From Trichoplax adhaerens (Eukaryota > Animalia > Placozoa), in assembly GCF_000150275.1 (NCBI RefSeq), contig NW_002060947.1, forward strand, positions 157,401 to 221,400: DNA of 64,000 nt, in the 5' to 3' direction. The notes under the pieces were generated by a model. That model was not told the DNA's origin and made no database searches. It saw only the letters and a list, made by a program, of their open reading frames with translations. Made by a program: the position numbers and the translations under genes. Within the stretch, counting starts at the first letter, position 1, and every line of letters starts with the position of its first letter. This document shows positions 1 through 64,000 of this stretch, piece after piece.

Positions 1-277
1 AATGGACATGTTGTAATCCGACTGTGAAAAATTAGTTAGTAGAAGTTCTCACCTAAGTATTTTTATAAGATGACTCATGAATGTTAGCTGCTGTAGAAGG
101 GTATATAAACCCGTCAAATAGCTGAATAAAATAGTTCTCAATTGTCTAATTGAATTTAACGTAGAATCAAAGGCGTCTAAATTCTTGTGAGGTAGTTAAG
201 GGATACTGAATCCCGGAGACTATAGCAATTTAGAGATTTGTTTTACGTTATCTTTGTCACGAAGCTGGTTTGTGACA
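1..277 (+). mobile_element. Solo-LTR-like element, family A (5' end unresolved or outside window)
   Basis: Positions ~65-277 match the reverse complement of ~27611-27815. Ends in ...GGTTTGTGACA. Contains ATGACTCAT (70-78), TATATAAA (102-109) and AATAAA (125-130) in LTR promoter order. Confidence 0.6.
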
Positions 278-325
278 ATGTATTAATAAACACTAGGAAT
301 GTACACGTTTTTGTATTTCATGCAC

Positions 326-670
326 TGATTCAAGAATAGATGGCCGACCAGAATGAGATTATAAATACCAAACTTTATTAAAGAGCTTTTCAATGAGTTG
401 AGCATTACATATATAGCGTTTTGCGACTGTATGTATGTTATTAATATATGCCGCGGAAGTACAAGATTTTACACTAGATAGATTGATTTCAGAACAGACA
501 TCTGGCTAGAATCGAATTATAAATACTAAGCTATTTTAATTGAAGTATATTAATAAATATCACAAAAGAATAGATTTCACACTTTAGAAATTGATTGAAG
601 AATAGATGTTCTGCCAGAATCAGGTTATAAATGCTAGATACTTTTAAAGAATATTACGATGAGTGAGGCA
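326..670. repeat. Three degenerate copies of a ~60-bp unit
   Basis: Core AGAA(T/C)AGA...AGAAT...TTATAAAT(A/G)C...TT..TTAA recurs near 330, 490 and 597. Confidence 0.5.
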
Positions 671-2170
671 TTACTTACCCACATACGCCAGTATATATCG
701 TTTTGGTTTGCTAAATTAAAAAAGTATGATGTTATGCAAGCGTAATATTGACTTTAACTCTGAAAAAGGCATGATAATCCATGCGTTATTTAATTAAGGT
801 TCGATCAAATTACAGTAGCTACAGGCCGCTAGATGGACACCCCTCTCTTTATGTTTATTTTGCATCCAGCTATTTTAATCTTAAGATAATCGAAATTTAT
901 CCTGTATTGACAAGACTATTATAATGAGTTGAAAAACACGTAAAGAAAAGATTTTTGTAAATAAATACAAAATTCGCGTACTAAACGGAGCAAAGTAATG
1001 TTTACTGCAAATTACATATGGTAATGTTTCGTTGGCTAATTTTATATTTCTCACGATATCAAGGGTAATTTCGCACTGTTAAAGTTAGTGCTATTAAAGT
1101 TGTAGCTCTTCGTAATTTTTAATTAATTTGTTTGCTAAGCCTTTAATAGAGAAAATTTGTTACGAAATCGTTACACAATCAGTGGCAGTAAATAGTTGCT
1201 TTCGGCAAAAAAGAGATATTTTGCATTGTCTGCATTTTGAGTACTTGCTTAAAATAACGCATCTTTAGTAATTGCTATTCTGTTCAGCTTCGAAACGCGA
1301 TCGTTACATTAGGTGTGTCTAGAATGTACGAAAAAATAACAATTTCGCCTAATTCTATAGGAAGCTATAAAGTTATGATAGATTGTTAGTTTTAAATTGC
1401 TGAATAATATAGGAATTATAACACTAATTTTAATTACACTTTGATAAAATCAGAAGAAAAACAGTTTGGTCAATATTATTGTGCAATACTGGTTCCTACT
1501 CTTAAACTTCAGAAGATTGCTATTGCTATTCTTTATATCAATTCAGCAGAGCTTACATTGCTGAGCTACTCCGATTAGTCAGTATTCTGAGAGAGACACT
1601 CGGGTAAGAAAATTCTGACGGGTTGCAAACCTAAATCAGTACGTCGAAAACAATAAGTGTTAACGATTTCTATATTGGTAATATATAAAGTTAAAGGTAA
1701 TATATAATGTACAAATTTCGTATAAGCTATTAATAGCTAAGCCATTTAAATCACGTTACTTTGGAAACCTCATCAAATATATCGAAGCTGTGTGACTATT
1801 ATACTAGTTCTTCTTTATGATTTTGTAAACTAAAAGTATGAAAATTAATACTTTGATACAATTATTTATTATATTGAGTTGATTTAGAGACGTATAGGAA
1901 TAAGATATACTTTCAAATAGCTTTAAAATTAAAGTCTATTACCTGTAGAATTGCAAGTTTTCGAAATTACTTGTTTTGCACGATATAATGTAATTATTAC
2001 TGTAATTGTTAAATATTGCGTGCCATCTTTATTAAGGTAATTTAACACTAAAGACATGCCTCAACGAGCATTTTATATATTTATAGCATTGTAAATGGAA
2101 TAGATCATACTTAATAATAACTAAATAGTAACTCATAAGCTCGCTAAACGTTCATTTTCGTTTAAGATAG

Positions 2171-3050
2171 TATTGCTTTCATGCTGCTATGAGTAATTGA
2201 AGCCATACCTCGGCCATTATTTACAAGCGATTCTGGATGGTGTCGTCTGTATTATGGTCCTATCCTTATATCTTCTTACAGCTGTGCAATCATTCTAGTT
2301 GCCTTAGCCATTATTCGCTATCTAAATATAGCCTGTTATCATCAATATTTCTATTATGTAACGCGTAAAAGTATGTTGATAGCGACGTTGGCTGCATGGA
2401 TTATTGCCGCATTATGCACTGGTCCTACAATTATTGGTTTTTGGGGTAAATTGGATTATGACAGTCATTACGGGTTATGCTCATCTTCTTATGGTCAAAA
2501 AATGGATACCAATCATTTCACATATAATATAATTATTTTTACTACCTTCTCTTGTATTTTCCATCTTGTCACTAGTTATTGTTATTGTCAAATTTATCGA
2601 TGCTTGCGATTAATTAAATTTAGAAAAAGTTATAATCCAGCTAATGATGTTCGCCATCAAACTTATACAATTGCCATTAATGATAGAGTTTCATCGTAAC
2701 ACATTCCTTGGGCACAACGAGAATACAGAATCACCTTGATATTATTTATTATATTTATGGGCTATATTATAACATATGGTCAAACCGCAATTGTTATTAT
2801 TTTTCAAGTTGCTGGTATCGTTACGGCAAGTAGTCTTCGATCCTGCATCCTATTCACTGTGATGTGCTCTAATAGTGTTGCCAATCCGTTTATATTATTA
2901 CTGAGTAGTCGAAATTATCGCAGTATTTTCATAGCAAAATTACATTCTCTTCTACGTTCATATATTTTGTTAACTCGTCGACGAATAGCAGTTAGAGGTA
3001 TTACTCCAACATATACACAAATACAAAGAATGAAGCTGTTTACGACCTAA
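2171..3050 (+). pseudogene. GPCR cluster gene 1, exon 2 of a class A GPCR pseudogene (exon 1 not found in window)
   Basis: Acceptor ...gatag at 2169-2170, same phase as paralogs. Frame reads IAFMLL*VIEAIPRPLFTSDSGWCRL...AIIRY...FWGKLDYD...C...SNSVANPFILL. In-frame stops TGA 2190-2192 and TAA 2697-2699. The track ORFs 2373-2699 and 2736-3050 are the same frame. Confidence 0.85.
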
Positions 3051-6000
3051 ATTTCTGGTAGCAATTACCAGCTATTTCCTTTAAGATAAACAGCCATTTT
3101 AAAATAGCTGATTAAATACGTAACGAAAGCTTATCAGCACAAATACTCTAATTTGGGAATGGAATAACAGCAAAACAGCCCAATATTTCACTAACAATGT
3201 AACCTGATTGGTGATCATTATTAACCCAAACAAGGAAACATCAAAAATGAAATTCGAGATAAAATATTAATACTCAGAAAACGGTTAATACTTTCCTTCC
3301 TTCAATAACTTAACTATGCTACCGATAGAACGTCTAAGAAGTGCTAACGTTTTGCATATATAGAAATATTTACTACGTGTATCCATCAATAGTAATACCT
3401 AACTTGAGTTATATTAATACGAAAGTTTATCGATTCTATATCAGATATAATTATAGTTTACGAAATATCTCGCGAAAGCTCTTAGTAACAAATTGGTGTA
3501 GTAGTATTCAATTTACATACTGCTCTGAAAAGAACTGCACTTTGTATAACTCAATTAGCGTTCAAACTTTCTTATAGTAATTATCAGTAATTTCGTACCA
3601 GAGTTAATCTTCCCCAAATACATAATAGAATAATTCAATGATTTCGCAAATGTTTAATGACTTTGACTACGCGGTTGGTTCTCCTACAGTGTAATCTGCG
3701 AGCTATTTAGGCCACGTCACGTTTATAAATTTAATCTTTAAAGCCTAAATTCAATGACCTTTTATTACTTGAATAAAATACTACAAAACTAATTATAGCA
3801 TTACAACATTGCTCAAAATTTTGAAAGAATAATTATTTACTGATTTGCCTGTTTGATATAGATAGAATTTCCGTACATAAATGCTTGATACTGACATCTT
3901 GTTCGAAAATTTTGCTATCACAAAACACTAATTTGGTGTTACTGTTCATGGCGGACAGCATGAATATCAAACTTACAATAGAATGTTTAATTTATGCTAC
4001 TTGGCACTGAAGTTTGATATTTTCATCTGTTTGCATTCGGTAATTGGTAATATTCGTTATTTACCCTAAACGAATAATATGCTAGCGTTTTGTATAACAA
4101 AATGGATTAATTACCGTATTTATCAAATTGTCGTTTTAATATGCTCAGTTAAACTGAGTTGACTCTTTATTGAATGTTAACTTATAAGTAAGCGTCTTGA
4201 TTTTATGGTAGAAGAGTAGCGTTAAAAATTAAACTAATTAAAATATAATTAACTAAAATTGTCTGTAATTTGATGATGTAGCAGTTATCGGTAGTGTATG
4301 CACAGTTTGAGTATAAGGTTTAGAATAAGCAATCGGAAGTTATATAGTTCTAGATTAGGCTTTATGTAAAGTGATGATCTTAAAATGTATCACTTTGTTA
4401 TATTAATGGTCTTGCAGTAGTTTTTGGAGTCCTCTCTTCCGATCATAATCGATTCTTTAACATTTAATATTGATCCAGTTTTGTTCAAAATATTTGTAAA
4501 AATAAATATAATTGGCCAGTTAATTAATATATCTGTAATGAATTGCATTAGCTTCTGAATGACTTGATAAGATGAAACTGGTACCTCGTTATTTGAGAGT
4601 AAAAATTTCGGCTAATTATTGTAGTAACATGAAGTAAGGTAGCGTTAGGAAAAAATAATCTGACATTCTTAATAAGGTAATTCTAAGATGGCTAGTATGA
4701 TGAACGGTATCACTGTACTATTTGTACTATGGATGCATAAGGCAGTAGCTAACAAAGGTATACAGTTACAATTTTGTGTAATTTACTAATGTGATTCCTA
4801 AATTGTAAGTAATTGCTGTTTTAGTAGAGGCTAAAGTCGATTATCCGGTTTATTGTGGCCACTTTCAACTGTTATTATGAAGGAAAGAAAAATGAATTTA
4901 TATCCGTCAGGGTTGCCATAAATACATGATACTTTTAAAGTTAAGCACGGTGTTAACCAAATTGTGTCACGTTGGAGATTTAATCCGTTTAAATAACTTA
5001 AATTTTTAGTATTGATTGTAAACTTAAATGGTTATAGAACCCATTAACTGCAATAGGCTTATGAGCATACATTAATTATACACCAATACGGTTAGAATTT
5101 CCTCATAACTCGCCTTGTATCTACATAAATTACGCTCATCATTTATGCTGCCCATTGATAAACTGATTTTTATACATTATATGTATTATTTTGATACTTT
5201 ATTATATATAAGTTAGGTGTTGGGCTCTAATTTATTGAAGGTCAATGCTATACTGTAGGTTATACATTAGGAAAAATTAGTGCCGGCTGCTTACTTATTA
5301 AAAAGAAGATTGTTTTATAAGCCGTAAAGAAAATGAAATGTTTAAGAATATTTAATTTTCAAACAACTTAGTATTTAATAATTGCAAATATCCAACACAA
5401 GAACAGTTTTAGTAATAAAATATCGATCAATTCGGTTTAGCTATTTTGCTGGAATCAATCTGAAGCAGATAGTTTTTTTAGTAAACCTTGTAGGTTAGAC
5501 ATACGTAGTGTAATTTATATTTTTAGTTCCATTTCGACATTCATGATGTTCTTCAATACTGACCTACTTCATGATTTATATCCTATACTTCTTCACATTG
5601 CAAGTACTTATAACACTCTTCTCCGACTATTTTGATATGCGTATTCATGGAGAGAATAGCTATTGCAAGGAAGTTGTGTGATTTATTTGCTACCATTTGC
5701 AATACTTTAATGAGTGTACAAGGTGTACAGTAATTTTTCTTCTTTTGAAAGAGTTTCAGATAGAAATATTGGAGCCAAATCAAAGATATTAAGAAACTCA
5801 AGACTAATCGAATATTTAGCTGTCTTATCGCTGAAGGCTAACTTTTATGGCTGTTATTTCAATACCAGCATAGCGTGACTTTTATCGAAATTAATTATCT
5901 TGTCTTCTGGGTTTATTGTAATAAATAGAGATCACACGACATCTGGCAGTTGAGTAATGTTTGAAAAACTTTCTGGCATCTGGCTAAAGTAATTAAAAAG

Positions 6001-6785
6001 CTTTTATTTTATGAATGCATCACCGTAAATTAAATTAATGAAAGTCAAATTGGTGGCTGATTAATTACTGATGTTCTTCCATAGTCTTATGTATTTGCTA
6101 ATTTCTATCTCTATTCTATTTTTAATTTATTATGTTTTAATACCAAAGTACTCCTTGGTTTATTGTTATTTCGGCATACTAAAGGTTTTATTAATTAAGG
6201 AAGCTTTATTGAATAGCAATAAGCCGATTAATCATTGATATTTACTGGAATTTAAGCTAAATGTAAATTTTTTTATTTATATATTTATTATGATCAATTA
6301 AGACCTCAACTGACTACAGGTCTGCTTATCGTTATTATTGTATAAGGTATACTGGCATTAAATTAATAGATTTGTGTGGCTTCGATAATCATTAATTCCT
6401 GTTTATTATAGAAATTTTTTTCTAACTTTCTGATTTAAATTATATGACTATATATTTACTGCAAATCGTATAGTAAAGCTTAAACGCAGTTCACGTTTAT
6501 ATTAGTAGCAATCTATTACATGAGTTAGTTAGCATCAATTATCTTCAATATGATATTATGTAGCACTTAATTACTATGATGACGGTGCTGTATTTGGATT
6601 TTACCAAATATTTTAATGCCGTTAGTAGTTTCTAATTAGCGTTTCAATCAAATTATTTAATTTTACATAAGTAGTCTATTTATTCTGATAGTTTTTGATT
6701 GGTATATTGATATATGCGGATTCAATACCTGATGGCTAAACGATATTTTCGGCAATGATGGTAAAATGGCATGAAAACTTACGCC

Positions 6786-9374
6786 ATGAATATTACTGAT
6801 AATGCAACAAGAAGTAATTTTAATGTTGAAGACATTCCCCGAAAGGTGCAAGATATATTATCCCTCGTTTGGATTATTTCTCTGATTATATCCAGTTTAG
6901 GTACGGTTATATCCTTATAGACTATATGGAAATGAAATAAAACCAAAATTTCACCAATTGAAATTGTCATAGCGAATCTTTTAGTGGGCGACTTTTGTTT
7001 TGTCGTATCTTGGTAAGTTGGTTTGTAACAATAGAAAATCAAATTGGAACGATAGCTGAAATTTTACAGCCTAATTTTGCCAAACATGATTTAATCTGAT
7101 TTTATTGCTTCTTGACTGAAATATGTATTTAATTACCGATCTTTAGTTTCACATAATGCATAATCTCTTTCTATCTGAGTGCAGACTATTTTATTTACTG
7201 TAATTGCTTTATCATATTCAGTAATCCATATGCTGTAAATATCGTAATACGCTGTGAGGACTTTTAAGATAGTTGGATGCCGTAGCTACTGCATCATAAG
7301 CTATTAATACTAGAAAGCAGTTCAGGCAATATAAATGAGGTGATATATCCTGAAAATGTAAGCAGGATAAGAAAGAGAATAGTTATGTTGATGGAATACT
7401 TCATACATTTAAGGTATAAAAATTGTGACGATAATTAGTTCCTAATAATTGTAATATAAGTTAATATTGTGCACACTGTACAATACTGATCTTACTAAAA
7501 CAGATATCCTAAGCACTCACTATTTTTTCTATATAATATCCGTAAATAAAATTGTTGTTCCCAGCTAATGGATAAGGTAAAATTTATGAAGTTACAATTA
7601 GAAATATTAGGAGTGCTTTTCACCCTATTCGACAAATTATCAAATGTTTTTAGTTAAAAATAAGTTCTAGCTCTATTCTAGTTTCCTAACTAAAATAAAA
7701 TCTAAGAGTAGAAGTGAGCAAATTATACAATAATAAATAGATTGCAATCATTTGTGTAGTGTATTTAGAATATACTGTAACTATATTCTACTCTTAAATA
7801 TAGACATGTTGTATTGCTCTTATATTTAAACAGATCTACAGTCCGCTTACTCTACATTCATATATAGACTACTGTATTTAGTTATTACGGTACTCGCTGT
7901 TTTCTACAATCATCTGCTATTTTGTAACCTGTTATGGTATATGTTGTATCTAATTCCACAATCCTATTCTCTGCATGTGCTCTATCTTTAAAACTATAAA
8001 TACCAGCGATTTCTACCTCAGAGTTCATTAGCCTCTCAGTTAGTCTTCTAGTTAGTCTCTCACAGTCTAATACTTCTACTCGTTACTCACGACAGCTTGC
8101 ACGCTGATCTACCGTAACTACCTCACTGTACTTCACATTACTAACCTACAATAAAGCATAACTTTTATAAACCCTTTGTTGTAATAATTGTAAATGGCGA
8201 CTAAATCTCAATCCTCTGAGATATCGAACCCTCCATCACAATTTGGTTGCATATATTATTAGTTTGATTAATTATAGGTTGATAAGTCAGATCAGAAATA
8301 TTCCAATTATAAGTAAAAGCTGTATCGATTTTAACAAATATATAGTAGAAGCTCCTCAGTTTAGCTTATAAATTTAGTGCTAAAAATATAAGGTTAGACA
8401 GTACAGCAATAAGATAAAAAATGATCAAAATATTACAAGTAGTTTAGAATGGGTATTAAAAATTCATTATATTTTGTCTTAGTATCATTTATCTTTTACC
8501 TGTTGGCACCAGTATCATCCCAAAGCCAATATTTTCGAATGATTCGTTTTGGTGTAGACTACATTATGGTCCTATTATGGCGACTTCATTTGCTACTGCC
8601 ATGCTATTGGCTGTAATTGCAATTTTATGTTACTTGATTACGGTAAAGAATCGTAATGTTCTTCATTTATTAAATTCTAAACGCATTTTCGTAATTATTT
8701 CTGCCATATGGTTTATTGCAATCTTAAGTTTAGCTCCTGCTGTTATTGGCTTCTGGGGTAAACTAGTTTACGATCCTTATTATGGCATATGTATACCCGA
8801 TTTTTACTTTACAAACAACCTTAATCATCTAACATACTACATCTTGATTACAATTATTTTCTTTTGCTGTATCAATTGTACTACCGGCTACTGCTATTAT
8901 TTTATCTATAAACACATTCTTTCAAAAAAGCGGAAAGCTATCAAACCTTTAAAAGCAAAGAAACAACAAAAGCATGCTGGCTCACGATTGGGTAATCGCT
9001 GCAGTTATAATCCTCAAACAGTGCAAACCTTGTGGAATAAAAAGCAAGAAAGAGTTAATTTGGTGTTGCTTATGATATTCTTAGGTTATTGGATTAGTTA
9101 CAGTCCTGCAGCAATTGCCACTTTTTTGCAGATAACCAATACTATTAATTTGAATATATTGCAATATAGTATCTTGCTGATTTTGATGTATTCAAACAGC
9201 GTTTTAGGTCCTTACATAATACTATTAAGTAGCCAACGATATCGTAACTTCTTAAGGAGCAGGATGTACCAGTGCGTTCTAGACATGTCTCAATATAGCA
9301 ATCCTAAACTAAGTCGAACTAAAATTGTTAGACTAGCACCTATTCCGTCAAAAGTGTCTCATGACATTTTCTGA
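6786..9374 (+). pseudogene. GPCR cluster gene 2 (exons 6786-7012, 8483-9374); two stops in exon 1
   Basis: Exon 1 reads MNITDNATRS...VWIISLIISSLGTVISL*TIWK*NKTKISPIEIVIANLLVGDFCFVVS, with TAG 6918-6920 and TGA 6933-6935. Donor TG|gtaagt at 7013, acceptor ttag at 8481-8482. Exon 2 is fully open 7TM sequence but has LCY for xRY and GPY for NPY. Confidence 0.85.
7755..8240 (+). mobile_element. Solo-LTR-like element, family D (486 bp), in the intron of gene 2
   Basis: TGTAGT...ATCACA termini. Perfect 5-bp TSD ATTTG (7750-7754 and 8241-8245). TATAAATA 7995-8002 and AATAAA 8150-8155. Single copy in window. Confidence 0.7.
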
Positions 9375-12300
9375 TTCTACGATATACCTACTGATATAGA
9401 GGCAAGAACAATATCAAGATACCCACTTAACAGGATTTAGCGACTATATAAGAAAAGACAAAGATTAAAGTAATCATATATTAAATTATGGCTATCAATT
9501 ATCTTATTAGTGGATTGATTCGTACTGGAAAAATGGTGTATTTGTCTTAATTCATATCTGAAATTATAATGATATAGAGGTAATAGTTTGACAGTAAATT
9601 AATTATTTGCTATTCGAGCAGCAACTTTAAAACTGATAATTTATACTTATTTTATACCTACGGTACATAAATACAATAACTACGTAGAATATTAGGGTAG
9701 TCATCTTTAATCAAATAAAGTAAGATTTTATTTAATTTATGATTTAATTTTATTAACATAATTTAATTCCAGAAGATTTGTTACGCCAGTTTGCCGGTGA
9801 ATGACATGATATGCATATCACGAATAAATATAAATATATTGGTTATTCATTTAATTTGATATCAGTAAAAACGTGCTGACTTATAAGTTATAAGCCAAAC
9901 CCTCGATTACAGGAAGGAAGTGCTACCGACACTTTCTGGATTGGTATATTGCCAAGCTCTTTCGTAATTTTTTAATCAATGGATTTAGCAGTGAGTTATT
10001 CGCTTAAAGTGACAAACTGAACATCAAATTGTATTAGTCTGCTAAAATTTCAGAAAATGTCTAGGCTAATTTGTCATTGCTTAGCAGAAAGGTTAGTTAG
10101 AATAACTACGGTAATTTTAACTTTTGATTTAAATTAGTCTACTTAAAAATTAAGTCCCTACGCATACACATTTTATAGAATTAGTTGAATAAGAACTGAT
10201 TTTATAATATTCGATATTAGTGGCAAGGTCCTTTCTCAGGCTACATTATGTGAGTCTTGTAATATATCAGCTAGCTTGAGTAGTTCAATGTAGTTGAAAA
10301 ATTACTATCTCATAATGCAATATTACTCAGATACTGTGGTGGTATTCAATTTATACTAAATCTGACTGAATTCTAAGAATTTTCGTTAAGGTTTCTCAAG
10401 CTTATATGGTATTGATTGCTTGTATAGTACGGTAGCAATATCTTGCAATGGTTTGCTACCTATTGATTTGCTTTAAAAGTATGATTTGATTAATCGTAAT
10501 TCTGTGGACAGTTGCCAATTTTTATAGTTTATGATCTAGTAATAATAAGCTAGGTCCTTTATTTACTTAAAAACATATTACCGTTAAATTGTAAATTGCA
10601 GTAGAGATTTTGCGCTTTAATTATACTTTGCAACTCTTTAACTGTAATCTCAGTTCTACTGCGTAAAATAAACTAATAAAGCTACCAGTTTAGTAGCGTA
10701 GTATATACGTTGATTATAATGTTATCTGTAGAAGAAAATGTAGAGTAGTACCGATTGTATCTGTACAGAAACCAATACATGAAGAATAATTCTACTTAAT
10801 ATTAAGCTGCGAGGTAGTTTTACCGTAACAACGAAGGTATAGTATCCTCATTTAATATAGTATCATTTTACACTATCTTTTTATGCGACAACCTCGGCCG
10901 TGCTAAGCTAATATTCTTAGCTTAGCACAAAGATACTTGATGTCGTTTCATTCCTTTGATAATTTTTCATTTTGTAAGCTCCCTTTTTGACTGTTAAAGA
11001 ATCATTGCCCTCAAACTGTTTACTCGCTAGATTAAAGACTTATAATACAGTGTTATGTACATTATTGGATAATTAATATCTATAGAGAAAAATAAAAACT
11101 GTAATCTCATTCAATGGCACAAAAAACATCAACAGTTTAGAGATATAAGCTATAATATTGTATACATTAAATATTAAAATGACGTGATGAATACAAAGCT
11201 CATTTGTTCTTTTAAGGTTTCTAGGAATTTCGAATAATTAACAATTATAATTAAAATTTTATAATGCTAGCATGAGTGTAAGATTTTTAAAATAGTTGTT
11301 ATAAATAATGATATCAATTAGTCAATCAAACTATAAAATGCATTACTTGATATGTTACAAATTACTTATTATCTATCCTCTTGTAGAAGGATGTTTAATG
11401 TGACTTAAGTTTTAAAGAACGTAGTCTTTATTAAGAGGATATTATTTCATGTTTTCAATTAGTATAATCCTGACTTTGTATATTTTTGAAAATGTCGACT
11501 AACCACTATTATCTTATAGAAATACATAATATTTTATTAAATTGTTTGCTTTCGTAAATTCTAATTATTATTATATTTTTAGCTCAAGATACGTACCGTC
11601 CATAAAACTAATAATAATAGAAAAGAAAATTTTAGAATCTTACTACAATACTACTTTGCCCCTGTGTTATTTAGGGGGAACACCTCTTCATTTTAATCTA
11701 AGGCCAGAAACGCACAAAAGCGCTAAAAGTAGTACCAGACAATACTAAATACTTATAATTGCACGAAAAAATATTTTTTGAACTACTGCAGAATATGCTA
11801 CATCAATTCCTTCTCTACTTCTGTTTTTTCGAACCGCCTGACTAGTCAGCAACGCTATCTTTTACTTGTTACGTACCGAAGTTGGTAGCACCTTAACTTT
11901 AAGATGACAGCTTTATTTATACTAAATTAATCGTGATTGGATTATTAAAAAAATAATGTAAGTACTGACAGATTCTATTTTATCATTCTCTTTGAAATTA
12001 ACCGCTAATCTTCTCATGCATCAATTTTCAGCTGTATTTAAAACTTAAACGGGCGTATAATTTGCGAAATATATCGGTCGATTATACTTTGTACTTTAAG
12101 TCCATCGAATAAACATCGAAAGTTTATGTCAATCATCTGCTACAATGAATTAATAGTAGACATGAGGTAAATTATTAAAGAAGAGATGTTATTGATAGCT
12201 CAAAACGCTTTATAGAATGGTCACATTATACAATGCAATCTAAAGTAGGATACGCACTGTAGAAATATATTGTATGATCAAAACTATAGATAGTAAATAG

Positions 12301-14569
12301 TTTTATGCACGTATATCCTTGTCAACTGCTGCAGGAAGTAATACATTAACAAATCAGAAGAAATAAGACAGCATTGGTTATCAATATAGTTTACGTCGTT
12401 TAATCTAACTGAAATAGGGGATTTTACTAATACTTTCCGTACTAAACTCCTATGCACGGGGCCATATTATTAGAATCGTTCAAGTATTGATTGCTACGAA
12501 AGGTATAGATTAGTCGGATTGCATTTGTATAGAAGTAGCTATAGACAATCACTATAGTGCCATAGTAGGTGCAGCATTGGAGCTGATACCTATGTGTGAA
12601 TGTGTCAAATTAGTATCCCCCTGTAATCTTTAAAGCAATGTTACTGACAAGGTACATTTAGTTTAAAATATAAAAACAGTTTCATCTAGAATGTTTAAAC
12701 CCAACAATAAATGCAAAAAATTACGATTTATTATTGCAAATCAGTTTATTTACTCTTGTAGGTGAATAAAAGATTTCAATTTTAATGTTTGCGGAGAGGT
12801 ATACAGCGGTAATTAAACAATGAAATAAATTGAATGTGTTAGTTGAATGGAGTAAAATGTTATCGTAGTTTAGTCATGAAATTCAAGCTAACGGACTACC
12901 GTACTCTATTATACTCGTCCGTATATTAATTAATACGCGATTTTATTGTTACGTTAATTAATGGCTAGCACTTGAATTTATTTGTAATCAATGCCAATAA
13001 TGGTAGTTGATTATTGAGCGTTTATCTATAGGCAAAATACCGTCATTGACGTCAATATTCAATAAGACGAAAGTTTTAGAATTGAAATTCTCGTCCAAGT
13101 ACTTTTCAGTTGATGTTAGATCATACATAATGGGAGTATCGTCTCATTAAACTACAGTGACCGCATCTATCAAGTTTTTCAATGCTATTAAGCAGAATTT
13201 TAAAACCGTTTTATTAAAAATACTTTAATTAATTTTTAGCCCTGAAATGTAATCTATTATAAATTATTAACGTAGTTAAAAAAGGAAATGACGATAATTA
13301 CTGAATTGATACTAGCACTTAAATTGCAGATATTATTTTAGAATTAAATATGGTAAAAGGGGAAAATTCTTGGTATCGGTGACTGGAGCATCAAAGTTGA
13401 TTACCAATATTTCTACTGATTAGATATATTAATCCTGAATTCTTTGTCAGGAATGCTTTCGACAGCTTATTTTACATAAAATTACGAGAACCATTGTGCT
13501 CTTTAATGCGTTACTGCAGTAGTCAGCTATCAGAACTGAACTATTACTTTGTTAACCGGAAACTTAATAAATGATAGTTCATTAAAATGGCCTTTAAGGT
13601 TGGAATTGAATTATATTGTTAAGTATTTCAAACTGAAACTTTGAAAATTAATTTCTATCATAGCTCTATCACATTTATCTGATCCTTAACTGGTGCTAAT
13701 CAAAGTTAATGCCATTATATAATTCCTATTACAACATTCTCTATAAGTAAAATATTTCAAAATGATTATTGGAATTATTTTTAAAGCTGTGAGAAACAAA
13801 GGCAAAAGATTAGATGATGATTAAGGGAAAGCTTGCATAATACTTATAATAGCGTCTTTATTTTCTTTTTCCCCTTCTATTCCGGCTTGATTAACCAGTT
13901 TTATTAATTTACTCAATGTTATTATTTAAAATGTGCAGAGGCTTAAACAATAAGTGGCACACTCTATAATACTAGATCATAACTAGAATATAGTGTGTTT
14001 ATTACGATATTTTTGATTTGAACAAATTAGTTGCAGCAGATAAGGTTCAATAATTATTGTGAAGAGAATGTTTTATATTTCATGTTCACATCAAGAAATA
14101 CACCAACTCACAATAAGTAAGAAAGGCTTCACTTGCTTCAAAAATGACCAACTATCATTACTAAGCGTAAAATTTCGGTATATCATTTGTATAAGGACTA
14201 AATTTAAGAAAAATACCTTAATTTAGAATTAAATTTCGATTCTTTATTAATTTCAGTGGATTTTGTTATTATGACGTATTGACAAGATAATTCAATGATT
14301 TAATATCAACATTACAAGGCAGGGAATTTAAAGTTGTCAAATTTCTTCTCCTTTTATATTGTGACCATCACAATTTGTGATCAGATTCTAGTTATAAATA
14401 TTGGTTCTATTAGGTTTTCTTTATTGTTTTTGAATCGAAAGCATTAGAGTTACACGTATGCGTGAAAGGAATCGGTTATAGTCTGATTGTCACAGATCCC
14501 CACGATATTGAAATAAAACTACCATTTAGAATTTGATTTATCTGGCTAACCACAAATGTTTTCATAGGA

Positions 14570-15953
14570 ATGTCGTCTCTATCCGATAAAGCAACTAATC
14601 TCACAGAAGTTACTGCGACGTTGTCTCCCGTTTTAGCGAATATTTTCTTAATTATATGGGCTCTCTCCTTAATAGCGTCATTTATTGGTAGTTTATTAAT
14701 ATTTCAAGTTATCGTGACCAAATATTTTCCTATGATGCCAGCAACAGAAAAAATGATTATTAATTTGTTAGTTGCGGATTTTTTGTTCGTTTTCTCCTGG
14801 TAAGTTATAATTTTATTAATATTACTATATAGAAACATCGATACGAAATTTCAGAAGCAAGTATTTATTGTATAATTTCACTATTGTGAATATGAATATA
14901 AAATGAAGCAGTTTAAATTTGTGTTAACGGCTAATATAATAGTATAGTGCTTGTGAATATTTATATGTTGTTGCAATACTTCTAGTGATCGTCGAAATGT
15001 TTTGCTTTCCTTTTCATCCTATTATGATTTGAAAGGATTTTTTAACAAACATTTTTCTGATATCTTAAGAAATTACTTCAGTAAAAATTTGAAATTTCAC
15101 TTATAGTTTATTTTATACTATTACAAATTTTAAAATTTATCACCTCGTATATCTGACTTTATTTCTTTGATTGGATAGTGTTGCTTACATGCTGCCCATG
15201 GCTATCGAAAATATTCCGAAGCCCGTTTTTAAGGCAAACACATTTTTGTGCCGATTTCATTATTCTCTAATCATGTTGTCATCATTTGCAAGTGCACTAA
15301 TCCTGGCGATTATTGCTTACATGCGTTATATCAAGCTAGCAACTCTGAAATTTCAACGTTATTTTACCGTTCATAATGTCAGAGTTATTTCCTTTTCCAT
15401 TTGGTTCATAGCAACTTTAGCTACTCTGCCAGCTTTGTTCAATATTTGGGGTGGCCTTATTTATTATTCTAAATTTGATGGACTTTGTGCACCATGGTTC
15501 GATAGCCCAATGGATTTAAATCATCTTACTTATAATATTCTAATCATGGGCTTTTTTTTCGGTGTCGTAAATGTTTTAATTTTTTTCTGTTATTACCGCA
15601 TCTACAAATGCATTCATTTTGCTTTCCGTCGTATCGAAGTTTCTAGAGTAAACAATTCTGATGGGAAGGTGCTAAATTACCGAGAATTACCATCATTACG
15701 CAAGCGTCATAAGAAAGAGATCAAACTAAATATAATATTATTTATCATTTTTTTGGGCTATGTTCTATCTTATGGGCCAGCTGCGGTTATTATAACATTT
15801 CGAATGATAGGGTTGATTAAAGTAAACTCTGATATTATTGTAGTAATTACAACAATCATGTATTCTAATAGTATGTTAAATCCGTGGATTATTTTACTAA
15901 CTAACCAACACTATCGCCGATTTATTAAGGATAAATATTTTAAGAATCGATAG
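14570..15953 (+). CDS. GPCR cluster gene 3, class A 7TM receptor, 334 aa (exons 14570-14799, 15179-15953)
   Basis: TM1-TM2 exon ending NLLVADFLFVFS. Donor TG|gtaagt at 14800, acceptor gatag at 15177-15178. Joined frame is open with TM3 Cys, MRY, W4.50, ECL2 Cys, CYYRIY, SYGP and NSMLNPWII. Confidence 0.9.
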
Positions 15954-18313
15954 ACCCTGAAGCAATTCAAATCTAGTAGTTGAAAAAACGATACGATAAA
16001 TATGCTTTTAGACTGACTGGAATAATTTAAGCAAATTTGTTAATTCCATTTTTCTACGTTACGTCTAGATTCAATAAGCTGCAAACTGGTTGTGGTGGAT
16101 AACACATAATGTATTACTGTAAAGGATTGCAATATTTAAATATAGCTTTTTATCAATATTTCATGGTTAATCAATGTTAATAGCATTACTTACCATGAAA
16201 TGCTTAAAAATCTGTGACATTAATGCTTCTGAGAAATTATAAGTAGTAATATTTTGATTGAGATTTTCATTTTATCGAAGAAATTATCATTTACGCTAAA
16301 ATTGATATTCGTTTTGATGTAAACTGTCATTTATTATGTTAGAGGATGTTAAAAGTTTTACACAGAGAGTTTTTAAATTTTATGTTGGTAATTAAAATCT
16401 ACTGCCAACGTTGAAAATTAAACTAATCGCAAAATGATTATTCTGGTATTTAAAATTCAATTGCAGCTTATTAAACTATTTGTAATTGTCTTTTCTTCTG
16501 GTGTGAGTGTTATTTTTGAACTATGATGCGAATTGTTATATTTGTTGAGATTATTGCTTGGATTGCGGTATTGCAAGATATTATTTTCTTTTGGCGCAGC
16601 AACAACTCCGTAGCAAATAAAAGTTGCTAACGGACTATTAAAATTAGCCTAATATCAGGCATGTCCGCGACGGTTGTCTCTAGTGGGACTTTAAAAATAT
16701 TAACTAGATAGTGATGTTCCTTTTTCAAGAGGTTACAATAGCTAATACTATCTGAATGCTTACCCAGATCAAAGATCGAACTCAAGTTGGTTATTTATAG
16801 CAACCGTGCGGCCCTAAAATTCACTTTAGATAAATCTTATAATGCTAATTGGAAACAGTTTAAGTTGTTTATTTGATAGCAAGATTGCCTACGTACCTTA
16901 CAGAATATTTGCGGTACATATTACAACCTTTTTACGGCAATGATGGTTCTTGTGTTAATATTTTAAAGGCGCTTATTTGCAATTGTATGGTAGTGTAGAC
17001 GTCAATTGCCTGCCGCTTAAACAACGTAAATAGATATATTTATCATGCAATTATAGACATTATTACCCAGTTAATTCGATATAGGGCCTTTCAATTCCTG
17101 AACGATATACACCAAATATGATGAAGCTGTTAATTTGTACGTCGTGAGCACATAATCGGCTTTATAATTAAATGCATAAGTGATTAAGGGATCTAAAGCA
17201 GTTTTAATTAGATTCTTGAGAATATGCTAAGTATTCGAGCGATTCTTAGCTTCTGGGTCATAGTAACGAAAATAACAAGATTTATTACAAGAATAGATAT
17301 ATACGGTATGCCTCGCGGGATAAATAGTATCTAAAGTGTTTTTTATTCCTACTAGCATACGGTAGGCTGTTACTGTAATTTGTAGGCGGCTATCATTGCG
17401 ATTTGTTAGGGTTATCAAGCTAAATAAAATATATCATTATTAGTACGTTATACTTGCATTAGATGAGTATTCGATAAAACTTCAAAATAGCTTTTATTTT
17501 GTTGCATTGATGGCGTCTTTAGTTTGACTACTTTAGCCATTGATAATAATAATGTTGACCATTTTACTTTGGGTAAGGCCTTTATTTATCAGGCGTAACT
17601 GGACTATGGCAATTATAAGATTTAGTGATGCTGATTGATAACGATTGCAATTGTTACGGTGCATCAATATCCCAGTGCACTACATCAATTAGAATAATAG
17701 GATATACTTGCCATGTTAGTCAATATTATAGCGCTATTGATTAAGAATTATTTATCACGTAAACAAGTTGAAATTAACTTCCTCCTTTTGTATCATTGTC
17801 TAAAATTTTACTGAAGATGGTAGCCACATAAAAAAAATTCAAGGCTTTATTTATCAGTTAATTACTATGATGTTCTTAAGATAAATTTTATACAACTGTA
17901 GTGCCAAGAAATTTTGGACATGCCATCATCACTGATTTACTCGTGCTTGATGATGTTATTTTCTGAAAGTAATAGAATATTTAGTATATTAACTTGTCTT
18001 AATTTCAGTAGTAAAGTTATACACTACTACAGTTCTATTTCATTTCTTGAATCCCAGGTACTCACTCATAGCATGGGATTAATTTTAAGGTTTAATTGAC
18101 ATTGTAATGATATGGATAGTGAAATGGATTCGTATACCTATTTTTAATTTTATGACTTTACTTTTGAATAGATTTTAGCTGCTGTTTGACTCATTATTGG
18201 TATGATGTTTGCTATTTGCTATAACTGTCTCTGTTCTTATTTCATATAACTTTCAGAGATGGTCATAAAATTAAAAATCAACCTACTAATTCTTACTTTT
18301 CTTAAGAATTATG

Positions 18314-18415
18314 TTTAAAGTTTTCAAATCAAGATATTAAATAGTAATTAAGCTGATTGTATTTAAAATTTTCAAATAAAGATATAAAAATAACAACTAA
18401 GCTGGTTGTTTTTAA
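18314..18415. repeat. Two-copy ~48-bp tandem duplication
   Basis: TTTTCAAAT(C/A)AAGATAT(T/A)AA...TAAGCTG(A/G)TTGT occurs twice in tandem. Confidence 0.6.
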
Positions 18416-19280
18416 TAATCTTGATTAGGATAAAAATATCACTTGATGGTGAAGAAATTGATTCATGAAAAAATATCTTGAAAGAGTTACTTGAACAGAT
18501 TGTTACCATCATGGAATACAATGCAAGAATATTACTTACTGTGGCAGTAGATTTTATTGATAGTCGAATAATAATGTTGATACCTTTATAAACAGTAAAG
18601 GGAACTCTACTGTTCTACATAATATGAATACATAGGAGTCAACTTTAGATGTTGCTGCAATCTTTCCGCTTTTTGCTGCACGAATAAAGCCAATCCATGG
18701 ACTATTATAATACAGTCTTTATTTGAACTTTCTAGTATAATTGATTATTCAATTCTAGCAGTGCTAATCTTTAAGAATAGAATAAATATAGCCCTATTCA
18801 TTTTGGTAAATAAATGTTGTCTGCAACCTATAAAGGGTCTAAATCAATGCATTTGAAAGATTCTATAGAAGATATTTATGGGATATTCTTTTATCAGCTT
18901 AGATTCAAACCATAACTGATATTTTTTAATCGTCTATATGATGAACCGAATTAGACATTAAAGATAATCGAAGCGCTGCAGGACTTAAAGGCATTAATTA
19001 AACTAAAACTGTGTTGGGTATTAAGTACTCTGGAGAATAATTTAATATACAGAATTATTGTTTCAGTATAGCGTTATTTTTTTAATACCACAGAAACCTC
19101 TTGTCTAAGTCTACTTGTAAATATCCCATGAGGTATTTCTTGGTATTTTTTCAAGCTATTTTATAGAATATATCAATATACCTGATGAAAACCATTACTT
19201 ACTACGACATGTATAGATGAACAGCTTGGGGAGTAGTAAGAGCATAAGAGGATAAGAGTGTTAAATTATATGCTATCAAT

Positions 19281-21478
19281 ATGATAAATAGTACATTTCC
19301 TTGCCCCATCCATACCGAATGGAACATAACTGTATTTTCTTACAGTGTTAGAATTATTTTTCCTATCATATGGGCTATTTCGCTGTTACTCTCATCCATT
19401 GGTAGTGGACTGATTCTTAACATTATTTTTGGACGTTTTAAAAGGTTACCTCCAACAGAAGTATTGCTCATTAATTTGGTTTTGGTAGATTTTTTTTTCG
19501 TTCTTTCATGGTATGTAAACTTCGACTTCAAACTTCTTGATTGTCATATACGTTAAGCTATTAAACGTTCTTTTTTCCTACCGAATTATAAGCATGTATT
19601 ACTTCCACAGCTTAATTTATTACTGGCAAAAGCATTGATATAAGATTTGATTATTGAAATAAATAAGTTAATCTAGTGCATTTGTTGTCACCACAGTAAT
19701 AGCACTCAACATACATTAGCTATTCAGTAACATGTTAGCATACTTGAAGTTATCGCAATCTGCAGTAAAATTAAAGTATATTTCCTACAGGATTCGATTT
19801 TAACATTGACTGTGAAATATTGCTATAATTTTGTAACATACTTTTATTCAACAAATAACCGGTTTTCTTAGTTATTAGCTACATTTAGACGAGGTAAAAA
19901 CTAGATTTTGAACTTCACGTTACAGATCGATTTCAAAGCTCAGCAATATTTATTTTGAATTTATTAATTTCTTGCCCAAATGAATCCACGTTAAAATTTT
20001 TAGCATTAATACATAGTGGTACTATTAAATAAATTATTAGTTATAGCGTTTCATCTTGAAAGAGTACCTTGCATTTCTAATATAAATTTGATCAAGTTGC
20101 GGCGTTGACTTGTTCTGAAATGTTGCCGTTTCAAAGAAAGTTAAATGCTAAATGTTACAAAAATCAGTTAGACGTACTTTTGCTATTAGTTTCTAGCTGT
20201 TATTAATCTATGTCTAGCAATTGTGATCCAGTTCTAACTAACTATTTATCGTATGAAATTAATAATTAACTAATTAACTTAATATGAAAATGCTCAATCT
20301 AATAGATTTATTCTTAGTAGTAATCGTGAAGTCGACTAAACAATTTTTGTGCCTAATTTTAATTTTCTTTATTTTACAAACAAATATGCATAAAAAAATG
20401 CTAGTATGTAGTAGTTTTGTCGTGAATGAATTAAAGTTGATTAGGGAAAATGTAGGTTTTGTTAAAAATTGCTCATACGAGCAAATTAGGAAGAGATAGA
20501 AATATTGATTTTTTAAATTTTGTATTGCTAATTAAATACGAATACGCTGTGATATGATTTGATTTTTAAACTGATTTGTAGCCATGTACACATTAACTTT
20601 ATTGCCTAGCAATAATTTTCTATTCTGTTATCTCATTGTTTAGTATCGTTTATATGATCCCGATGGTGGTATATGAAAGTCCAACATCGCAACCATTGTT
20701 TCCTGAAAATACTTGGCAGTGTCGGCTTTTTTACGCTCCAGTTATGATCACTTCCTACGGTAGCTGTTTGACATTGGCGGCTTTAGCAATGATTCGTTAT
20801 ATTAAGATAGAGCATGATCATGTATTTCTTCGTTACATTAATCGCTCTAGCATGATTGCTGTTTCGATCAGTATATGGACATTTTCCACATTGTGTAGCC
20901 TCTTTCCGATCTATGGTTTCTGGGGTAAACTAAAGTACAGCTCATTATCAGGCCTATGCTCACCTAATTTCGGTCCAATTTTAAGCCCTAGCCAAATTAC
21001 GTACAACATCTTTATTGTTGGTTTATTCTACTGCGTTTTCAATTCTACTTGTGGTTGGTGTTATTTTAAGATATATAAAATACTGTCCGCTGCAGGAATT
21101 AGAAAACAATATCATGATTTTCGTAAAAATCACTCTAAAGATAACAGTAGAATAAATCATCGTAGAAATTATGTCTGGCTAAGGCGAGAGAAAAATATCG
21201 CATTTACTTTATTTATCATCTTTATAGGTAATTTAGCTACTTATGGCCCTGCGGCAATAGTTATGTTCCTACAAATGATAAATGAACTTCAATCTTCTGC
21301 TATTCTTTCTTGCATCTTATTAACTGTAATGTATACTAACAGTGTGATCAATCCGTACATATTAATAGGAAGCAGTAGCAATTACCGACGTTACTTAATT
21401 AAAAGATGGCGTCGATGTTTACTTTGGTGCTGTTGTGTGACTACCAATAGAGTTATTGCCGTAAAAGCAATGCAGTAA
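19281..21478 (+). CDS. GPCR cluster gene 4, class A 7TM receptor, 354 aa (exons 19281-19510, 20644-21478)
   Basis: Donor TG|gtatgt at 19511, acceptor tttag at 20642-20643. Motifs NLVLVD, CRL, IRY, FWGKL.Y...C, TYGP, NSVINPYIL. C-tail CLLWCCC is a palmitoylation-like Cys cluster. Confidence 0.9.
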
Positions 21479-23047
21479 TTTTACAGTATTTTCTTAGAAA
21501 TATTACAGTTAATTATTTCTTTGGCTTTCTAAACCTTAATACATTTATACTATTTTTATACTCTCTATTTAAAACTAATATATAATATATACGATAATAG
21601 TAATCAATTACGTAATCGAATTATTTAAAAAATATTGATTAGGTGGAGGAAGATTAGCAATCAGTTTTGTGCAACATCCTGATCGAATATCGTCTAATGT
21701 TGAGTAACATTCCTTATGTACACCATAACATGGTTATTGTTAATCGTATTTATAGAATTTGCTGATGATGATCTAATCTGTGATGCGACATATAGTTGTA
21801 TTCGCCACTGTATGTCGCGATACGTAGTACCTGGTATAATATTATGAATGAGTATAAAATATTATATACTGTGTAATGGATTCTCATGTAAATTGTTAGT
21901 TGTTAGTTGATATTAACTTAGAATTTATGAAAACTTAAAATCTTTATAATAAGTATAGTAAACCCTATTAAAGATGTTTCATAGTTTTCCATATAAAGAA
22001 AGTTGAATCAGATTGCTTTCTGAATGACTATTTTTATCTAGAATATGTCAAATCTTTATTATCGGAAGTGTAAATTGATGGATGACCATATAAAAGAGTT
22101 AGCTAATAATAAAGCTAGACTTTTTTAAGCTAGGAACTAAAATTTTGTTACGATTGATGAGATCAATAATGCAGCATTTACAATTTTATCCAAATATTGT
22201 TAAACAAGATTACGTAGCAGTACTGTAAGTTCATTGACTACTCTATCCATAAAATGGAGGTTTCATAGTGTAATGAAAATATGTAGTCTATATGAACTCC
22301 TAATGATAGGAATTCATCAGTATGTAATGCTTTAAAGCACCTATTAAAGGCAGATTTGGAGCCAGACAAGAAGGAATGAAAAGCATTTGCGTAAATCATT
22401 GAACCCTGAATGAAACTATTATAACGATATGTAATAAAATCAAAGTACGTGATTGCTGGTAAGATCTTTTCCAACGGTTGGCTAGCCGATGACTTAAGCA
22501 ATGAGATATAAATAAATAAGTTTTAGCTTATATTTATTAATTACAACTTATGAGCGATAAAATAATTATATCTTTATTAAAGTATTTTAAGCTCCATTTT
22601 CATACTGAACTAAAGAGCACGATGATGAATAGTAATCTAGAAAAGGAAATTGAATGGCAACGCTTTTTTAAATTTAGGTTTATATCTTAGCAGCTATGTT
22701 AGATATAATTTTAATATTCTACATTGAGAAAGATCAAAATGATACTATTTCCTTAATTACCTGGTCAAAAATAAAAAACTTTTCTTTTAAAGTAACTATA
22801 TACTTAATTACGATCGTTACCAATCAAGCTCATTTAACAGATATTAATAATCTAATATTCGTAACCAGACGTTGGCATCATTCGTTTTTCTAAGTAGAAT
22901 TAAATATTACTAAAAAGGATAATATCATGTTTAAATGATTAAAGATTTTGAAATTAGCTTTATTGGATGGCTAAATATCAATTAAATCTATTTTTACAAT
23001 CATTGCTTCATTGGCATTTAAACGGAGTAATTATTGCTATCATGCCG

Positions 23048-24035
23048 TGTCACAAAACAGCTTTGCAACAAGATAACGTAATGTACGATCAATAAGTCAA
23101 TTCCTTGAACCACGCATCAAGAACGATATCTGCACTATCAGAAACACTTTTGCTCTGCTAGCAGATGTTAAGCTTTCTAGTTTATCGTAACAATAATTCA
23201 ATAGTCCAGTAGGGCTTGAGTACTGAACAATCACGAGTCCAATAGAGCTTAAGTACCGAACTAACTTTATTATGCATTAGGAGCCGTTATATATAAGAGA
23301 CAATTACCAGTAATGTGCAATAACGGACATACCATGAATGTTAACGACAATCTTATCTTATTCATAATAAGATAACAACTTATTTTCTTAGATATGCTAT
23401 CTAGGACTTAATCGTCATCATTACAGAACAACTGCAGAAATATACTGTAATAAACAGGCTTATTCAATACGATAGATCTTAGCGATACTATGTCTACAAC
23501 ATCTATATTATTTCGTAACAGCAGACCACACAAAGACTTAAACGCCTCGTATTTTACGTTAAACACTAAGTTTGAGAATCCACTTTATTACACGATATAC
23601 TGCATTTATATACTCTTCCTCGATAGTTCATGAGTCATAGTTAGTACGATTAAGTTCGGAATCATTTACTAAATTAGATATTAATTTTAGCTACTGCTCC
23701 CTTAATGCAGACAACAGTATTTACGAACATAGACATCTGATGAGTAATACAGAATAGTCGGATTACGATATGTCCTATCACGGAACATTTCCACGATAAT
23801 TTACAATGTACCATAAGTAAGTTACAATCACAATGATTCGAACTGTAAGTAGATGATTTGCATTCCCTATTATAACTATTAATTCAGTATGTGTACATGT
23901 GTCTCTGTCATAAAAAGTTAGTGCTATATTAAAATACAGTATATCCAAATCAGAAGTTAACTAAATAAGGAGAGGCTAACAGAATTTTCCTAACATAGAT
24001 ATTTCTACTCTAATACAGTATATAACACTGTCACA
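23048..24035 (-). mobile_element. Solo-LTR-like element, family I (~630 bp) carrying a nested 355-bp element
   Basis: Reverse-complement match to 39413-40042 and 57215-57844. Termini TGTCACA...TGTCACA on the + strand. Flanks TGCCG/TACCG give a 4/5 TSD. Confidence 0.85.
23166..23520 (+). mobile_element. Nested solo-LTR-like element, family E (355 bp)
   Basis: Absent from the other two family I copies. Termini TGTTA...TAACA. Perfect TSD GCAGA (23161-23165 and 23521-23525). TATATATAAG at 23288 and AATAAA 23449-23454. Confidence 0.8.
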
Positions 24036-27000
24036 TACCGCTACGTGGCTAGATTCTGCTGAAACATTGGTATGAGGTTAGACTTCTAGTCTATAAATGT
24101 AGCCAACTGAAAATGAGCTTTTGATGAAAGTAAGAATAGAATAATGTATCGTTTATTAGCGTATGGAAGATCAATGTCAATCGTAATTAAAACTGCTGCT
24201 ACAAATTTTTTTTAATAGAAATTGATCGACCGTTTGCTAGATTTTAATCTGCATGAAGGATATTTAATTTAGTATCAAAGACTATTCATTCATTTTTGGC
24301 TTTCTTTACTCGATCAGAACTATCCACGGAGATGTTTTTGAAAACATAAAATGACTAGACAATAGCTTCCGACAACCACACCTACGTTATTGTAACGGAC
24401 ATCTTGGTAATTGGGTGCGAATGGCGTTTATTATACTACTATTGTTGCTTACAATTTATAGTGTACTTAAGTTCAATAAATCTTTGAAAGCTACTCTCTA
24501 TAAAATCAACACTTTAAAATGTTATTTTTCATACGGGTACTAGGTAGTACTTTTATATTTTTTAATTAAATGGCCAGTAACTTTATTTTTATTATGATAA
24601 TATATCGGAGCATTACTATAATATATTCTATTTAGTTATGATGTATAGAGCTATAATTTCATTCGAATGCCTTAACTTCGGCTTGTCCACTAGGAAAGCC
24701 CCTGCTAGAATTATCTAGGAAGAGATAGGGCATCTCACATATTCTAATGACAGACTACGATTTAAAATTATCCAGTAATGATCATCGATTCAAAATAACA
24801 GTTGTAATACTATAAGTTTTAATGACATTAATTTCTGTATTTATTCCATTATTGCAGCAATAGCTTTGTTCCATTAAATCTTGTAGAAAATGCAAATCTG
24901 ATTGTCGATATTATCAATGATTGATAAAATGTGATTTCATTTTTTTGTATGCTAACTTATTTTTTCAATTTTAATGAAGATTTTACAACTTTGGTATATT
25001 GTTCTACCGGTAATTGATAGCAGACATGATCGAATGGTGGTACCATAACGTTTGATAATTATTAATTGAACCTACTGTAATTTGTAATAGCATTATATTA
25101 AGTTCAATTAATAATTGACAAACACAATAGTTCGATCATATTATAGTAAATTGTACGTGTATCTGAGGCCATTGCTACTACTTTAATAAGATAATTTAGA
25201 TTAATTGGTCACAGTCCGAACCGTTATGAATAAAATTCTGATTGATTAAGGGCTATTCACTACGGCATGCTGTAAAAGGCTTTAGAAATAGAAATATTTT
25301 AATTTGATGTTTAAAATTATTTATCATAAGCTGGTGTTGCCACGCGCTACTTCTTGAATGAATTAATCGGACTAATATCAAGAGCTTTCTTTGAGCTGCT
25401 TCCACAGATTTCTGCACTAACCTATGGCAAGGGCTAGTAAGAAGACAATTAGCCTTACTACTATGACTTCGAAGTACTGTCCTTCGAAAGGTTCAATTCG
25501 GTAACGGTAGTTGCAAAGTATGATAATAAAATGAACAACATATACTGTAGGTAGTAACGCTTGCATTTTAACTCAAATCAGCTGGTATAAACCCATAAAT
25601 ATAGCTACAAATTAATAATTTTCTAGCAGCAAAATATGAAATTAAAAAATTATAATTATTTCAATTATATATTTGAACCAATTAGCATCATAAATACTGT
25701 ATTACTGTAATTAGATATAAGGATAGATTAATTTATGAACTCTGATCTTACCTAAATTATATAAAAAGCCTTATTGACCGGTAGTAGTATCATGTCACAA
25801 GTAATGTTCATAAATTACATTTTTCCGACGAAGCACAAGTTATATTGGAATGCTATAGCGTATTAATTCGTAAACTAGTAGGTGAGATACTTGTATGGTT
25901 TTTCTTATTCAATAGAATTCAAACACTATAACAATCGAGATTTCTTCAAAGTCTATAATAATAGGAACGGTATGCCGAAGTATTCCTCTATAAATAGTAA
26001 TTTGCTTATAATACGTAAATTCAAAGTTTTGAATTTAAATGAAAATTTCTGTTCCTGTCGTTTTCAGCTACTATTAGAAGAGAATATGATTTGGGCAGCT
26101 AGTAAAATGAATCAATTCCTTAATTTTTTAGTTAATTTAAAATAAAAGTTTTCTGGGCTATTGTACGATTTACAAGCTATAGACTTTAAGCTGAGTAAAT
26201 ATATAGAGTATTTCGTGGTAATTCTAATTGCAATCTATAACGTTAGAAAATAATTCGGAAATATGATAATATGGGCTTGTCACGGTAACAAATTACCGTA
26301 AGTGGTTATTTCATGCAAATATGTAGATTTACGCTTTATTAGGGGATGGCGACTGTCATCAACGTTCTTATGTTATTCTATTACTGAATATAGTGTAAAC
26401 ATGAGCATTAGGAACAAGATTGGTCAAACTAATGTTTACGTTATAAAGCTGTAATCTAAGTAATTATTCAGTTAAGATGGAAATTTTAAAATTTAGCGGT
26501 AGCCTTTAAATATAACTGTTGGGAATTGGTTTAACTGATACTGTTGCCATCTGCCGATGTATTATAAACCTGATTGGTAAACTTGCATATGCTAATGTAT
26601 ACAGATTTTGGATATTCTAAATTTAAATTTCATACTAAATAAGTTCGATAAGAAGTAATGAAAATCGGGGATATTTCGTATATTAGTGCTGTATTCAACA
26701 CTACAGTTAGATAAGAGAAGTCTTAAACGGAAACATTTTGGTAGAAATATTACCTATGAATGGTCACATTGTAAATCTAAAAGGGGTTGAACAGTTTAAC
26801 TATTTACGCCATTAAAATATCTGTTTAAGCAGTTACCGATTAATAAATTTGATTTAAGATTTCATTTTAAGTTGAATACTTAACTTGTTATCTAGAATAG
26901 TCGATTATAGTTCTGACTACGGAAAACAGTTTCAGTACAGTAGATCGCCTTGTGATATAACAGTATATAGTAATTTCAATTAGTTGGTAGTGACAATAAA

Positions 27001-27610
27001 TAGCCGAAATTATTTTCTCAACCCGTATTGCTAGTGTTATAGTAAATGGAGGTCGATAGCAGGGCTATACATCAGTATATATAAATATGACCGGTAGTTA
27101 ATCAGTTAGAGCTATTGTCGTTATTTCTAATTTAGATTTTTGCGTGATCTAATGGGATATTTCATACTAAAATCAGTTAAGAGAACGTAAATTTATCGTA
27201 ATTATATAAGTCGATCTTCAACCGAAGTGCCTTGAGATATTAGTAAATACGGTAATTCATTCAGTAGATCTAGATACTTGCTGATCCATACATTTACTAA
27301 CTACAAGCTACGTACTACAGGCTTAAGAATTATACCAATAGTATAAGTTATACTTTTGATAATGAACTTGTACAATTTGCAGCATTTTAAAACGATGAAT
27401 ATGTTACGATTTCTAAATATTAAAAGGTTGCACTAAGTAATTTAGTGGTACAAAGAATCCACTTCAATGCTTCAAATTAAATGCTATGATTAAGAACAGA
27501 TCGTGAGAAAGTAAAATTTAGTTTGATCTTGCGGCTTGATTGCAAGATATGATTAGTAATAGTAGATGAGCCAAAATTTTTTTTAGTAAGCCAAGTTTTA
27601 CTAAAAGTAC

Positions 27611-27986
27611 TGTCACAAACCCGCTTCGTGACAAGGATAACGTAAAATAAATCTCTAAACTACTAAAGTCTACGGGATTCGGTATCACTTAACTATCTCA
27701 CAAGAATTTAGATGCCTTAGTTTCTAAGTTAAACGAATACAGAATTCCGATTTTACTCAGCTATCCACCGAGCTTAATACCCTCCAGCAACAGCTATCAT
27801 GAATGAGTCATCATAAGATTATGAAAGTTAGTTCATACTGGATAGCTAAATCAATACACAGATATTTATAATCGTAAATATGTACCGAATGATTCTAGAT
27901 AACTAGATGTCGTGATGTATCCGTATTGGATTATACTAGGATATGTATACTATGCAGTGTAAGTCGCTATGTCAAGAATAATCACA
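27611..27986 (-). mobile_element. Solo-LTR-like element, family A (376 bp)
   Basis: Left part is the inverted homolog of ~65-277. TGTCACA...ATCACA termini. Flanks AGTAC/AGTGC give a 4/5 TSD. ATGAGTCAT at 27803-27811. Confidence 0.65.
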
Positions 27987-28290
27987 AGTGCACCATCGGC
28001 GTAGGCCAAGACTGTAAAAGCCGACCACTAGCTTAGCTGCTCAGTTCCATTTAGTCACTTGCAGGGTCACTTGACTACTATTGCTAAGAATATTCTTATA
28101 TTTTTCTTTAATACATTTTACGACTAAGATTAACGTAAATAAAGTGAAGTATTTAGACCTATTTAATCATAAGTAACTTATTTGTGTAGCTGAGAGTTAG
28201 TTCAACTACGATAGGTCCCTAAGTTAGTTGGGAACACGAGTACTAGTGAAGTTAGTGTTTAAGATCCATTTTCGAATTATAAAGGAGAAT

Positions 28291-28760
28291 TGTAACAATT
28301 AGATGATTGCTAACTACTGTATTAGAAATTGTTGATGACTAATAAAAGCTAGTTTAATAATTACGGTACAAGATTTATATAGCTAGAAACTTAGTAGTTG
28401 TTAAGATTCCCTTCGGAGAAAGGGCCTAGATGCTAATAGAAGAGTAGTGACATCTTAAAAAGAATGATTTAGATTATAGAAAATAATGATGTACCATTAG
28501 AGAAAAGTATTTTATTTGATGACTCATATCTGATTATAGATTAACCAAGTTGTCATAAATGGATTTAACGAAATGCATACAGGAACTGCAGAGATGAGCT
28601 CATGGAGAGAAGAGACTTCACTTCGCTTTGAGCTCCGAATACTTCAGATTTTAGAATAGATTCTTGTAGTAATTAATTCTTGCTCTACTATTCCTAAAGC
28701 CATGTAATAAAAGCCTTTTAGAAAATACTATTTGACTAAGATAGATATTGTGAGGCGCAT
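28291..28760 (+). mobile_element. Dispersed repeat, family B (probable LTR-type element; right end approximate)
   Basis: Inverted homolog of 41813-42277 (e.g. TTCTTGTAGTAATTAATTCTTGCTCTACTATTCCTAAA). Begins TGTAACA. ATGACTCAT at 28519-28527. TSD not resolved. Confidence 0.7.
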
Positions 28761-30847
28761 TTATTAAACTAGATTACAGATTTATATTCATGGAGTTATT
28801 TATGGTATCGACTATAATTGAATATCTTCAAGATATTAATCACAAGCGTCACAAGACATGACACTATAATCAATTAACATCAGCTACCATATAAGAACTC
28901 TTACTACCGTGCGGTATAATTTAATGTAACCAGTAATAACTATCATGGTTCTTACTATAAGCTATTAATAGTTATCACTATATATAAGTACTAATTCAGT
29001 AAATTTAGTCTTTTATTTCTATACAGTAGTTCGTACGGTAACAAATATTTATTTGTCATGTTTTAAAGACGCTGGTCCACTTTAATTAATTTATTGCTCT
29101 AAAAATAAATAACAGTGCATGTGTAATAAATCGGTGTCATGATCAATAGTCCGAAATATACTGTGCAAAGGCTTCAGTAAAGAATCGTCTTGAGATCAGT
29201 AACCTCATTACTTAGTAAGTAACATCATACGCTTTATCTACTTTAGCGATTGAAGTGAATATCGCCTATTTCTTCAAATCTTAATTCGTTTTATCCAATA
29301 GTTCATATTTCTATCAAGCAAGTATTCAACGTACTCTTACGGGTTGGGGTAATAGTCTTCGGAGGATTTTGCGCCTAGAATTACTTTATTACGGATAATT
29401 TTGCATAAGTATGATACTAGATTAATTGTGTAAGAATCGGATGCCTGCCATATTGTGACTCTTTCTCAAAGTTCATATTCGATTACGATTACATTTGCAA
29501 TTACCAAATACCGCTTAACAATTTATTGTAATAGAAAATTTCAACACAAGATTTTGTAAATAGCGGAAATATGTATATTATAATATACTGTATTTCTATT
29601 ATTTAGCGAAACTCGTGGAAATTTCACTGTACGTAACAGATTAACACACATTTATTCTCATAAATATGATTTGATAGCACTTACTGATTAAATATCTTTT
29701 CATAGCCGTAGTGTTTCCGTATCCAAATCATATTTAGTGTACATTATTTTTGCTCAAACTTGAGCGTGAATTTTAAGCCTATAGTGCAGCCCGAAGTATA
29801 GCTTAAATATTGATTGTATGATTGTATGAGTATTGTAACCCACGTGTTAATTTGTCAGATAGATACCCTTGTAAGTTCTAAATTGTAGAATATAAGATTT
29901 TATAAGTGAGTATTCGTGTTAGTAGTTACAAAGTAGCTTGTAGTAGTTGTTAGAGATGCTGTATTGGGTGATCTTCATACCTTAAGATACGCTAGTAACG
30001 AAATGCTAATCTAATTAAAATAAATATTGATCCCTATTTCCTCGTGATACTCTGTAACTAAATGTATATAAACAGGATATTTTATCTCCGAAGTTTAGTT
30101 AGTTGTAGCTAATCTAGCCCTTGGTAGAAGACGTAATTTATACTCAAGATACGGAAGTCTTGCTTAAAGTTAGACACTTTATCACAAAGTCAAATTGGTC
30201 ATCATATAAGTTGCATCGTTTCTAAGTTAATAGTATATTACTTAGACTTGTGTCACGAAGTAGCTTTAGCTTTATTTCTAATATGAACAGATTGCATTTA
30301 CTATTAAAGTAATCATTCATTTTTCGTAACTTCCATACTTATAAAGCATTTGAAACCATTTTACACTGCAATACTCGCCATATCAGCAATAGAATTCTAG
30401 ATTTATGCTTGGCGATAAGCAAACTTTATTCTATAGATAACGATATTCCATATACGGATCAGTTATACCATTTTCCAAGCATATTATGGATATAGTAAGC
30501 CTCTTATCTTCGTTTAAGACATACTATATGCAATAAACAATACCAGCTGTAAGTTTATTAAATAATAAAACTAGTACACCTTGTTAACTTTAATTTAAGA
30601 ACAGTTAGAAAATGTAATAAATTATATAGGCGAATTCGTTTCATAGTTTAAGTTAGCGGCAATGCAATAGTAATTAAGGATGGGAAACTTAATACGGGTA
30701 CATCACTCTTATTTTATTTTTTAGACTTTTAGCTTATGTACGAACTATAAGTTTGGCTATAAACTAGCATACAGGTTGAGGTTAAATGTCCGCATTTAAT
30801 AATATAGTATTGGTCTTAATACTATTTCGTTGAGCCGGTGAAATCAA

Positions 30848-31903
30848 CTATTTAGTCGATGTTTTCCGCATACAGCCGCCACTATCACGAATAATAAATA
30901 GTGTTGATGTTCTGCGAATAGGAATAATGGTAGAAGTAAATTTTATCGATTTAATGCTTTGACGAAAAGATGGACTTGATGCCATATATATAAAAGGATT
31001 CCACACCGATGAAGAATAAGCAATCATTCTAAATACAAATGAGATATTGGCCATGATAAAATACAAGGATGGATCTTGTTTAAATCTTGTACGAAGCGCT
31101 ACATCCATAAATAGTAGAGTATAAAATCCAATACTAGATAAAATATAAACTAGCAGAACAATAAATGCCGTCTTTGCGCGACGTTTAGCGTAACAAAGTT
31201 GATGTGCATTAGGCTGTAGATGGATAGGTAATTGATTTAATTTTCGTAGTACTTTACCAATGACAATATAAGAAACGATTCCAGAAACCAAAGGCATAAA
31301 AAATTGTATTATCATACCAGAAATTAAATAAGTTATAGAAGACTGTGCTTGCATACGGATATAGCAATATTGATAGGGTGTTAAGGTCAAAAAATGAATT
31401 TGAGGCGAAGCGAAGGTAAAGCTGAAAATCCAAATTAGAGAAATAACTAAACCAATAGCTTTAGTACTACACCAACGTTCAAAAAAGAACGGTTTTGCGA
31501 TAGCTAATGAACGATCAATACTAACTACGACTAACGTTAAGGCAGAAACGATAATAACCGTTGTTTGGATTACAGGTATAGCTTTGCATAAAAAGAGACC
31601 ATAATAAAAATAACCTTTATTTAACATAATTGTTCCTGTAAACGGAATGGTAACGGCTAATAGAAAGTCTGCGGTTGCTAAATTGCAAAATAACATAAAC
31701 ATATTAGTGGATCGTAAGCTACGTGATAGCAGAATTACTATAATAATAGTACTATTAGCGATAAATCCGCCAGCAGCTATGATATAGCTTATGATAGCAT
31801 GCATCACAAAAGGGATTGGAGCTATAGCATCCGAAGATCGTGAATTCGCTGAAGTGGTTGATAAAAATGATCCATTGCTGTCCGGTAGAGATGTCGTAGT
31901 CAT
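30848..31903 (-). CDS. Intronless class A GPCR, peptide-receptor-like, 351 aa
   Basis: Complete ORF with 7 hydrophobic segments, N1.50 (FIANS), NLATAD, TM3 Cys, SIDRS, W4.50/P, ECL2 Cys, P5.50 (FFMP) and WNPFIY. N-terminal NGS sequon. Confidence 0.92.
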   Translation of the reverse strand: MTTTSLPDSNGSFLSTTSANSRSSDAIAPIPFVMHAIISYIIAAGGFIANSTIIIVILLSRSLRSTNMFMLFCNLATADFLLAVTIPFTGTIMLNKGYFYYGLFLCKAIPVIQTTVIIVSALTLVVVSIDRSLAIAKPFFFERWCSTKAIGLVISLIWIFSFTFASPQIHFLTLTPYQYCYIRMQAQSSITYLISGMIIQFFMPLVSGIVSYIVIGKVLRKLNQLPIHLQPNAHQLCYAKRRAKTAFIVLLVYILSSIGFYTLLFMDVALRTRFKQDPSLYFIMANISFVFRMIAYSSSVWNPFIYMASSPSFRQSIKSIKFTSTIIPIRRTSTLFIIRDSGGCMRKTSTK

Positions 31904-32442
31904 TTTTTCTCTTCACTGTTAGTATAGATGAAATAATTTGATTAGGGTAACTTAATTGATGCTATTTCTGAAAATAAGATTAAATTTATTATAAGATAGC
32001 CAGACTATTAACAATTTAATAAGGAATCAAGAAAACTGCAAATTATAAATGATTTTAAAGTACTGAATACATAAATAATATTAAACTTTTCAAACGTAAG
32101 GCTAGAATCTACTTTAAGTCTTAAAGGTTTTACTAACTGTAATTACAGAGAAAGCAAAATGCATGCATTCAGAATGAAGTATAAGATTCACTGCAACGAT
32201 TTTCCTATTATAACTACAGGTTTAGATGCTATTCGAGTAAAAATTCATATAAGAACTTATAATTTGATAACTATATAGTAAGAAAGTCGGCGCACTTCTA
32301 AGTTTGCTTCTGTTTTTCCTATAGTATATTATATTGATAAATTCTGATTATTCTAAAATTCTTTTCAAGGTTTTATTTATGTTAATAATGGCTCATAGGT
32401 ACCGTTGAATGCTTTTTTTATTTTCCAGTAAACTTGAATAGA

Positions 32443-33691
32443 AATTGTTTTTCTTTATATTTAGTGCTATCGAATCGCATTACTGTTGTCCTTGTAAGTG
32501 TGTCTATGATGGGTGCTATTCATAAATAGATAATGGCAGTTGAGATATCTCGAATATTTACTCGCTAAAATTTTAATATAATATCGTTAATGGCATGTTC
32601 GAAATGGGATTAGGCTTCATTATTTAATTAATTAATAAATACATTTATATGTATATGATTATATTATAATTCGTGACCGCTAGAAACAATGGCCTCTTGA
32701 ATAGTACTAAAAAATATAACGTATTAGATTGTTGTAATAATGGTGTATACGAAGATTATCTAATATACTTACAAGTGTAATATACTTCGAGAAACGATTC
32801 TAATTAATTTCTCTTAAAATTCTCTTTCGCAAATAGACTTAGGGTTATTTTGTCTCATCGTCATTTTGGCTATCTTTAACCAAATATCTTTACTATCTAT
32901 CAGAAAATAGAACTAAAGGATCAAATTTCTATTTTATAGATTAACAACAACGGTAAGTGATCTTGAAATTTTTAACTTTCAAATTAATAAGATCTAAAAT
33001 TGTGTTTATACTGTGTCTTCGAGTAATTCTAGCGCTTAGTTTCAAATATTAGATTACGAATCGTAGTTATTTAATCTGCAGCCCATAATTGACTTCGCCA
33101 AGGAATGCTTTTAGTTAGAATTTAAGATGCCCATTGATAGTGGCTAAACTAGTATTTACAGTATTATTCGAATTTCGGGACGATTGATGAAGGATTAGAC
33201 TATCTTGATATAGTTGGGTATCAGACCAACAAGTTACTGACGTTTCAAAAATATTAGAAGCAGACACGGACGTTTTACAGTCAACTTATTATTATGCTCG
33301 TATAATGCATGTGATATTCTAAAATTAGTGTATTTTATAAAATTTGCACGGGGGTTATTAAAGTTTTGACTAGTCATACGAAAATTTAATATATTCGGCT
33401 ATTTCAATAATTTCTTGGCAAGGTGTTCATTTTATGTGTAATTATTTTCCTTTATATTTGGTGCTATCGAATCGCATTACTATTGTCCATGTAAGCGTGT
33501 CTATGATGGGCACTATTCATAAATAGATAATGGTAGTTGAGACACGGATACCTTACAGTCAACTTATTATTATACTCGTATAATGCATATGATATTCTAA
33601 AATTAGTGTGAACTTCTACATAATAAAATAAAATAAGGTTTGACTGGTCATACGAAAATTTAATATCTTCGGCTATTTCAATAATTTCTTG
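32443..33691. repeat. Interrupted tandem duplication (A..spacer..B-A'B')
   Basis: 32443-32545 matches 33440-33542, and 33262-33418 matches 33540-33691. A and B are contiguous in the second copy but ~715 bp apart in the first. Confidence 0.8.
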
Positions 33692-36600
33692 CTGATGTAT
33701 TTATATTACGAGAAATTACAGTACTCATAGAGTGGCAACTTATATATTTGGAACTGTCAATATGCGATTTGAAGTTGCGTAGTTAACCTTAATCAATAAG
33801 CAGATGTTCAGTAAACTAATTATTTAAATTTTTATAAACAGGAAGAATCAATGTCATGACTACTTGAATATTCTACCTGTAAGCCACCTTTAGTCTAAAA
33901 TGATTTAATATCTAATTCATTAGAAATTTTATACCCTTGAGCTGCAATAATATGGTTATAAGAATCAAAAATATAATATTTTGTGGGCGAAAATTATCAT
34001 ACATGGCCTAAAATTAGAAGCTCTGCGGCCTTACCGGATATGATATGTTATCGTGATGTCAGAAGTTGACAGTGAAAAGCCCGCATTGATTATAGAGTAC
34101 AGTTATTTCCTAAATTACTTTACGATTTTAATCATGTTCGAAAAATTAATTTCATCATCACCTGAATGTTTATAACTGTTATCATATTGTATAGTTAAGT
34201 AGACTATTCCAATAATCTGTCATCTATATTTCATAATAAGTATATGTGAATAATTAAATAAAATTAAAGTTAATACTACACATTAGCATGATATTTACAA
34301 CGTAAAATTTCAGCACGCTCATTTAATCCCTGTGCACTAGAATCGTAAGTAAATTTAATGAAGATCTTTGTATTCTACAAATTAGATTGTTTAAAACTTT
34401 CATTCTGGTTCAAATTGAAGCCTTGTAAATTCCTTACTTAATAGATTATAGATGAAAGTTGTTACAACAGAAATTAGTTCATATGTTTTTATCCTAGTAT
34501 GCAGTACTGAATAGGATAAAACATAGCACATATCAGAAAATAATAGTATATATTAGTTTCTATCAGTCATAGAAATATGTATGTATTACCTATCCATATA
34601 TAAAAGTAGTTTCAAGATACCATGTGCAACGATAAATAGTCTGTAGGTAAAGAAGATTGTTGAAACTGTGAACAATAGCTATCGTTGGATTAATGGATAA
34701 CGTTCGTTATTATAGGGCTTGAATGACAGTTAAATATCATTTTTCAATGTTGTACACTAAATAAAATGAAATAGTCATACAATTGAACTTTGTTATTTAA
34801 TAGATGTTTAATTTATTTGGCTAATATCTAATAACTTATATTATTTCTCTAATAATATTCATGTTCTATACGTATTGAGAAAGCCTAAATACGACGATGT
34901 CATTCGCAAGCATTGTAGAATAGATGCTATAGAAGAAAATTTGTAAATTTAGATTAAAAAAGGAATGAGAAGTAAACTAAAAGCATGCTAAGCTTGCTTT
35001 CAAATGATGATGATAAAATTCATAAATTCGTAATGCTGTCATAATTACAAACATTAGTTATCCCTTTTTAGTTATTTAAATCAGGTGATATTATATGAAA
35101 TTATAGTTCTGGATATTTATTGTTGATATTATGGAGGTGCAGAGGTAAAAATTTCGTTGCAATCCAAATCAATCATATAATACTATATATTTACTACTGA
35201 AAACATTTACATTATAGTTCTTAGGTAAATCGTTTTATAATCGTACACTCATCAGGGTAAGAATCGTAAACCGTTAAATTCTTCTATATTATTTGGCTAG
35301 TAAATTTATAATTGCAATTTATGTGATACCGGTACAAAATTTACTATAAATCCATATGGAGACAAGATTGTATATATTTTGGTACTATTAAAATATTTTA
35401 GAAGGTAAAATAAATGCATTATGATGGCTATTTCGTCAAAGAACTGAATACATACCAAGAAATTTACGTCATGGAAAGTCTTTTGATTATTTTTTTTACC
35501 AACTTTTACATTTTATGAATAATTTAATTATAATTAAAAAGTGGCATAAAATTGTTGCCACCATACCAATTATGATTCGCGATCAAAGCTGAAAAAAGCA
35601 TATATTTTGTTTTGGTTGATTTCAGATTTTTTGATATCAACTGTGTTGTAAATTACCTTGGATAGGGATGATCACATTTATTGTAGCTATTGTTGAGAAT
35701 ATTCTTACAACATTTCTCGTTAACCTTAAATGACGTCACGAAGGTAAAATAGACATATTCGAATGGCTTGATTTGTTTAATTTTGGGCTTTAATCCGATT
35801 GCATGATATCAAATTTAAAAAGCAGCAATATGCAAGCATTATTATAATAAAACAAAGGCTAAAATTGCTTTCGTTGCTGGATGCCAGTAAACTTTGGATA
35901 AAAGATTGATGCGCAATTCGCACCATATGTGAACATTCTTTGTTGCGTATATTACAGATACTTGAAGTAATATTTTAGAGTACAAGGCAGTTTTTGTTAT
36001 ACGTATCTACTACATTATGAGCTAACTAAGTAAGTAAACATATTACACCAGCTTAATGGCGTCTATTCGACGTAGTCAAAAGATAATTTAATTAACAAAA
36101 TAATCTAGCAATAAACCAACATAGTACTGTATTAAGATTATATAAAACTTAGATCTATAAGCTTTACCATTGACAATATATCCAGGAGTTCAATCTAATT
36201 AAGAAGCTATTAGAGTTCCATCTCTAATCTTTCTAATTTTGACACTATTATCTAATATATCGGGTTCAAATACACTTCACACTATCTGCAGGCCGTTATT
36301 TTGTAAAATTAGACTCTAAAGATCAGATGGCGAAGTTTCAAGAATACGCGTAATGAATTGATTAATATTTGAAGTAATATAGGACATTGAATTCATAATA
36401 TACTCTATCATCTATGCTTTAATCTACAATCTACTGTAATTTGATTATGATCTCAACAAATTATAGTATATGCGCTTTATTCTTATCTACAGTATAGAAA
36501 TTGAACATCTTGTGATAGTATCGGAACTAGTCTTACTATAATATTAAGATAAATATGTCTAAACTTAGAGCGATTCCGTGATCAAACTAAGGCATTATAA

Positions 36601-36829
36601 TAACCAATAACATCATTTAGTTTCTCGAGGCAAGATCGTATTGTGGAAATAGTACTTTATGTTTCTTTATTGAACAAATGATACGGTTGCATTTAAAGTT
36701 AGTAAACTATAACTAGTAAAGGCCTTCTATATAGTATAATATTGATAAAATGGAAGTATTTTATTTGCTTATACTTTACTTAATACGATTTCGGTATAGT
36801 ATCTTAGTTAACTACTTGTTTTATACTAT

Positions 36830-37381
36830 TGTAATGTAACTTAGTATTGTGATTGTAAACTGTCAGCCATGTTTAGTATAATATACGGTAGATAGTTATC
36901 CTAAAAGATATTTGGGAGCCATAAATATAGACTGTAGTGGTATAGACTCTATGCTAGAGTAAAGATGACTATATACAGTAAGGTGTTGAGTTACTAACAA
37001 GGCTATAGGTAAAAATAGAACTGTAAATCATGTATTAGGATATGGCTATTTCATTGTACTTTGGCTGGTGTGAATAATATCTACGTGAATACTGTAGTCG
37101 TATCCATATCGGATTAATGACGGTCCGCAATAGAACAGTGTTACTGAGAATACTCTAACTATGTGTAAAATAAGATTAAAGGTTGCCATACGGATTGTAG
37201 CTGCGAATGCTACGAAAAGTATAAAAGCATGCAACTTTAGATAATTCTGTTAGTTCGTTGTAGAAGTCTTTAGTAGTAGTATTCGGCTAGAGTAGAGCTA
37301 CGTGTAGCTAATCTTTGTATAAGACTTAATAAAGCCCCTATTTTTCTAAAATTTGGAATTTCGTGATCGGTATATATCATA
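36830..37381 (+). mobile_element. Solo-LTR-like element, family C (552 bp)
   Basis: Full-length inverted homolog of 58074-58625. Starts TGTAATG; 3' end mutated (ATCATA). TATAAAA 37220-37226 and AATAAA 37328-37333. TSD degenerate. Confidence 0.8.
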
Positions 37382-37864
37382 TATATGAACGTGACCGTAT
37401 GCGAAGTCGGTCACTATCTGGCATGATATTTAGCAAATGCTCGTATAAAAACATTTAATCCTAGTGGTCGGTTAGCGTAGTTACAGATAAAAATTCTTAA
37501 TTTTCAAATATATCTTACTTTTTAGCTTTGATATTCTTATATTAATATTTGAGTAGAGCAGCTCTAAACATTTATATAACAGTTTTATGATCAAATTATA
37601 TACCGTCAAAACAAAGTTCATGAATGATTCGTTAAATGTTTGATTCTAGCATTGACTAAAAATCATATAATTGCATTGATCTTAGTAACACTCTAAATAT
37701 ATCCTTCATAAAAAGAGAATTATGTCAAGAATATCTGTTTACCGCTGAAACAGAGCTACAGCAAACAACTTTTTTAGCCTTCGCAATATATTGGGGCACC
37801 AACTTCTTTATAGGTTATTGAACTTCTACTCCTCTTAGAGTATTTATTTTTATTAACTTTAAAA

Positions 37865-40137
37865 ATGTTATCCCAAGAATTAAATAATAACCATACAAAC
37901 TTTTCCGTTACAATTCTTTCGAAGAATTTCAAGACAGTGTTCATACCATTATGGCTTATATCGATTATCATAGCAACCTTAGGAAGTGCTATGATATTAT
38001 ATGTAATACTTCGAAAATATCACCTAAAGATACCACCTACAGATGTGATGATTCTAAATGTGACCATAGCCGACTATCTATTCGTATTGTCGAAGTAATA
38101 TAATTGTTGACATAAGATATGAAGTGAAACTAATTCGGGTAGTTTAAAATTAGATGACTTCAGTGCCACACTTACTAATGTACTATATCATAAAATGCCT
38201 TTAAATATTGATACGGGTTGCCGTTTAAAATTATAGATTATGAATTGCAAGTTCTGCTTTTAAAGGCCAACAATTTCAGTAGTCTTACATTTCTTCAGTA
38301 ATTTTTTGAGAATTATAGAGTACATTATTAGGAAACTGCCAACTTAGCATATTTTACTGTTTAAGCAACATTCAGAATTCACAGAAAAATTCTTAGACTG
38401 TAAAAATACTAATACTGATAGAAAATACTAATCGGTTTTAATGCCTCGAGATTTAAACTTTTTTAAATATAATTCAATGCTGTCAATGTATCAAGAATAA
38501 CTACGTAGCAATTAAAATTGTTAATTGCAATAGATCGATAAGAATGGATATAGTACAAAATTATTAAATTCTTTGATAGTCCGCAATAAGATTAATATTC
38601 TTGGTTGTAAAATGTTTAGTTCGTGGTAAATACTCTGACTTGTATAAGGAACGTATTTAATATTTAACATTATTAAACTAAGCATTATTTTTGAAATAGT
38701 GTTACCTTCATGCTACTTTTGGCCTGGAGTGTATTTAAGAAACCCCTTTTTCGCTCAAATACATTCTTATGTAGATTTTTCTTCATTTCGGTGTCATTTT
38801 TTTTGGGCTAGCACGGTAATTTTGGCTACTCTAGCCTTAATGCGATACTCTAGAATTGTAAAGACAAATCAACTTCGCCAATTATTTTCGAAGCAAAACA
38901 GCATTCTTATTGTATGCTTTACGTGGATTTTGCCAATATTGGCTGTATTACCTCCCTTATTTGATTTCTTGGGAGAGCTTGTATTTGTTGAGAATTATGG
39001 TGGGATTTGTCTTCTATCACTTGATCCTCCCCATCATGTTAGTAATATTACTTATAATATTATAATCTTTGGAATATGTTTTACTTTTGCAAATATAATC
39101 ATTTTTTATTGTTATTATCGAATATAAAAAATGGTTCATGAAAGTTCTAATCGTGTTAGAAGAACTAATGATACAGATAGCCATGATTCAGGAACATATA
39201 CAAATGATAACAAGAATAGATTGTTAAGAAAACCAAATGATAGCAGACTAAATGCTGTATTATTCGTGGTCTCTCTTGGATATACAGTATCTTATGGGCC
39301 TATTACAATATCATCGTTTCTGAGAATGATGGGATTGGTAAAACTGAACTTAGAGCAGTCACTCATATGTTTCACTTTAATGTACTTAAACAGTATGATA
39401 AATCCGTGGGTGTGTTACAGTGTTATATACTGTATTACAGTAGAAATATCTATGCTAGGATAATTCTGTTAGACTATCCTTATTTAGTTAACTTCTAATT
39501 TGGATATACTGTGTTTTAATATTGTACTGACTTTTTATGACAGTGACACTTATACACATACTGAAATTAATAGTTATAATAGGGAATGCAAATCATCTAC
39601 TTACAGTTCGAATCATTGTGATTGTAATTTACTTATGGTAGATTGTAAATTATCGTGGAAAAGTTCCGTGATAGGACATATCGTAATCTGACTATTCTGT
39701 ATTAGTCATTACATGTCTATATTCGTAAATACTGTTGTCTGCATTAAGGGAGCAGTAGCTAAACTTAATATCTAATTCAGTAAATGATTCCGAGGTTAAT
39801 TATATTAACTATGACTCATGAATTATTGAGGAATAGTATATAAATGCAGTATGTCGTGAAATAAAGAGGATTCTTAAACTTAGTGTTTAACGTAAAATAC
39901 GAGGCGTTTAAGTCTTTGTGTAGTCTGCTAGTAGAGCAAAAGTGTTTGTGATAGTGCAGATGTCGTTCCTTGATACGTGGTTTAAGGAAGTGACTTATTG
40001 ATCGTATATTACGTTATCTTGTTGCAAAGCTGTTTTGTGACAGGGTGTTACTACTAAGTTGCCGAAGGTATCGAAAGTTTATATTAAGCAACTTTGGCAC
40101 AATCCGACGTAGAAGTTCCGTGGTTTCTCTGCCATAA
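37865..40137 (+). pseudogene. GPCR cluster gene 6 (exons 37865-38094, 38700-40137): frameshift, stop and LTR insertion
   Basis: Donor AA|gtaata at 38095, acceptor atag at 38698-38699. Frameshift in the T8 run 38797-38804. TAA 39125-39127 where paralogs read RIYK. Element 39413-40042 is inserted after NPWV; the frame resumes LLLSCRRYRKFILSNF...LP* (TAA 40135-40137). Confidence 0.9.
39413..40042 (+). mobile_element. Solo-LTR-like element, family I (630 bp), inserted in GPCR gene 6 TM7
   Basis: TGTTACA...TGTGACA termini. Perfect TSD GGGTG (39408-39412 and 40043-40047). ATGACTCAT 39811-39819, TATATAAA 39837-39844, AATAAA 39860-39865. Confidence 0.9.
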
Positions 40138-41812
40138 CATTTCGCAATAGGTAATAAGGGATAACAATAAATTGCAAGCGTACTTACTGGAATATTAGGA
40201 ATTATAGTAAAATAAATTATTTCATATTTCTAAATGCGCTAAATGCGTTTAGTAAACTCACGGAAAGCGTTAGTTTTAAATACGCGTACATTTAAAGTTG
40301 TAGAAATTTCGATAACTTAGTCATCTTAGGAAGTGATAGTTAAAGTTCTAATCAATGCGTCAGTTATTATTCATATAACAGCTATTAATCATAGCGCTTA
40401 ACCTAAATATCTCGTTATTTGTTAAAACAGCAATTCTTTATACTTATTTTATAGTATGTGAATTATTAAAAAATAGCTTGAACCCTCGAATCCATCAAGC
40501 AGACATGACCTCAACCTTTTGGCTCTATTTTTTGTAGAAAGCACATATACGATAGCTACGTATCTCATTAGTATGTAAGGAATAGTGCGTGCTTTTATCT
40601 GGCTCTCCAGCATTTATTTTCTGTTCTTAACTTGAAATCACAATAATGTGTGTGAACTTATAGGGATGCGATTGTGAAATAGTAAATTGTTATTAAAACG
40701 GATATAAGAGAAATCTTTATAACATAGAGAGCAAATATATTTTTGAAATAGAACACTAATATTACACTGTATACAGCATATATTGGTACATATATAATGT
40801 ATATATAAGAATATATACTGATCTTTCACGTTTTAGATTTTATCATTACGTGGAACAGGTCTTAATTATTAATATGATATGCATATCTAGTCTAATATTC
40901 ATAACTTATTAATTGCAAGAGCAGTGGACTAAAAGCAATTTTTCTTTGTATTTAGCTTCTTCTAAGAGATATTGTTAGTGTCTACAGCAAAAAAATTATT
41001 AAATATTAACAAGATATCTACTGATTATAGTGAGCTAAAACGCAAAAGAGGTTGTTTGTCGTAAGCGATAGTAAATAACCTTAAGTATTACGTGAATATG
41101 ATTGTTAGAGACTACGTGTACAGATCGATAACAAGAGTAAATATAAAATGTGATATTTAAAATTTAGAAAACGACTATCTAACGCTTAATAGATTATATA
41201 CCAAAAGAAGGGTGTAATAATCGTTTAAAGATTTGACCAATGAATGTAAATTGAATAATATATTTTGCATCTAAAAGGGTTACAAAATGTGTTAAAGAAA
41301 GTAATTGTAGTTCCTTTTTAATTAGCTAGAGAAAGTATTACAATAATTCAATACTTTTAGACTTCTTAATTTATATATTTTAACATATAACAAGAAATGT
41401 AAGATTTTAATCGTCGCCATCGAGAGTAATATTCTGTATAGTCCGATATTTCTAATATATAGTCCAGAAAAAAATGGGCTATTTTACAACATTTTTTACT
41501 GTATTCCATAATTGTTAATTTCCTAAAATATTAGTAAATTTGTTACTAGCATATTAATATATATGTATACGAGAATAGTTTAATTAAGAAACGGGTAAAT
41601 AATTTCGAAATCAGAAGCGTTGCAAAGGAAGTAACTTAATGTGAGCGTTATTTGATAAAAGACCATAGAGTAGGATTATAAAGAAAATTCTCCCTAAATG
41701 CTATAAATAAATTCAGTTGCGATGAATGTTTCTTAATCTAATATTGTAGATAATTACTCAAATTAAATTTATGAGAATTCAGATATGTAATCACGGTTAT
41801 GATAATGTAATA

Positions 41813-42277
41813 TTTGCGTCTCACAATAACTACCTCAGTCAAATGGTATTTTCTAAATAGCTTTTATTGCAAGGTTTTAGGAATAGTAGAGCAAGAATTA
41901 ATTACTACAAGAATCTAGTCTAAAATCCAAAGTATTCCGAGCTCAAAGTGAAGAGAAGTCTCTTCTCCTCTATGTGCTCATCTCTGCAGTTCTTATAAAC
42001 ATTTCTTTTAATCCATTTATGACAACTTAATTAATCTACAATCAGACATGAGTCATCAAACAAAATATTTTTCTCTAATAGTACATCATTATTTTCTACA
42101 ATCTAAATCATTCTACTTAACATGCCACTACTCTTCTATTAAAGTCTAGACCCTTTCTCTGAAAGTCATCTTAACAACTATAGTGTTTCTAGCTGCATAG
42201 ATCTTGCGCCATAATTAGTCAACTAGCTACTATTAGTCATCTACAATTTCTAATATAGTATTTAGCAATCATCTAAT
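41813..42277 (-). mobile_element. Dispersed repeat, family B (ends approximate)
   Basis: Inverted homolog of 28298-28760. ATGAGTCAT at 42048-42056. Confidence 0.7.
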
Positions 42278-43903
42278 ATTAGCTTCACGGTGATATCTAT
42301 TCAAAGCAACCTAACTATATCAAATATAGCTATCCGTATAATCAAATATGTGTACAGCACTACAGATAAATCAGTTTTTTTTCATTTCTATCTGCTATTC
42401 ATTATAGAAGTTCAAGTTCAAGTTCAAATTATATACAACTTATACATCGAGATCAATACTCGCACTAAAAATTGCAATTAAAGCCTATTCAATAGCTGCA
42501 TGGAGTGCTGTTATATTGAGTTCCTAGATCACAACGTGTTTGCTTCACATTGATCATTATCTTCGGATGATTTTTATATTCCTAATAAGGTACAATTATC
42601 CTCTTGCTATTGGCTTTAGCTGCACCCTATACACAGTATCCACAGATTACAATATAAATGATTTACAAGATTTAGCCTAAATCAGGTATGTACCTTACAA
42701 ATTCTTGATATTAATTACTATCATTTCGGCTAATATATTAATACAAGCTAGCACGCATTAAGTACGATACCGAAACTGATATAAAGTTTAAAGGTTTGTA
42801 CGGATTCGTATTTATCTTGGACGATGTAGTCAATTGTAAAATAAAAAGTGAAAAATTGGCTATTTGAAATGGTTTTGATGGAATTTAAGTAGGTCAAATC
42901 GCAAGTGTATTGATGCCTTGGAATTTAATAATTAATAATCACCTTTTTATTCGCTGTTATATTTTTTTATTTGAATACGTTAATAATTAAAAAGGTTTCA
43001 GAAATTAATTTTGTCTATCGAACACTTTCAATTATATCTTTTTTAGAGACATATTTACATTATTTGCCACGTGTTGTAGATTAGCTCACTATAAAATAAG
43101 ATTTAAGATAGACAAAAGAAAATGATTCTTTTTAGGAGAAATTTTTATACTCGAGAAGCTCATCATAGGGAGGATCGTTATCATATTCCAATCAAGAATT
43201 TGAAGTGGATAGCTTTATAGAATATCTTTTCTATTTCTAGCAAAATATATAATTTGATATAGATATAAGTCATAAAACTAAAGCGATGTGGATAATATAC
43301 TAGGAAAAATACATGCGCGCGTGAGTTTAAGGACCTATGAATTTAATTAAACCAACTTACATTTTGCTATTGCTAAGAAAATTTTTTTATTTACTTGAAT
43401 CTTTTGGTGTCAGAACGGCCTATTGTGCATAAACCTTTCTTTAACAATTTCATTAAGACATTATCTAGTAAAATTTATGCTCAATTGGAAATGTGAAGCC
43501 ATTACGTCATCTAAAAACAAACAACTAATAAAAACTTAAGCTTCGATCTTTCTTGGTTCATTCGATTAATGGACTTATTGAAAGATTAAGCTTTATGGGT
43601 TCTTTCTTTTTAATATACTAAGCCAGGAAAGTAAATCAAACGGCAGCAGAATATTTGATTAAGTAGATAAGAGAACCTATGTTTTATTATAAGATTTGAT
43701 GTAATAACTGGTAACTTTATAATTAGATAGATCAATTACATTTGAAAGATTTTACATAAAAATTTTTAACGCAAACGTCTGATTGCAGTGTTGATGTCGA
43801 AGGTTTTTAAAGTTGCTGATAGAATTTACTTTAAGTTAACATTAACTTAGCTTACTCTAACTTATTCCTACTCTTAAAGACCGAAGTTTATTACTTTACG
43901 AGC

Positions 43904-45892
43904 ATGAATTCTACCAATTTAACAGCATATTTATTACCAAAAGCTTTTCATTTAGTTATGATACCTTTCTGGATACTATCTTTACTTGCTTCGACTGCTG
44001 GTGGAATTTTGATTTTATATGTTATTTTTCGAAAATTTTACCCTAAGATACCAGCTAATGAAATAATGATCATCAATTTAACGCTAGCAGACAATCTGTT
44101 TGTAATAACAAGGTATGTAGCTAGAATTTGACGTCGAAAAGATCTTCTCGTTTTAAATTCTAGTTGTGATATAACCGATAACTAAATTTCGAAATTTGTA
44201 GAAAATTATTAATTTACTAGATCTTTATACGAAGATAATCTATATACAGGTCTACTCTAGCCGAATAAAACTTATAAAAAGACTTCTAGACAAAATTACT
44301 AGAGCAACCTAAAGTAACCTACTTATATACTTTCCGCAACTATTTTCAGCTACAGTCAATATAGCAACATTTTACCTTATTTTATCCATAACCAGATTAT
44401 TATTTGTGATACTATTTTATAGCGGATCTTCTACGGTCCAATATGACTACGGCTACTGTATTTACATAAACATTATTTATACCGACTCGTAAGTGTGATA
44501 AACTAAATATATCCTAATAAATGAGTCACTGTTACAATTAATTTTTTAGTAGAAACTGTTTCTAACGGTAGTTAGATGGAAATATAGAAGGCTACATTAT
44601 CGTATATGACACTAATCATGGCTAATAATATATAATCCAATAATAAATTTCGTTACAATTGCTTATTCTAATAAATTGTCAACTCAAATTCTATTCTTGA
44701 AAGCTCTCTATTTTAAGTTGTGATAAGTACTATACATTTGAACAATTTTTTGGGTAAATTAGCCTTTTGAAATGAGATTTATCATAGAATCTAGTTTTTA
44801 TTCCTAGTTAATTAAGCGAAATTATAAATTAATCTCTTGCAAGTCAAAATGGAAGTCAAGATACTAAGACTATGCGTAACATTTACTAATACTCCAAAAT
44901 TATTTCTAAACTAAATCCCAGCGTTGATATTCAATTTTCTGTCCATTAGAAATAATCGTGTGGCCGCAAAGTGTAGTAACTTGATGCTTTTCACTCAAAA
45001 AAATTCTTGAAAGAACTTAATCAATGATAAATAGCGTTAACTTGTTTTTTTGTATATTCTTTGGTGTTATAGTATCGTCTATATGTTCCCACTTACCTTG
45101 AATTACGTCCGGAAACCAATTTTTCAATCAAATCAAATTTTGTGTCGACTAAATTATATGATTGTTATGTACTTTTATTTTGTAAATACTATAGTAATGA
45201 TCATTTTAGCGATAATGCGTTATATAAAGGTTGTTAAGAGTTTCAGCTTTCAGCGTTACTTCTCAGGTCGCAATATGGTAATTATCATCTTTTTAATTTG
45301 GTTCTTACCGTTACTTTTGATATTACCCCCTTTAATTGGATTTTGGGGGAAATTAGTTTATTCACGTCTCTATGGAGGAACTTGTATCCTTCTACTTCAA
45401 CCACCAATTGATTCGGATCGGTTAACCTATAATATCCTAATTGTCGGAATGGCATTTTTCCTAACTAATACTGTCACATTCTGGTGTTACTATCAAATAT
45501 ACAGAGCTACTCGAAACAGCTCTCATCGCATTCATGCATCAACTTCTCAAGATCATCCAGTAAATACTGATAAATCAACTAGTTATACTATCAGTTCGAT
45601 TCGTCAGAGAAATGAAGGTAAATATACCAGAACACTTTTCATCATTTATCTAGGCTACTTCATATCATACTGGCCTATTGCCTTGTCTAGTAGCCTTTCT
45701 TTATTAGGTTTAATTAAGCAAGAGTTGATGTGGATGCTTATTCTTACCACCATTATGTATTCAAATAGCATTTTAAATCCGTGGATAATACTGCTAAGTC
45801 AGCGATATCGTCGATTTATAACTAACCAATTTTTTATCAAGCTATTCAATTCCAGGACTGGAGAACAAGGCTCCAGATCTGATGCAACATAA
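43904..45892 (+). CDS. GPCR cluster gene 7, class A 7TM receptor, 342 aa (exons 43904-44112, 45073-45892)
   Basis: Donor AG|gtatgt at 44113, acceptor tatag at 45071-45072. Motifs NLTLAD, CRL, MRY, PPLIGFWGKLVY...C, SYWP, NSILNPWII. Confidence 0.9.
44165..44536 (-). mobile_element. Older, diverged family C-related element in the intron of gene 7 (right end approximate)
   Basis: Shares blocks with 58074-58440 in the same order (TCTACTCTAGCCGAATA, AAAGACTTCTAGA, TATACTTTCCG, TTTTACCTTATTTTA, ATATCCTAATA). Starts TGTGATAT. Confidence 0.65.
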
Positions 45893-48764
45893 AATATAGA
45901 TTAACAAAAATTGTATAGAGCTTTTAATCTGCTAAGACTGACTAAAGAGGTGGTAGTTGAAACCCCCTTTTTGAAAATTAATGGAAGGTATCAATGTCAA
46001 TCTAGTAATTAGACAAAGAACGCTGTAGCTAGTGGATCAAGTATTAAACTTTAGTAGTATAACTTCACTTCGAATGTCACGGTAGTGAATCTACCGTGAT
46101 GAATGATAACTTACTTAATTTAGACATGTATATGTATCACGTTAAGATAGTTATTAATTTGGATATGTGCATGAATTATTTGATGTCTTAGTATAGCCGA
46201 TACAAACCTGTTCCTAATACAGGTTAAATTATACTAAATATGGTATATGGATTGTCAATGGCAAATTCAATATAAATCCTGTTAATTATAAGCTAGAGCA
46301 AACATAAAGTTAATCTATAGTAATATTACAAATTCACTGGATTAGCATAGGAATAATTTAATGCATTCTCGAAGTCCTATTGGTCGAAATATATCACATA
46401 TCGTAAACTTACCGGTTTTATGGCTAGAATAGCTATTTAAATGATTGATTTTGAATATTAAATTGGACTTGCATTTTCGAGAATAAAGATATAGTTAGAA
46501 GATTCTGAAAGTGCATTTCTCAGTCACTGTTACTTATCTAGGGTAATCTAAATTAGTTTAGGTTAGGCAAGTTTAGTTAAGTAAAAACTTCGTTATAAGA
46601 TACTTTGGACAAATAAATGATGGCGTACTGTAAAACCGTTATAGGAAAATAATACAAAGCTGCTTGACTGGTTATGGTATTCTTATGAAAACTATTTTTT
46701 ATACTTCTGGAAATAAGAAAAAAATCATTTTATTATCAATGCCGAGTATTATTCATACTTATTTGCCGGTATAACAGAAATAGAATGGAAAATTTGATAG
46801 AAATTCGATATTTGAGGCTTAAGTATTAAGTAATCAGAATTCTGAATACTAAGGAAAAATCTTAGAAATATGAAATAATAGCAACCTGAAAATTTATACG
46901 GAAACCGCCAGTCTCAACATGCAAAATTTTTAACATTATATTCGTTATTTGTTAGCATTTTAGCAATTCTTTAACCTGGCTGAGAATCTTGGCTTGATAT
47001 TTCATTATCGAAAACCTGCTAAAACTACTTTCAGATTTTAGATGAAAACGAATTAAGAGCAAGCGTAATTTTTTTAATCATAACGGTCTTGCATATTGTT
47101 ATAAATTGAGCATTAGTGCTAGTATAAACTAAGGGATTAAAAGACTAGTTACAAAAATTGATGAATAGAAGACTGTAGTCGATTAGATAATGAAATCTTG
47201 CTAATATAATCAGGAGATCGAATGTAGAATTCTTATGTAGCAATAAGAAAAACACATCTAATCCTAAGATTCTACTAGATTATATATAACTTATTTCAGA
47301 TACTGTTTGATGGCTTTAAATAGTAAGTTCAAAACGCAATTATAACATTAGCATTTTATAAGACTTTTCAATCCCCGCTCCGGGGTGCTTAATAAATTAC
47401 TTACTAGAATGCCATTACCTAGTCTAGAATTGGTTACTATTATGAATACCATATGAAATATACGTCACTGTTAAGTAATTAACAATAACTTACATATTTG
47501 TCGTAAACAGTTCGTGACAAGTTAGCTAAAACTGTAAGTTTGGATTATATACTCTAGTGCAATTAAATAATAGTCTCCGATAGACTGAAATCACACATAC
47601 GAAAGATTACTTCCAATAATTTCAAGGGTGGATATTGGCTATTTTATGCATCTTATACAAATGATATTTTATTGAACTTTGACTGAGTTCTATTTATTGG
47701 TAATGTGCTTCTTCAATATGAATCATTAGTAATACATAAAGAAATATTGTTTATACAAGTATCGCTCATTAAATTGATCTACTGGTGAAATTAATTTAAT
47801 TGATAATGTATAGCAGTAATCTTTTAAATTTCTTTCTATTGAATGGAAGGATTATAAATATCCTCTATTTCCTTCATCTTGCTGGTAAATAAAGTGGTGT
47901 AGACTACTGATGATGTATTATAATTTTCGGCGACAGTGATGCATTAAAGATATGTTGATATTATATTAGTAGATTTACCAATTGTGTCATGAGAATATAT
48001 TTTTGACAATTGTAGCATACATAATTAAAAGCTTATGCAAATTGTTTATTGCTACTAACTAAATCATTTATCCGTTATTGTGTAAGCAATAATGACATCT
48101 TTTTCTGTACTGGAGCCAATTAATTCAAGCCACAGAAGTTATCATTTAATTCCATGTTGTACTATCTTAACGACAATAGCTGCAGGTGCTAAAGGTTTAT
48201 AAAGCTAGCTAAAGCATTCCCGCACGCACGTTGTCTGACTAAATAATAAGGCCGATTACTATAAATTGTCTAGAGAACGTAGGTAACAATAAAATTTATA
48301 TAGTAATATTGTATTGGAATTAAATTGTTACGCAGGCCTTGGAAATTATTAATGATGTGAATCATTACTTCTCGAAGCAAGGCAATAGAAGCATTTATGA
48401 AGGGAGTAAACTATGCTACAAAAAGATATTTTACTGCCTAAATTTTAGAACAAAATAAAGACTAACTTGAGGACTGGTAGTTATTTTCATTCTTAGTACA
48501 CGCGAAAAGTATAATAATGACCTTGATGTAATTTGTACTCGATGAATTAGAATCTATTTCCTCTGTTTGGCAGTTTTCAAGAAGTGATCGACTTATCATT
48601 GTAAGCATGGAAAGACTATATACCATCAAAAATATTAATATTTAAAGGTAGATTATTTACTGACCAAGATGAGAATAAATTACTAGTAGATTCAACGTGT
48701 CATCGGATCAAGAAAAACTTACTGTAGAAGATAATATCCGAGTATTTTATTTGTTGGTATTGAA

Positions 48765-50231
48765 ATGTTTAATGACCGTAATCAGTCATTTGTAGGCTAT
48801 AGCCGCCTCGAATATAAATATTATAGCAATCATACTGCTCTTGAATTACCAATCTCACAGGCCTTGATCGTTATATGGACTATGTATCTATTTAGCGTTT
48901 TTGGTGGTCATGCGGCATTACTAGCAGCTGTTATTAGCGTTAGTCGAAAAAGAATTTCACGAATTGAAGTTTTAATCATTAACCTTTCTATTGCTGATCT
49001 CATCTTTGTTACTTTCAGGTATGGATACAATATGTACTAAATACTCACATATTGTAATAATTCTTTGTAATCGGTGTAAAATCTCAACTGAAAATTTTAT
49101 GCTTGGCAATAGAATAGTTTTGACATGTTAAAGCAGTGCAACTATTATTGAGTACCGTATATTAAATTTCAAAATTTAGCTATAATTTTTTTATTTTGCG
49201 TCTTGTAGTATTAAATATTAAGTTAACGGGCTAACTTAAAACAACACTCGAATTACTGATATATTAATACCAAGTTGCTATTCTTACATTATTAGAATTT
49301 AGATCTAGATTAATGATTCTTTCCTTTTCGTCTTTCATAAATTGACCGCTACACTCATTTGGCGAATCGCAATACTTCACGAACTAAAAGCATTTTTACT
49401 ATGACACCAATAGCGACTTATAGTATCTATCGGCATGATCCAATCTTTGCATCAAATTCGATACAGTGTCGCTTACTATTTGCTCCAGTCCTTCTATCTA
49501 CATGTGTGGGATCGATTGTCATGATGACATTAGCCATCATCAGATACACTAAAGTCAGTTATCCCATATATCATCGACGTTGGTTTACAACTATTCGATT
49601 TTGGATTTGGTTGTGCTTTATTTGGGTCATAGCGTTAGGGATAACTGCACCTCCTGTCGTCGGTTTTTGGGGCAAATTAAATTACCTTCAACCTTTCGGT
49701 GTTTGTCATATTCCAGTTGATGTAGCAATTACAAGAATTGATCAAAGTAGTTTCTTTATTTTTTTTTGTATAGCATTATATATAGCTGCATACTTTATTA
49801 CAGGATTATGTTATTTTTTACTGTTCTGTAAAGCGCGCGATGTAGCATTTCGTACTAGAGTTAATCCTAGAGTTAATCAATTCCCTCAATCATCATCTTC
49901 GTCAACAGCTAACGACTCTAGCGCTATTCAATTAACATATAAGTTAACAATTATTTTAGTCATCGTTTTTATAGGTTATTCATTAAGCTTTGGTCCACTA
50001 GCCTTCACCATTATCTGCAGTATGTTTAAATTATTCCATTTGTCACTTCTTAGCTATGCAATACTATTTACAATTGCTTATATAACCAGCGTTATTAATC
50101 CATTGCTATTCATATTATCTAATATTCGATATCAGTTAGCCTTATCGGCAATATGGAAGAAATTATGTTGTCGCTCAAAGTGTTATACATATAACATAAG
50201 AAAAGTAACGGTTCAGCAGAGGATAGGTTAA
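48765..50231 (+). CDS. GPCR cluster gene 8, class A 7TM receptor, 364 aa (exons 48765-49018, 49391-50231)
   Basis: Donor AG|gtatgg at 49019. Acceptor aaag at 49389-49390 placed by paralog alignment (S-IFTMTP). Motifs NLSIAD, CRL, IRY, PPVVGFWGKL, SFGP, TSVINPLLF. Confidence 0.85.
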
Positions 50232-53026
50232 ATGCCGTTAGAAGAATTATATTACTATCCTAATCAGTGTTATGTGAAGACAAATATTGGATTTTGTAAG
50301 CTTAAAAGCGTATCAGCAATGGTATAAGCCGCATGATTTTATCTTTACACAACTTTAAATAAATATCAATAAATGTCTCCAGATTCCGAAAGTTCACTTA
50401 TATCTTCGGAAAAGTACAAGTTAATGATTTTTTATTAATATTTTTCATAGTTAATTAGCTTCTACTATCGATTCTTTTGTTTTTGACTAGGTAACTATCT
50501 AGACAATTCGTAACATTATTAAATATTAATAAAAGTGAATAATCTCACTCAAATTTCCGCATAGGTATAAAAAATGGGAGGTAATAGCACATAGTAAATT
50601 CGAGTTTTTAGTGAGATGATATTGATAATTAATAAAGGAAGCAATTGTTGGTATATTATTGTTACAAATCGAAATTTGCAATGAGAAATGCTTAACTCGT
50701 GTAAAAAATTAGCACAATAGATTGATTGTCAGATTAGTCCTCTCCTACGTTTACCTATAGTGCAACTCGAAATACTGACGATCTCGCGTCGCCAAGGAGT
50801 ACAATAACAGCAAGGTATACGTCTTCAGACTAAAGTTAATATAAATCTGAACTGTAACGCAAAACCAGTAGATTCAAATACATTTATATAAAAGTCAGCT
50901 ACCAGTGGTCAGAAGGTATTAAGGAAGCATAATATTACCCTTGAAAAGATTTATGGAATGCTAGATAGCAGTATTGTTAACAAAATATCATGCTTTATTA
51001 TAATTTTATCCGTCAAAAAAGATAAGAATTTATCTAAGAAGAGTAATTTCCTGACAGGCATGCGTTATTGAGCATTTGCAGTACAAATTACGATGAAATA
51101 TTGAAACTAGGTACCGTTTACGATCAAATTGCGTTTTACTAGATAATTTTTAAGCCTCTCGCTTGAATACACACTGATCGTAAATAGCGCTCATATACTT
51201 CAAAAGTTATTGGAGCGAAAGATACTTCAGTGGAAGTGATTGACCGAAGCCGATTTCGTAGCAAGTTATTTTTGTTTTCCATACGAACCGGCTAGGTATT
51301 ATTCCTCCGATCGTAGCAATAATATATGGATTTGAGTAATTTAAGGTTTTTTCGGTAAAGTAATAGCCAGCTCAATTAAGTAATATGTAATACGGATAGT
51401 CGGGATATAAAATTAAAAATATTAACCTATCTTTTCCCTTAATTAAATGGCAAAGCTAAATTTAGAAATTGGCTTCGAAAGAATTACTAAAAGACTGCCA
51501 GAAACAAAATTCAAAAGTAGGTATTTTATATTTGTAGTAAACTTCTCTGATCATTTCAGTGTTTTCATATTTGTAAATTTGACTATAGTAACCCAGCACA
51601 TTCATAAAAGCCAGTATTTTGTCGTAAAATCTCATTAAGTATCATACTATATATTATTCGAATTAACGTAATATAGACTAGCCTACGAACAGTTAAGATA
51701 TGTGAAATAAATTGAAGCTAAGAATTATAAGTGGCAAATCTATAGCTCAACATTATTTCTAAACGCTTTATTTGCTGTACGATATCCGTAATCCAGATTT
51801 ATATGCTCTTAGAAGTTCATAGTTTTTACACTTCTATGCTTGATTTAATTTACGAAAAGTAAGGAAATCTATTTAAATATAACGCAATTATCAGGTTAGA
51901 TAAAAAGAAATTTGTGAAAAATTAGCTTTTCTTATTTATATATCATTATGCAATTACTGCATTCAGCTACCTATACTATCAAAATTCACCTAAATAAATA
52001 GATTCTCGTAAAATCTCCATCTGTATATTTGCAGTTAAGATGTTTGAAGGTGTTGCCATAGGCTCTGAGTTATTACCTATAAATCATTTTGTAATTTCAC
52101 CGCTATTGTTAGCTGAAGAAGCCATAAATTTTGGCTTTTACCTGACACACTGAAGTAGCTGTGGTTAGAAATCACACACAATATCATTTAATCGAAAGGA
52201 TATTAAAGGTATCAGATTTTAAAAATCTTATGAGTCTACGGTATCGTTTGAAAAGAAATGTACTTTTCCATTTTATATAATTTAATTATTTATAGGGAAT
52301 TACTTACTCTGATGCTCCAAAACAACAAACTACTACTGGATGTTCTATAGTTATAGGGATGTTCATAACTTTTGATTTATCAAACTTCATGAACTAATTC
52401 CTCATATTATGTTTTTTTCTTTAGTGCTGCTTAGATTTACCTACGAGGGTACCATAGATGCAAACAATTATCTTAAAATTTTACTGTTATGCTCTGACAT
52501 TACAGTAAAATTTTCAACTGAAAAATAGAATTTAACAATAGTAAAAGCATTCTAAAGCTAGAGTGCATTTAGCGTATTGGTTCTTATTCTACTAGGTGTA
52601 GTAAAGGACTAAAAGTAGAGTCCTTTATAGCTTTTAGTAGGTAACTAGTATTATTTTACTATAGAAAATACCTATAGAAAGATAGCGTCTTTAAGTTTTA
52701 CCCTGCCAAATCATCATGTCGCCATCTTTTCTTTTTCATTATTTTACAAGGCATTATATAGATTACTACAGAAGTAGCCCTAGAGCAATTAATTAATTTA
52801 AAGAAAGGGCGTTTGATCGTTTATTCAAATTGTAAATGAATTTGAATTAATAACAAAACCCTATCTATAGAGAAAGGGGATTTATAACATGACAGTAAAG
52901 TACTGCAATGTAGTATATAATCGTATAGTTACCGTACAACCTGACGCTAAAACATCAACTGTCTATACTAAGCGATACTAATGTCAGAAAAGCAGTCGTA
53001 GTAGTCATATAAAATTTCTTGATAAT

Positions 53027-53622
53027 CGATTACTGTGATCTTTATAAAATCCGGATTTTTCGGATTCGGATTCCGGAACTGGTCGAATTTATCTGTTATA
53101 ATTTATCTGTTTTAATTTTTGGATTTTAGTTTATGGAAAATATCGTAAGAGTTGATTTTTCAAATTTAAACTTTTTGTTATGAATTTGAAACTTTGGAAT
53201 TTTATGACTTGACATGAAAGTCACATTAGGAAAGTTTAGTTCGGAAAATAGAAAATAAGATGGAAAATGGTAGAGGTTGTGTTGATTGTTAGGTGGTTAG
53301 ACTGTTATTTTTATGACTAAATCTTGATATTTAAAGGTTAATTTTAGAATTTTAGAATGTATTAATGATAGAAATTATGTTAGAAGTGAAGTTTGATATA
53401 TTTTATAGTTGATTTGCTGGTTTTACATTGTTTTGTAAGTAAGGAAATCATAGGGTAAATTGTGCCTGAACTTTGAATGACTTTTGTTTTCTTAAATGGT
53501 GCAAAGTAGTTTTCTAAAATGGATCTTAAGAGCGATTGATTAGTAAATGTTTAGTTTTAAATATGACGGCTCTACGAAAGCGATTACTGTGATCTTTATA
53601 AAATCCGGATTTTTGGGATTCG
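53027..53622. repeat. 42-bp direct repeats 554 bp apart bracketing strand-skewed sequence
   Basis: CGATTACTGTGATCTTTATAAAATCCGGATTTTT(C/G)GGATTCG at 53027-53068 and 53581-53622. Confidence 0.75.
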
Positions 53623-55197
53623 AATTTAGCCTATAAATGATAGTGCAATTAGAAAATTTAGAGGGAGAGGAGAAGAAGATCCTTTCGAAGAAATTGTTTA
53701 ATTTAAAAGGCCTTTGGGGTCGAACTGTCGTAAGTTAAAACGCTCTTCTTTTTGAAAGGTTGTTTGGTTATTGACAGTTTTTAAGTCTGCCACTTATTTT
53801 ATTAATACTTAAAATTAAGTATTTGTAAGGTTATTCGGTTTATACTTCTCTCCATTTTTTTTGTAATAAATTGTTGATCGATTTCCCTAAATTTTATTTG
53901 GTGTCAAAGTTTCATTAAGTCGACCGGAGTGCAATGATAGTAGAATCAAAGTTTATTAAAGTTTTGCAGCTTGATCTCTACGCTTTTCATTTTATTACAT
54001 AGGTAAAACTATGTACATGATAAAAATTGTACCATAATATGCTTATTTACCCCAATCTATATTATGTAATCTCTTGTTTTGATAAAATAGATGAGTAATT
54101 TTGATTAATAGCGAGAGTTTTCAATGTTTCATGCTAAGACAAAGATTATTTAGCTTAATGAAATGAATATCGCTATATCTGCAGGTTACATTATTAGTTT
54201 TTATTATAATAATCAGTGAACAAAGAGCATGTGGTAATTGAATAATTGACTTTTCTACGATTAAGTGGTCATATGTCAACTTTAAATTATCTTTGTCGGA
54301 TTAATATGATCCGACGATGATATCAATTTGTATAAAATATGACCTTATATTGTAAGTAGTCTAATACTAACATGTTTATCATCAACTAATCTAGTTGCCA
54401 TGTAATGAAATCTGCTATTTGATTTAAAGGTTAAATAGCAATCTTTTATTGTCAATTTTGGTATGGAAATGATTTTGTTTAATATTTGTATGTGGGCATT
54501 GTATCAGATTTTTAATACCAAGGGAAATAAAATATCTGATGATCTAAGAAATACAAATATTTAATTAGTGCTGGTTTTATTGACAACAAAAATGCCTAAG
54601 AGATTGATTGACTTTTGCTATTGTTAACTTATTAAGAAATTAATAACATAGAGTAAACATAAAGATGACAGGCTGTAAATTTTTTTCATTTCTCTGAAAT
54701 TTATAAATTCAATTCCAGTAAGATCATTAAAACAACACTGATGAATAGATTTAAATTCTTTGGTGCCTTAAAAGATAATCTATTATTATTAAAATAGAAT
54801 TTTATTGTTTATTGTTATCGACTCCAGGTGTACATTCTGAATTTGTATGGCATTATTTTTAATATCCTAGTATTAAATCTGGTTATCTGTTCTTTTCCTA
54901 AAAAATCTGCTTCGCCAAGTCGCAGTTATCAAGAAATATCTGAATTTCAATTATATTAAAAAAAATTACTGGGCTTTGGTCAAACATTTCGAGAAGAAAT
55001 TCTAGTGGTTTATCTTAGTTGAAACGTTACGATCCTATCAAGTAATTTATTTGATCTACGAGTCATCCTTAGCAAAAAAGAAATAGAAATCTTTTTGACT
55101 TATTTCAGTAGTCTGATCAAGATTTTAAACGTTCATAAATAGAGAGTATTTGATAGTCTTTCTTGGTAAATTATCTTATAGTTACGAATAAGTGAAG

Positions 55198-56470
55198 ATG
55201 GCCGAACACTTACGAATTGCTAATGCTACCAATGAAATTTATATTATTCCTGCTTATTATAAAACTTCGCTATTTTATACGATGATTATATTACTCATAA
55301 GTTCGTGTTTTTTAAACGGTATGAATATTTATTCAAAGTGTTATTCGAAAGAGGTTACTATGAAAAAAGTACTTTTAATTGGTCTAGCAACTTCCAATGT
55401 GTTATATACCGTTACAGTGTAAGTTATAAATTAATAAATCAGAATACGCTAAAGAGTATTATTCTTAAGAAGGTTAAAGGCACTTATATTCCTTTAGCAT
55501 CTATTAAGTTATGGTGTTCAATAAATTAATTAGTAGAAGTCGTATTAATGATATAATTTCTGTAATTTTCAGAGCTATGAATGTTATTGCTGCAACAATA
55601 ACTCAAGCTAATGGTCCGGTATTCGTATCAGGAACTTTTAGCTGTCGATTAGCATTTGCCAGTTTTGCTATTGCCAGCAACGGCTATATTTTGACATTGA
55701 CATTTATTACTCTGACAAGATACCTGTACACATGCCATCAAGGAATAATTATTACTCTGAAATGGATTTACTATACGATAGGAATAATCTGGTTAATTTC
55801 TATTGCAATAACGTTGCCCAGTTTATTAGGATTTTGGGGAAACTACCGATATTACATGGGGGTCGGTATTTGCATGATGTCTTTCAGGTGCCAGGATCAA
55901 GATGGTGTATCATTAAGCTACAAATTAACGGTTGGCTTGCTCTTTTACTTCCTTCCTTGGCTTGTAATGCTATATTGTTATCTATCCATTTATTCTGTTT
56001 ATCAAAAATTCTTTTATCCCCCTGCAAAGAAATTTTTCTGTTGTCGTTTAGGTATTATTAGATCTTTTTCAGATATAAGCGAAAGCTTTAACTGTAAGAA
56101 AGAATTTAGAAGGACGTTTTATTTCTTTATCGCTTGTCTGTTACATCTCATTACATTTTTACCTTATGCCATTTGGAACTTTTCACATATAACCAATACT
56201 GTCATTTCTTCATCTCTCTATCACTACTATGCACTTTTAATTATAACATCCACTCCTACAAGTATATTCAATCCAATTATCTTAATTGTGACGAGTAAAA
56301 TAGTTAGAAAGCAATTAGGCTGTTTTAAAAGAACCGCAGTGCCAGTTATTAATGTTCAGTCTGCAATATTATACGACGAAGTAGGAAGAGAAGATAGCCG
56401 TCTTACGCTAGAGTACCCAGGTTATTGTAATAGTTCCTTGGTAGTATATAGCAGCCAAAAAATAGAATAA
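55198..56470 (+). CDS. GPCR cluster gene 9, divergent class A 7TM receptor, 372 aa (exons 55198-55418, 55573-56470)
   Basis: AAG ATG G start. Donor GT|gtaagt at 55419, acceptor ttttcag at 55571-55572. Intron at the same TM2 codon as paralogs. Motifs CRL, TRY, LGFWGNYRY...C, FLPW, TFLP, FNPIIL. Confidence 0.88.
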
Positions 56471-57214
56471 GAAGTTATATTAGTAAGAAATTGATTATAG
56501 TTAGAAAGGCACCTATTTTGTTTCAGCTTAGTCTTAAAAAAGTGAGAATGTGTAACGGTAGCTTATCTTTCAATGGCAATTGCTGTAATTCACTTTATTA
56601 GCAAGACAAGAAATTTACAATCAAGGTATTAAAAGTTTAATTGATGGCCTATTACTGGCTAAAGTGAGTTCTCTTTTGACGGTATTGGTACTGACTACTA
56701 ATGCCAACGATAAGTAAACGGAATGATAATCATATTTCGTTTCATGAAATCTTTTTAGCAATTTCTTGTTTCTTTTGATATAATCGTCATTACAGTATAA
56801 AATATTCTAAAATTGATTATATTATTACTAGCCTTGAATAAATACAATCTGATTTATGCTAATAATATGCGCATAGATGTCTTACTGCTATACTTACCGT
56901 ATCAGATCTTTCAAAAACTATCGTTAGAATTCCATTTTACATGAGACTTAGTATGAGTGACAGATGTTCAATTGGGTATCGTTTTGCTTTCTATTTTAAT
57001 CTTAGTAATACTTGTACGTATACATTCTGTACTAACATTCAGGTCCAATCTATTTTCTCTATATTTATTAATCATTGCAATTAGCTTAAATTCCAGCCTG
57101 GAACTTATTTTAATAAATAAATAGGTTAACTTTTCGAAAGCACTAATGAACTTTCAATCGCTATTACAATTTTGGAATAACTTAGAAAGCGATTATTGAA
57201 GATAATTGCGCTCT

Positions 57215-57844
57215 TGTGACAGTGTTATATACTGTATTAGAATAGAAATATCTGTGTTAGGATAATTCTGTTAGCCTCTCCTTGTTTAGTTAACTTCTAA
57301 TTAGGATATACTGTGTTTTAATAGAGCTCTGACTTTTTATGATAGTGACATATATACGCATGCTGAAATTAATAGTTATAATAGGGAATGCAAGTCATCT
57401 ACTTACAGTTCGAATCATTTTGATTGTAATTTACTTATGGTACATTGTAAATTATCGTGGAAATGTTCCCTGATAGGACATATCGTAATCTGACTATTCT
57501 GTATGAGTCATCAGATGTCTATGTTCGTAAATACTGTTGTCTGCATTAAGGGAGCAGTAGCTAAAATTATTATCTAATTCAGTAAATGATTCCAATGTTA
57601 ATCGTACTAACTATAACTCATGAACTATTGAGGAATAGTATATAAATACAGTATATCGTATGATAAAGAGGATTCTTAAACTTAGTGTTTAACGTAAAAT
57701 ACGAGGCGTCTAAGTCTTTGTGTAGTCTACCAGTAGAGCAAAAGTGTTTGTGATAGTGCAGATATCGTTCCTTGATACGTGGTTCAAGGTATTGACTTAT
57801 TGATCGTACATTACGTTATCTTGTTGCAAAGCTGTTTTGTGACA
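57215..57844 (+). mobile_element. Solo-LTR-like element, family I (630 bp)
   Basis: Colinear with 39413-40042. TGTGACA...TGTGACA termini. Flanks GCTCT/ACTCT give a 4/5 TSD. Confidence 0.88.
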
Positions 57845-58073
57845 ACTCTATAATTACTGTTTAGTCATCTGCCGTGACATTAGATCTATAAAATACATAA
57901 ATGCTCACATACACTTTGATTTTTTGCTCAATTTTACGATTCAGTTTGGGTCAGTCACGAACTAGGATGCCGTGGAATTGAGCAATGCGAAGCAAATTGC
58001 TTGTGTGTAAAGCAGGTTAAGAAGGAGTAAATGGGTCTAAAGAACTTAAGAATTGCATATTGATATTACTGCC

Positions 58074-58625
58074 TGTAATATATACCAATCACGAAATTCC
58101 AAATCTTAGAAAAATAAGGGCTTTATTAGATCTTATACAAAGATTAACTACACGTAGCTCTACTCTAGCCGAATACTACTACCAAAGACTTCTAGAACGA
58201 ACTAACTGAATGATCTAAAGTTGCATGCTTTTATACTTTCCGTAGCATTCGCAGCTATAATCCGCATGGCAACCTTTTACCTTATTTTACACGTAGCTAA
58301 ATTATTCTTAGTAACACTATTCTACTGTGGACCATCAGTAATCCAATATGGATACGACTACAGTACTTACGTAGACATTATTCATACCAGCCAAAGTACA
58401 ATGAATTAACCATATCCTAATATATGATTTACAGTTCTATTTTTACCTATTGCCTTATTAGTAACTCAATACTTTACTGTATATAGTCATCTGTACTCTA
58501 GCATAGAGTCTATGCCACTACGGTCTATAGTTATGGCTACCAAGTATCTCTTAGGATAAATATCTACCGTATATTATACTAAACATGACTAACAGTCTAC
58601 AATCACATTACTAAGTTACATTACA
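58074..58625 (-). mobile_element. Solo-LTR-like element, family C (552 bp)
   Basis: Perfect 6-bp terminal inverted repeat TGTAAT...ATTACA. Perfect TSD CTGCC (58069-58073 and 58626-58630). Inverted homolog of 36830-37381. Confidence 0.88.
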
Positions 58626-60790
58626 CTGCCACAAATATTCAAGCATGTGTTGATTGTAGTTATTTATTCAATTTTACAATTTAATTTAGTTCAGTCACGT
58701 TGTGGGATTAAGTAGTGGACCGCAAATATCTTGTTTGCGCGGCCAGATGAGCAGTAAATGGGCTATAAATTTAAGTCTTTGGCAATAGATCTAGCTAACA
58801 GTTGACCTGGTGTCTAAGTCAGCAGTTATGTTCATCTAGTATTATGCAAATTGCGATCGAAATTTATGATAGCTATAGTAAATTATACAAGACTAAATTT
58901 AAAATATGGAGGCTTTCGAAATTTAGGACGATATCTATAGTTTCATCAGTTTTAACGCAATTTACGGGTAATGGGATAGTTATTTGCTAATACAAAAGTC
59001 TATCGCAGCTCGATGAGGTATAGCGCGAAACGCTAGCTATAAAACTATTAGTATTTTTCGGAATCTGACGATGATATGGTTTAAAATATCCTTACAGAGA
59101 TGTTAGCGTGTTTGAATGGGTTAACACAATAAGACATTTATAAGCAAGTCATAAAATACATTTAACTTTCCACTAAGATATTATTTTAAACTGAGATTTT
59201 TGCAAATAAATCATAGCTATAGTTAGCAAAGAAATTAATTGCAATTACTGCAGTTTACTTAAAAAATAATCGATCAGGATTCTTCGACCTACGTCGGAGG
59301 GCCTACCAATAAACATGCTGCCAAGGAAAACTAACTAAGCACTTAATTGATAGTCCATTCCTTATATACCGTTAGAGAATATAAACGGTGCACCGAAGAT
59401 GAATGGCTTAATGTAATCTATAGATGCTGGTTAAGGATTCAGATTAGAATATTCAATATAGATAAGTATACTGATAACTAATAACAACACCAATTAAAGC
59501 ACTAATTAATTCGTTAATTTGAGTTCCCGAGCTCAGCAAAAAATAGCAAGTAGCACAAGGTTCCCTATACATAGTGGTGTAAAGTACATAATTTCTCCAA
59601 TTTCTTATGCTTCCCGTAATAAACGATATGATAAGGTACGACCAGCGCTTTGTAATTGGTCATCAGAAGTTAATACTTATGATTTTGCTAACAACTAGCC
59701 ATTGTAGTCTACTATACCCTAATTCTTATAAACTAAATGGATTATGAATTTAAAACTCTTATAACGGAGTACGGTACTACGCCACATACCAGTGTGAACA
59801 TGACCGTATCTACCTACCTATCATCAGACAACAGTACATAGTAAAATTGGACGTAAAATTATTTTAAACTAACAACTTAGAATTAAAAATTGCATTAGTA
59901 TTAGGAGAAAACCTCAGTTTATTATAAATCTTTAAAAAAATCTTACAAAATCACTTAATAAAATAAAAAAGATAGGATTGCCGCTTTGAATAAACGAACT
60001 ATCAAATACACGACATCACGCACCACTTTGAGGAAAATACTAATCTTTATCTGCTTATTTCAATAACTTGAACTCTTAACTACCGAACTATGCTACCTTA
60101 TATATATATATGCATTATGCAGGGCAGTTGATAGTATCAGAGTATCAATTCATCACTCTAAAGCATCCTAATTAGGCTAATAATTAATTATATATAATAA
60201 GATAAATTCTATCCTAGATGCCCGAAATTACGATATAAATAATAATTATAGTTTAGCTATAAAATTAATCTTACTACGACACACAGAACCTAACTATGAA
60301 AATTCACTTAGGCTGATAGATCTTATTTTGAGTTAGAACCCAGATCAAAATCTTTTGAATTCATACTGCATTCAATTACAAAGTAAAATGACTAGTGCTG
60401 TATTTCATGATCAAAATTAGCTGCCAAGTTTATCATAATTGAAAAGCAAATATTATAATAACTAAATATATCATCAAATTGCAATTATTCTATGCATGAT
60501 TCATAATAAAATCATGTTACCGGATATTGACAAATTCTAAACCGAATAAAGAAGTCGGGTTAACAATATTTACATTCGTAGAATCATCAAATCAAAACAT
60601 ATTATCTATGTAAATTAATCACAATCACATGCTAAAGCACAAGATATATGAAGTATATATCTATCTGATAGTCTAAATGCAGTCTAATCACTAAACATCG
60701 CTAACTTCTCTACGGATGAGATAGCACCGTAATAACACAATCACTAATAGCATTTTGTTCAAAGTATAATCTGACTGCATCATATTTTAA

Positions 60791-60840
60791 NNNNNNNNNN
60801 NNNNNNNNNNNNNNNNNNNNNNNNNNNNNNNNNNNNNNNN
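60791..60840. other. Assembly gap (50 N)
   Basis: Run of N. Confidence 0.99.
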
Positions 60841-62418
60841 GACTTCCTAGGATACATGAAATATTGGCTATTTATGACGTACGTAAATTGGCTATTTTTG
60901 ACGTACGTGAGGCATATTCGAAATTTAAAAATTATTCACTTATTACTACAATAAATGGGTCTGATTGCCAGTTCTGGCAGCATTAATCAAGAGTAAAAAG
61001 TTGATCTCGAGCTACTACTACTATATAAAATAGTGTAAATTTATAGTATCCGAAAGAATCGACTAAATTGAAGTGGAATTTTACGTAAATAACGGAGAAT
61101 GACTAAATTGAATCCATGTAGACTTCCTAGGAATACTGTACATGAAATATTGGCTATTTATGACGTACGTAAATTGGCTATTTTTGACGTACTTAAGGCA
61201 TATTCGAAATTTAAAAATTATTCACTTATTACTACAATAAATGAGTTTGATTGACAGTTCTGGCAGCATTAATCAAGAGTAGAAAGTTGATCGAGCTACT
61301 ACTACTATATAAAATAGTGTAAATTTATAGTATCCGAAAGAATCGACTAAATTGAAGTGGAATTTTACGTAAATAACGGAGAATGACTAAATTGAATCCA
61401 TGTAGACTTCCTAGGAATACTGTACATGAAATATTGGCTATTTATGACGTATGTAAATTGGCTATTTTTGACGTACTTAAGGCATATTCGAAATTTAAAA
61501 ATTATTCACTTATTACTACAATAAATGAGTTTGATTGCCAGTTCTGGCAGCATTAATCAAGAGTAAAAAGTTGATCTCGAGCTACTACTACGATATAAAA
61601 TAGTGTAAATTTATAGTATCCGAAAGAATCGGCTAAAATTGAAGTGGAATTTTACATAAATAACGTAGAATGACTAAATTGAATCCATGTAGACTTCCTA
61701 GGAATACTGTACATGAAATATTGGCTATTTATGACGTACGTAAATTGGCTATTTTTGACGTACTTAAGGCATATTCGAAATTTAAAAATTATTCACTTAT
61801 TACTACAATAAATGAGTTTGATTGCCAGTTCTGGCAGCATTAATCAAGAGTAGAAAGTTGATCTCGAGCTACTACTACTATATAAAATAGTGTAAATTTA
61901 TAGTATCCGAAAGAATCGGCTAAATTGAAGTGGAATTTTACATAAATAACGGAGAATGACTAAATTGAATCCATGTAGACTTCCTAGGAATACTGTACAT
62001 GAAATATTGGCTATTTATGACGTACGTACATTAGCTATTTTTGACGTACTTAAGGCATATTCGAAATTTAAAAATTATTCACTTATTACTACAATAAATG
62101 AGTTTGATTGCCAGTTCTGGCAGCATTAATCAAGAGTAGAAAGTTGATCTCGAGCTACTACTACTATATAAAATAGTGTAAATTTATAGTATCCGAAAGA
62201 ATCGGCTAAACTTGAAGTGGAATTTTACGTAAATAACGGAGAATGACTAAATTGAATCCATATAGACTTCCTAGGAATACTGTACATGAAATATTGGCTA
62301 TTTATGACGTACGTACATTAGCTATTTTTGACGTACTTAAGGCATATTCGAAATTAAAAATTATTCACTTATTACTACAATAAATGAGTCTGATTGCCAG
62401 TTCCGGCAGGGTTAATCA
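60841..62418. repeat. Tandem satellite, ~286-bp unit, ~5.5 visible copies
   Basis: GACTTCCTAGGA starts at 60841, 61121, 61405, 61692, 61978 and 62265. Units are near-identical. The array abuts the gap. Confidence 0.97.
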
Positions 62419-62582
62419 TTAAGCTTATTCATGGATATACAACTGCTAAGTAGACGTTTTCCAAATATCATTTATACTATGGTATAATCGTATAAACCGA
62501 AGGGGCCTAATGAATCAAGCGTGTTCAATATATATAAATAAATATAATCCACATCAAGAAATGTAAACGTATTGGCTGAAGC

Positions 62583-63530
62583 ACAGTACAATACAGTATA
62601 CAGTACAGTACTGTACGCGTATAGGCAGTAATACAATAATATCATTAATTTATTTATGTATGAATTTGTTCCACTTGGTTCTAATACAATACAGTACTGT
62701 ATATCTGTCAGGAGATATCTATCCATTACGATGCAGGGACTGCTGAATGGAAGCGATTTCTTCTGGATACTAGTATCTAGAATCGAGATGGTAGAAGGGC
62801 AGTTTTTTTCTTCCCCAAGCTCATGGGTTGATGTCTGTCTCTCTTATTAAGGAGTCATTAGGAAGAAACTGTTGACACTTATGATCACGGTAAAGTTAAA
62901 GTTTAAGAGTTGTTTCCAAGGCATCGCAAACCTCGAATCAACCTATAGATGCTTTGGTTGTTTCCCATACTATGTACTATAGAACCGAGGCGAATGAATC
63001 GAATTCAGTAAGTCTGTCCCATCCGATGTCTCTGACTGCTATTACTGTACTGTACAGTGTACAGTCTATGTACAGTACATTGTACAGTACTGTAGTGGAG
63101 GGTAACACTACAGTATTTGAAAATTCCTACTGGGTGAGTATGGGATTACTGCCATTTCCAAATTGGGGGATCTCGAGGTATTTAGCATCGTGTTTAGTGC
63201 GGTAGTTTCAGCCAAGTAGCAGTAAGAACTTTTTACTTATAATAACTGGCGGGAATATAATGGGATTCGTAAGGACCATGCACTAACTGTAAAACAGTAC
63301 TACAGTAATTGTACTGTAGTTGTTCAGTAGCATGGCCTACAGTACAGTACAGTACAGTACTTCAACACTGGTGTTAGTCCGGTCACGCTACACTACAGTA
63401 TACTGTAGAGTACTGTACTGTACACTGTGTCCAATTGACTGTTGAAAAATGGTCCACTTGTACGACTGCGCATGTTCTACCTCACATGACTGTACTGTAC
63501 TGTGCGTACAGTCATGTGTGGTACTGTGCT
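62583..63530. repeat. Dense TACAG/CTGTA (TACAGTA) motif patches
   Basis: Clusters at ~62583-62616, 63043-63115, 63286-63425 and 63488-63527, e.g. TACAGTACAGTACAGTACAGTAC. Confidence 0.75.
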
Positions 63531-63590
63531 CGACGTGCACACAAACCAGTAAGACCTGCGCTACCCTTCAACGCATGAATAAAAACAAAG

Positions 63591-64000
63591 ATGGCTGCAT
63601 GCAGACTGCAGGTAATCCGATGGAGAAATTTCCATTCAATGCTAGGTGTATCTTATCGATATTTAAATAATAGAGGTACAAGCCATCATCCGAGCTTTTG
63701 TAGATATCTTCATTTTAGCTCGATCAAGTATGATAACAAAGAAATGAATGAGAAAGGAGAGAATAAAGCAACAGCTCCAAGCCTGAATACCACGGCTGGT
63801 CGTTTCGGATCCAAAATTCGACCTACCCCATTACAGTTACCTTTTGAAGAATTTATCACATTTCGTAAGAAATTAAAAGTCAGAAGTAGGATTGCCGGAG
63901 TTCCTTTTGGCCTGTTAGGTTTAACAGCTTCATCAATGGTATCAGCTTACATGCTTCCAAACATGTTTGATACACCACCGGATGAGATTCAACCGATACG
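63591..64000 (+). CDS. PAM17: Pam17-like mitochondrial import motor subunit precursor (5' part; runs off the window)
   Basis: Stop-free frame from AAG ATG GC at 63591 to the window end. MAACRLQVIRWRNFHSMLGVSYRYLNNRGTSHHPSFCRYLHFSS is an Arg-rich, acid-free presequence. It is followed by LPFEEFITFRKKLKVRSRIAGVPFGLLGLTASSMVSAYMLPNMFDTPPDEIQPI, resembling the Pam17 L-x-W-x-x-F-F-x-L-R-K block, TM1 and loop. Recognition is from memory, not a search. Confidence 0.72.
   Translation, partial: MAACRLQVIRWRNFHSMLGVSYRYLNNRGTSHHPSFCRYLHFSSIKYDNKEMNEKGENKATAPSLNTTAGRFGSKIRPTPLQLPFEEFITFRKKLKVRSRIAGVPFGLLGLTASSMVSAYMLPNMFDTPPDEIQPI

What the first reader, a model, noticed from the sequence alone, without database searches (positions are those of the whole stretch)
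63591..64000. Unannotated Pam17-like gene in an animal genome
Seen: a 136-codon open frame, absent from the ORF track because it has no stop in the window. It has a typical mitochondrial presequence ending in an R-Y-L-H-F-S-S cleavage-like motif, then LPFEEFITFRKK, a Gly-rich TM helix and ...EIQPI. Known: Pam17 is a two-TM subunit of the TIM23-associated import motor (PAM) characterised in yeast and usually described as lacking a mammalian ortholog. Its conserved region starts L-x-W-x-x-F-F-x-L-R-K, passes a G-x-D-P loop and ends with DYYGEKI. Inference: this early-branching animal retains Pam17, so the subunit would be ancestral to opisthokonts and lost later in animal evolution.
Basis: partly seen in the sequence, partly recalled or inferred. 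Interest (0 to 1): 0.78.

Follow-up and report, generated by a model that had tools for sequence, protein, structure and literature searches.

The report
Already-catalogued Pam17 in a simple animal
This is a real gene for Pam17, a helper of mitochondrial protein import best known from yeast, in what is likely a placozoan; it is already in public annotations, and a 2017 table already lists Pam17 in Trichoplax, a sea anemone and single-celled relatives of animals but not in bilaterians.

Summary
Real gene, right family, not new. Window 63591-63999 is the first coding part of a Pam17 gene. The exon alone scores Pfam PF08566 at E 0.02; the public 188-aa model that contains it scores E 1.1e-34. One run's contig reads on into G-M-D-P, and the full product has TM2 and D-D-Y-Y-G. 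'Unannotated' is wrong: 188-aa and 239-aa models are in NCBI, nr and EukProt. Contamination is unlikely: read depth and GC3 match the neighbouring GPCR genes, the closest named relatives are coral and Nematostella proteins (53-56% core identity, against 22-34% for fungal-type rows), and animal-type loci have an intron in the same codon. The evolutionary inference (opisthokont ancestry, later loss in animals) fits, but Fukasawa et al. 2017 (PMC5455965, Table S1) already list Pam17 in Trichoplax, Nematostella, Capsaspora and two choanoflagellates, blank in 11 of 11 bilaterians and all non-opisthokonts. That paper's text never mentions it, and 2021 and 2024 reviews still say 'yeast-specific', so the point is known but overlooked. 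I add sponge, ichthyosporean and coral examples. Function in animals is untested. The scan's index held no earlier Pam17 finding.

The parts
63591..63999 (+). First coding part (likely exon 1) of the Pam17 gene: codons 1-136 plus one base
   Evidence: Open frame; identical to residues 1-136 of the 239-aa public model but for one residue; covered by one contig in each of 4 of 4 RNA-type runs laid (only X19 is on record as RNA)
63591..63731 (+). Predicted mitochondrial presequence, residues 1-47
   Evidence: No Asp or Glu before residue 48; 6 Arg/Lys and 7 Ser/Thr in the first 45; hydrophobic moment only 0.42. TargetP and MitoFates were not available
63702..63719 (+). R-x-L-x-x-S processing-like motif (residues 38-43)
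   Evidence: The only match to R-x-[FLI]-x-x-[STG] in the first 70 residues; the same pattern is at residue 37 of both close relatives P0003 and P0004. Reading it as an MPP plus Oct1/MIP site is recalled knowledge
63744..63746 (+). Internal Met52, where the shorter 188-aa public model starts (it lacks the presequence)
   Evidence: RNA-type contigs begin upstream of 63591, which favours the longer start
63822..63998 (+). N-terminal part of the Pam17 domain (PF08566)
   Evidence: Pfam match begins at residue 27 of P0002, i.e. residue 78 of the full protein
63891..63947 (+). Predicted transmembrane helix 1 (residues 101-119)
   Evidence: Kyte-Doolittle 19-residue mean 1.50; inside helix 85-121 of the AlphaFold2 model, pLDDT over 90
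63999..64000 (+). Likely exon-intron boundary in the Leu codon before G-M-D-P; phase unresolved
   Evidence: A contig of run X14 leaves the window after 63999 and reads on into the G-M-D-P codons; relatives have an intron in this codon

Best explanation
The stretch is the first coding part of this animal's own Pam17 gene, likely inherited from the common ancestor of fungi and animals, and its product is predicted to be a two-helix mitochondrial inner-membrane protein that would assist the TIM23 import motor as yeast Pam17 does. Shown here: the open frame, the Pfam family, a transcript-type contig running into the G-M-D-P exon, and orthologues in corals, a sea anemone, a sponge and unicellular holozoans. 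Predicted: a cleavable leader (residues 1 to about 47), a hairpin of two membrane helices (about 101-119 and 136-160) joined by the G-M-D-P loop in the intermembrane space, and matrix-side helices carrying the invariant R194, D-Y-Y-G and Y-R-x-W residues. Inferred from yeast only: recruitment to TIM23 through Tim50, and help for precursors whose mature part is hypersensitive to low membrane potential, before Hsp70 pulling starts. The host is likely a placozoan (Trichoplax), and the gene was likely lost on or near the bilaterian stem.
For: Pfam E 1.1e-34. ESM Atlas: the three top feature hits of the full-length protein are Pam17 clusters at 0.94, and its best structural hit is a Pam17 cluster at TM 0.55. 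AlphaFold2 helices 85-121, 141-171, 173-193, 216-238, mean pLDDT 77.6. Named orthologues: Orbicella, Acropora, Oscarella, Salpingoeca macrocollata, Microstomoeca, Sphaeroforma, Pigoraptor, Nematostella, Pocillopora. ML tree of 42 rows: holozoan side against fungal side 100/99, query on the holozoan side among the animal rows. Nesting in three fungal subclades is rejected (p-AU 1.7e-57, 1.5e-12, 4.1e-29), and the TM1-to-GxDP span is 35-38 residues in 25 of 25 holozoan-side rows (query 36) against 27-32 in 17 of 17 fungal-side rows. Intron in the same codon in 4 of 4 genomic loci showing the junction; 30 of the 150 listed representatives end exactly there. DNA depth 50, 37 and 63 at the exon against about 15-38, 18-33 and 32-70 over single-copy bins left of the gap in 3 of 4 runs. 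GC3 0.31 against 0.25-0.33 for 7 GPCR frames. Partners Tim17, Tim23, Tim44, Tim50, Pam16 and Pam18 are listed for Trichoplax in PMC5455965 Table S1. Yeast mechanism: abstract of PMC5223606, passages of PMC8346121.
Against: No functional or localisation data for any animal Pam17 were found. The AU test did not reject the query as sister to all fungal rows (p 0.168) or grouped with choanoflagellates (p 0.141), and its place among animals has no starred support. The fourth DNA run (X17) did not cover the exon at 95% likeness, and no listed contig bridges the 50-N gap. The leader's hydrophobic moment is weak (0.42). 11 of the 17 fungal-side rows are unnamed and were assigned by me from sequence and tree position. 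The species is inferred, and I could not check that P0002 is UniProt B3RX92.
Confidence: 0.85

Rival explanations
1. True Pam17 orthologue whose job has shifted: in holozoans it sits in the inner membrane but acts outside the TIM23 motor, or with other partners.
For: Holozoan and fungal rows differ in both loops: the intermembrane-space loop is longer, and the matrix loop before D-Y-Y-G is shorter (13-17 against 18-28 residues) and lacks the fungal N-P-x-P-D stretch. Core identity to fungal-side rows is only 22-34%.
Against: Same helices, G-x-D-P, R194, D-Y-Y-G and Y-R-x-W in both groups; the whole TIM23-PAM set is listed for Trichoplax.
Confidence: 0.1
2. The segment right of the gap comes from a fungus or protist mis-joined into the scaffold, or the gene is a recent horizontal import from a fungus.
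For: It lies 3 kb beyond a 50-N gap and a tandem repeat; local GC is higher (0.39 against about 0.30); blastn found no repeat shared across the gap; no listed contig bridges the gap.
Against: Depth of the same order as the GPCR side in 3 of 4 DNA runs; 20 of 24 listed runs, 7 studies and two organism labels hold the stretch; nearest named relatives are cnidarian; fungal nesting is rejected and loop lengths are holozoan; shared intron codon; two close relatives at 54-56% identity over the whole exon.
Confidence: 0.03
3. A decayed or non-coding remnant that only resembles Pam17.
For: The exon alone is under Pfam's cut-off; base 64000 may disagree with the reads; 3 of 4 substitutions seen in RNA-type contigs change a residue.
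Against: Two intact public models; contigs in 4 of 4 RNA-type runs, one shown reading into the next exon in frame; the three residue changes lie in codons 28, 49 and 53, before the conserved domain, and the one at codon 81 is silent.
Confidence: 0.02

Closest known systems
Trichoplax adhaerens Pam17 (B3RX92_TRIAD) and Nematostella Pam17 (A7S783_NEMVE) as listed in PMC5455965 Table S1
   Same: The window's gene is likely the Trichoplax entry itself (inferred; accessions of the window's own protein are withheld).
   Different: Nothing shown. The paper's main text has 0 mentions of Pam17, it samples no sponge, coral or ichthyosporean, and it gives no gene structure or function.
RefSeq/GenBank coral proteins named 'presequence translocated-associated motor subunit pam17, mitochondrial-like' (Orbicella XP_020619846.1, Acropora XP_044168851.1, KAK2563493.1)
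   Same: 53-56% core identity, same loop lengths, intron in the same codon in a locus 89-95% alike to the Orbicella cluster's representative.
   Different: The query has a 3-residue insertion before the acidic D-D-Y-Y-G motif and possibly a one-base shift of the intron.
Fungal Pam17 (S. cerevisiae PAM17; Pfam PF08566)
   Same: Presequence-like leader, two hydrophobic helices, G-x-D-P, D-Y-Y-G, Y-R-x-W.
   Different: F replaces the fungal W at the start of the domain, the inter-helix loop is longer, the matrix loop shorter, identity 22-34%. Function is tested only in yeast. The S. cerevisiae sequence itself was not identified among my rows.

Membership tests
Pam17 (PF08566) | Profile match above the curated cut-off over most of the model | tested here: met
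   120.1 bits against 25.4, profile 14-161 of 165, for P0002; the exon alone gives 15.2 bits
Pam17 (PF08566) | Two transmembrane helices joined by a G-x-D-P loop | tested here: met
   Hydropathy peaks 1.50 (window from 101) and 1.97 (window from 142); helices in the AlphaFold2 model; G138-M-D-P141. Predicted, not measured
Pam17 (PF08566) | C-terminal D-Y-Y-G ... Y-R-x-W motif | tested here: met
   D207, Y209, G210, Y219, R220, W222 invariant or nearly so in 37 sequences; G210 is followed by D-T-I, not E-K-I
Pam17 (PF08566) | Cleavable N-terminal mitochondrial presequence | tested here: inconclusive
   Basic, acid-free 47 residues and a conserved R-x-L-x-x-S, but weak amphipathicity; no targeting predictor or import assay available
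Pam17 (PF08566) | Orthology by tree rather than domain sharing alone | tested here: met
   Falls with named holozoan Pam17 proteins, split from the fungal side 100/99; exact place among animals unresolved
TIM23-PAM import motor subunit | Inner-membrane location with both termini in the matrix | not testable with these tools
   Yeast topology from passages of PMC8346121
TIM23-PAM import motor subunit | Physical recruitment to TIM23 via Tim50, and support of low-potential import | not tested
   Yeast result from the abstract of PMC5223606; no partner sequence of this animal was on hand, so no complex was predicted
TIM23-PAM import motor subunit | Partner genes present in the same genome | not testable with these tools
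   No genome is held for the window; the partners are listed for Trichoplax in PMC5455965 Table S1

The most novel reading that the evidence does not exclude
Pam17 was not lost in bilaterians but diverged past profile recognition, or survives in unsampled bilaterian groups among the unnamed hits; the holozoan sequences gathered here, whose loops differ from the fungal ones that seeded the family, are then the bridge to the missing human counterpart of Pam17.
Probability: 0.07. Interest if true: 0.7.

Novelty: already known. Interest (0 to 1): 0.2.

Why it matters
It corrects a statement still printed in reviews that Pam17 is yeast-specific (PMC8346121, PMC11675802; passages read), and it places the loss near the origin of bilaterians. 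Nematostella or a choanoflagellate could then be used to ask what Pam17 does in an animal cell and what replaced it in humans, a question PMC11675802 raises. The phylogenetic fact itself has been in a supplementary table since 2017 and in automatic annotations, so the gain is one of emphasis and wider sampling.

Tried and rejected
No genome is held for the window, so the sequence beyond 64000 could not be read. PDB sequence search with a 37-row profile: 4 hits, best E 1.4, none related. Foldseek against PDB: 0 matches at E 0.001 or better. VIA-align against 48,161 chains: none at Z 8 or more, best 6.7, generic helical hairpins; a chain of the yeast TIM23 complex (9j9b_D, Z 6.0, rmsd 3.1 over 67 residues, 4% identity) is within that noise and I draw nothing from it. 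So no remote bilaterian homologue was found by fold, which does not exclude one; no library of predicted cellular structures was on hand. The Atlas search with a GPCR frame gave animal clusters but did not name the host phylum. Paper searches: Pam17+Trichoplax 1 paper and Pam17+Nematostella 1 paper, both PMC3097184, where the terms are unrelated; Pam17+bilateria 0; Pam17+holozoa 1, PMC7050145, which calls it a component of the fungal complex; some searches were seen as listings. I found no main text stating the bilaterian loss in these ten searches; subscription journals are not covered. PMC1190294 and PMC2397324 are not held. Two look-ups in the scan's earlier findings gave nothing on Pam17. 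The first 90-row tree was a quick tree only and served to pick rows. Run X17 showed no cover of the exon at 95% likeness; that is not evidence of absence. No complex prediction was run. An earlier count said 12 bilaterians; the table has 11.

Full report
Observation. The ATG at 63591 opens 136 codons without a stop up to the window edge. The exon alone gives Pam17 as the top Pfam hit but under the cut-off (E 0.02). No genome is held, so the rest of the gene was taken from public proteins and read contigs.

The whole gene. A search with the exon returned 3 proteins of 5 candidates. One, P0002 (188 aa, on an 8.57-Mb contig), is identical to the window from Met52 on and continues L-G-M-D-P, a second hydrophobic helix and D-D-Y-Y-G; it scores PF08566 at 120.1 bits, E 1.1e-34. 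Its cluster holds P0005, 239 aa, which starts at the window's ATG and differs at residue 53 only. Both are in NCBI, nr and EukProt, so the gene is annotated. In 4 of 4 RNA-type runs laid, one contig covers the exon from upstream of the ATG to 63999, and the loose end shown for run X14 encodes the G-M-D-P stretch in frame. Only X19 is on record as RNA, and contigs show neither strand nor level.

Anatomy. The first 47 residues hold no acidic residue; R-x-L-x-x-S occurs once, and again at the same place in both close relatives P0003 and P0004; the hydrophobic moment is weak, 0.42. Hydropathy gives two helices, about 101-119 and 136-160. AlphaFold2 on a 37-row alignment gives helices 85-121, 141-171, 173-193 and 216-238, mean pLDDT 77.6, with a low-confidence leader. 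This matches the two-helix, both-ends-in-matrix layout described for yeast Pam17 (PMC8346121, passages). No solved relative was found by sequence or fold.

Is it the animal's own? The rest of the window is an AT-rich array of rhodopsin-family GPCR genes (7 of 7 frames tested match 7tm_1). The exon lies beyond a 50-N gap and a 286-bp tandem repeat. In 3 of 4 DNA runs its depth (50, 37, 63) is of the same order as single-copy bins left of the gap; the fourth run did not cover it at 95% likeness, and no listed contig bridges the gap. GC3 is 0.31 against 0.25-0.33 for the GPCR frames. 20 of 24 listed runs from 7 studies hold the stretch. The host is likely a placozoan: this is inferred from about 90-126 million letters of contigs in the DNA runs, 30% GC, the GPCR array and the tree, not read from a record.

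Relatives. The representative search found 294 proteins at E 0.001 or better and listed 150. Of 20 representatives that I picked for look-up, 10 gave an organism-bearing label: Orbicella, Acropora, Oscarella, Salpingoeca macrocollata, Microstomoeca, Sphaeroforma, Pigoraptor, a record prefixed 'Clim' (Corallochytrium by recall), Paraphysoderma and Blastocladiella. A profile search added Nematostella, Pocillopora and further fungi (7 of 14 hits named). In a 42-row ML tree (LG+G4; rows picked by me from about 90 full-length hits plus named ones; 11 of 17 fungal-side rows unnamed), holozoan and fungal sides split at 100/99, and the query sits among the animal rows without starred support for its exact place. 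Nesting it in three fungal subclades is rejected, but placing it as sister to all fungal rows (p 0.168) or with choanoflagellates (p 0.141) is not. Loop lengths are diagnostic: 35-38 residues from G103 to G138 in 25 of 25 holozoan-side rows, query 36, against 27-32 in 17 of 17 fungal-side rows; core identity is 53-56% to corals and Nematostella and 22-34% to the fungal side.

Intron. Of 16 related loci, 4 show the end of the first exon as a separate genomic locus (L005, L009, L015, L016; L010 repeats L009), and all have a phase-2 intron in the Leu codon before G-M-D-P. 30 of the 150 listed representatives end exactly at this codon, and 10 cover only the part from the last-exon boundary on. The window has G at 64000, which with the public model implies phase 1. 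But the DNA contigs of 3 of 3 covering runs also stop at 63999. A one-base intron slide with an edge effect of the tool, or a wrong base in the assembly, both remain open. The protein sequence is unaffected.

What is known. Fukasawa et al. 2017 (PMC5455965; I read passages of the main text and all 54 rows of Table S1 as text, without cell colours and without Figure 1) fill the Pam17 column for 12 of 54 species: 7 fungi, Capsaspora, Monosiga, Salpingoeca rosetta, Trichoplax (B3RX92) and Nematostella (A7S783). It is blank for 11 of 11 bilaterians, 3 microsporidia, 3 amoebozoans and 25 other non-opisthokonts. The main text never names Pam17, and reviews of 2021 and 2024 call it yeast-specific and note no human homologue (PMC8346121, PMC11675802; passages). 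PMC3097184 says it was found in opisthokonts (passage). In ten searches I found no main text that states the bilaterian loss. Supplements of other papers were not searched and may hold similar tables.

Mechanism. By orthology the protein would be imported and cleaved, inserted as a helical hairpin in the inner membrane, recruited to TIM23 by Tim50, and would help precursors whose mature part needs a high membrane potential, between presequence passage and Hsp70 pulling (yeast result, abstract of PMC5223606; PMC12998175, passage). None of these steps is tested in an animal. The different loops leave room for changed partners.

Verdict. A real, correctly identified, native Pam17 gene; annotated already, and its distribution tabulated in 2017 though overlooked since. 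Already known; interest 0.2.

Noticed in passing
window 2193-56470: Tandem array of at least nine rhodopsin-family GPCR-like frames, most on the + strand with a short separate TM1 exon; 7 of 7 tested match 7tm_1. The frames at 2193-3050 and 38648-39463 are each split by an in-frame stop and may be pseudogenes or assembly errors.
   Followed up: partly
window 60791-62418: A 50-N gap followed by 5.5 copies of a 286-bp unit, 97% alike; read depth there is low, so it looks local, not a high-copy satellite.
   Followed up: partly
window 62580-63530: Upstream region dense in short CAGTAC/GTACTG repeats and palindromes (21 of the window's 44 hexamer hits lie in 62400-63590). Many other DNA and RNA-type contigs carry the same short motif; possibly a promoter-associated element of this genome.
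   Followed up: partly
window about 52500-54300 and 57100-58900: Two stretches with summed contig depth in the thousands to tens of thousands in all 4 DNA runs: high-copy interspersed repeats; no clear terminal inverted repeats.
   Followed up: partly
window 63575-63670: An out-of-frame ATG 16 bases upstream of the Pam17 start opens a short overlapping frame that ends at 63670; three of the four RNA-type contigs begin upstream of it.
   Followed up: no
window 63999-64000: Possible one-base shift of an otherwise conserved intron, or a wrong base in the assembly.
   Followed up: partly
L005 8906-9932 (-) and L016 7850-8284 (-): Both loci have similar frames, aminotransferase-like by my recall of the motif, just downstream of Pam17 on the opposite strand: a conserved gene neighbourhood in that unnamed animal-side clade.
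   Followed up: no
P0002 versus P0005: The shorter public model starts at Met52 and so lacks the presequence; targeting predictions on it would miss the mitochondrial signal.
   Followed up: yes
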